DNA of 38,519 bases from an uncultured Candidatus Saccharibacteria bacterium (GCA_964562675.1 CAZLUG010000005.1:1-38519); one strand, 5' to 3'; counted from the stretch's first letter, positions 1 through 38,519 are shown. A program made the numbers and translations. Notes: generated by a model from the letters alone, not told the origin.

Positions 1-1
1 A

Positions 2-82
2 AAATTAATTAGTTTAGTAGTAAAAAAAGTTAAGGAAAAATTTGGGATAAATCTTCAAAAAGAAATAAAATATTTAAAATAA
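2..82 (+). CDS. 3' end of a gene cut by the window edge (...KLISLVVKKVKEKFGINLQKEIKYLK*); weakly MurB-C-terminus-like
   Basis: Frame 2 is open from the window edge to TAA at 80-82. The ending VKEKFGI.L..E resembles, from memory only, C-termini of UDP-N-acetylenolpyruvoylglucosamine reductases. Too short to be sure. Confidence 0.25.
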   Translation, partial: KLISLVVKKVKEKFGINLQKEIKYLK

Positions 83-259
83 AAACTTCTTAAAATAAAA
101 AAATCTCTCAACCTATACACTACTTGAAAAAAATAGGGGTTGACAAAAAATTTTATAATGAGAAAATATAATAATTACAAAAGAAATTTTGTAGCAAATA
201 GTAAATTTTTTAGGCAAGAGGTCGGCTATTTGCAAAATTATTCTTCGTGACATTTTAAA

Positions 260-352
260 ATGGTTAAGAAAAAGAAGACTACAAAAAAGAAGAAGACCGC
301 TAAGAAGAAAACTGCTAAGAAGAAGACCGCTAAAAAAAGAAAGAAGAGATAA
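260..352 (+). CDS. 30-aa poly-lysine micro-protein or leader peptide (MVKKKKTTKKKKTAKKKTAKKKTAKKRKKR)
   Basis: ATG 260-262 to TAA 350-352, below the ORF-track size cutoff. 18 Lys and 2 Arg out of 30 residues, with tandem TAKKK units. 13 of 18 Lys codons are AAG, which breaks up poly(A) runs. A strong intrinsic terminator lies 18 nt downstream. Confidence 0.45.
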   Translation: MVKKKKTTKKKKTAKKKTAKKKTAKKRKKR

Positions 353-370
353 TTTCTATTGAGTGAATGC

Positions 371-398
371 AACCCTGTCTCAAGGCAGGGTTGTTTTT
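371..398 (+). terminator. Rho-independent terminator after the K-rich micro-ORF
   Basis: AACCCTG (371-377) and CAGGGTT (386-392) form a perfect 7-bp stem with an 8-nt loop, followed by GTTTTTAT. Confidence 0.75.
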
Positions 399-408
399 AT
401 CTGTATTC

Positions 409-437
409 TTGCAACATTACCGATTTTGTTTTATAAT
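409..437 (+). promoter_or_regulatory. sigma70-type promoter for hpf
   Basis: TTGCAA (409-414), 17-nt spacer, TATAAT (432-437). It sits about 46 nt upstream of the hpf ATG and directly after the terminator. Confidence 0.55.
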
Positions 438-483
438 AAAAGGACTTATTTCTTCATGATCTAAATTTAAACAGATAAGTTAT

Positions 484-852
484 ATGAAGATAATTATTAA
501 AAAAACTAAAATAACATTAACTCCCGCTCTCGTTAATTTTTTAAAAGTTAAATTGGCCAAAGTAGAAAAATTTCTGCCAGATAATTTAAAAAAAGAATTG
601 CCTACAGAGCTTTTTGTTGAGCTCGGGAAACCTTCATTACATCACCTTAAGGGAGATGTTTTTTATGCGGAGCTGCAATTAACTCTGCCGGGAAAAGTTT
701 TGTTGCGCGCGAAATCAAAACAGAGTGATTTGAGAAAAGCAATTCTTGAAGCTCAGGAAAAAATTATTCGGCAACTAGAGAAATACAAAGAAAAAAATCT
801 TGAAAATAAAAATAAGGAGCAAAAAAATACTGAGGGAAATTTTGAAAAATAA
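484..852 (+). CDS. hpf: ribosome hibernation promoting factor / RaiA family, short form
   Basis: 122 aa. RaiA/HPF-like layout (KITLTPALVNFLKVKLAKVEKF ... VFYAELQLTLPGKVLLRAKSKQSDLRKAILEAQEKIIRQLEKYKEK). Lacks the long-HPF C-terminal dimerisation domain. Confidence 0.88.
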   Translation: MKIIIKKTKITLTPALVNFLKVKLAKVEKFLPDNLKKELPTELFVELGKPSLHHLKGDVFYAELQLTLPGKVLLRAKSKQSDLRKAILEAQEKIIRQLEKYKEKNLENKNKEQKNTEGNFEK

Positions 853-910
853 ATAGGATTTTCAACAAGAGGAGAAAGAATTTCCTCTATATTCATATTG
901 TTAAGATAAT

Positions 911-3418
911 ATGTCGTTTTTATCTAAAATTTTTGGCGACCCAAACAAAAAATATCTAAAGCAAGTTCAGCCTCTAGTTGATAAAATAAATTTGCTTGAA
1001 CCACGGTTTGAGAAAATTTCGGATGAAGAAATTCGGGAAAACACAAAGAAACTTAAAGAAAGAATAGAAAAAAAAGAATCTCTAGAAAATATTTTGCCGG
1101 AAGCTTTTGCTTTGGGCAGAGAAGCAGCTAAACGCACTTTGCATCAGCGCCATTTTGATGTTCAGCTTATTGGAGGAATAGTTTTGCATCAAGGAAAAAT
1201 TGCTCAGATGTTGACCGGAGAAGGAAAAACTTTAGCAGCTACTCTTCCTGCTTATTTAAATGCTTTAACCGGCAAGGGGGTGCATATTGTGACGGTTAAC
1301 GACTATTTAGCGCGCAGAGATACTGTTTGGATGGGACAAATTTATCATCTTTTAGGATTAAAGGTGAGTTGCTTAAACCACGAACAATCGTTTATTTACG
1401 ACCAAAATTACCGTCATCCAGGAGAGGAGGAAAAAAAGATCCAAGACGAACTGGGAAGCTTTAAAGTAGTGCAGGATTTTTTAAGGCCATGTTCGCGACG
1501 TGAAGCGTATTTAGCTGATATTACTTATGGTACCAATAGCGAATTTGGCTTTGATTACCTTAGAGACAACATGGTTTATAATTTGAAGGACCAAGTGCAA
1601 AGAGGATTTAATTATGCCATCATTGATGAAGTGGATTCTATATTGATTGATGAAGCAAGGACTCCTTTAATTATCTCCCAGCCGGATTTTGAGTCTTCGA
1701 AAATGTATAAAGAGTTTGCTCATATTATTCCCCGCTTGAAAGAAAATGAAGATTATAACATTGATGAGAAAATGAAAGTGGCAACCTTAACTGAAGAGGG
1801 GATTGATAAAATAGAGAAAATTTTAAAAGTTGGTAATATCTACGACACTAAAGGAATGCGTTATTTGCATCACTTAGAACAATCCTTAAAAGCAAAAGCT
1901 CTTTTCCAGCGTGACCGAGACTATATTGTGAAGAACGGGAAAGTGATTATTATAGATGAATTTACCGGTCGTCTTTTGCCCGGGCGGAGATATTCTGGAG
2001 GATTGCATCAAGCTATTGAAGCGAAAGAAGGAGTAGCGGTACAGCCGGAGTCGCAGACTTTAGCGACTATTACTTTCCAGAATTACTTTCGGATGTATGA
2101 AAAATTAGCCGGAATGACAGGAACAGCCGTGAGCTCTGCTGAGGAATTTGATAAAGTTTATAATATGCAGGTGGTTATAGTACCCACCAACAAGCCTCTT
2201 CAGCGAAAGAATTTGCCAGACAGAATTTACAAAACCGAAAGGGCGAAGTTTAGAGCTGTAGTTGAAGAGATTGAAAAAAGGCATAAATTGGGCCAGCCTA
2301 TTTTGGTAGGGACACGCTCTGTGGAAAAGAACGAATATCTTGGCAAACTTTTAGATATTAAAGGAGTGCCTTGCCACATCTTAAATGCAAAACACCACGA
2401 ACAAGAGGGAGAAATTATTGCTCAGGCTGGTGAATTTGGCCGGGTGACCGTGGCTACTAATATGGCCGGCCGGGGGGTAGACATTGTGCTTGGGGGCAAC
2501 CCTCCTAATCCTGAAGAGGCAAGAAAGGTAAGAGAGTTAGGCGGCCTGCATGTTATTGGTACAGAACGCCACGAAGCTCGGCGGATTGATAACCAATTAC
2601 GGGGAAGAGCGGGAAGGCAGGGCGATCCTGGATCATCGCAATTCTTTGTTTCTCTGGAAGATGAATTGTTAAGAGTTTTCGGTGGAGAAAGGATTAAAGC
2701 TCTTATGGAAACTTTAAAAGTTCCCGAGGATACGCCGATTGAATCAAGACTTATCTCTCTTGCCATTGAAAAAGCCCAAACCCGGGTGGAGGGGCTGAAT
2801 TTTGATTTGAGAAAGCATATTTTAGAGTACGACGATGTGTTGCTCCGCCACCGAGATGTTTTATACAAAAGAAGAGCAGAAATACTTAAAGCCGCAGAAA
2901 AGGGAGAACTTAAGTCCCAAATTTTGAATCTCGTCTCAAAAGAAATTAAAAGAATTATTGACTTCCATTGCCAATCCCCGAGAGTGGGGGATTGGAACAT
3001 TGAAGAAATTTTTGAAGAAATAAAAACCATTTTTCCAATTTCAGATGAAGTGCATTTTCAACTGAGCAAAATAGCTAAAAAATCAATGCCGGTTGAAGAT
3101 TTGAAAAAAGAGCTTAGCCAATTTTTAATTGATTTAGCAGAGAAAATTTACGCTTTAAAAGAAGAGAAAGAGGGGAGAGAAAATACAAAAGAGGTCGAAA
3201 AAGTTATTTGTTTAAATAATCTAGACTTCCTTTGGCGCAACCACTTAGAAAACATGGAACATTTGAGGGACTCAGTGAACCTAAGAACTTATGGAGGAAG
3301 GGACCCACTTGTTGAATATAAAACAGAGGGCCATAAGATGTTTCGAGAGCTTCTTTTGCAATTGGATTCAAACATTGTGCGAACGATTTTCAAGTTAACG
3401 GTTAAAGAAGGAGCCTAG
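911..3418 (+). CDS. secA: preprotein translocase ATPase SecA
   Basis: 835 aa. Diagnostic motifs MLTGEGKTLAATLPAYLNAL (Walker A), IIDEVDSILIDEARTPLIIS (DEAD-like), TNMAGRGVDI and GRAGRQGDPG. Confidence 0.98.
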   Translation: MSFLSKIFGDPNKKYLKQVQPLVDKINLLEPRFEKISDEEIRENTKKLKERIEKKESLENILPEAFALGREAAKRTLHQRHFDVQLIGGIVLHQGKIAQMLTGEGKTLAATLPAYLNALTGKGVHIVTVNDYLARRDTVWMGQIYHLLGLKVSCLNHEQSFIYDQNYRHPGEEEKKIQDELGSFKVVQDFLRPCSRREAYLADITYGTNSEFGFDYLRDNMVYNLKDQVQRGFNYAIIDEVDSILIDEARTPLIISQPDFESSKMYKEFAHIIPRLKENEDYNIDEKMKVATLTEEGIDKIEKILKVGNIYDTKGMRYLHHLEQSLKAKALFQRDRDYIVKNGKVIIIDEFTGRLLPGRRYSGGLHQAIEAKEGVAVQPESQTLATITFQNYFRMYEKLAGMTGTAVSSAEEFDKVYNMQVVIVPTNKPLQRKNLPDRIYKTERAKFRAVVEEIEKRHKLGQPILVGTRSVEKNEYLGKLLDIKGVPCHILNAKHHEQEGEIIAQAGEFGRVTVATNMAGRGVDIVLGGNPPNPEEARKVRELGGLHVIGTERHEARRIDNQLRGRAGRQGDPGSSQFFVSLEDELLRVFGGERIKALMETLKVPEDTPIESRLISLAIEKAQTRVEGLNFDLRKHILEYDDVLLRHRDVLYKRRAEILKAAEKGELKSQILNLVSKEIKRIIDFHCQSPRVGDWNIEEIFEEIKTIFPISDEVHFQLSKIAKKSMPVEDLKKELSQFLIDLAEKIYALKEEKEGRENTKEVEKVICLNNLDFLWRNHLENMEHLRDSVNLRTYGGRDPLVEYKTEGHKMFRELLLQLDSNIVRTIFKLTVKEGA

Positions 3419-3529
3419 TTATTAGAGAATTTTTATTAATAATACTGCTATTAATTGTTTTACGGCCCAGAAGGACTATGAAATTTGCCATAAGGCGGTT
3501 TTTATTGTATGATGTAAAAATCTTAAATT

Positions 3530-4924
3530 ATGCTTAAAGAGAATATTTCGGCAAGTTTATTTTTAATCATCGTTCTAGCTTTTTTTGCGCTAAACTTTGT
3601 TTACCCAAATTTTTTGAATGAGGGGATTGATTTTTTAAATTCGCAGTTTGCTCTCCACCTCCCTCATTTTTGGCAGAAACCTTTTAGCTTAGGGCTTGAT
3701 TTACAAGGAGGAACTCACTTAGTTTATGAGGCTGATTTATCAAAGATAAATTCTAAGGAAAAATCAGATACAATGGCTGGGCTGAGGGATGTGCTTGAAA
3801 GAAGAGTTAATCTTTTTGGGGTGCGAGAACCAGTAGTCAGAACCGAGGAAGCAGCCGGGCATTACCGTTTGGTGATTGAATTACCGGGGGTTAAAGATGT
3901 TAAACAAGCTATCAAAATGATAGGGAAAACTCCTTATCTTGAATTTAAGTCAGAAAGAAGCCCAGAAGAAACAAAAGCAATTTTGGCCAAACAAAAAGAG
4001 ATTAAGGGGTTATCTCCAGAAGCAATGAAGAAGGTGAAAGATTATCAATTGGCTTTTCAAGACCCTTATTTTAAACCGACAAAACTTACCGGCCGATATT
4101 TAAAGACGGCGCAATTAACCTTTAACCAAACAACTTTTGAACCGGAAGTTTCGCTCGATTTTAATGCCGAAGGGGCGCAAGTGTTTAAAGAACTTACAAC
4201 TAAAAATATAGGCAAAAAATTAGCTATTTATATCGATAACAGTTTAATTTCTGCTCCGGTAGTCAGAGAAGCAATTCCTAATGGGAAAGCCGAAATTTCA
4301 GGCAATTTTACGGTTAAAGAGGCAAGAAATTTAGCCCAAAACCTTCAAGCGGGAGCTTTACCGGTGCCCATAAAGCTTATTTCCCAGAGAACAATTGGGC
4401 CTACTTTGGGTAAGATTTCTCTCGATAAATCTTGGCAGGCCGCTTTATTTGGGTTTTTGGGAATAGTGATATTTATGATAATTTTCTACCGCTTGGCGGG
4501 AGTGGTTGCTTCTTTTGCCTTGATTATTTATGCGGGCACTTTGTTAAGTTTATTTAAACTGATTCCTGTTACTTTAACGTTGGCCGGCATTGGCGGAGCG
4601 GTCCTTTCAATTGGCATGGCGGTTGATGCTAATGTCTTAATTTTTGAGCGGATGAAAGAAGAGAGAAAAAAAGGAGAAGATTTTTCGAGAGCGCTTTCTG
4701 AAGGGTTTCACCGGGCTTGGCCTTCTATTAGAGACAGCAATCTTACTACTTTGATTGTGGCTTTCATTATGTTTGGAGTTGGGACAAGCTTTGTGAAAGG
4801 GTTTGCGGTTACCTTAAGCATAGGTATTTTGATAAGTATGTTTTCGGCTATCTTCGTGACAAGGGTATTTTTGATGTGCTTTATTGGCAAGAAAGTTTCC
4901 AAGATAAAATGGCTTTGGGGTTAG
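3530..4924 (+). CDS. secD: protein translocase subunit SecD
   Basis: 464 aa. N-terminal TM helix, periplasmic domain with LGLDLQGGTHLVYEAD, and a C-terminal 5-TM bundle (AGIGGAVLSIGMAVDANVLIFERMKEE). Confidence 0.95.
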   Translation: MLKENISASLFLIIVLAFFALNFVYPNFLNEGIDFLNSQFALHLPHFWQKPFSLGLDLQGGTHLVYEADLSKINSKEKSDTMAGLRDVLERRVNLFGVREPVVRTEEAAGHYRLVIELPGVKDVKQAIKMIGKTPYLEFKSERSPEETKAILAKQKEIKGLSPEAMKKVKDYQLAFQDPYFKPTKLTGRYLKTAQLTFNQTTFEPEVSLDFNAEGAQVFKELTTKNIGKKLAIYIDNSLISAPVVREAIPNGKAEISGNFTVKEARNLAQNLQAGALPVPIKLISQRTIGPTLGKISLDKSWQAALFGFLGIVIFMIIFYRLAGVVASFALIIYAGTLLSLFKLIPVTLTLAGIGGAVLSIGMAVDANVLIFERMKEERKKGEDFSRALSEGFHRAWPSIRDSNLTTLIVAFIMFGVGTSFVKGFAVTLSIGILISMFSAIFVTRVFLMCFIGKKVSKIKWLWG

Positions 4925-4982
4925 ATGAGCAGATGATTTATTGCTGAGTAATATTTTCAAGCACTTGACCATTATTAATTAT

Positions 4983-5891
4983 ATGTATTTTCCATTCATT
5001 AAATATCGCAGAATTTTTTACATCTTTTCGGGTACTTTGGTTACCTTATCTTTAGTAAGCATTATTATCTTTGGTTTAAAGTTTGGTATTGATTTTACCG
5101 GCGGCAGTGTTTTAGGAATTAAATATGAACAGCAAGCTCCAAGCTTTACGCAGATTAAAACAGCGCTTCAACCTCTTAAGTTGGGGACAATAACTTTGAA
5201 AAAAGATGGAGAAAATGGAGTGATTTTAAGAATGAAGAATATTTCGGAAAGTACTCACGAAGCGGTTATGGAGAAACTTCAAAATCTTGGGAAATTAGAA
5301 AAAGGTTCCTCAAATTTTGAAAATATCGGTCCAATAGTTGGAAACGAACTGAAGCAAAAAACAAAATTTGTAGTTCTTCTCTGTATTATCTCTATTATTC
5401 TTTATGTAGCTTTTGCTTTTCGGAGAGTCTCTAAACCGGTGAATTCTTTTATTTATGGTTTTACCAGTCTCGTTGCTCTAGGACATGATATTATTATTCC
5501 CTTGGGTGTATTTTCACTTTTAGGAGAACTTTATGGAGTTCAAGTTACGGTGCCGGTCATCACGGCTCTTTTAACAGTTTTTGGTTATTCTATCAATGAT
5601 TCAGTGGTCGTTTTTGATAGAGTGCGAGAAAATATCTTAAAATCCCAGGAGCCAACTTTTGATTTAGTGGTGGATAAAAGTTTAAATCAGACTATTACGC
5701 GTTCCTTGAACACTTCTTTGACCACCTTAATTGTCCTTTTCTCGATTTTCTTTTTTGGCGGGGTGACGCTGAGATATTTTTCGCTGGCTTTAATTTTAGG
5801 AATCTCTTTTGGCACTTATTCTTCATTATTTTTAGCTACTCCGCTTTTAGTGTCTTACCTCAAGAGGAAGGAAAGAAAGATGCAATCTTGA
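4983..5891 (+). CDS. secF: protein translocase subunit SecF
   Basis: The ORF is open from TTG 4941, but ATG 4983 gives the typical SecF N-terminus (MYFPFIKYRRIFYIFSG...GIDFTGG). Contains GYSINDSVVVFDRVREN. Directly follows secD. Confidence 0.93.
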   Translation: MYFPFIKYRRIFYIFSGTLVTLSLVSIIIFGLKFGIDFTGGSVLGIKYEQQAPSFTQIKTALQPLKLGTITLKKDGENGVILRMKNISESTHEAVMEKLQNLGKLEKGSSNFENIGPIVGNELKQKTKFVVLLCIISIILYVAFAFRRVSKPVNSFIYGFTSLVALGHDIIIPLGVFSLLGELYGVQVTVPVITALLTVFGYSINDSVVVFDRVRENILKSQEPTFDLVVDKSLNQTITRSLNTSLTTLIVLFSIFFFGGVTLRYFSLALILGISFGTYSSLFLATPLLVSYLKRKERKMQS

Positions 5892-5916
5892 CAAACCGTT
5901 GATATTTTGTTTTAAT
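5888..5916 (+). promoter_or_regulatory. candidate promoter for the 5925 gene, overlapping the secF stop codon
   Basis: TTGACA (5888-5893, containing the secF TGA at 5889-5891), 17-nt spacer whose last 3 nt (5908-5910) are TGt, an extended -10 element, then TTTAAT (5911-5916). Only 8 nt lie between the -10 box and ATG 5925. Confidence 0.35.
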
Positions 5917-5924
5917 GCAAGAAT

Positions 5925-6977
5925 ATGTTAAAACTTGATTATCCAAAAATTTATAACAGCATCGTTCAAGATTTACCAACTCACCGAAAAGAAGTTTTGG
6001 AGAGAAGGTTTGGTTTAGGTAAATTTCCTCAGAGAGAAACTCTCCAATCAATTGGAAATCGATTTGGGGTTACACGTGAAAGAATTCGCCAGATAGAGAA
6101 GAATAACTTAGAATTGCTGGCTAAAAGAAGCAGAAACGAAAAACTGAAAGAACTTTTTTCGTATTTTGAAAATTATCTTTCAAAACGAGGGGGTTTTCGA
6201 AGAGAAGATTTGCTTTTAGACGACTTAGCAGGTGGAGAGAACCATAACTATATTTATTTCTTTTTGAACTTTGCCCCTAAATTTTCTCGTTTTTTAGAAA
6301 CGGAAGATTATTATACTTTTTGGAGTTACAAGAAAAGTATCGAAGAAAAAATTAGAAACCTCTTACAAGATCTTTTAGATAAACTTCAAGACAAGGGCAG
6401 GCCGTTGGAAATCGAAGAATTGGGGAAGTTTTATCCTCGATTTACTTCCGTCCGCCTTTTCTCTTTAATTGAGGTGGCAAAAAGGATTGAAAAGGGGATA
6501 GATGGAAAATATGGGTTAATTGATTGGCCGGAAATTCTTCCAAAAACTGCTCGTGATAAAATTTATATTATTTTAAAAAGGACAGGCAAACCTCTCCATT
6601 TTACAAAGATTGCTGAGCTGTGCAATAATTTGAATAGTGAATTAAATATCCCTCATTTACATTCCAAGAGAAAAATTTTACCGCAAACAGCCCATAATGA
6701 GCTTATTAGAGATGAAAGATTTGTCTTGGTCGGACGTGGTCTTTACGCTCTTAAAGAATGGGGCTACCAACCTGGGACAGTCTTTGAAGTTGTTCAACGC
6801 ATTCTCAAAAATAGCCAGCGTCCTCTTTCACAGGAAGAAATTTTAAACTTAGTACGCAAACAAAGAATTGTGAAAGAAAATACAATATTGCTTGCGTTAA
6901 ACAACAAAGATAATTTCTTCAGAGACCAAGAGGGAAGATATAGAATTAAAACTCATAGGTCTTCTCGGTCTCTCTGA
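5925..6977 (+). CDS. sigma-70 region-4 HTH plus C-terminal HARE-HTH domain protein (not a complete sigma factor)
   Basis: 350 aa. The N-terminus EVLERRFGL...ETLQSIGNRFGVTRERIRQIEKNNLELL matches sigma-70 region 4.2. The C-terminus (IYIILKRTGKPLHFTKIAELCN ... FVLVGRGLYALKEWGY) looks like the HARE-HTH of the RNAP delta subunit. No region 2 is present. Confidence 0.75.
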   Translation: MLKLDYPKIYNSIVQDLPTHRKEVLERRFGLGKFPQRETLQSIGNRFGVTRERIRQIEKNNLELLAKRSRNEKLKELFSYFENYLSKRGGFRREDLLLDDLAGGENHNYIYFFLNFAPKFSRFLETEDYYTFWSYKKSIEEKIRNLLQDLLDKLQDKGRPLEIEELGKFYPRFTSVRLFSLIEVAKRIEKGIDGKYGLIDWPEILPKTARDKIYIILKRTGKPLHFTKIAELCNNLNSELNIPHLHSKRKILPQTAHNELIRDERFVLVGRGLYALKEWGYQPGTVFEVVQRILKNSQRPLSQEEILNLVRKQRIVKENTILLALNNKDNFFRDQEGRYRIKTHRSSRSL

Positions 6978-7014
6978 GGGAAATTTTTTCTTAGTTACCT
7001 AGGCCAATAATTTT

Positions 7015-8304
7015 ATGGAGACTTATACTCCGTTAGTGATTATTCTTTCTTCACTTTTAGGTTTTCTCATTAATGTTTTAAAAGCTTGGTGGTGGATTTT
7101 GCCGCCGTTGATTTTAATTGAACCTTTAAAATTTCTTTACCTTTGGTATATTCGGCAGAAATGGGCGCAAGGAATCCATTACATTGTTCTGGAAATAAAA
7201 TTTCCGCGGGAAATAGAACGTCCCTTTAAAGCCATGGAGCAGGTTATGGCTAATTTTTGGACCTTATATGACCCGCCGAATTGGAAAGAAAAATGGATTC
7301 TCGGACATTTTCTCTTAAGTTTTGCCATGGAAATAGTAAGTATTGGCGGGGAAATTCATTTTCTTTTGAGGGTGCCAAAAAGTTTGCGGGATATGTTTGA
7401 AAGACCTATTTATTCTCAATATCCTGATGCAGAAATTTCCCAGGTTGAAGACTATGCCAAAAAGGTTCCTCAAAATATTCCTAATAAGGATTGGGATTTA
7501 TTTGGCTGGGATTTTCAATTAATCAGAGACAGTTGCTACCCCATCAAAACTTATTCAATGTTTTTTGAAGAAAATCCATCCCTGAAAGAAGAAAAACGCT
7601 TAAGCCCATTAACTTCTCTTTTAGAAGGAATGGCGGCTCTTAAATCCGATGAACAGCTGTGGTTTCAAATTATTGCCAAGCCCATTTTAAACGAAGTTCC
7701 TTGGATGACCCAAGGGAAAGAAACCATTGCTAAACTTGTTCATCGGCCTCCGAAGCCTCAGCCAAAGTCTATTATTGGAGAGGCAACTAATATTCTTATT
7801 GGAGGCGCGCCGAGCAAGGAAGAAGAAAAAAAAGAGGAAATCATTCCTCCGGAAATGCGTTTAACTCCTGGAGAAAGGGAAGTGGTTTCCGCCATTGAGA
7901 ATAAAATTTCCAAGCAGGGCTTTGAAACAAATATTAGAATGATTTACTTAGCTGAAAAGAAAGACTTTTTCAAACCGCGGGTTAAAATTCCTCTCAACTT
8001 TTCAGTGAGCGTTTCAACAATGAACCTTAACGGCTTTAAGCCCTGGAAACAAACTATGGCAAGAGTTGTAAAACCGGCTTTTTTTCGGGGGATTAAACTT
8101 TATAAGCGGAAAAGAAGATTATTCCGCCACTATGTTCACCGCTGGCCCCCGATGTTTCCTCGAAGCGGCGGAACTTTTGTTTTAAATACCGAAGAACTTG
8201 CCACTTTGTATCACTTCCCTAGCGAAGAAGCTGCTCCGACTGCTAATCTTGCCCGGATAGAAGCAAGGAAAGGAAGCGCACCGAGTAATCTTCCGGTAGA
8301 ATAA
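7015..8304 (+). CDS. membrane-anchored protein of unknown function (two N-terminal TM helices plus ~380-aa cytoplasmic part)
   Basis: 429 aa. Hydrophobic hairpin TPLVIILSSLLGFLINVL / WWILPPLILIEPLKFLYLWYI. Pro/Lys and Glu/Lys linkers (HRPPKPQPKS, SKEEEKKEEIIPPE). Basic patch KLYKRKRRLFRHYVHRWPP. C-terminal LNTEELATLYHFPSEE. I recognise no family. Confidence 0.8.
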   Translation: METYTPLVIILSSLLGFLINVLKAWWWILPPLILIEPLKFLYLWYIRQKWAQGIHYIVLEIKFPREIERPFKAMEQVMANFWTLYDPPNWKEKWILGHFLLSFAMEIVSIGGEIHFLLRVPKSLRDMFERPIYSQYPDAEISQVEDYAKKVPQNIPNKDWDLFGWDFQLIRDSCYPIKTYSMFFEENPSLKEEKRLSPLTSLLEGMAALKSDEQLWFQIIAKPILNEVPWMTQGKETIAKLVHRPPKPQPKSIIGEATNILIGGAPSKEEEKKEEIIPPEMRLTPGEREVVSAIENKISKQGFETNIRMIYLAEKKDFFKPRVKIPLNFSVSVSTMNLNGFKPWKQTMARVVKPAFFRGIKLYKRKRRLFRHYVHRWPPMFPRSGGTFVLNTEELATLYHFPSEEAAPTANLARIEARKGSAPSNLPVE

Positions 8305-8430
8305 AAATTTAAATTTGCTGGCAAAAAATACAATGATTTATCTTTAGAAAATTGATGTAATACTTGATAAGATAAGAATCATAATTTTTGGATTTTTAGA
8401 TTATTAGAGCCAAGAACTTAGTTAGAGGAT

Positions 8431-10167
8431 ATGTCTGAAATAAATTTTTTTGGAAAAACATCTTTCCGCCAAGAGCATAGAAAATTTGGGATTAAACCTG
8501 ATGATAGAAGGCGCCATCTTTATATTATTGGGAAAACCGGTATGGGGAAAACCGCTCTTTTAAAAAACATGGCTATTCAAGATATCAGAGCAGGGAAAGG
8601 TATTGGATTTATTGATCCCCACGGAGAAGCCGCTGACGATTTATTAAATTTTGTGCCAAAAGAGAGGATTCAAGACGTGATTTACTTTAACCCGGGAGAT
8701 ATTGATTATCCGATAGCTTTTAACGTAATGGAGAAAGTAAGTGTGGCGCATCGCCATTTAGTGGCCTCTGGTTTAATGGGAGTATTCAAAAAACTTTGGC
8801 CTGATGTTTGGTCAGCGCGGATGGAATATATTTTAAATAATTCTATTTTAGCTCTTCTAGAATATCCAGGGTCTACTCTTTTGGGAATTAATAGATTATT
8901 AGCTGACCAGGATTTCCGCCAGAAAGTTATTGATAAAATAACAGACCCTGTTATTAAAGCTTTTTGGACGAAAGAATTTGCCAGATACACTCAACGTTAT
9001 GAAATTGAAGCAACTGCAGCTATTCAAAACAAGATCGGCCAATTTATTTCTGCTCCTTTAATTAGAAATATTATTGGTCAAGTCAATTCTTCTATTGATA
9101 TGCGAAAAGTTATGGATGAAGGAAAAATCTTGATTGTGAATTTATCAAAGGGAGCAATCGGCGAAGATCCTTCCCGGCTTTTAGGAGGTTTACTGATAAC
9201 CAAACTTCAATTAGCTGCTATGTCAAGGGTGAATATTCCCGAAAAAGAGAGGCGGGATTTTTATCTTTACGTTGATGAATTTCAGAATTTTGCCACAGAA
9301 TCTTTTATCAACATTTTATCAGAAGCAAGAAAATATAGGCTGGACCTAATTTTAGCAAACCAATATATCAGCCAGATGGAAGAAGGAGTGCGGGACGCGG
9401 TTTTTGGCAACGTCGGGACGATTATTTCTTTTCGGGTGGGAGCGGAAGACGCAGAATATTTAGAAAAAGAATTTGTTCCTGACTTTATGGCTAGCGATTT
9501 AGTAAATTTACCAAAGTATCACGTATACTTAAAACTTATGGTTGATGGAGTAGCCGGCCGTCCGTTTTCAGCTATTACTTTAAGCCCTTTCCAAGAGGAA
9601 GAAAAATCATACCGAGATAAAATTATAGATTTTTCCCGTAGCCAATACGGCACAAAAAAGGAAATTATTGAAGAGGCCATGACTAAATGGGCAGGAAGTT
9701 ATATCAATCAGCGCACCCCCTCGCACGGTCAAAATTCTTCCCCGGTACTTTACGATGCGCAATGCCAAAATTGCGGAAAGTGGATAAAAGTTCCTTTTAA
9801 ACCGGATGGAGTAAGACCGATTTATTGCAAATCCTGCCTCAAAAAGCTTAATCAGGAAAAAAACTCAGAGAAAAGCCAACAAGGAAAATTACCAGAACAA
9901 AGCCGGCCAAGTACCGAGGGGATTAAAACAGTTTCTTTGGAGAATCTTTTAGAAAAAACGCCCATTTCTTTCGTTAAAAAGAAAGGAGGCGAAAATTTGG
10001 AGAAAGAGACAAAAAGAAAAAAAGAGAAAAAGAGTGTTTCTCTTGACGAGCTGCATAAAGTTTTGGAAGAATCGTTAAAACAGAAGTCGGGAAATAAAAA
10101 TTCGCAAAATATTAAAAAACGCGGTATAATCAAACCAGGAGAAACTATAAATTTTCCTCAAGAGTAA
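8431..10167 (+). CDS. soluble type-IV-coupling-protein (TraD/VirD4)/HerA-like P-loop ATPase with C-terminal 4-Cys zinc ribbon and K/E-rich tail
   Basis: 578 aa. Walker A IIGKTGMGKTALL and Walker B DFYLYVDEFQNF. A TraG-D_C-like block SEARKYRLDLILANQYISQM...GNVGTIISFRVG. No TM helix. CQNC...(17 aa)...CKSC lies at codons 445-469. One of very few genes here with an SD-like AGAGGA upstream. Confidence 0.85.
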   Translation: MSEINFFGKTSFRQEHRKFGIKPDDRRRHLYIIGKTGMGKTALLKNMAIQDIRAGKGIGFIDPHGEAADDLLNFVPKERIQDVIYFNPGDIDYPIAFNVMEKVSVAHRHLVASGLMGVFKKLWPDVWSARMEYILNNSILALLEYPGSTLLGINRLLADQDFRQKVIDKITDPVIKAFWTKEFARYTQRYEIEATAAIQNKIGQFISAPLIRNIIGQVNSSIDMRKVMDEGKILIVNLSKGAIGEDPSRLLGGLLITKLQLAAMSRVNIPEKERRDFYLYVDEFQNFATESFINILSEARKYRLDLILANQYISQMEEGVRDAVFGNVGTIISFRVGAEDAEYLEKEFVPDFMASDLVNLPKYHVYLKLMVDGVAGRPFSAITLSPFQEEEKSYRDKIIDFSRSQYGTKKEIIEEAMTKWAGSYINQRTPSHGQNSSPVLYDAQCQNCGKWIKVPFKPDGVRPIYCKSCLKKLNQEKNSEKSQQGKLPEQSRPSTEGIKTVSLENLLEKTPISFVKKKGGENLEKETKRKKEKKSVSLDELHKVLEESLKQKSGNKNSQNIKKRGIIKPGETINFPQE

Positions 10168-10245
10168 ATGTTTGATAATTTTCTTTGCCATATTTGTATT
10201 TTCTCCCTTCAACTTCTATATATTTAATATCCCCTATATTATTTT

Positions 10246-11430
10246 ATGTTTAAAACAGTTGAAGATATTCCCCTTAAAGGGAAAAGAGTAATTTTGCGGG
10301 CAGATTTTAATGTTCCGATGGCGGGAGATAATATTTTAGATGACTTTAGGATAAGAAAAATTATCCCGACCATTGAATACCTTAAATCGCATAAAGCAAA
10401 GATTATTATCATAAGCCATTTAGGGAGACCGTTAAATGACCCTCGCTTATCTAAAAATTGGAGAAATTATAGTTTAAAGCCAATTGCCTTAAAGTTAGAA
10501 GAGCTTTTAAAGACACCGGTAGGATTTATCAATGATTGCTGCGGAAGAGCTGTTGTCAAAAAGATAGAAAAAATCAAGGAAGGCGACATTGTTCTTTTGG
10601 AAAATTTAAGATTTTATGCAGGCGAGGAGAAAAATTCGCCGGATTTTGCAAAAAAACTAGCAAAACTTGGTGAATTATATGTTTCTGAGGCATTTAGCGT
10701 TAGCCATCGGCTTCACGCTTCAATTGTTATTCTTCCCCGTTTGATGCCCCGCGCTGTTGGTTTTGCCTTTGCGGAAGAAGTAAAAGTTCTTTCAAAGCTT
10801 CGCGATAAACCATTGCGGCCTTATGTGGTGATTATTGGAGGAGCAAAGATTGCTTCAAAAATGAAAGCAGTCCAGAAACTTTTGAAAAAAGCTGATTATT
10901 TGCTTTTTGGCGGGAAAACAGCAAATGTTATTTTGCGGGTGAAGGGAATTTGTGTAGGCAAGCCTTGGCCGGATAACGAAGAGGCAGTGAAAGAAATTAA
11001 ACAACTAAAACTTACTAATACCGCTATTCATCTGCCGGTAGATGTAATAGTTTCTCCGGATAGAAGCGGAAAAGTTTATCTCAGAGATATTGGGCCAGGC
11101 AAAGTGAGAAAGGACGAAAATATTTTTGATATAGGCAAAGAAACAGTCAAGACTTTTAATAAAATTATTGCGGAGGCGAAAACAATTGTTTGGGCAGGAC
11201 CTTTAGGGTTAATTGAGGAAAAACAATTCCAAGCAGGCACAAAAGGCATTATCGAGTCTATTTCGAGAAACCATCAAGCTTTTAAGGTAGCAGGAGGAGG
11301 GGATACAATAGAGACCATTCAAAACTTAAGTTCTCTGAAAAGATTTTCTTATATTTCAACGGGGGGAAGCGCAATGTTATTTTTCTTAGCGGGAGAAAAG
11401 TTGCCCGGCATTGAAGCGTTAAAGGGCTAA
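10246..11430 (+). CDS. pgk: phosphoglycerate kinase
   Basis: 394 aa. RADFNVP, ISHLGRP, LENLRF and a C-terminal STGGGA-type motif (ISTGGSAMLFFLAG). Confidence 0.97.
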   Translation: MFKTVEDIPLKGKRVILRADFNVPMAGDNILDDFRIRKIIPTIEYLKSHKAKIIIISHLGRPLNDPRLSKNWRNYSLKPIALKLEELLKTPVGFINDCCGRAVVKKIEKIKEGDIVLLENLRFYAGEEKNSPDFAKKLAKLGELYVSEAFSVSHRLHASIVILPRLMPRAVGFAFAEEVKVLSKLRDKPLRPYVVIIGGAKIASKMKAVQKLLKKADYLLFGGKTANVILRVKGICVGKPWPDNEEAVKEIKQLKLTNTAIHLPVDVIVSPDRSGKVYLRDIGPGKVRKDENIFDIGKETVKTFNKIIAEAKTIVWAGPLGLIEEKQFQAGTKGIIESISRNHQAFKVAGGGDTIETIQNLSSLKRFSYISTGGSAMLFFLAGEKLPGIEALKG

Positions 11431-11507
11431 GGAAATAATCAATAAGGTGGACATTTTAAACAACTTGGCCTTTGTTCTAATTTGGCCTAAGAATAATTTT
11501 TTATTTT

Positions 11508-12659
11508 ATGGAAGAAATTAAAAACCTTCAAAAAGCAGCTCAACGAATTAAGAAAGCCATTAAGCAAAAAGAAAGAATTTTGCTTTTTGGCGACTCTGAC
11601 TTAGACGGCACAACCTCAGTGATTTTATTACAAGAAACAATTGAAAGCTTTGGGGGCAAAGTAACCGCAATTTATTTTCCCAACAGAGATAAAGAAGGTT
11701 ATGGACTGCAGGATTCTTCGCTTAAATTTTTTCGTAAGTATGCTCCGGCTCTTCTTTGCACCCTTGATTGCGGTATTGGAAATGTCAAATCGTTGGCTAA
11801 GGCTAAAAAGATGCATTTTGACACTTTGGTTATCGACCATCATGAGGTCTTAGAAAAACTTCCTCCGGCTTCTATTATTGTTGACCCGAAACAAACAAAG
11901 GGAGATTCAAATCTTAAAGCATTAGCTAATGTTGGAGTTACTTATAAACTTTGCCAAGCTTTATTTAATCATCATCTTTCTTCCAGCCTAAAACAAAGTT
12001 TTTTAGAATTAGTAGCGCTTGGTACATTAGCAGATAAAATGCCCGAGGTGGGTGATAATAAAATTTTTATACGGGAAGGTTTAAATACTTTTCCCCAGAG
12101 TTTTAGAGAGGGGATAAAGACAAGTTTTGAAATAGCTAGACAATCCGGCGGTTCATTGCGGGAGGTAGTTTCAAGAATGATTTCCGCTTTAAACATTACT
12201 CCTCTTTCTCGGCACCTGACAGGCACTTACGAGATTTTAACAAAGAACAATCCGAAAGAGGTTAGGGAGCTTGCAGAGAAACTTTTCCTTGCCGCCAAAG
12301 AACGCCAAGCAAAAATTAGAAAACTCACCGAAGAGGTGGAAAATAAAGTTTCCCAAGATGATATTTTGGTTTTTCAAGGAAACCGCAGCCTACCATTAAT
12401 TTTAGCAGGAGCAGTTGCTTCCAGGATTTGCAATAGATTTCAGAAACCCGTTTTTGTTTACCACTTAAAAACAAAAGAAAGCATAGGATCAGTGAGAGTG
12501 CCTCGAGGAGTAGACAGCGTTGAAGCGATGAGAAGTTGTCGAAAATTATTAAAAATGTATGGCGGGCATCCGGCAGCATCTGGCTTTACGGTTGAAAATA
12601 AAAATCTTAAGAAATTTAAACATTGTTTGGAAAAATATTTTCAATCACTTCAGAAATGA
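11508..12659 (+). CDS. DHH/DHHA1 phosphoesterase, compact RecJ-like exonuclease core
   Basis: 383 aa. Motifs LLFGDSDLDGTTS, DCGIGN, VIDHHE and GGHPAASGF (DHHA1). No OB or C-terminal domains (E. coli RecJ is 577 aa). Confidence 0.85.
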   Translation: MEEIKNLQKAAQRIKKAIKQKERILLFGDSDLDGTTSVILLQETIESFGGKVTAIYFPNRDKEGYGLQDSSLKFFRKYAPALLCTLDCGIGNVKSLAKAKKMHFDTLVIDHHEVLEKLPPASIIVDPKQTKGDSNLKALANVGVTYKLCQALFNHHLSSSLKQSFLELVALGTLADKMPEVGDNKIFIREGLNTFPQSFREGIKTSFEIARQSGGSLREVVSRMISALNITPLSRHLTGTYEILTKNNPKEVRELAEKLFLAAKERQAKIRKLTEEVENKVSQDDILVFQGNRSLPLILAGAVASRICNRFQKPVFVYHLKTKESIGSVRVPRGVDSVEAMRSCRKLLKMYGGHPAASGFTVENKNLKKFKHCLEKYFQSLQK

Positions 12660-12671
12660 TATTTCTGTTTT

Positions 12672-13112
12672 ATGAAGAAAATAAAAGTTTATATTGATGG
12701 AGGAGCAAGGGGCAATCCCGGTCCGGCTGCTTTAGGGGTAGCAGTTATTTCTGAGACTGGACAAGTTTTAAAAAAATATGGCAAATTTTTAGGGCGCACC
12801 ACAAATAATGAAGCAGAATACCAAGCTTTAATTTTTGCTTTAAAAAAGCTAAAATTAATCTTTGGGAAAGAGAAGATAAAAAGCTTATTCATTGAAATTT
12901 CATCAGACTCTCAGCTTTTAGTCGGGCAAATGACCGGGCGTTATAAAGTAATCAACCAAAGAATTCAAAATCTTTTTCTTCAGGCCTGGAATTTAAAAAC
13001 TGAGTTTAAACATTTGAGCTTTTTATTTGTTCCTCGAGAACAAAATAAACTAGCTGATAAGCTAGTCAACGAAGCTTTAGACAACAACGAGACGTCTCAA
13101 ACACTTTTTTAA
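12672..13112 (+). CDS. rnhA: ribonuclease HI family protein
   Basis: 146 aa. DEDD catalytic pattern: YIDGGARGNPGPA, TNNEAEYQALIFAL, SDSQLLVGQM and REQNKLADKLVNEAL. Starts 12 nt after the RecJ-like gene. Confidence 0.85.
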   Translation: MKKIKVYIDGGARGNPGPAALGVAVISETGQVLKKYGKFLGRTTNNEAEYQALIFALKKLKLIFGKEKIKSLFIEISSDSQLLVGQMTGRYKVINQRIQNLFLQAWNLKTEFKHLSFLFVPREQNKLADKLVNEALDNNETSQTLF

Positions 13113-13137
13113 CTATTTAATAATTATTTTCCCTAAT

Positions 13138-14886
13138 ATGTCTGCAAAAAAATTATTTATAATATTTCTTTTCATCATCTTTGTTGGCGGGGGAGCGGCT
13201 GGTTATTGGTATTACAAAAGATTAAATTTTTCTAAAGGACTTTTAAAAGTAGAAATTTTAGGTCCTCAGTATCCGCAGGCCGGTGATGAAGTGGAATACT
13301 TAGTACGGTATAAAAATAACGGAAATATCACTCTTGAAGACGCCAATCTTACTTTCCAATTTCCTAATAACGCTGTTCCAGCACAGAATGGAAAATTAAT
13401 AGAGCAAAAGAAAATAGGGATAATTTATCCTGGCGAAGAAAAAAGCCTCAGTTTTAAAGCTGTTCTCTTCGGACAAAAAGGAGACATCTTAACGGCTCAT
13501 GCCAATATCAGCTATCATCCAAAAGACTTAAGAACTGTTTATCAGTCCCCGACAACTTTTACTTGTCAAATTAAATATGTTCCGTTGAATTTTGAATTTG
13601 ATTTGCCCTCAAAAATAGAATCAGGACAGAAACTAGCCTTTTCTTTAAACTATTTTTCTAACTTTTCCCATCCCTTAGAAAATTTGCGGGTGAGAATAGA
13701 ATATCCAAGTGATTTCCAGTTTCAAGACTCTGAACCAAAAGCTCTGGATGCTACGACCTGGCCATTGCCTTTAGTTAACTCAAGTAATGGAGGGAAAATA
13801 AAAATTACGGGCAAAATTAATGGAATTATCGGCCAGCAAAAAATTTTTAAAGCTCAAATTGGGGTTGTCAGAAATAGTAATTTTATAGTTTTGAAAAAGA
13901 TAGCTCAATCAGTGGAGATTGCTGAGTCATCTTTATATATTTCCCAATTAGTTAACGGTTTGCCTAATTATAGCGCTGATTTTAACGAAACCCTGCACTA
14001 TGAAGTTTTCTTTAAAAATGTCGGCAAGGCACCCCTCGAAAGAAAATTTATTATTGTTAAACTTAATAGTCCGATTTTTGACCTGGGAAGTTTGCAATCC
14101 AAAACTGGATCTTGGGGAAAAGGCGATAATACTATTATATTTGACTGGAAAAAAGTTCCCCAAATACGTTTTCTAGATGTGGGAGAAGAAGGGGAAGTGG
14201 ATTTTTGGATTAATACCAAGAAATTAAACCCTGACCAACATCTTAGTAATCCTATTTTGCAAGACGCTGTTTCTATTGGAGGTATGAATAAAAATTTTAA
14301 GATAAATATTCACTCCACTTTGGCCTTAGCGCAAAAATTGTACTTTAAAGATTCAAATATACTCTCATCTATTGCTTCGACAACTGCTAGTTCCACCGCA
14401 TCTGCTTTTGCAACCTCATCCGAAAATTTAAAAGCTTTTTCGGGTTTTTCCAATCAAGGTCCGCTTCCCCCAAGAGTATCTCAATCTACAACTTATACAG
14501 TTTTGTGGGAAGTAAAAAATACGTGCAATGAAGTAGATAATTTAAGGATTAAAAGTATTCTTCCCGAAAATGTAAAATTTACAGGAAAAGTTTTTCCCCA
14601 GAATGCTCGAGTAACCTTTGACCAAAAAAGTCGAGAAGTTTTTTGGAACGTTAACCAGATTAAACCTTGGCAGGGTTTTCAAGAACCACCCTTAGTGCTA
14701 GTTTTCCAGATTAGTTTTACTCCTTTAGCTCAAGACCGAGGGGCAACCCATCTTTTACTGGGAAAAACTGAAATTACCGGAGAAGATAAATTTACCGGAG
14801 AAACTTTGAGAGCCCAAGCATCCCAGATAGACACAACATTGCCGGATGATAAAACTGTGAGCAATGCTCAGGGTGTTGTGCAATAA
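13138..14886 (+). CDS. N-terminally anchored extracytoplasmic protein with ~4 CARDB/DUF11-like Ig-fold repeats
   Basis: 582 aa. A single N-terminal TM helix (LFIIFLFIIFVGGGAAGYWYY). A recurring beta-sandwich signature (EVEYLVRYKNNGNITLEDANLTFQFP; LAFSLNYFSNFSHPLENLRVRIEYP; LHYEVFFKNVGKAPLERKFIIVKL; YTVLWEVKNTCNEVDNLRIKSILP). A Ser/Thr/Ala linker SSIASTTASSTASAFATSS. No LPXTG motif. Confidence 0.8.
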   Translation: MSAKKLFIIFLFIIFVGGGAAGYWYYKRLNFSKGLLKVEILGPQYPQAGDEVEYLVRYKNNGNITLEDANLTFQFPNNAVPAQNGKLIEQKKIGIIYPGEEKSLSFKAVLFGQKGDILTAHANISYHPKDLRTVYQSPTTFTCQIKYVPLNFEFDLPSKIESGQKLAFSLNYFSNFSHPLENLRVRIEYPSDFQFQDSEPKALDATTWPLPLVNSSNGGKIKITGKINGIIGQQKIFKAQIGVVRNSNFIVLKKIAQSVEIAESSLYISQLVNGLPNYSADFNETLHYEVFFKNVGKAPLERKFIIVKLNSPIFDLGSLQSKTGSWGKGDNTIIFDWKKVPQIRFLDVGEEGEVDFWINTKKLNPDQHLSNPILQDAVSIGGMNKNFKINIHSTLALAQKLYFKDSNILSSIASTTASSTASAFATSSENLKAFSGFSNQGPLPPRVSQSTTYTVLWEVKNTCNEVDNLRIKSILPENVKFTGKVFPQNARVTFDQKSREVFWNVNQIKPWQGFQEPPLVLVFQISFTPLAQDRGATHLLLGKTEITGEDKFTGETLRAQASQIDTTLPDDKTVSNAQGVVQ

Positions 14887-14909
14887 AACTAAAAAATGAT
14901 TAAATAATC

Positions 14910-16241
14910 ATGGACCAAACTCAAAAAATTATTTCTTTAGCCAAACGCCGTGGATTTATTACTCCTTCATCAGAAATTTATGGCGGATTGAATGGCGTTT
15001 ATGATTTTGGTTATTTGGGGGTTGAGCTTAAAAACAACCTTAAAGAACTTTGGCGGAAAGAAATGCTCTATCACCATCAGCATATTTTTGGATTTGACGC
15101 CGCTATTTTGATGTCAAAAAAAGTCTGGCAAGCATCCGGCCATCTTGGAGCGGGTTTTGCCGATAATTTAGTTGAATGTAAGAACTGCCATAAAAGGTTT
15201 AAAAAAGATGAGATTAAGGGGAATAACTGTCCAGTTTGTGGCGGAGAATTAACTCTCCCAAAGAAATTTAATCTTATGATGCATGTTTCCCTGGGTGCTG
15301 TTGAAGACAATGGTTCAGAGGCTTATTTGAGGCCGGAAACCTGCCAGGGTATTTTTGTTAATTTTAAGTCAATTTTGAATACCACAAGAACAAAAATACC
15401 TTTTGGAGTAGCCCAAATTGGAAAATCATTTCGCAATGAAATTAATCCTAAAAATTTCGTCTTTCGCATGCGGGAATTTGAACAAATGGAAATGGAGTGG
15501 TTTTGCAAACCCGAGGATGCTGATAAGTTTTTTGATTATTGGGAAAAAGAAAGGTTGAAATGGTATTCAAATTTAGGTATTCGGAAGGAAAATATTAAAG
15601 CCGAGGAGATTCCTCAATCCGAAAGAGCACATTACGCCCGCCGGCAAGTGGATATCCTTTACCATTTTCCTTTTGGCTGGAAAGAAATAGAAGGAATCCA
15701 TAATCGAGGGGATTGGGATTTGTCTAATCATTCAAAGTTCTCGGGGGAAGATTTAAGTTATTTCGATGAAGAAACAAACCAAAGATATTTCCCGCACATT
15801 ATTGAGACCTCTGTAGGCGTAGAGAGAGCTTTATTTGCTTTTCTTTGCGAAAGTTATCAAGAAATTTCCGGCGGAAGATCCGGCAGTGGCAAACCAACCA
15901 GTAAAGCCGAAATTTTATTAAAACTGCCCAAAAAACTCTCGCCGATTAAAGTAGCTGTTTTGCCTCTGGTTAAGAATAAAGAAGATTTGACAAAAAAAGC
16001 TGAAGAAATTTACATGCTTTTAAAACCTCACTTTGCTTCTCAATACGACACCTTAGGTTCTATCGGGAGACGTTACCGGAGACAAGATGAAATAGGAACG
16101 CCGTTTTGCGTGACTGTTGATTTTGATACTTTAAATAACAATGATGTTACTTTACGTGACCGAGACACGATGGCGCAAGAGAGAGTTAAAATAAAAGACT
16201 TAATTAAGATTTTAGACGAAAAACTTTCTTCAGAGCGCTAA
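14910..16241 (+). CDS. glyQS: glycine--tRNA ligase (alpha2 type)
   Basis: 443 aa. RPETCQGIFVNF, FRNEINPKNFVFRMREFEQMEMEWF, a Zn-like CKNCHKRF...CPVCGG insertion and a C-terminal anticodon-binding domain. Confidence 0.96.
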   Translation: MDQTQKIISLAKRRGFITPSSEIYGGLNGVYDFGYLGVELKNNLKELWRKEMLYHHQHIFGFDAAILMSKKVWQASGHLGAGFADNLVECKNCHKRFKKDEIKGNNCPVCGGELTLPKKFNLMMHVSLGAVEDNGSEAYLRPETCQGIFVNFKSILNTTRTKIPFGVAQIGKSFRNEINPKNFVFRMREFEQMEMEWFCKPEDADKFFDYWEKERLKWYSNLGIRKENIKAEEIPQSERAHYARRQVDILYHFPFGWKEIEGIHNRGDWDLSNHSKFSGEDLSYFDEETNQRYFPHIIETSVGVERALFAFLCESYQEISGGRSGSGKPTSKAEILLKLPKKLSPIKVAVLPLVKNKEDLTKKAEEIYMLLKPHFASQYDTLGSIGRRYRRQDEIGTPFCVTVDFDTLNNNDVTLRDRDTMAQERVKIKDLIKILDEKLSSER

Positions 16242-16292
16242 TGACGCCCTTAACTCTAAAAATTTTTATAAATTATTTTTTAATTCAATATT

Positions 16293-17570
16293 ATGTTAAA
16301 TAAATTTTCGCTCAAAAATGGATTAAAGGTACTTTCAATTCCTTCAAAAGATACCCAATCAGTAACTATCTTGGTTTTAGTTGGGGTTGGCTCGAAGTAC
16401 GAAATAAAAAAGATAAACGGCATCTCTCACTTTCTAGAGCATATGTTTTTTAAAGGAACAAAGAAGCGGCCGACGCCTCTGAAAATTTCTCAGACTTTAG
16501 ATAATGTAGGCGGGATTTACAACGCCTTTACTTCCAAAGAATATACCGGATTTTTTGCTAAAGTTCAAAAGAATCATTTTGAATTAGCGCTGGATTGGGT
16601 CTCGGATATTCTCTTGCACTCGCTTTTTCAGTCTAAAAGCATCGAGAAAGAGAGAGGGGTAATTATTGAGGAGTTGAATATGTACCTAGACACGCCGATG
16701 CAATATATCAACGACCTTTGGGAAAAACTTCTTTACGGCAACCAACCAGCTGGGTGGAGTATTATTGGCGAAAAAGATAATATTCTTAGATTCAAAAGAA
16801 AGGACTTTTTAAAATATTTAAAGGGCCATTATTCATCTTTAAATTCAATTCTAGCGGTGTCGGGAAATTTTCCAGAGCAGAAACTAAAACGTAAAGCGGA
16901 GCATTATTTCAAAATTCTTAACCCCGTTTCTCCAAATCAGAAAATAAAAGTCATTGAAGACCAAAGCAAACCCGAAAGTTTAATATTTTTTAAACAGACT
17001 GACCAAACTCATCTTTGTTTAGGGGTGAGGGGATATAGTCTTTTTAGCAAAGAAAAATATGCCCAAAAAATATTAGCCACTATTCTAGGAGGCAATATGA
17101 GCTCCCGTTTGTTTAAAGAGATTAGAGAAGAAAGAGGATTGGCTTATTACGTGCGAACTTCAGAGGAGACGACAACGGACACAGGGTATCTTGTAACCCA
17201 AGCAGGCGTTCCCCACAACAATGTTGAAAAGGTTATTGGTATTATTTTAAAAGAATATAAAAAAATTCGAGAGAAAGGTGTGTCAAAATTGGAATTAGAG
17301 AGAGCAAAAGAATATCTCAAAGGCACTTTAAGTTTAACTTTAGAGCCGTCGGATGCTCAAGCTTCATTTTACAGCACCCAGGAATTGTTAAGAGGAAAAA
17401 TTTTGACTCTCCCAGAATATTTTTCTGAGCTTGATAAGGTAAGTTTAAAAGATATTCAAAAACTAGCCCGTGATATTTTCCTTCCCGCCAAGCTTAATTT
17501 AGCCTTAATAGGTCCGTTCAAAGATAAAAGTAATTTTGATAAATTATTAAAAAATTCTCGAAATTTTTGA
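16293..17570 (+). CDS. M16 (pitrilysin/insulinase) family zinc peptidase
   Basis: 425 aa. Inverted zinc motif HFLEHMFFKGT (HxxEH) plus downstream ERGVIIEE. Confidence 0.9.
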   Translation: MLNKFSLKNGLKVLSIPSKDTQSVTILVLVGVGSKYEIKKINGISHFLEHMFFKGTKKRPTPLKISQTLDNVGGIYNAFTSKEYTGFFAKVQKNHFELALDWVSDILLHSLFQSKSIEKERGVIIEELNMYLDTPMQYINDLWEKLLYGNQPAGWSIIGEKDNILRFKRKDFLKYLKGHYSSLNSILAVSGNFPEQKLKRKAEHYFKILNPVSPNQKIKVIEDQSKPESLIFFKQTDQTHLCLGVRGYSLFSKEKYAQKILATILGGNMSSRLFKEIREERGLAYYVRTSEETTTDTGYLVTQAGVPHNNVEKVIGIILKEYKKIREKGVSKLELERAKEYLKGTLSLTLEPSDAQASFYSTQELLRGKILTLPEYFSELDKVSLKDIQKLARDIFLPAKLNLALIGPFKDKSNFDKLLKNSRNF

Positions 17571-17579
17571 TGTTTAATT

Positions 17580-18710
17580 ATGCCTTTTGAGAATTCAAAC
17601 CAAAAGAATGTTTTAGATGTCAGCTGGAATGCAATCTTCAAGATCAGTGTAGGAGTGATAGCAATCTATTTCTTATTTCGTATTCGTGAAGTGATTTTGT
17701 GGCTCTTATTTGCTTTGATTATTGCCACGCTGTTTAATTTTTTAATTGATTTCCTCCAAAGGAAAAGAGTTCCCCGGCTTTTTGGAGTAACCATAGTCTA
17801 TCTTGGAGTTTTTGGCGCTTTAAGTTATTTTGTTTATTTGATTGCCCCAACACTTATTTCAGAATTAGAGGCTCTCTCCGTCAATTTGCCGAAATATCTC
17901 CTAAAGCTTTCTCCGCTTTTTGAGCGTCTTGGTATTACTGCTTTTCAAAATATGCATACTTTGACGGCGACATTCAATGCAAGCTTATCAAAAGCCAGCG
18001 AGAATGTTCTAACGGCATTTACAACTGTTTTAGGAGGGGCATCAGCGGCGTTTTCAATTTTTTCTTTTGCTTTTTTTATATCTTTCGAGGAAAGGCTTGT
18101 TGAAAGGACGATAGAATTTTTTCTGCCAAGAAAGTACCGTCTTTACTTTTCGCAGCTTTGGCCCAGATGTCAGGCAAAAGTAAGCGAATGGTTTATTACG
18201 CGGTTAGCGGGCAGTTTATTTGTGGGGTTAATGACGTATATTTTGCTTTTTGCTTTGCATAGTAAATACGCTTTAACTTTTAGTTTATTAAGCGGTGCTC
18301 TGGACTTTATTCCGATTGTTGGACCAACTATTGCGGGGATAATTATGGTTCTGATTACGGCTGCTACTTCTATTTATCAAGCTATCTTTATCCTAGTAGG
18401 TTTTATACTTATTCAACAATTAGAAAATAATGTTCTCTTCCCAATTTTGTTTAAAAGATTTATGGGAATTCCTCCTATTATAATTTTGGTTGCTTTGGTG
18501 TTAGGCGGAAAACTTTGGGGGGTAATGGGTGCAATCTTAGCTATACCATTAGCAGGTATTATATATGAATTTTCTAAAGATTATTTTCGAAAGCTTAGAG
18601 AAACTTTGGAGACCAAAGAGGGCCAGCTTTCACCCCAAGAAGAGCAACCACCCGGACAGCGGATTGAAAACGAAGAACCGCCGAAATCTCAAGAGGGAAA
18701 AATGTTTTAA
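17580..18710 (+). CDS. AI-2E family transporter (PerM/YhhT-like permease)
   Basis: 376 aa with about 8 TM helices. Family-typical LDFIPIVGPTIAGI and QQLENNVLFPILFKR. Acidic/Pro-rich C-terminal tail. Confidence 0.87.
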   Translation: MPFENSNQKNVLDVSWNAIFKISVGVIAIYFLFRIREVILWLLFALIIATLFNFLIDFLQRKRVPRLFGVTIVYLGVFGALSYFVYLIAPTLISELEALSVNLPKYLLKLSPLFERLGITAFQNMHTLTATFNASLSKASENVLTAFTTVLGGASAAFSIFSFAFFISFEERLVERTIEFFLPRKYRLYFSQLWPRCQAKVSEWFITRLAGSLFVGLMTYILLFALHSKYALTFSLLSGALDFIPIVGPTIAGIIMVLITAATSIYQAIFILVGFILIQQLENNVLFPILFKRFMGIPPIIILVALVLGGKLWGVMGAILAIPLAGIIYEFSKDYFRKLRETLETKEGQLSPQEEQPPGQRIENEEPPKSQEGKMF

Positions 18711-18745
18711 TTTTGTTTAGAATTCAGAATAGATATTTTATTAAA

Positions 18746-19468
18746 ATGTCTAGCTTATATATTGTTGCCACGCCGATTGGGAATATGAGGGATATTACTT
18801 TGAGAGCTCTTGATGTTTTGAAAAGAGCTGATTTAATTTTATGCGAAGATACCAGGCAAACAAAGAAATTGTTGAATTATTACCAAATTCATCAAAGAAC
18901 TTTGAGTTACCACCAGCACTCTAATAATAAAAAGACGGATTATATCTTAAATCTCTTGAAGGAGGGGAAACAATTGGCTTTAGTCTGTGATGCGGGAACG
19001 CCGGGTATTTCTGACCCGGGCAACAAGCTTATCAGGGAAATATTTAAAAATTTAGGGGAAGATATTAAAGTTATCCCTATACCGGGAGCTTCATCGTTAT
19101 CGGCGGCCGCGAGTATTTCAGGATTTGCAATGGATAGGTTTTTATTCTTAGGATTTCCTCCCCAGAAGCGCAAAAGGAGAAAATTTATACTGGAATCGTT
19201 GAACTCAAAATATCCAGTTATTTTTTTTGAATCGCCTTATCGGATAATCAAAACTCTTCAGGAGTTAAATAAAGAAAGAGAACAGCTTAAAAATGAGGTA
19301 GAAATTGTTGTTTGCCGAGAGTTGACCAAAAAATTTGAAACAATCTATCGAGGATCCTTAAAAAATGTTTTGCAATCGTTTCTAACCGAAGAGCAAAGCA
19401 AACCTCAGAAGATAAAACAAAGCAGAATAAGAGGAGAATTTACGGTTGTCTTAAAAAATAATCCTTAA
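18746..19468 (+). CDS. rsmI: 16S rRNA (cytidine1402-2'-O)-methyltransferase RsmI
   Basis: The ORF is open from 18713, but ATG 18746 gives the canonical N-terminus MSSLYIVATPIGN. Contains CEDTRQTKKLL, DAGTPGISDPG and FFESPYR. Confidence 0.93.
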   Translation: MSSLYIVATPIGNMRDITLRALDVLKRADLILCEDTRQTKKLLNYYQIHQRTLSYHQHSNNKKTDYILNLLKEGKQLALVCDAGTPGISDPGNKLIREIFKNLGEDIKVIPIPGASSLSAAASISGFAMDRFLFLGFPPQKRKRRKFILESLNSKYPVIFFESPYRIIKTLQELNKEREQLKNEVEIVVCRELTKKFETIYRGSLKNVLQSFLTEEQSKPQKIKQSRIRGEFTVVLKNNP

Positions 19469-19491
19469 TTTTTTAGAATAAAAATATTATT

Positions 19492-21051
19492 ATGTCTAGT
19501 TTTCGTTCTTCTTTAAAAAAATATTTATTGGAGAATTTTTTTTCTGGCAAAGAAATAAAAAGTCCTCGAAAGATTTTTATTTCTACGGCCATAGATTACG
19601 TAAATTCTTCTCCTCACCTTGGACACTGTTTAGAAAAAGTGCAAGCTGATGTTTTGGCAAGGTACTACCGTAGTCTAGGAAGAGAAGTGTTCTTTTTGAG
19701 CGGCACAGATGAAAATAGCTTGAAAAATGTCAAAGCCGCCGAGAAAAACAGCAGAGAAGTAAAGAAATGGGTCCAAGAGCATTCCCAAAAATTTTATGCT
19801 TTAAAAGAAGCTTTAAATTTATCTTTTGATGATTTTATTCGCACCACTCAAAAAAGGCATATTTTAGGAACACAAAAGTTGTGGGAAGCCTGCAAAAAAG
19901 ATATTTATAAGAAGAAATACAAAGGCCTTTACTGTATTGGCGATGAAAGTTTTTATAAGCCAGGCGAATTAATAAAAGGATATTGCCCCGGGCATCCCGG
20001 AGAAAAGCCGATTTTCTTGGAAGAGACGAATTATTTTTTCAAGCTTTCTCGATACCAGTCTCAATTAACCGCGCTTCTCCAAAAAAATAGTATAGCTATT
20101 TTCCCTCCTACTCGGAAAAATGAAGTTTTAAGTTTTGTAAAACGAGGGTTGGAAGATATTTGCATTTCTCGAGACGCTAAAAGGGCTCATCATTGGGGGA
20201 TTGACGTTCCGGGGGATTCGACTCAAAAAATTTGGGTTTGGTTTGACGCTTTATCAAATTATGTCAATGCCTTGGGTTACGCCGAAAATTCTTCTCAGTT
20301 TCTCACGTATTGGCAAAAAGGCGAAACGTTGCATATTATTGGCAAGGATATTTTGCGTTTCCACGCTGTTTATTGGCCGGCGATTTTGCTTTCTGCCGGA
20401 TTAAAACCACCGAGAAAAATTTTAGTGCATGGATTTATGACCATTGCCGGCCAAAAAATGTCTAAAAGCATTGGCAATGTGATTGACCCATTTGCATTAG
20501 TGGCAAAGTATCATACGGACCCGGTAAGATATTTTCTTTTGAGGGAAATTCCTTCTATGGAGGATGGAGATTTTACTTTCTCAAAGTTTGAAACCAGATA
20601 TAATAGTGATTTAGCAAAGGGTTTGGGAAATTTAGCGGCTAGGATTTTGACCATGGGCGAAGGATTAAAACTAGAGATAAAAACAAGGCACTTAGCTTCC
20701 CGGCTTACCGCGGAAAAATCAATCCGCCAAGAAATTCGAAAAACCTGCGAAAACTACCAGAAGACTTTAGAGAACTTTCGATTTAACGAAACCCTCGCTA
20801 GCCTTTGGCGGCTTGTGAGCTTTTGTGATAAATATATTGACGTCAACCGCCCTTGGGAGAATAAAAAAGACAAAAAACTCATTGTTTCCAACCTTTTAAT
20901 CTCTTTGGCGGTGATAGCTTTTCTTTTGGAACCATTTCTGCCCCAGACAGCCGAAAGAATATTTTATAAATTGGGCATTAGCCAAGGCGGGACTTTGAAG
21001 CCTCAAAAGGGAGAACCTCTATTTCCGAGAATTTCTCTCCAGAAACATTAA
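19492..21051 (+). CDS. metG: methionine--tRNA ligase (short form)
   Basis: 519 aa. HIGH-type motif SPHLGHCLE, KMSKS (GQKMSKSIGN) and an anticodon-binding helical domain. No C-terminal EMAPII/Trbp domain. Confidence 0.96.
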   Translation: MSSFRSSLKKYLLENFFSGKEIKSPRKIFISTAIDYVNSSPHLGHCLEKVQADVLARYYRSLGREVFFLSGTDENSLKNVKAAEKNSREVKKWVQEHSQKFYALKEALNLSFDDFIRTTQKRHILGTQKLWEACKKDIYKKKYKGLYCIGDESFYKPGELIKGYCPGHPGEKPIFLEETNYFFKLSRYQSQLTALLQKNSIAIFPPTRKNEVLSFVKRGLEDICISRDAKRAHHWGIDVPGDSTQKIWVWFDALSNYVNALGYAENSSQFLTYWQKGETLHIIGKDILRFHAVYWPAILLSAGLKPPRKILVHGFMTIAGQKMSKSIGNVIDPFALVAKYHTDPVRYFLLREIPSMEDGDFTFSKFETRYNSDLAKGLGNLAARILTMGEGLKLEIKTRHLASRLTAEKSIRQEIRKTCENYQKTLENFRFNETLASLWRLVSFCDKYIDVNRPWENKKDKKLIVSNLLISLAVIAFLLEPFLPQTAERIFYKLGISQGGTLKPQKGEPLFPRISLQKH

Positions 21052-21096
21052 GAGTCAGCGAGGACTCTTTGACGAAATTAGAGTTTGAAGATATTT

Positions 21097-21924
21097 ATGA
21101 TTTATCTAAATAACAAAGACATTATTTTTGATACCCACAGCCACTTAAATCTTGAAGCGTTTTCCAAAGACAGGGATATGGTTATTAAAAAGTGCCTGGC
21201 AAACAATGTTTGGATGATTAATGCGGGCGTTGATTATCAAACCTCTCTTAAAGCCAAAGAAATTGCCGAGCGCTATCCAGTTGGCGTATATGCTGCCGTC
21301 GGACTTCATCCAGAGAATATTTCCCATGAAGATTTTAAACCCAGCCATTATAAAACTTTGGCCAAGAGTTCCAAGGTTTTAGCCGTTGGAGAAATTGGTC
21401 TTGATTACTGGAAAAAACCAAAAGAACAACAGAAGTTTGAGCGTCTGAGAAATAGCCAGGCCGAAATTTTTTCGAAACAGTTAAAGTTAGCCTCCCAGCT
21501 TAATTTGCCAGTTATTATACATTGTCGGAAAGCTCATTATGATCTCCTAGAAATACTTGAAAGATTCAGGAAATTTCATTTGCGGGGGGTTGTGCATAGT
21601 TTTGTGGGCGAATGGGCGATCGCTGAAAAATATCTAGCGAAAGGATTTTATTTAGGTTTCAATGGAATTATTTTTAGAAATATTGAAGGGGTGAATTTTG
21701 AAGATGTTATAAGAAAAACACCCCTTGAGAGAATACTTTTGGAAACAGATAGCCCGTATTTGACGCCTCCTCAGGCTGCTACAAAAAGAAATGAACCTAT
21801 TTTTGCAAAATACGTAGCTCAAGAGATTGCGAAAATTAAAAATACCTCTTTAAAAAAAATTAAAGAAGCTACTTTTAAAAATGCTCAAGAGCTTTTTAAA
21901 TTAGGAGTTGAAGTTTTACAATAA
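21097..21924 (+). CDS. tatD: TatD family metal-dependent hydrolase/DNase
   Basis: The ORF is open from TTG 21085, and ATG 21097 is the likelier start. Contains FDTHSHL, VGEIGLDY, IHCR, GVVHSF and LETDSPYL. Confidence 0.9.
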   Translation: MIYLNNKDIIFDTHSHLNLEAFSKDRDMVIKKCLANNVWMINAGVDYQTSLKAKEIAERYPVGVYAAVGLHPENISHEDFKPSHYKTLAKSSKVLAVGEIGLDYWKKPKEQQKFERLRNSQAEIFSKQLKLASQLNLPVIIHCRKAHYDLLEILERFRKFHLRGVVHSFVGEWAIAEKYLAKGFYLGFNGIIFRNIEGVNFEDVIRKTPLERILLETDSPYLTPPQAATKRNEPIFAKYVAQEIAKIKNTSLKKIKEATFKNAQELFKLGVEVLQ

Positions 21925-21942
21925 AATTTTTATTTTTAAAAG

Positions 21943-22923
21943 ATGATGTGGAAATTAAAGCCGAAAATAAAATCCAGCAAGCAAATTTCCCCTTTATATG
22001 TGATAGGCCTTGACGGGGGCGGCACAAAAACGGAGGCAGTTTTAGCTAACGAAGATGGAGAAATTATAAAAAGATCGTTCAGCGGTCCGTCAAATTTCCG
22101 CAATATTGGTTTCCAAAGAAGTATTAATAATATTTCTCAAGCTCTAGCAGGAATTTTAGGTTCTCGGAAGGGAATTAAAGTAGCTGCTTCTTGTTTAGCT
22201 TTGCCTTCTTTAAGTGAGGAATATAAGGGTTTTGAAAAGAAAATTAAGAGCGCTCTTTTGAAAATAAAAGATCTTCGGCCGATTTTTGTTAGTCCGGTTA
22301 ATATTGTGAGTGACCAAATAGAAGCTTTGCGTTCGGTGACTTCAAAAAATTATGGGGTTGTGCTGATAGCGGGCACAGGCAGTGTTATCCACGGTTGGAA
22401 CCAAGAGAAAGAATCAAAAGTTAGCGGTTGGGGATATCTTAATGACGAAGGTTCAGCGTTTTGGATTGGAGAGGAATCTTTTCGGGCTATTTTGAAATAT
22501 CTTGATGGAAGAGGGGCGAAAACTTTAATGGCAAAATTTGCTTTTCAAAAACTTAGAGCCAAAAACTTAAAAGAATTCTTGACCAATATCTATAGCCAAG
22601 ATATCATTAGAGTAGTTTCTTTGATAGCTGAAGTAACAGATCAAGCAGCGGAATCTGGCGACGAAACAGCTCGGCAGATTATTGTCAAAGGCGCAAAAGA
22701 ATTATTATTAGGACTTCGAACGGTCATTCAAAAATTAGATTTTCAAGATAGCTTCCCGGCCGTTTTAACGGGGAGTATGTTTAAATCAAGGCTGTTTTTA
22801 GAAAACGTAGAACAAAGAATTAGAAATGATTTTCCCTTAGGAAGTGTTAAATTGGTCAGTCAACCTATACAGGGATCTGTAAATATAGCCATTGCGAGGG
22901 CGAAAAATAATTATGTGGATTGA
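21943..22923 (+). CDS. BadF/BadG/BcrA/BcrD-type ATPase (N-acetylglucosamine-kinase-like sugar kinase)
   Basis: 326 aa. ASKHA phosphate-1 motif IGLDGGGTKTE, AGTGSV and GWGYLNDEGSAFWIG. Confidence 0.75.
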   Translation: MMWKLKPKIKSSKQISPLYVIGLDGGGTKTEAVLANEDGEIIKRSFSGPSNFRNIGFQRSINNISQALAGILGSRKGIKVAASCLALPSLSEEYKGFEKKIKSALLKIKDLRPIFVSPVNIVSDQIEALRSVTSKNYGVVLIAGTGSVIHGWNQEKESKVSGWGYLNDEGSAFWIGEESFRAILKYLDGRGAKTLMAKFAFQKLRAKNLKEFLTNIYSQDIIRVVSLIAEVTDQAAESGDETARQIIVKGAKELLLGLRTVIQKLDFQDSFPAVLTGSMFKSRLFLENVEQRIRNDFPLGSVKLVSQPIQGSVNIAIARAKNNYVD

Positions 22924-23482
22924 TTTCATAAAGTTTAACCAAGACCTATTTTTTAAGATTAATAATTTAGCAGCCGATTCAAGATTTTTAGACAACCTGG
23001 GCATTTTCTTTGCTAAAGACTTAATTTATCTTCTCATTGGTTTTATCTCCTTTTTTGCTTTATTTGCCTTTTGGAAAAAGAGATACCGGGGTTTAGTAGT
23101 TTGGATTATTGCTTCAGTTGTTTTAGCGAGGGGAATTTTGACTCCCTTAATTAGATATCTTTTCCCTAGCGCCCGGCCTTTTGTTAACCATAGCGTTAAT
23201 CTTCTTTTAGTGCACGATGCCAGCAATTCATTTCCTTCGGGCCATACCGCTTTTCTCTTTGCTCTTTCTTCAGCTATATTCTTTTATGCTTTTACCAAGG
23301 CGCTTAGCAGCAAAGAAAAAAGTTTTTTTCTTTATCTGGGAACTCTATTTTTAGCTTTAAGTCTTCTAGTTGGTTTAGCGAGAGTTTTTTGCGGAGTGCA
23401 TTGGCCAGCTGATATTTTAGAAGGGGTAATTGTTGGAATCTTTTCAGGGTGGTTTCCTTATTTTTTGAAAAAGAAGTTCTAA
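22913..23482 (+). CDS. PAP2 family phosphatase (BcrC-like undecaprenyl-diphosphatase candidate)
   Basis: ATG 22913 overlaps the upstream stop by 11 nt (the ORF is open from TTG 22892). PAP2 tripartite motif: SARPF, FPSGHTAF and ARVFCGVHWPADIL. Multi-TM. Confidence 0.85.
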   Translation: MWIDFIKFNQDLFFKINNLAADSRFLDNLGIFFAKDLIYLLIGFISFFALFAFWKKRYRGLVVWIIASVVLARGILTPLIRYLFPSARPFVNHSVNLLLVHDASNSFPSGHTAFLFALSSAIFFYAFTKALSSKEKSFFLYLGTLFLALSLLVGLARVFCGVHWPADILEGVIVGIFSGWFPYFLKKKF

Positions 23483-23527
23483 AATAATACGTGTCTTTAA
23501 CAATTTTTTCAATCAGGGATTTTCGTT

Positions 23528-24154
23528 ATGTGGCAACATATCATTTCTTTTATTGTGGGCGTTGTTTCAGGTTTAGCTTATCCAGGCATAGTCATCTTAA
23601 TGTTTTTAGAAAGTTCTTTTTTTCCTTTTCCTTCTGAAATTGTGATGATTCCCGCTGGATATCTAGCGGCGGCGGGCAAGATGAATTTATTTTTGGTTAT
23701 TGCTTTCGGTATACTCGGGAGTTTATCGGGAGCTATTTTTAATTATTATTTAGGCTACAAACTTGGCCGGCCTTTTCTAGTTAAATACGGCAGATATATG
23801 CTTTTGCGCGAAGAAAAACTGTCAAAGATAGAAGAAATGTTTAATACCCACGGCGCTATTATTACATTTATCGGCCGACTTTTGCCGGGGATAAGGCAAT
23901 ATATTTCTTTTCCTCCAGGCATTACAAAGATGTCTTTCCCCAAATTCGCAATTTTTACTTCATTGGGAGCAGGAATATGGACGACCGTTTTAACTTTATT
24001 AGGATATTTTTTAGGGGAGAATCAATATTTAATTCAAAAGTATCTTCGCCAAATTTTATATATTCTTTTAATATTTTCTTTTGCTCTGACCGTGATTTAT
24101 ATTTTTTACTATAAGCGCAAGCATCATAGTCACTCTGTTAAAACATCTAAATAA
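23528..24154 (+). CDS. DedA family membrane protein
   Basis: 208 aa. DedA/SNARE-associated signature ESSFFPFPSEIVMIPAGY, GRLLPGIRQYISFPPG. Confidence 0.9.
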   Translation: MWQHIISFIVGVVSGLAYPGIVILMFLESSFFPFPSEIVMIPAGYLAAAGKMNLFLVIAFGILGSLSGAIFNYYLGYKLGRPFLVKYGRYMLLREEKLSKIEEMFNTHGAIITFIGRLLPGIRQYISFPPGITKMSFPKFAIFTSLGAGIWTTVLTLLGYFLGENQYLIQKYLRQILYILLIFSFALTVIYIFYYKRKHHSHSVKTSK

Positions 24155-24157
24155 CCT

Positions 24158-24186
24158 AAAACACACGGACTTAAGCCGTGTGTTTT
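24158..24186. terminator. bidirectional intrinsic terminator between the convergent DedA gene and tRNA-Leu
   Basis: AAAACACACGG (24158-24168) and CCGTGTGTTTT (24176-24186) with loop ACTTAAG. A/T runs on both sides give a U-tract in either orientation. Confidence 0.7.
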
Positions 24187-24201
24187 ACTCTAGATTTTTA
24201 G

Positions 24202-24285
24202 TGCCTGAGGAGGGAGTCGAACCCTCACCCTGTTGCCAGGACAGGATTTTGAGTCCTGCGCGTCTACCAGTTCCGCCACCCAGGC
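24202..24285 (-). tRNA. tRNA-Leu (anticodon CAA), class II with long variable arm, no encoded CCA
   Basis: Minus strand reads GCCTGGG-TG-GCGGAACTGGTAGACGC-G-CAGGA-CTCAAAA-TCCTG-(TCCTGGCAACAGGGT)-GAGGG-TTCGACT-CCCTC-CTCAGGC-A. 7-bp acceptor stem (one G-U pair), TTCGA T-loop, 84 nt. Confidence 0.93.
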
Positions 24286-26376
24286 TTAATGATTGCTCAA
24301 TTTCTTTATTTCTTCTTCAGTTGCCTTTTTTGAAAAATCGCAATCTTTATTTGAACACTTTATAAGCTTTCTCCTTTGGTCATAGACTAGCAAAGAATGG
24401 CATTTTGGGCAAGTTTCTTTTAAGGGTTTATCCCAGAGCGCGAAATCGCATTTTGGCCAGCGAGAACAGGCATAGAAAATTTTACCCTTTTTTGTCCGCT
24501 TTTCAATAATGTCGCCAATTTTACATTTTGGGCATTTAATCCCCAGTGTTTTTTTCTCTAGAGGAGCGGTGTACCTGCATTTAGGAAAATTTGTGCAGGC
24601 ATAAAATTTTCCATAGCGGCCAAGCTTAATAATTAAAGGAGCCCCGCACTTTGGACACTTTTTATTTGTTTTTTCTTCGGCAATTTTTTGTTTAGAGAGC
24701 TCTTTATATTTCTTTTTAAGTTGGTTGGAAAAAGGCGTGTAAAATTGCCTAATAAGTTCTTGCCATTTTTCTTTTCCTTGGGCTACTTTGTCTAAATTTT
24801 TTTCTAAGTTGGCGGTAAATTTGAGGTCGACTATTTTTGGAAAATGATTTTCTAAAAGATGATTAACGACTTTGCCAAGATCGGTTGGTTCGAATTTCCT
24901 GTTTTGGTTTTTTTGAACGTAGCCTCTTAACTGAATTGTTGAAACAATAGGAGCGTAAGTAGAAGGGCGCCCGATTTCTTCTTTTTCTAATGTTTTAATG
25001 AGGCTGGCTTCGGTGTAACGAGCCGGTGGTTTTGTAAAATGTTGTCCGGGGACAAGTTTTTCTAATTCTAGATTTTCTTTAAGAGCAAGGGGAGGCAGCT
25101 TTTTTTCCTCGAACTTTAGCGGATAAACTTTCAAAAATCCTTCAAACTTTAAAGTTTGGCCGGAAGCTCTAAAAATATAGTCTTTAGCTTTAATATCTAC
25201 TGTTAAAGAATCGAATTTTGCTTGGCTCATTTGTGAAGCGATAAATCTTTTCCAAATAAGCTCAAAAAGCGAAGTTTCCCGATGGTCTAATTTCATCTTT
25301 GCTTGAATTTCCTGGGGAGTTTGATTTGGTTTGGTTGGTCGAATGGCCTCGTGAGCTTCTTGGGCGCTTTTTGATTTTGTTTTGTATTTTCTAAATTGGT
25401 AGTAACTTTCCCCAAATATTTTTGTGATGAATTCTTTTGCCTTTGCTAAAGATTCGTTTGAGAGGTTTAAAGAATCCGTGCGGTGATAGGTGATAATACC
25501 CCGCTCGTAAAGGATTTGTGCAAGCCGCATAGTAAATTTTGCTGACCAATGAAACTTTTGCCAAGCCTCTTGCTGAAGTGTACTTGTGGTGAAAGGGGGA
25601 AGAGGATTTCTTTTGACCTCTTTTTTTGCCAAGCTTTTAATTTGGTAGGGAGCGCCTTTTAACCTCTGAATAACCGCCTCCGCGTCAGCCCCTTTCTTAA
25701 GAGCAAATTTTGAGAGGGTTTTATTTTTTTCTTTGATTAAAACTGCTTCGAATTGATTTTGTTCTTGGCTTTTATTGGTTTTTTTTCTCAAAACAGCAGT
25801 AATTGTCCAATATTCCTGGGGTTTGAAAGCCTCAATTTCTTTTTCTCTTTCGCAAATTAGTTTTAAAGCAACCGATTGGACTCTTCCTGCCGATAACCCC
25901 CGGGCAACTTTTTTCCAGAGAAGAGGGGAAAGCTTATAGCCGACAAGCCTGTCTAAAATTCTTCTTGCTTGTTGAGCTTGGACAAGATTTGTATTAATCC
26001 GGCGGGGATTCTTTAAAGCTTTAATGATAGCGGATTTAGTTATTTCGTGGAAAACGATTCGTTGGTAATCTCGGGGAGTTTTGGGGCTCAAAACTTGAGC
26101 AATATGCCAAGCGATAGCCTCGCCTTCCCGGTCTTCATCAGAAGCCAAGATAATTTCTTTTTTATCTTTTGCTTCTTCTTTAAGTTGCCGGACGACGCGA
26201 CGCGCTTTTAGAGGAATGATGTATTTTGGCTCGAAATTATTTTCAACATCAACTCCTAACTCACTTTTGGGGAGATCACGTATATGGCCAAAAGAAGCAA
26301 TGACCTTGTATCCCGGACCGAGAAATTTACTGATCGTTTTTGATTTAGTGGGGCTCTCGACGATAATGAGTTTCAT
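24286..26376 (-). CDS. topA: DNA topoisomerase I
   Basis: 696 aa. TOPRIM domain (LIIVESPTKSKTI, ASDEDREGEAIAWH), the YHRTDS active-site Tyr region, and three C-terminal CxxC...CxxC zinc ribbons. Confidence 0.97.
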   Translation of the reverse strand: MKLIIVESPTKSKTISKFLGPGYKVIASFGHIRDLPKSELGVDVENNFEPKYIIPLKARRVVRQLKEEAKDKKEIILASDEDREGEAIAWHIAQVLSPKTPRDYQRIVFHEITKSAIIKALKNPRRINTNLVQAQQARRILDRLVGYKLSPLLWKKVARGLSAGRVQSVALKLICEREKEIEAFKPQEYWTITAVLRKKTNKSQEQNQFEAVLIKEKNKTLSKFALKKGADAEAVIQRLKGAPYQIKSLAKKEVKRNPLPPFTTSTLQQEAWQKFHWSAKFTMRLAQILYERGIITYHRTDSLNLSNESLAKAKEFITKIFGESYYQFRKYKTKSKSAQEAHEAIRPTKPNQTPQEIQAKMKLDHRETSLFELIWKRFIASQMSQAKFDSLTVDIKAKDYIFRASGQTLKFEGFLKVYPLKFEEKKLPPLALKENLELEKLVPGQHFTKPPARYTEASLIKTLEKEEIGRPSTYAPIVSTIQLRGYVQKNQNRKFEPTDLGKVVNHLLENHFPKIVDLKFTANLEKNLDKVAQGKEKWQELIRQFYTPFSNQLKKKYKELSKQKIAEEKTNKKCPKCGAPLIIKLGRYGKFYACTNFPKCRYTAPLEKKTLGIKCPKCKIGDIIEKRTKKGKIFYACSRWPKCDFALWDKPLKETCPKCHSLLVYDQRRKLIKCSNKDCDFSKKATEEEIKKLSNH

Positions 26377-26413
26377 AAAACCTTAATAAAGATTAGTTGA
26401 ACGAGATTATTTT

Positions 26414-27298
26414 TTAAAAAAGATGACTGTTTTGTAAAGCGTAAAAACCTTGGCCAATGTTTTTTACTTTTCCTTCAATTTCCATAAAACTTAAGGTGGC
26501 AGAAACGATTTGGGGAGGAAGATTAGTTTTTTCAATAATTTTATCTGCTTGGAGGCTTTTGCTTTTTAAAACCTCAATAATCAAAGACTCTATTTTATTG
26601 TTTGGCTTTGGGCTAATCGATTTTTGCAATTTTGGTAATCCCAAATCTTGAAGAATATCACCTGCGCCCTCTACTAATTTTGCTCCCTTTTTAATCAGCT
26701 GATTGCATCCTTTTGAGTTTTCTGAATAAATTGAACCGGGGACAGCAAAGAGTTTTCTTTTTTGCTTTTTTGTCCAATCGGCAGTAATAAGAGCGCCGGA
26801 TTTTGATTTAGCTTCTACCACCAGAGTGCCTAGGCTTAAGCCGGAGATAATTCTATTTCTCTGAGGAAAAGAAAATTGTGTTCCTCGGGTGCCGGGAGGA
26901 TATTCAGAAAGTAAACATCCGCCCTGGGCTAGAATCTTTTTGGCAAGATTAAGGTTTTCTCGGGGATAAATAGTTTTATCGTCAATGCCTGTTCCCAAAA
27001 CAGCGATTGTTTTCCCCTGAGCCGCTAAAGCTCCCTGGTGGCTAAAACTATCAATCCCTCTGGCTAAGCCGCTGACGATTGTTAATCCGGCACTTGTCAA
27101 TTCCTTAGCTAAAGAGAAAGCGGTTCTTTTCCCGTATTCAGAACATCTTCGCGTACCGACAATGGCAAAACATTTTTCTTTTTCTGGCAGTTGTCCCCTG
27201 AAGTAAATAATTTTTGGCGGATTTGAGATTTTTTGCAAAAGAGACGGGTAATTTTCCTTTTCTCTATCAGAAACTTTTATGTCAAAAGATCTTTGCAT
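26414..27298 (-). CDS. dprA: DNA processing protein DprA (Smf)
   Basis: 294 aa. Rossmann-like core AIVGTRRCSEYGK, SGLARGIDSFSHQGAL, GTGIDDKTIYPREN and a C-terminal winged helix. dprA-topA adjacency as in Firmicutes. Confidence 0.93.
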   Translation of the reverse strand: MQRSFDIKVSDREKENYPSLLQKISNPPKIIYFRGQLPEKEKCFAIVGTRRCSEYGKRTAFSLAKELTSAGLTIVSGLARGIDSFSHQGALAAQGKTIAVLGTGIDDKTIYPRENLNLAKKILAQGGCLLSEYPPGTRGTQFSFPQRNRIISGLSLGTLVVEAKSKSGALITADWTKKQKRKLFAVPGSIYSENSKGCNQLIKKGAKLVEGAGDILQDLGLPKLQKSISPKPNNKIESLIIEVLKSKSLQADKIIEKTNLPPQIVSATLSFMEIEGKVKNIGQGFYALQNSHLF

Positions 27299-27304
27299 TG
27301 ATTT

Positions 27305-27333
27305 AGTTTACTATTCCAAAAGTTTTATATCAA
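27305..27333 (-). promoter_or_regulatory. candidate promoter giving a leaderless dprA-topA-tRNA-Leu transcript
   Basis: Minus strand reads TTGATA (27333-27328), 17-nt spacer, TAAACT (27310-27305), then 6 nt (AAATCA) and ATG (27298). The predicted +1 coincides with the A of the start codon. No SD is present. Confidence 0.45.
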
Positions 27334-27463
27334 GTTGGCATTGAGTGCTTATATGTACACAGCGGATTACCAGCAGAAAACTCAAGCCTCAGAATAAAAC
27401 CAAGAATTTGCTCATCAAAAAACAAAAATTCTCTCCGAATTTATTTTTTATATATTTCTTCTC

Positions 27464-27499
27464 TATTTTCCTTTAATCTTTTATTTTCCTTTAATCTTT
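27464..27499. repeat. perfect 18-bp tandem duplication spanning the mfd stop codon
   Basis: TATTTTCCTTTAATCTTT occurs twice (27464-27481 and 27482-27499). On the coding strand this reads ...KIKGK-TAA-KIKGK-TAG. Confidence 0.9.
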
Positions 27500-29472
27500 T
27501 GGTCATTGCGTTGAACTTTTACTCTTTCTACCGCACTGGCTAACATTTGGCAATAGAGATTAAGCCCTATTTTATTAATATTGCCAGATTGCTCCTTGCC
27601 TAAAATGTTTCCCGCTCCCCGAATTTCCAAGTCCCGCAGAGCTATTTTATAGCCCGAACCTATTTCTTCCGCTTCCTTTAAAGCCTTAAATCTTTTTTTG
27701 GTTAAGTCATTCAGTTTTGCCCGTTTAGGATAAAGAAAATAGGCAAAACTTTGAGTATTTGACCGGCCAACCCGTCCTCTTATTTGATAAGTTTGGGCTA
27801 ATCCAAGATTTCTAGCATCGTCTACAACAAGGGTATTAACGTTCGGCAGGTCTAAACCATTTTCAATGATGGTCGTTGTTAAAAGTAAATCGATTTTTCG
27901 TTTCTGGAAATCTTCCATGATCTTGAGAATTTTGTTTTCTTGAAGTTTTGCGTGGAGAATAGTAATCCGCGCTTGAGTTCCAAGTTTTTCTAAGTCGTTC
28001 TTAACTTGGCTGATATTGCTGATTTTGTTATGCAAAAAATAAATTTGGCCTTTTCTCTGCAATTCAAACTCAATAGCCTTTTTAATAATCTTTTTTGTTT
28101 GAGGCAGGATATAAGTTTTAATATTTTTCCGGCCGGGTGGGGGAGTTTGGATAAAAGATATATTTTTTAAGGAAGACAAGGAAAGATATAATGTGCGAGG
28201 AATTGGTGTAGCAGAAAGGCTGAGGATATCTAGAGATGGTTTAATCTTTCGAAAATATTCTTTTTGCTTGACGCCAAATTTCTGTTCATCATCAATAATT
28301 AAAAGTTGGAGATTAGAGAACTGCAAAAGAGGGGAGAGAATCTTGTGCGTCCCAATTAAAATATCAATTTTGCCTTCTTTAATTCCTTTTTGGATTTCTT
28401 GAGTTTCGCGCTTTGTTTGGATTCTTGAAAGCAAGGCGGTTTTAATAGGAAATCCCTTTAATCTTTCAGTAAAAGTTTGGAAGTGTTGGCTGGCAAGAAT
28501 TGTAGTAGGCGCAAGCAGGGCAACTTGATAGCCATTGTTGACGGCCCGAATCGCTGCCCTTAAAGCTATCTCGGTTTTGCCAAAACCCACGTCGCCGCAA
28601 ATTATTCTATCTAATGGTTGAATTTTTCTAAAATCTTTCTCTATGTCTTTTAAAGCGCTGGCTTGATCTGGAGTAAGCTGATAAGAAAACCTTTCGATAA
28701 TTTCTTTTTCTAATTCGTCTGCTTCTTTGTAAACTTCTCTGGTCGCTATTTCTTTTTTAGAGTAAAGGGTTAATAACTCTTTGGCTAGTTTTTCGATATC
28801 TTCTTTGACTTTTCTCTTTGTTCTTTGCCAAAGAGTTGACCCTAACCTTGAGACTTTTGGTTCTTGAAAACCAACGTAGCGAGAAAGCTTTCTTTCTAAA
28901 CCAATGGGGACATATAATTTGTCGCCGCCGGCGTATTTTAACACATAATAGTCCTGAGCCAGGGAATAGCGATTCGGCAATTTTTCTTTTCCTTCAAATT
29001 TCCCCACGCCGTGGTCTAAATGAACTAGATAATCTCCGGGTTTTAGGTTATGTAGGTCGGAAAATATTTTTTCTGATTTTAATTTTCGTTTGAGAAGATC
29101 TTTTTGAGTTTCTTCATCGAGAGTTTTAATATTCAGTTTTTCAATATTTTCTAATTGGTTTCCCAAAAAATCTAACCTTAAAGCGGTACTTAAATTGATG
29201 GGAAAAATTTCTACTACCCCTCCATTTTGACTAAATTCGCCGGGCTCTCTTACCTTGAAGACCTTTTCGTATCCCATTTCATCAAACTTTCTGAGAAGAT
29301 TTGAGAGTTTTACTAATTGTCCTTTTTCTAAAAATATCGTATTATTTTGCCAAAAAGAATGAATCTGCCTGGCTTGTAAAATACGAGAAAGATTTTTTTT
29401 GAACCAGAAATTACCCCTTTCTAAGAAATAAGGGGTAAAGCTGACAATTAAGGCGTTTACTGTTTTTTCCAT
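27481..29472 (-). CDS. mfd: transcription-repair coupling factor, compact form
   Basis: 663 aa. CarD/TRCF RNAP-interaction domain (KPGDYLVHLDHGVGKFEG...YVLKYAGGDKLYVP). SF2 translocase (GDVGFGKTEIALRA, IIDDEQKFG, RGRVGRS). Lies downstream of pth, as in many bacteria. Confidence 0.9.
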   Translation of the reverse strand: MEKTVNALIVSFTPYFLERGNFWFKKNLSRILQARQIHSFWQNNTIFLEKGQLVKLSNLLRKFDEMGYEKVFKVREPGEFSQNGGVVEIFPINLSTALRLDFLGNQLENIEKLNIKTLDEETQKDLLKRKLKSEKIFSDLHNLKPGDYLVHLDHGVGKFEGKEKLPNRYSLAQDYYVLKYAGGDKLYVPIGLERKLSRYVGFQEPKVSRLGSTLWQRTKRKVKEDIEKLAKELLTLYSKKEIATREVYKEADELEKEIIERFSYQLTPDQASALKDIEKDFRKIQPLDRIICGDVGFGKTEIALRAAIRAVNNGYQVALLAPTTILASQHFQTFTERLKGFPIKTALLSRIQTKRETQEIQKGIKEGKIDILIGTHKILSPLLQFSNLQLLIIDDEQKFGVKQKEYFRKIKPSLDILSLSATPIPRTLYLSLSSLKNISFIQTPPPGRKNIKTYILPQTKKIIKKAIEFELQRKGQIYFLHNKISNISQVKNDLEKLGTQARITILHAKLQENKILKIMEDFQKRKIDLLLTTTIIENGLDLPNVNTLVVDDARNLGLAQTYQIRGRVGRSNTQSFAYFLYPKRAKLNDLTKKRFKALKEAEEIGSGYKIALRDLEIRGAGNILGKEQSGNINKIGLNLYCQMLASAVERVKVQRNDQKIKGK

Positions 29473-29576
29473 TCTATATTGTTTTTATTGTTTTTTTATT
29501 TTGAAATTATTCCGAAGTCAATTTTTACACGAAATATTCTTTTAGTAAAGGTTTTTGCCCAAAAACCCCTTCTTTT

Positions 29577-30155
29577 TTATTTAGAGCTAGCATTAACTTT
29601 GGTCATCGCTTTTTCTATCCCTGCGGTAATTATTATTTTTAAAGCTTCTTCGGCCCGGATAGTTAGTTCTTTCACCTGTTTTTTTATTCTCCGGGGAAAT
29701 TTTCTCAAGACAAATTTGTTTAAAGATTTAGATTTTTTTTCCTCAAACCAGCTGCCAAGGCGAAGGCGGATAAAGTTTTTGCTCCCGACGGCTTTTATAA
29801 TTGATTCCACCCCTTTATGGCCCGCTGAGCCGTGATTTTTAGAAATACGCATTTCTCCAAACAGTAAATCCGTTTCGTCGTGAACGAGAATCAGATTATC
29901 AAGAGAGAGATGCAGTTTAGTAATTATTTTCTTTGCTGCTTGGCCGGAATTATTCATGAATGTTTGAGGTTTAGCTAGAATGATAAGTTTTTTACCAAGA
30001 TAACCCTTGGTAATTTCAGCGTTAAACTGTTTCTCTCTCTTAAAGTAAGGAAAATGATTTTTTTCTCTGAATTTATCTAACGCCAAAAACCCAAGATTAT
30101 GAGGTGTATTCTGGAAATTTTTCCCTGGATTACCCAATCCTATTATGAGAATCAT
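29577..30155 (-). CDS. pth: peptidyl-tRNA hydrolase
   Basis: The ORF is open from TTG 30176, but ATG 30155 gives the canonical MILIIGLGNPG...TPHNLGF. Contains VHDETDL and GGHKGVESI-like GSAGHKGVESI. Confidence 0.95.
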   Translation of the reverse strand: MILIIGLGNPGKNFQNTPHNLGFLALDKFREKNHFPYFKREKQFNAEITKGYLGKKLIILAKPQTFMNNSGQAAKKIITKLHLSLDNLILVHDETDLLFGEMRISKNHGSAGHKGVESIIKAVGSKNFIRLRLGSWFEEKKSKSLNKFVLRKFPRRIKKQVKELTIRAEEALKIIITAGIEKAMTKVNASSK

Positions 30156-30252
30156 AAATTTGAGAAAGTGGAACAATTAGCAAAAATAGAATTTTTCCAA
30201 AACGGCTAGAATTTTCAAAAATTTCCCTGACTCTTACCGGAAATTTAGATTA

Positions 30253-30261
30253 ATTATACCA
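30253..30261 (-). promoter_or_regulatory. candidate extended -10 promoter for pth-mfd
   Basis: Minus strand reads TGGTATAAT (TGn plus a perfect TATAAT). It lies about 90 nt upstream of the pth ATG in the divergent intergenic region. The -35 is weak (TTCCAA). Confidence 0.4.
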
Positions 30262-30265
30262 TTAC

Positions 30266-30293
30266 TTGCTAAATTTGGAAATTTTGATATAAT
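30266..30293 (+). promoter_or_regulatory. promoter for the lepB-hisS operon (near-leaderless)
   Basis: TTGCTA (30266-30271), 16-nt spacer ending in TGa (30285-30287), then TATAAT (30288-30293). 8 nt lie between the -10 box and ATG 30302. Confidence 0.55.
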
Positions 30294-30301
30294 CAAAAAA
30301 T

Positions 30302-30850
30302 ATGAAACGCTCACTTTTATTTGCTTTCGAGACCTTTAAGATTGTTATTTTAGCTTTAGCGATTGTTATCCCAATTCGCTATTTTCTGTTTCAGCCATTT
30401 TTAGTTAAGGGGTATTCAATGGAGCCTAATTTTGATAATGGTGATTATCTTATGGTTGATGAAGTTTCGTATCATTTTCGGGCGCCAAAAAGAGGAGAGG
30501 TTATTGTATTTCATTATCCCCGCAATCCTTCAGAACTTTTTATTAAGCGAATCATCGGATTACCAAATGAAACAGTCATTATTGATAATGACACGATTTC
30601 TATTATTAAACCAAATAATAAGAAAGAAATTCTGAACGAATCAAATTACCTCCCTTTTTCTGATAAAACTTTTGGGAGAGTAGAAATGAAGCTGAAAAGT
30701 AATCAGTACTTTGTTCTAGGAGATAATAGAATGAATTCTTCTGATTCGCGAATTTGGGGGCCAGTTCCAAGGAGAGAAATAATCGGGAGAGTTTTCTTAA
30801 GGGGGTTTCCCTTGACAAATATTTCTATTTTTACCGCTCCTATTTATTAA
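30302..30850 (+). CDS. lepB: signal peptidase I
   Basis: 182 aa. N-terminal TM helix, catalytic-Ser box VKGYSMEPNF, Lys box IKRIIGLPNE and GDNRMNSSDSR. Confidence 0.93.
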   Translation: MKRSLLFAFETFKIVILALAIVIPIRYFLFQPFLVKGYSMEPNFDNGDYLMVDEVSYHFRAPKRGEVIVFHYPRNPSELFIKRIIGLPNETVIIDNDTISIIKPNNKKEILNESNYLPFSDKTFGRVEMKLKSNQYFVLGDNRMNSSDSRIWGPVPRREIIGRVFLRGFPLTNISIFTAPIY

Positions 30851-30856
30851 ATAATT

Positions 30857-32137
30857 ATGGTGAAAAAACCAAACTTTCAGACACCTTCCGGAATGCATGA
30901 TATTCTTCCAGAAGACGAGGTATACTATAACGAGGTTTTAAGGGTTGCCAAAGAGGTGGCTGATTTTTATGGATTTCAGAAGATAGAGACACCTATTTTA
31001 GAAGATACTCAACTTTTTGAAAAAGGCACAGGTTTTTCAACAGATGTTGTGCAAAAACAAATGTTCAGCTTGCGCACTCTTGGGGGAGACCACTTGACTC
31101 TGCGGCCAGAAGGAACACCAGGAGTGGTGAGAGCCTATATTCAACACGGGATGAGAGCCTTGCCAAAACCAGTTAATCTTTGGTATTTCGGCCCGTTTTT
31201 TCGATACGAACGTCCCCAAGCCGGCCGTTATCGTCAATTTTATCAATTTGGATTTGAAAGTTTTGGGATTGATAAGAGTATTATAGATGTACAGATTATT
31301 CAGGTGTTTTACGATATTCTGAAAGAACTTGGATTTAAATCTTTGATTGTTGAAGTGAACACATTAGGAGATTCTTGCTGCCGCCCCGCGTATCGAAAGA
31401 GTTTAGTAAGTTACTTTCGGAGTTATCGAAATTCCTTATGCAAAGACTGCCAAAGGAGATTAAAAGAAAATCCATTAAGAATTCTTGATTGCAAGCAGGA
31501 AAAATGCCAAAGAATTTCGAGAGGCGCTCCTCAAATGGTTGATTTTTTGTGTCCGGAATGCCATAATCATTTTCAATCATTATTAGAATCTTTAGAAGCT
31601 TTAAAACTGCCTTATCGGTTAAATCCTTATTTGGTGCGAGGATTAGATTATTACACTAGAACAGTTTTCGAAATCTATGACACTTCCCCAAAAGATAAAT
31701 CTTCTCAAATTGCTTTGGTAGGAGGGGGGAGGTATGATAAGTTAGTGAAGCTTCTAAGGGGTAAAGATACACCGGCTTGCGGAGGGGCTGGAGGAGTGGA
31801 AAGAATTATAGAACTTTTGAAGACAATGAGAGAAAAAAAGCTATCTCCCAAAAAACCCGTAGTTTTTTTAGCTCAGGTTGGCAAGCTAGCGAAAAATAAA
31901 TCTTTAGGGGTTTTAGAAAGTTTGCGGAAACATAATGTCAAGGCAACCCAAGCCCTCTATAAAAATTCTTTGACCGCTCAATTAGCTTTGGCCAATAAAT
32001 TAGGCGTAGAATACGTTCTTATTTTAGCCCAAAAAGAAGCCCTAGAAGATAAAATTATTATTAAGTCAATGAAGAACGGTCGACAAAAAACGGTGAATAT
32101 AAAAGATATTGCTCAAGCGCTAAAAAACAAGTTATAA
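30857..32137 (+). CDS. hisS: histidine--tRNA ligase
   Basis: 426 aa. GMHDILPE, LRPEGTPGVVRAY, FRYERPQAGRYRQFYQFG, GGGRYD and a C-terminal anticodon-binding domain. Confidence 0.96.
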   Translation: MVKKPNFQTPSGMHDILPEDEVYYNEVLRVAKEVADFYGFQKIETPILEDTQLFEKGTGFSTDVVQKQMFSLRTLGGDHLTLRPEGTPGVVRAYIQHGMRALPKPVNLWYFGPFFRYERPQAGRYRQFYQFGFESFGIDKSIIDVQIIQVFYDILKELGFKSLIVEVNTLGDSCCRPAYRKSLVSYFRSYRNSLCKDCQRRLKENPLRILDCKQEKCQRISRGAPQMVDFLCPECHNHFQSLLESLEALKLPYRLNPYLVRGLDYYTRTVFEIYDTSPKDKSSQIALVGGGRYDKLVKLLRGKDTPACGGAGGVERIIELLKTMREKKLSPKKPVVFLAQVGKLAKNKSLGVLESLRKHNVKATQALYKNSLTAQLALANKLGVEYVLILAQKEALEDKIIIKSMKNGRQKTVNIKDIAQALKNKL

Positions 32138-32162
32138 CAGGCGAGAAGAGAAATTGTGAAAT

Positions 32163-32492
32163 ATGGATTGTATTTTTTGCAAAATTGTTAAAAAAGAATT
32201 ACCAGCTGAAATAATATACGAAAGCGATAAAATTTTAGCTTTTAAAGACTTACACCCAAAAGCTCCTTTTCATGTTCTTGTTATTCCCAAACGCCATATT
32301 GATTCGGTGAAAAGTCTGACTGAGCAAGACAAAGACTTAATTGGCGATTTAATCTTGACCGCTCAAAAAATTGCCAAGAAAAATAATCTCTCTGGCTACA
32401 AAATTATTTTTAACGTTGGTAAGGAAGGAGGGCAAATAATCAACCACTTGCATTTACACCTTTTAGCGGGGAAGCCTATTGGATTACCCTAA
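32163..32492 (+). CDS. HIT family (histidine triad) nucleotide hydrolase
   Basis: 109 aa. CIFCKI N-terminus and the histidine triad NHLHLHLL. Confidence 0.92.
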   Translation: MDCIFCKIVKKELPAEIIYESDKILAFKDLHPKAPFHVLVIPKRHIDSVKSLTEQDKDLIGDLILTAQKIAKKNNLSGYKIIFNVGKEGGQIINHLHLHLLAGKPIGLP

Positions 32493-32560
32493 AAGTTAAT
32501 CAACGTTCATTGCCGTTATCAAATTTAGCAACCATAATTAATATTAATATTTCGAGAATT

Positions 32561-32779
32561 ATGCCTTTAGAAGTTTACAAACAAAGACAAGAAAATTCCC
32601 ATAATTTATTCCGCCGCTTTTCCCGAAGAATAAGATACAGCCGTATCTTAAGGGAAGCTCGCCGGAGACAGTTTAAACTTAGGAATAAAAGTGAACAGCT
32701 TAAGAAAAGATCAGCGCTTCGGAAAGTGGCAAGAAAAAAGGAATACGAAATTCTTAAGAAACTCGGTTTAAAAAGATAG
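32561..32779 (+). CDS. rpsU: 30S ribosomal protein S21
   Basis: ATG 32561 gives 72 aa: MPLEVYKQRQENSHNLFRRFSRRIRYSRILREARRRQFKLRNKSEQLKKRS. This matches the bS21 size and basic pattern. The ORF-track extension from TTG 32510 is probably not translated. Confidence 0.88.
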   Translation: MPLEVYKQRQENSHNLFRRFSRRIRYSRILREARRRQFKLRNKSEQLKKRSALRKVARKKEYEILKKLGLKR

Positions 32780-32798
32780 ACTGGGAGCTTTAACCTTT

Positions 32799-33260
32799 AT
32801 GGCTGAGAGAAAGATTATTATTAAAAACTTTACAAGATTTAAACTTGATAACTCTCTTTTTAAAAAGACCATTCAATATTTGTTCAGCCAGGAAAAAAGA
32901 AAGGGAGTTGCCACTCTTTCCCTCTTATTTGTCGGCGCGCGGCGAATGAGAAAGCTTAATAAAAATTACCGCAAGAAAGACAAAGTGACAGATGTTTTAA
33001 CTTTTGATTTACGGAAGGGATTAAAGTTCCCTGGGATCAGCGCCAGCCAAAAAGATGAAGGAGAGATTGTTATTTGTTTGACTGAAGTTAGAGCGGAGGC
33101 CAGAAAACTCCATCTTCCTTTTAAACAAATCATAATCAAAGTTTTAATCCACGGATTGTTGCATCTTTTGGGTTATACCCACGAACACTCTTCTAGAAAA
33201 GCCAAGATAATGCAGCTTCGAGAGAAAAAATACTTCACTTTTATTATAGATAGTTTATAA
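32799..33260 (+). CDS. ybeY: rRNA maturation endoribonuclease YbeY
   Basis: 153 aa. Metal-binding motif HGLLHLLGYTHE and TDVLTF. Confidence 0.93.
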   Translation: MAERKIIIKNFTRFKLDNSLFKKTIQYLFSQEKRKGVATLSLLFVGARRMRKLNKNYRKKDKVTDVLTFDLRKGLKFPGISASQKDEGEIVICLTEVRAEARKLHLPFKQIIIKVLIHGLLHLLGYTHEHSSRKAKIMQLREKKYFTFIIDSL

Positions 33261-33279
33261 TTATATAATACTTATCTCT

Positions 33280-34509
33280 ATGAAGCATCGTTTTGCTACC
33301 GCAATTGATATTGGCACGAGTTCAGTGAAAACTCTGATTGCCACCCAAGCCCAAGACGGAGGAAAGATTAAAATTTTGGGCAAGGGCGAAACTCCTTCTT
33401 CCGGTTTAAGAAGAGGAGAGGTTGATAATTTAGGGGAGGTTACGGCGGTGGTCAACGATTCTTTAAGCCAAGCCCAAAAAGAGTCTGGCATTAAAGTTAG
33501 AAGTTGTGTTTGTAGTATCAATGGGTCTCATCTTTTTTCTACTCTCTCGCAAGGGCTTGTTTCGGTTTCTAGAGCAGACCAAAAGATTTCCACCGAAGAT
33601 ATTGAAAGAGTTATTCATCAAGCAGAAAATATTAATTTGCCTTCGAATAAGGAAATTTTAGAATCTTTACCAATAGAATTTATCGTTGACGGAGAAAAAG
33701 GAATTCAAAAAGCCCTCGGGCTTCAAGGAGCAAGATTAGAAGCAAAAGTTCTGCTTATTTGTGCTTTCTCTCCGGTGATGGAGAACTTAACAAAGAGTGT
33801 TTTGAATGCAGGGTTAAAAATTAACGATATTATTCCCTCATCTTTGGCTTCGGCGGAAGCATGTTTAACTCATCGGGAAAAAGAACTAGGAGTAGTGTTA
33901 GTTGATATTGGGAGTACAACTTTAGGAATTTCGGTTTTTGAAGAAGGGCACTTAATAGATTTTGCTGTTTTCCCTTTGGGCTCTGCAAATATTACTAATG
34001 ATATTGCTTTAGGGTTAAGGGTGGATATAGATACAGCTGAACGGATAAAGAAGGAATTTGTGGTGGCTGCGCATCAAAGGACCAAAACTCGCAGTTTGAA
34101 GAAAAAACAGCAGCAAACTAAAATTCGGGTTTCCGAAAAACCTTTTAGTTTTTCAAAAAAAGTTTTACAGAACATTGTTGAATTAAGGCTTTCAGACATT
34201 TTTGAACAGGTTCAAAAAGAACTAAAAAAGGTATCTCGCCAGGAGCTTTTACCGGGGGGAGTGGTTTTAACTGGAGGAGGGGCAAAACTCAAAGGGATAG
34301 CCGATTATGCTAAAAGGAAATTAAAACTTCCCTCCAGAATTGGTTTTCCGTTGGGGGTTGAAGGGGTAGAGAAGGACCCAAGCTTTTCCGCCGCTGCCGG
34401 CCTTTTATTCAGCGAAGTAGAAGAACTGCCAAACATTAAAGCGGGGGAGCAAAATCATTCTGGATTTTTTCGGAAGATAAAAAATATTTTCAACATTTTC
34501 AAGACTTAA
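33280..34509 (+). CDS. ftsA: cell division protein FtsA
   Basis: 409 aa. Actin-fold motifs AIDIGTSSVK, VLVDIGSTTLGISVF and VVLTGGGAKLKG. C-terminal amphipathic membrane-targeting helix GFFRKIKNIFNIFKT. Confidence 0.95.
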   Translation: MKHRFATAIDIGTSSVKTLIATQAQDGGKIKILGKGETPSSGLRRGEVDNLGEVTAVVNDSLSQAQKESGIKVRSCVCSINGSHLFSTLSQGLVSVSRADQKISTEDIERVIHQAENINLPSNKEILESLPIEFIVDGEKGIQKALGLQGARLEAKVLLICAFSPVMENLTKSVLNAGLKINDIIPSSLASAEACLTHREKELGVVLVDIGSTTLGISVFEEGHLIDFAVFPLGSANITNDIALGLRVDIDTAERIKKEFVVAAHQRTKTRSLKKKQQQTKIRVSEKPFSFSKKVLQNIVELRLSDIFEQVQKELKKVSRQELLPGGVVLTGGGAKLKGIADYAKRKLKLPSRIGFPLGVEGVEKDPSFSAAAGLLFSEVEELPNIKAGEQNHSGFFRKIKNIFNIFKT

Positions 34510-34528
34510 TTCTCTTTTGCTTGAATTT

Positions 34529-35461
34529 ATGAATTTCTCTCCAAGGATTAAAATTATCGGACTTGGCGGCTGCGGAGTGAATATGGTTTCTCAACTTGCC
34601 CACTCTCCGGGATTTGAGAAAGTTGAATTATGGGCTGCCAACACAGATGAACAATCTTTAAATATCTCTCCTGTTTCTCATAAGATATTGATAGGACCAG
34701 AGACAACTTTTGGTTTGGGGACAGGGATGGATTTAAAATTAGCCGAGAAAGCGGTCAAGGAATCGCTTCAGCAAATTGAGGAATCTTTAAAGGGCGCAGA
34801 CTTACTTTTTATTGCTTGCGGATTGGGAGGGGGAACAGGAACAGCAGCTGCTTCTTTAGTTGCTGAAGTTGCGCAGAAAATGCATATTTTAACTATCGCT
34901 GTTTTGACTACTCCTTTCTCTTTTGAAGGCGCTCAAAGGCAAAAGATTGCTAGATTAGGGCTTAAGAAGCTTCAAAATAATGTTGACAGCATTATTAATA
35001 TTTCGAATGACAAACTTTTAAAAGTGGTAGGAAAAAATACTTTGGTGAATTCAGCATTTCAAAAAGCCAACGATGTATTAAAACAAGCCATTTTGAGTAT
35101 TTCTGAGCTAGCTAATTCTTCAGGCATTATTGATGTTAATTTTGCTGATATTTGCCAAGTTCTAAAAAAATCAGGTGAAGCCCTTTTTGGCCAAGCTTCG
35201 GCGCGGGGGGAGAATAGAATTATTAAAGCGACCGAAGAAGCAGTCCATTCTCCTTTAGTGACTTTCCCCCTGGCGAAAGCGAAAGGTATTCTTTTAAATA
35301 TTACCGGCGGGGAAGATTTAACTTTGTTTGAGGTTAGATCTACAGCGGAGCTTTTGAAAAAATTAGTGTCCCCTAAAGCGAAAATAATTTTTGGAGCCTC
35401 CGAAAATAAAGCATTTGAAAAAGGAGAGATTAAAGTTACCGTCATTGCAACGGGCTTTTGA
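34529..35461 (+). CDS. ftsZ: cell division GTPase FtsZ (globular core only)
   Basis: The ORF is open from TTG 34517, and ATG 34529 gives MNFSPRIKIIGLGGCGVNMV. Tubulin signature GLGGGTGTAAA. Ends at ...IKVTVIATGF*, the end of the globular domain. Confidence 0.95.
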   Translation: MNFSPRIKIIGLGGCGVNMVSQLAHSPGFEKVELWAANTDEQSLNISPVSHKILIGPETTFGLGTGMDLKLAEKAVKESLQQIEESLKGADLLFIACGLGGGTGTAAASLVAEVAQKMHILTIAVLTTPFSFEGAQRQKIARLGLKKLQNNVDSIINISNDKLLKVVGKNTLVNSAFQKANDVLKQAILSISELANSSGIIDVNFADICQVLKKSGEALFGQASARGENRIIKATEEAVHSPLVTFPLAKAKGILLNITGGEDLTLFEVRSTAELLKKLVSPKAKIIFGASENKAFEKGEIKVTVIATGF

Positions 35462-35486
35462 CAAATTCATCAATTTGTTTTATTAT
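35458..35486 (+). promoter_or_regulatory. promoter for RNase P RNA, overlapping the ftsZ stop codon
   Basis: TTGACA (35458-35463, containing the ftsZ TGA at 35459-35461), 17-nt spacer, TATTAT (35481-35486). Confidence 0.6.
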
Positions 35487-35517
35487 ATAAAAAACCAAAG
35501 TCCTTAAATTTAAAATT

Positions 35518-35867
35518 AAGGGTGAGGGCAAAGCAGACAAGACAATCGCTCTTTAGGCAGTTTAAGTTGCTTAAAGAGAGGAAAGTCCGAACACCGCGCC
35601 GTAATTTTACGGCAAATGATAGCGGGTAACACCCGTCCGGAGTAATCCGCGAGGTGCGAACAGAGACGCCCGAGCGCGAAAGGGCAAGGGCATTCTATTG
35701 TAAAAATAGAATGAGTTCTCAGGGTAACCTGAGAAGTGAAACGGCTAAATCCTTATCTGGTGCAAGACCAAATTTGGTGGGTCGCTTGACCCCAAGAGTA
35801 ATTGAGGGGCTAGATAAATGATTGTCCTCGACAGAATTCGGCTTACTGTCTACTTTCCCTCACCCTT
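35518..35867 (+). ncRNA. rnpB: RNase P RNA, bacterial type A
   Basis: Universal P4 strands GAGGAAAGTCCG (35578-35589) and ACAGAATTCGGCTTAC (35831-35846). P1 pairs AAGGGTGAGGG (35518-35528) with CCCTCACCCTT (35857-35867). P2 is ACAATC/GATTGT. A P3 hairpin CTCTTTAGGCA...TGCTTAAAGAG. About 350 nt with no ORF. Confidence 0.92.
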
Positions 35868-35973
35868 AGATGCAAGTTTAAGACTTTGGTTTTTGTTTGT
35901 CTTTTTTAGCTTCTTGATGAACTGTTCTGTATTTTCCAGCCTTTTAAATTAGCGATATTTATTTTATCGTTTT

Positions 35974-37815
35974 ATGATAAATTACACTATTCGGAATTTT
36001 GTTGTTATCTCCCACATAGATCACGGGAAATCTACTTTAGCAGACCGTTTTTTGGAGTTAACCCACACTATTACTTCAGCAGAGATGCATCCACAATACC
36101 TTGACTCTATGTCTCTTGAAAAAGAGAAGGGCATTACTATTAAAATGCATCCCTGTCGGATGATTTGGCCATTGCCAAGAGATTTAAAGGAAAAACTGCA
36201 GGCAGAAAATTGTGTTCTAAATTTAATTGATACTCCCGGCCATATCGATTTTAGTTATGAAACATCTCGAGCTTTAGCTGCCGTAGAAGGCGCTTTACTA
36301 TTGGTTGATGCTACAAAAGGCGTTCAGGCCCAAACATTATTTAATTTAGAGATGGCCAGACAACAAGGTTTAGAAATTATTGGATTAGTTAATAAAATTG
36401 ACGTAAAAATTGCTAGAGTTGCCGAAACCAAAAAAGAACTTAGCTCATTTTTAAAAGTAGACGAGGATTCTTTAATTGAAATATCCGCGAAGTATGGTTG
36501 GAATATTGAAAAAGTATTAAGAACCTTAGTGGAAAAGATTCCTCCGCCTCAAAATTTAATTCAAGAAAATTTTCGTGCTTTGGTTTTCGATTCTAAATAC
36601 GATCCTTTTTTCGGCATCATTGCTTTTGTGAGGGTTTTTGACGGAGAGATTCGCCAAGGAGAAAAAATTTATTTTCTGAAAGCCTGCAAAGAAGGGGAGG
36701 TAAAAGAAATAGGGTATTTTTCTCCTCAATTTTCAAAAACGGACAAATTAAGCGCCGGGGAAATTGGTTATATCAAAACCGGCATCAAAAATGCAAATGA
36801 GGTTAAAATAGGGGATACTATTATCAGGAAACAAGACAGTGAAACAAAGAAAAAGATGATTCTTCAACCTCTGAAAGGTTATGTAGAACCTCAAGCAGTT
36901 TTGTTTTTAAGCCTTTATCCGTCTGACCCAAGCGAATTCCCAAACTTAGAAAAAAGCCTCTTGAAGCTTAAGCTAAATGACGCGGCCTTAAGTTTTAAGG
37001 AAGAATCAAAAATGAGTTTGGGGCGAGGTTTCCGCTGCGGATTTTTAGGATCGCTCCATGCGGAAATCTCTATTCGGAGACTTAAAATGGAATTCGCTCA
37101 GAGTTTAATTATCACTGCTCCTCAAGTAGTTTTCCGGATTGTCAAGAAAAATGGCCAGGAAATATATTTAACCTCCCCAAGCGCTTGGCCGGATGATCTT
37201 GAAATTAAGGAAATTTTTGAACCGTGGGTAGAGGTTCAAATTATTACTCCCCAAAGACACCTTGAAAAGCTTTTCAAGTTAATGGTTAATATTGGAGCAG
37301 AAATTAAAAATACAAATTTTCTTAGCTCCCAAAAGTTTATTATCAAAGCCCAGGTTCCTTTGAGAGAAATCATCCGAGCAGATTTTTATAATAAGCTCAA
37401 GGGGAGCAGTGAAGGATATGCTTCGTTTAGCTTTAAACCGATTGGTTTTAGAAAAGCAAATTTAGTGAAACTTGATATTTTGATTGCTGGCCAGAAAGAA
37501 AATGCTTTAGCGAGGATAATTCCTGCAAATAAAACATTTGAAGAAGCTAAGAAAATTTTAAAGAAGCTCAAAGAACTTATTCCCCCTCGTCAATTTGATC
37601 TTGTTTTACAAGGAGCAGTGAGAGAAAGAATTATTGCTCGAGAAACCATTCGATCTCGCCGAAAGGATGTTACGGCTCCGCTTTACGGCGGTGATGTCAC
37701 AAGGAAGAAGAAACTTTTAGAAATTCAGAAAAAAGGAAAAAAGAAATTAAAAAATAGGGGGCAATTTACTATTCCTCCTAAAGTCTTTTTAGAGATGTTT
37801 AGGTCTTCTGATTAA
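35974..37815 (+). CDS. lepA: translation elongation factor 4 (LepA)
   Basis: 613 aa. G motifs ISHIDHGKST, DTPGHIDF and VNKID. LepA-specific C-terminal domain (...GGDVTRKKKLLEIQKKGKKKLK). Confidence 0.97.
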   Translation: MINYTIRNFVVISHIDHGKSTLADRFLELTHTITSAEMHPQYLDSMSLEKEKGITIKMHPCRMIWPLPRDLKEKLQAENCVLNLIDTPGHIDFSYETSRALAAVEGALLLVDATKGVQAQTLFNLEMARQQGLEIIGLVNKIDVKIARVAETKKELSSFLKVDEDSLIEISAKYGWNIEKVLRTLVEKIPPPQNLIQENFRALVFDSKYDPFFGIIAFVRVFDGEIRQGEKIYFLKACKEGEVKEIGYFSPQFSKTDKLSAGEIGYIKTGIKNANEVKIGDTIIRKQDSETKKKMILQPLKGYVEPQAVLFLSLYPSDPSEFPNLEKSLLKLKLNDAALSFKEESKMSLGRGFRCGFLGSLHAEISIRRLKMEFAQSLIITAPQVVFRIVKKNGQEIYLTSPSAWPDDLEIKEIFEPWVEVQIITPQRHLEKLFKLMVNIGAEIKNTNFLSSQKFIIKAQVPLREIIRADFYNKLKGSSEGYASFSFKPIGFRKANLVKLDILIAGQKENALARIIPANKTFEEAKKILKKLKELIPPRQFDLVLQGAVRERIIARETIRSRRKDVTAPLYGGDVTRKKKLLEIQKKGKKKLKNRGQFTIPPKVFLEMFRSSD

Positions 37816-37875
37816 TAAAAATTCTTTTGTTTAAGGCAATAAGACCAAAACAAAAGATAAAAGTTTTCTGAGAAT

Positions 37876-37980
37876 TTATTTTTGTCCAAAAAAAGGAAGA
37901 GCCAAAAATCCAATAGTACTTATGGCCATTATAGTGACAAATATAATCCAAATTATTCTTTCAATCTTTTTCTTTTTCAT
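37876..37980 (-). CDS. candidate 34-aa single-TM micro-protein (MKKKKIERIIWIIFVTIMAISTIGFLALPFFGQK)
   Basis: ATG at 37980 to TAA at 37878-37876, below the ORF-track cutoff. It has a positive-inside N-terminus plus a ~22-residue hydrophobic helix. It is the only coding potential in the 197-nt lepA/ftsB-like gap. No homology support. Confidence 0.3.
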   Translation of the reverse strand: MKKKKIERIIWIIFVTIMAISTIGFLALPFFGQK

Positions 37981-38012
37981 AATTTTTAGAAATTATACTA
38001 TTATATACTATA

Positions 38013-38426
38013 ATGCCTATGATATCAAAAAATAAAAATCCTCGCCGAAAAGTCCAAAAGCCAACTTTCCACTTGGTAATGATGATTTTAGTTATAGGGG
38101 GGATATTAGTCATCTTAATAATGGGCAATTTAAAGTTAATTAAGAAACGGCAAGAGTTAAACCAAGATTTTCAGAGTGGCCAAAATAAACTGGAATCTTT
38201 GGAGCAACAAAAAGAGAATTCAGAAAAGATGATAAAAGCTCTGAAAAGCAAAGCTTATCTGGAAGAAATAGCGAGAGAAAGATTTGATCTTCAAAAGCCG
38301 GGCGAAAAAGTGGTTGCTTTCCCCTTAAAAGAGGCAAAAGGGCTTGCGTCAACAACCAATCAAGAAAATTCTCAAACGGGAAAGCAGAATTTTTGGCAGA
38401 GATTTTTGCATTTTATCTTCCACTAA
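38013..38426 (+). CDS. septum formation initiator family protein (FtsB/DivIC-like)
   Basis: 137 aa. N-terminal TM helix (FHLVMMILVIGGILVILIMG), a coiled coil, then the family-typical YLEEIARERFDLQKPGEKVV. Confidence 0.72.
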   Translation: MPMISKNKNPRRKVQKPTFHLVMMILVIGGILVILIMGNLKLIKKRQELNQDFQSGQNKLESLEQQKENSEKMIKALKSKAYLEEIARERFDLQKPGEKVVAFPLKEAKGLASTTNQENSQTGKQNFWQRFLHFIFH

Positions 38427-38519
38427 CTTTTTTTGAAATCCCCTTGTATCTTTTGAAATCTTCTGTATATAATATTTATATCTATATCTATAATTAATAT
38501 TTATCTTTACACTTATATT

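Follow-up and report, generated by a model that had tools for sequence, protein, structure and literature searches.

The locus analysed here raises the question of why two adjacent genes, one for a protein with an N-terminal membrane anchor and the other for a soluble ATPase with the motifs of type IV coupling proteins (T4CPs), lie among housekeeping genes. The initial annotation regarded them as an orphan module, possibly a minimal, membrane-docked translocase. The analysis covered the whole 38.5-kb stretch of DNA, referred to as the window, and homologous loci of other Patescibacteria. The results favour, with a probability of roughly 0.6, the explanation that the two genes together encode a single T4CP of the VirD4/TrwB family, which gene fission has separated into halves and which has been domesticated. 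In our best reading, the pair is neither a remnant of a mobile element nor a substitute for FtsK, but part of a conserved chromosomal gene set of ultra-small Patescibacteria.

Table 1. Features of the module, in window coordinates.
Feature	Position	Strand	Remarks
Sigma-70 region 4/HARE-HTH gene	5925..6977	+	350 aa; conserved upstream partner of the module
DUF8128 (PF26449) gene	7015..8304	+	429 aa; probable detached N-terminal half of a coupling-type ATPase
N-terminal hydrophobic Trp-rich membrane anchor, KAWWWILPPLILIEPLKFLYLWYI	7015..7155	+	aa 1-47; hydropathy and alignment
LNTEELATLYHFP motif of the DUF8128 protein	8182..8220	+	aa 390-402, near the C-terminus; alignment
Intergenic spacer between the DUF8128 and ATPase genes	8305..8430	+	126 nt
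Coupling-protein (VirD4/TrwB-family) ATPase gene, soluble product	8431..10167	+	578 aa; Pfam, PDB sequence search
Walker A, GKTGMGKT, of the ATPase	8530..8553	+	aa 34-41
Walker B (YLYVDE, aa 278-283) and TraG-D_C-like block (aa 278-341)	9262..9453	+	
CxxC-x17-CxxC treble-clef zinc finger of the ATPase	9748..9846	+	aa 440-472
Lys/Glu-rich low-complexity tail of the ATPase	9847..10164	+	

Both open reading frames (ORFs) of the pair are real, and their positions, strand and gap are as initially annotated, as are the neighbours, with secD and secF upstream of the module and pgk downstream. The gene dprA, which had been brought into connection with the pair, is indeed present in the window; it lies at 26414-27298 on the minus strand, adjoining topA and 16 kb from the pair, and the connection is not meaningful. 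The window also contains ftsA, ftsZ and divIC, and Pfam identifies the rest of its ORFs as ordinary housekeeping genes. A Pfam search of the 35 ORFs of at least 100 aa found no relaxase, VirB4, VirB6 or integrase, and no meaningful repeats flank the module; these parts of the earlier description hold, whereas its statement on pilins does not carry over, as small pilin genes would escape the 100-aa limit. In the spacer between the two genes, no terminator-like site was found, and AGAGGA occurs at 8424-8429, one base 5' of the ATPase ATG.

The ATPase carries the Walker A, Walker B and TraG-D_C-like block noted earlier, and three Pfam domains pass their cutoffs, namely TrwB_AAD_bind (38.7 bits, cutoff 20.5), TraG-D_C (26.1 bits versus 22) and DUF87/HerA (28.6 bits versus 23.2), the last of which overlaps the T4CP match and is weaker. 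TrwB was the top match in a PDB sequence search. Both Walker motifs are intact, and hydropathy analysis found no hydrophobic segment in the protein, in agreement with the initial view that it lacks N-terminal TM helices. The zinc finger matches Pfam zf_Tbcl_2 (2.3e-12) and NCBIfam TIGR04272 (1.7e-12), with CxxC pairs at aa 445 and 466, and the last 148 residues contain 31 Lys and Arg versus 18 Asp and Glu.

Other ATPase systems were considered and rejected. For a VirB4 ATPase, the Pfam families AAA_10 and CagE_TrbE_VirB gave no match, and NCBIfam VirB4_plasma, with a cutoff of 590 bits, reached no more than 16. For HerA-NurA, the DUF87 match is weaker than the T4CP match, HerA (8xau) reached only 0.019 in the PDB sequence search, and a NurA gene is absent from the window by Pfam among ORFs of at least 100 aa. 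For the archaeal Ced system, NCBIfam CedD scored 26 bits against a cutoff of 600, in the Walker A region only, and no Ced membrane genes are present. For MADS, an eight-gene mad1-mad8 operon, the PADLOC mad8 profile matched the ATPase (7.8e-19), and it stood alone, as a PADLOC scan of the three module proteins turned up no further mad gene; the surroundings are housekeeping genes, and the family is core rather than patchy.

The protein encoded by the first gene (P0001), which the initial annotation could assign to no family, is a member of Pfam PF26449 (DUF8128); for this protein and for most of its homologs, the assignment (PF26449.1) was taken from precomputed annotation. At least 3,789 close homologs and 2,784 clusters at 50% identity were found, and the family ranks among the most widespread protein families of Patescibacteria. 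Literature searches for 'DUF8128' or 'PF26449' returned no papers. The tight hairpin of two TM helices described for its N-terminus could not be substantiated, as only the first hydrophobic stretch passes the Kyte-Doolittle threshold in the window protein and even this fails in most homologs. The conserved N-terminal element is the Trp-rich segment WWWxPLPFILF...LYLWYI, and AlphaFold models residues 4-53 as a single continuous helix; the anchor could be either one membrane span or two.

The AlphaFold model of the DUF8128 protein (pLDDT 79.5, pTM 0.76) was compared with the PDB using Foldseek, as had been proposed, and the top seven matches were all TrwK/VirB4 (E ≤ 0.001, probability 0.99-1.00), as was the eighth (probability 0.80). 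In this model, the membrane anchor leads into an alpha/beta domain whose fold resembles that of the VirB4 N-terminal domain; the likeness is at the level of the fold only, with a query-normalised TM-score of about 0.34, a sequence identity of 8-9% and an E-value of about 1e-4. In the alignment of DUF8128 homologs, N391, E394, A396 and H400 are invariant in the LNTEELATLYHFP motif, which sits just ahead of the place at which fused homologs pass into the ATPase and is kept both in these fusions and in a related Bacillus plasmid protein.

Of the 74 species loci that could be tested, 71 have the ATPase gene following the DUF8128 gene in the same orientation, so that the gene is no orphan and the neighbourhood is conserved. 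A stop codon separates the two genes in 72 of 72 loci, and the spacer has a median length of 17.5 nt in the other loci versus 126 nt in the window. The fused lineages that the initial annotation had suggested looking for do exist, as three independent clusters of 941-975 aa (P0391, 956 aa; P0392, 975 aa; P0410, 941 aa), each with PF26449 followed by PF10412 and with 99-100% of the chimeric query covered. The fusion junction, ...NLPIEGSTEDLTIFAQTNFRE...GKTGMGKT, corresponds to ...NLPVE / MSEINFFGKTSFRQ...GKTGMGKT in the window, where the slash marks the division between the two proteins. The fusions join DUF8128 to the ATPase exactly at the gene boundary of the window, which indicates that a single protein has been divided to give the pair. 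The adjacency, the constant split and the fusions together bear out the earlier idea of one unit, a membrane-docked NTPase of the coupling class with its anchor in trans.

The structure model of a fused homolog is of low quality (pLDDT 65.6, pTM 0.46) with a disordered junction, and the inter-domain arrangement therefore cannot be read from it. By Foldseek, its motor half resembles Cagbeta (E = 6e-7) and TrwB; normalised by the target, the TM-scores are 0.43-0.46. Full-length VirB4 aligns over 801-861 columns across both halves. The model places consecutive helices (533-642), with good local pLDDT, between the two Walker motifs, and by this placement they are a candidate for the helical insert of T4CPs.

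The block secD-secF-sigma4/HARE-DUF8128-ATPase-pgk-DHH is syntenic across species, and the ATPase is its most conserved member, with a mean identity of 64% over 69 species loci, compared with 55% for SecD, 50% for SecF and 45% for Pgk. No relaxase or VirB4-type T4SS gene was reported among the genes called in two fused loci. The pair is chromosomal, vertically inherited and under strong purifying selection. It had been described as not an obvious conjugative element; being syntenic and highly conserved, it is not a decayed one either.

The sigma-r4/HARE-HTH gene, tentatively included in the unit by the initial annotation, does belong to it. It ends 37 nt 5' of the DUF8128 gene in the window, and 70 of 72 loci have it immediately upstream, as do Southlakia and the two fused loci that were examined. 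Its product matches Pfam Sigma70_r4 (1.9e-9, aa 15-63) and HARE-HTH (7.3e-7, aa 212-279), and the family profile matches region 4 of RpoS/RpoD in the PDB at about 1e-17. NCBIfam TIGR04567 also matches the protein (1.4e-6); the delta subunit of RNA polymerase has the HARE-HTH fold. The PADLOC MzaA profile matches as well (3.2e-10), with the match confined to sigma region 4, and no other mza genes were found at the module by PADLOC or by Pfam in the window. In Southlakia, the ortholog SEML1_0294 is essential (PMC10633639).

Relatives outside Patescibacteria with both halves in the same order, N-domain then motor, include the 'DUF87 / ATP-GTP-binding' ATPases of Bacillus and Streptomyces plasmids, whose N-domain is homologous over DUF8128 columns 111-435, including the ELAxxxxFP motif. 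By hhalign, the DUF8128 profile matches residues 58-312 of a 913-aa coupling-type ATPase of a Bacillus plasmid (WP_213380696.1, NZ_OX419568.1) with a probability of 96.3% and E = 1.9e-9, and it gives no match (probability 0.2%) to the VirB4-like ATPase of the same plasmid. Downstream of the Bacillus gene come a replication-relaxation gene, TcpC, TcpE and this AAA_10 VirB4-like ATPase, and the pair of coupling-type ATPase and replication-relaxation gene recurs on a Streptomyces plasmid. Large proteins of Bacillus phages (phage G Gp156) share the fold (Foldseek E = 2e-17, TMq 0.51). Unlike the Patescibacteria pair, these plasmid and phage proteins, themselves uncharacterised, are single polypeptides of mobile elements with no sigma4/HARE partner, and the plasmid ones adjoin a putative relaxase and Tcp-type transfer genes.

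The module shares with the T4CPs VirD4, TrwB and Cagbeta the Walker motifs and motor domains and a predicted N-terminal membrane attachment, and Cagbeta and TrwB are the best structural matches of the fused motor half. However, its anchor is on a separate polypeptide and is followed by a DUF8128 domain of roughly 350 aa that TrwB and VirD4 lack, its ATPase has a C-terminal zinc finger and basic tail, and its genes are chromosomal, core and vertically inherited, with no adjacent relaxase or T4SS gene in the window. Compared by description, the coupling protein TraJ of pIP501 is similar in that its anchorage has been proposed to occur through a separate small membrane protein, TraI (PMC12857230), but TraI is a small 2-TM protein without a large cytoplasmic domain and serves a plasmid conjugation apparatus with a relaxase. 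Among solved structures, the VirB4 N-terminal domain (TrwK of R388) alone matches the DUF8128 protein with confidence, whereas the motor half matches T4CP families and neither of the VirB4 families AAA_10 and CagE_TrbE_VirB, and the DUF8128 profile shows no similarity to the plasmid VirB4-like ATPase.

The window ATPase belongs to the same family as the T4CP homologues in a published survey, in which 5,713 were found in 2,918 of 3,035 Patescibacteria genomes (96%), near-universal and away from virB4, and Quinonero-Coronel et al. 2025 raised their possible exaptation (PMC12102498). Only 148 of the 5,713 lie near virB4. A chromosomal VirB4 T4SS occurs elsewhere in about 80% of the genomes (PMC12102498), so that a cognate channel for the pair may exist; with this and the low CedD score, the minimal coupling-protein-only or Ced-like importer envisaged earlier is not borne out. 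The Southlakia member of the family, SEML1_0293, has about 921 aa, and its ATPase domain begins at residue 402 (Wang et al. 2023, PMC10633639); from its length and domain positions, we infer that it carries the DUF8128 N-domain. It is core, Patescibacteria-enriched and non-essential, with normalized reads of 5,817, 2,940 and 1,372 in succession, and the Southlakia T4SS is essential (PMC10633639). This combination fits T4SS pilus biogenesis, which requires VirB4 and VirB11 and not VirD4 (PMC12857230). Neither PMC12102498 nor PMC10633639 describes the DUF8128 half, its occurrence in split and in fused form, the N-domain's relatives on plasmids and in phages or the constant sigma4/HARE neighbour.

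In the domesticated split T4CP that we favour, the DUF8128 protein would supply the N-terminal membrane anchor and a docking domain, and the downstream gene a RecA-type motor followed by the zinc finger and basic tail. The ancestor would be a coupling-type ATPase of monoderm (Firmicutes/Actinobacteria) plasmids with N-domain and motor in one protein, encoded beside a replication-relaxation gene; in Patescibacteria it would have become chromosomal and permanently linked to the gene for the sigma4/HARE protein, a putative DNA- and RNA-polymerase-binding protein. Every step beyond a split T4CP-family ATPase is one that we infer. The DUF8128 protein would tether the ATPase at the cytoplasmic membrane. 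T4CPs form rings, and by analogy the ATPase may assemble as one. A nucleic-acid or nucleoprotein substrate may be bound through the helical insert, the zinc finger and the basic tail, and ATP would be spent to pass it to a membrane channel, most likely the T4SS without a relaxase that is encoded at another chromosomal site in most Patescibacteria. This transport would be conditionally useful rather than essential. Canonical conjugative DNA export by the pair is unlikely because relaxases are nearly absent from Patescibacteria, with 109 in 103 genomes (PMC12102498).

The strongest competing explanation, unlikely in our estimation, is that the split ATPase has been exapted to transport DNA or RNA through or along the membrane, either alone or via a channel other than a T4SS, for example by pulling incoming DNA through ComEC in transformation or nucleotide scavenging, with the sigma4/HARE protein as a DNA-binding adaptor. 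The ATPase family is wider than VirB4 (96% versus 80% of genomes, a gap that may partly reflect incomplete assemblies) and rarely near virB4 (PMC12102498), and the ATPase may therefore work independently of a T4SS. The dispensability of the ATPase beside an essential T4SS in Southlakia (PMC10633639), the likewise dispensable competence machinery (PMC11665869), the zinc finger and basic tail, and the constant linkage to a multi-HTH protein point in the same direction. However, neither dprA nor any other competence gene shows linkage to the pair, and the docking domain resembling the VirB4 N-terminal domain, together with the plasmid ancestry, favours a T4SS platform. We also know of no T4CP that works with ComEC. 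It is doubtful that the sigma4/HARE-HTH, DUF8128 and ATPase trio is a self-contained, phylum-wide machine that imports, exports or repositions nucleic acid without a T4SS; if it were, it would represent a membrane-tethered domesticated coupling protein guided by an essential RNA-polymerase/DNA-binding factor, and may take up host-derived DNA as a nucleotide source in organisms unable to make nucleotides.

An improbable alternative is that the ATPase and the sigma4/HARE protein remodel RNA polymerase or chromosomal DNA at the membrane with no transport. Their genes stay adjacent in different classes, also where no other synteny remains, the sigma-region-4 matches of the partner include chains solved with the beta-flap-tip helix, and its other domain has the delta-subunit fold. 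However, adjacency by itself does not prove physical interaction, and to our knowledge neither the membrane anchor nor the T4CP fold has a precedent in transcription. The partner is essential and the ATPase is not, and their functions are therefore at least partly separable (PMC10633639).

That the pair replaces FtsK as a membrane-anchored DNA pump clearing or segregating the chromosome at division is very improbable and largely refuted: membership of the FtsK/HerA superfamily, the cell-division genes in the window and the very strong conservation would suit it, but the window ATPase has no Pfam match to the FtsK_SpoIIIE motor or the gamma-domain, most Patescibacteria bins are reported to encode FtsK/SpoIIIE (PMC10469934), and Southlakia has an essential FtsK of canonical build (4TM, alpha, beta and gamma domains) alongside the dispensable T4CP homolog (PMC10633639). 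Defence islands and remnants of elements have a patchy rather than a core distribution, and the conservation pattern of this near-universal, syntenic pair, better conserved than SecD or Pgk and with intact catalytic motifs, refutes for practical purposes the hardly credible reading as a decayed conjugative element or anti-phage module, to which the mad8 and MzaA matches and the distant relatives in plasmid transfer loci would lend themselves, but which no other mad or mza gene, repeat or integrase accompanies, the MzaA match being limited to sigma region 4.

The treble-clef zinc finger (E = 2e-12) and the lysine-rich tail of the ATPase had escaped the initial annotation; in the fused homologs the zinc finger is missing, but a tail rich in Arg and Lys is present.

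The two open reading frames of the pair were found where the initial annotation had placed them, on the same strand with 126 nt between them. The upstream product had been regarded as an orphan without a family; it is a member of PF26449 (DUF8128), with at least 3,789 homologs in a large protein collection, the best 120 of which show 49-73% identity and mostly carry the PF26449 tag. Scans of the 429-aa protein against Pfam, NCBIfam and PADLOC gave no match, the Pfam set used being one without the PF26449 model; nor did a search of PDB sequences with a profile from the DUF8128 alignment. A profile search over cluster representatives matched 2,784 clusters at 50% identity (926 at E < 1e-30), and DUF8128 occurs in at least 572 species-representative genomes, all 80 of those listed being Patescibacteria. 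Across 31 aligned sequences, 41 columns are invariant. The N-terminal anchor proposed for the protein is real, but the tight 2-TM hairpin is only a possible topology for it: its first hydrophobic stretch resembles a TM segment in the window protein and not so in most homologs, the conserved element of the anchor is the Trp-rich WWWxPLPFILF...LYLWYI, and residues 4-53 form one helix in the AlphaFold model.

The ATPase carries the Walker A (GKTGMGKT, aa 34-41) and Walker B (YLYVDE, aa 278-283) motifs as first described, and it scores above the curated cutoffs of the Pfam families TrwB_AAD_bind, DUF87/HerA and TraG-D_C. The reported lack of N-terminal TM helices also held, as no hydrophobic segment was found. 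Two features had been missed, namely a Lys-rich tail and, at aa 440-472, a treble-clef zinc finger of the form CxxC-x17-CxxC (E = 2e-12).

The adjacency of the two genes is conserved. The ATPase gene is the next one downstream on the same strand in 71 of the 74 loci with enough downstream sequence, and in 72/72 informative loci a stop codon stands between the DUF8128 and ATPase genes, with a median spacer of 17.5 nt. The exceptions are L077 and L056, where the DUF8128 copy lies in another context, and L068, with only ~660 nt of downstream sequence. Most loci are syntenic in the order secD-secF-sigma4/HARE-DUF8128-ATPase-pgk-DHH, where sigma4/HARE encodes a protein with sigma-70 region 4 and a HARE-HTH, and the mean identity within this block is highest for the ATPase (64%), followed by SecD (55%), SecF (50%), and Pgk and DUF8128 (45% each). 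The pairing, the synteny and the conservation of the ATPase rule out a decaying remnant of a mobile element, and no meaningful repeats flank the pair; as first noted, no VirB4, VirB6, relaxase or integrase was found in the window.

Fused lineages were also found. A chimeric query, in which the DUF8128 protein was followed by the ATPase, retrieved three clusters of fused proteins (941-975 aa), independent of one another; in each, PF26449 is followed by PF10412, at a query coverage of 99-100%. At the junction, ...NLPIE runs straight into ...FAQTNFRE...GKTGMGKT, which is exactly the position of the stop codon, spacer and start codon in the window. The fused proteins share 23-30% identity with unfused DUF8128 homologs (27% with that of the window) and 50-55% with unfused ATPases over the motor half, so their lineage is a distant one. 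The zinc finger is missing from the fused proteins, which end in an Arg/Lys-rich tail. The DUF8128 and ATPase genes are thus one protein in two pieces, the split form belonging to Paceibacteria-type genomes and the fused form to other Patescibacteria lineages, including, by architecture, Saccharimonadia. By its architecture, the T4CP homologue of Southlakia epibionticum, SEML1_0293 (2,766 nt, PF10412 at aa 402-719; PMC10633639), is of the fused form.

The suggestion that the sigma4/HARE gene belongs to the same unit was confirmed, as it lies directly upstream of DUF8128 in 70/72 loci, upstream of SEML1_0293 in Southlakia (SEML1_0294), and directly upstream in both fused-lineage loci, where the other neighbors differ. 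The N-terminal part of its product matches RpoS/RpoD region 4 at ~1e-17, and some of the matched chains were solved with the beta-flap-tip helix. Comparison by hhalign with the replication-relaxation proteins of Bacillus and Streptomyces was negative, so that the idea of a diverged replication-relaxation protein was dropped, no relation being detectable. The protein is without sigma region 2 or 3, and SEML1_0294, annotated as 'RpoS', is Patescibacteria-enriched; taken by itself, the protein has the look of an RNA-polymerase-associated factor not yet characterised.

The model of the DUF8128 protein (pLDDT 79.5, pTM 0.76) was compared with solved structures using Foldseek. All seven matches at E<=0.001 are TrwK/VirB4 of the R388 T4SS (probability 0.99-1.00, E ~1e-4), with a TM-score of ~0.34, and an eighth TrwK chain matches at lower probability. 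Because the DUF8128 protein has no P-loop, we infer from the model that the match would correspond to the VirB4 N-terminal domain. Alignment of the DUF8128 profile with the VirB4-like ATPase of a Bacillus plasmid (hhalign) gave no similarity, so the link to VirB4 is one of fold resemblance only. In the viral structure library, large Bacillus phage proteins match the model much better than VirB4 does: Gp156 of phage G reaches E = 2e-17 with TMq 0.51, and phages JL and Slash match too. These BFVD entries (G3MBM2, S5MSQ0 and U5Q0H6 for phages G, JL and Slash) are 551-913 aa long. The model of a natural fusion is poor overall (pLDDT 65.6) and its inter-domain interface is not readable; its motor half matches the coupling proteins Cagbeta (E = 6e-7) and TrwB, and VirB4 aligns across both halves over 801-861 columns.

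A tblastn search of plasmids with the fused protein returned 857 records from Bacillus, Pseudomonas, Streptomyces, haloarchaea and Sulfolobus, and many matches start inside the DUF8128 part of the query. A Bacillus subtilis plasmid encodes a relative of 913 aa, named 'DUF87 domain-containing protein', whose gene is followed by genes for a replication-relaxation family protein, TcpC, TcpE and an AAA_10 VirB4-like ATPase; a Streptomyces plasmid carries the same pair of ATPase and replication-relaxation gene. By hhalign, DUF8128 columns 111-435, including the ELATLYHFP motif, align to residues 58-312 of the 913-aa protein (probability 96.3%, E = 1.9e-9). These relatives and this alignment make DUF8128 plus motor a subtype of monoderm coupling-type ATPase, which agrees with the published nesting of the Patescibacteria T4SS in the monoderm MPF-FATA class (PMC12102498). 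Judged from the sequences, plasmid coupling proteins encoded together with replication-relaxation genes are the most probable ancestors of the Patescibacteria T4CP homologue. In two phyla, a replication-relaxation gene comes directly after the gene of a coupling-type ATPase whose N-domain is DUF8128-like; MOB-suite types both plasmids as 'non-mobilizable', which suggests that they carry an unrecognised transfer module. The nearest full-length relative outside Patescibacteria, on Priestia megaterium pFDU301A, is split over several ORFs and appears to be an uninformative pseudogene.

The pair is therefore a split member of the coupling-protein family, in which DUF8128 is the detached N-terminal anchor and docking domain, and the module is a chromosomal one with a linked sigma4/HARE gene, inherited vertically and under strong constraint. 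A precedent for an anchor supplied in trans is pIP501, where TraI is the proposed anchor of TraJ (PMC12857230). DUF8128 would tether the ATPase, which would form a ring, to the membrane. Through the helical insert, the zinc finger and the basic tail, the ATPase would bind a nucleic-acid or nucleoprotein substrate, which it would then deliver to a channel. The chromosomal T4SS is favoured as this channel, because the N-domain resembles VirB4 and comes from plasmids, and because T4SSs can do without the coupling protein in their pilus functions, for which VirB4 and VirB11 are needed (PMC12857230). The latter would explain the situation in Southlakia, where the T4SS cluster, in which the authors recognized neither a coupling protein nor a relaxase, is essential and SEML1_0293, flagged as core and Patescibacteria-enriched, was called non-essential by Tn-seq (PMC10633639). 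Its normalized reads fell from 5,817 to 2,940 and then to 1,372, a drop suggestive of a mild fitness cost, and SEML1_0294 is essential (PMC10633639).

The main rival is a translocase independent of the T4SS. It is favored by the wider distribution of the ATPase family, as T4CP homologues occur in 2,918/3,035 genomes and VirB4 in 2,417, and by the scarcity of relaxases (109 in total); only 148/5,713 T4CP genes lie near virB4, and possible exaptation has been raised (Quinonero-Coronel et al., PMC12102498). A substitute for FtsK was rejected, since Southlakia has an essential canonical FtsK (SEML1_0096; PMC10633639) in addition to the non-essential T4CP homologue, and FtsK/SpoIIIE occurs in most Patescibacteria bins (KEGG-based survey, PMC10469934). 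A defence system was rejected on the PADLOC scan and the synteny across species, and membership of a Ced-like system on the NCBIfam scan.

Patescibacteria account for a large part of the diversity of bacteria and need hosts for nucleotides and lipids, and very few of their machines are characterised. Earlier papers already report the ATPase family and its puzzling distribution and leave this near-universal T4CP homologue unexplained; its second half is DUF8128, on which, as on PF26449, the literature search found no paper. This half appears to be undescribed, and so do the occurrence of split and fused forms, the relatives of the N-domain in plasmids and phages, and the constant sigma4/HARE neighbor. 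The three-part module is not a categorically new system; it is a well-defined core module of a poorly understood phylum, now testable in the genetically tractable Southlakia or TM7x.

Positions of the features in the window and in the loci of relatives
Feature	Record	Positions	Strand	Remark
sigma4/HARE gene	window	5925-6977	+	
DUF8128 gene	window	7015-8304	+	429 aa
ATPase gene	window	8431-10167	+	578 aa
582-aa protein gene	window	13138-14886	+	weak DUF11 and DUF7619 matches only
topA and dprA	window	24286-27298	-	
ftsZ	window	34517-35461		
RNase P RNA, bacterial class A	window	35530-35860	+	Rfam RF00010, 144.6 bits, full-length model match
lepA	window	35974-37815		
DUF8128 copy	L077	9278-10597		
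DUF8128 copy	L056	333-1622		
B. subtilis plasmid loci	L083/L085, NZ_OX419568.1	6111-15743		record positions
Streptomyces avidinii plasmid locus	L086, NZ_CP108617.1	7620-10749		locus positions
P. megaterium pFDU301A relative	L084	7001-10255		

The DUF8128 copies in L077 and L056 adjoin neither an ATPase nor a sigma4/HARE gene and may be paralogs or rearranged loci; the former has FtsZ and GalU upstream and a 168-aa membrane protein next downstream, and the latter a Fic-domain gene downstream. The gene content of the window is housekeeping throughout (HPF, SecA, SecD, SecF, Pgk, a DHH/DHHA1 protein, RNase H, several aminoacyl-tRNA synthetases, TopA, DprA, Mfd, LepB, YbeY, FtsA, FtsZ, LepA and DivIC). 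In the window, topA and dprA adjoin each other; in Southlakia the two (SEML1_0296 and SEML1_0298) lie close to the sigma4/HARE and ATPase genes, which may be ancient synteny only. The 582-aa product has an N-terminal hydrophobic segment and is probably a cell-surface protein, and the RNase P RNA fills the ORF-free gap between ftsZ and lepA.
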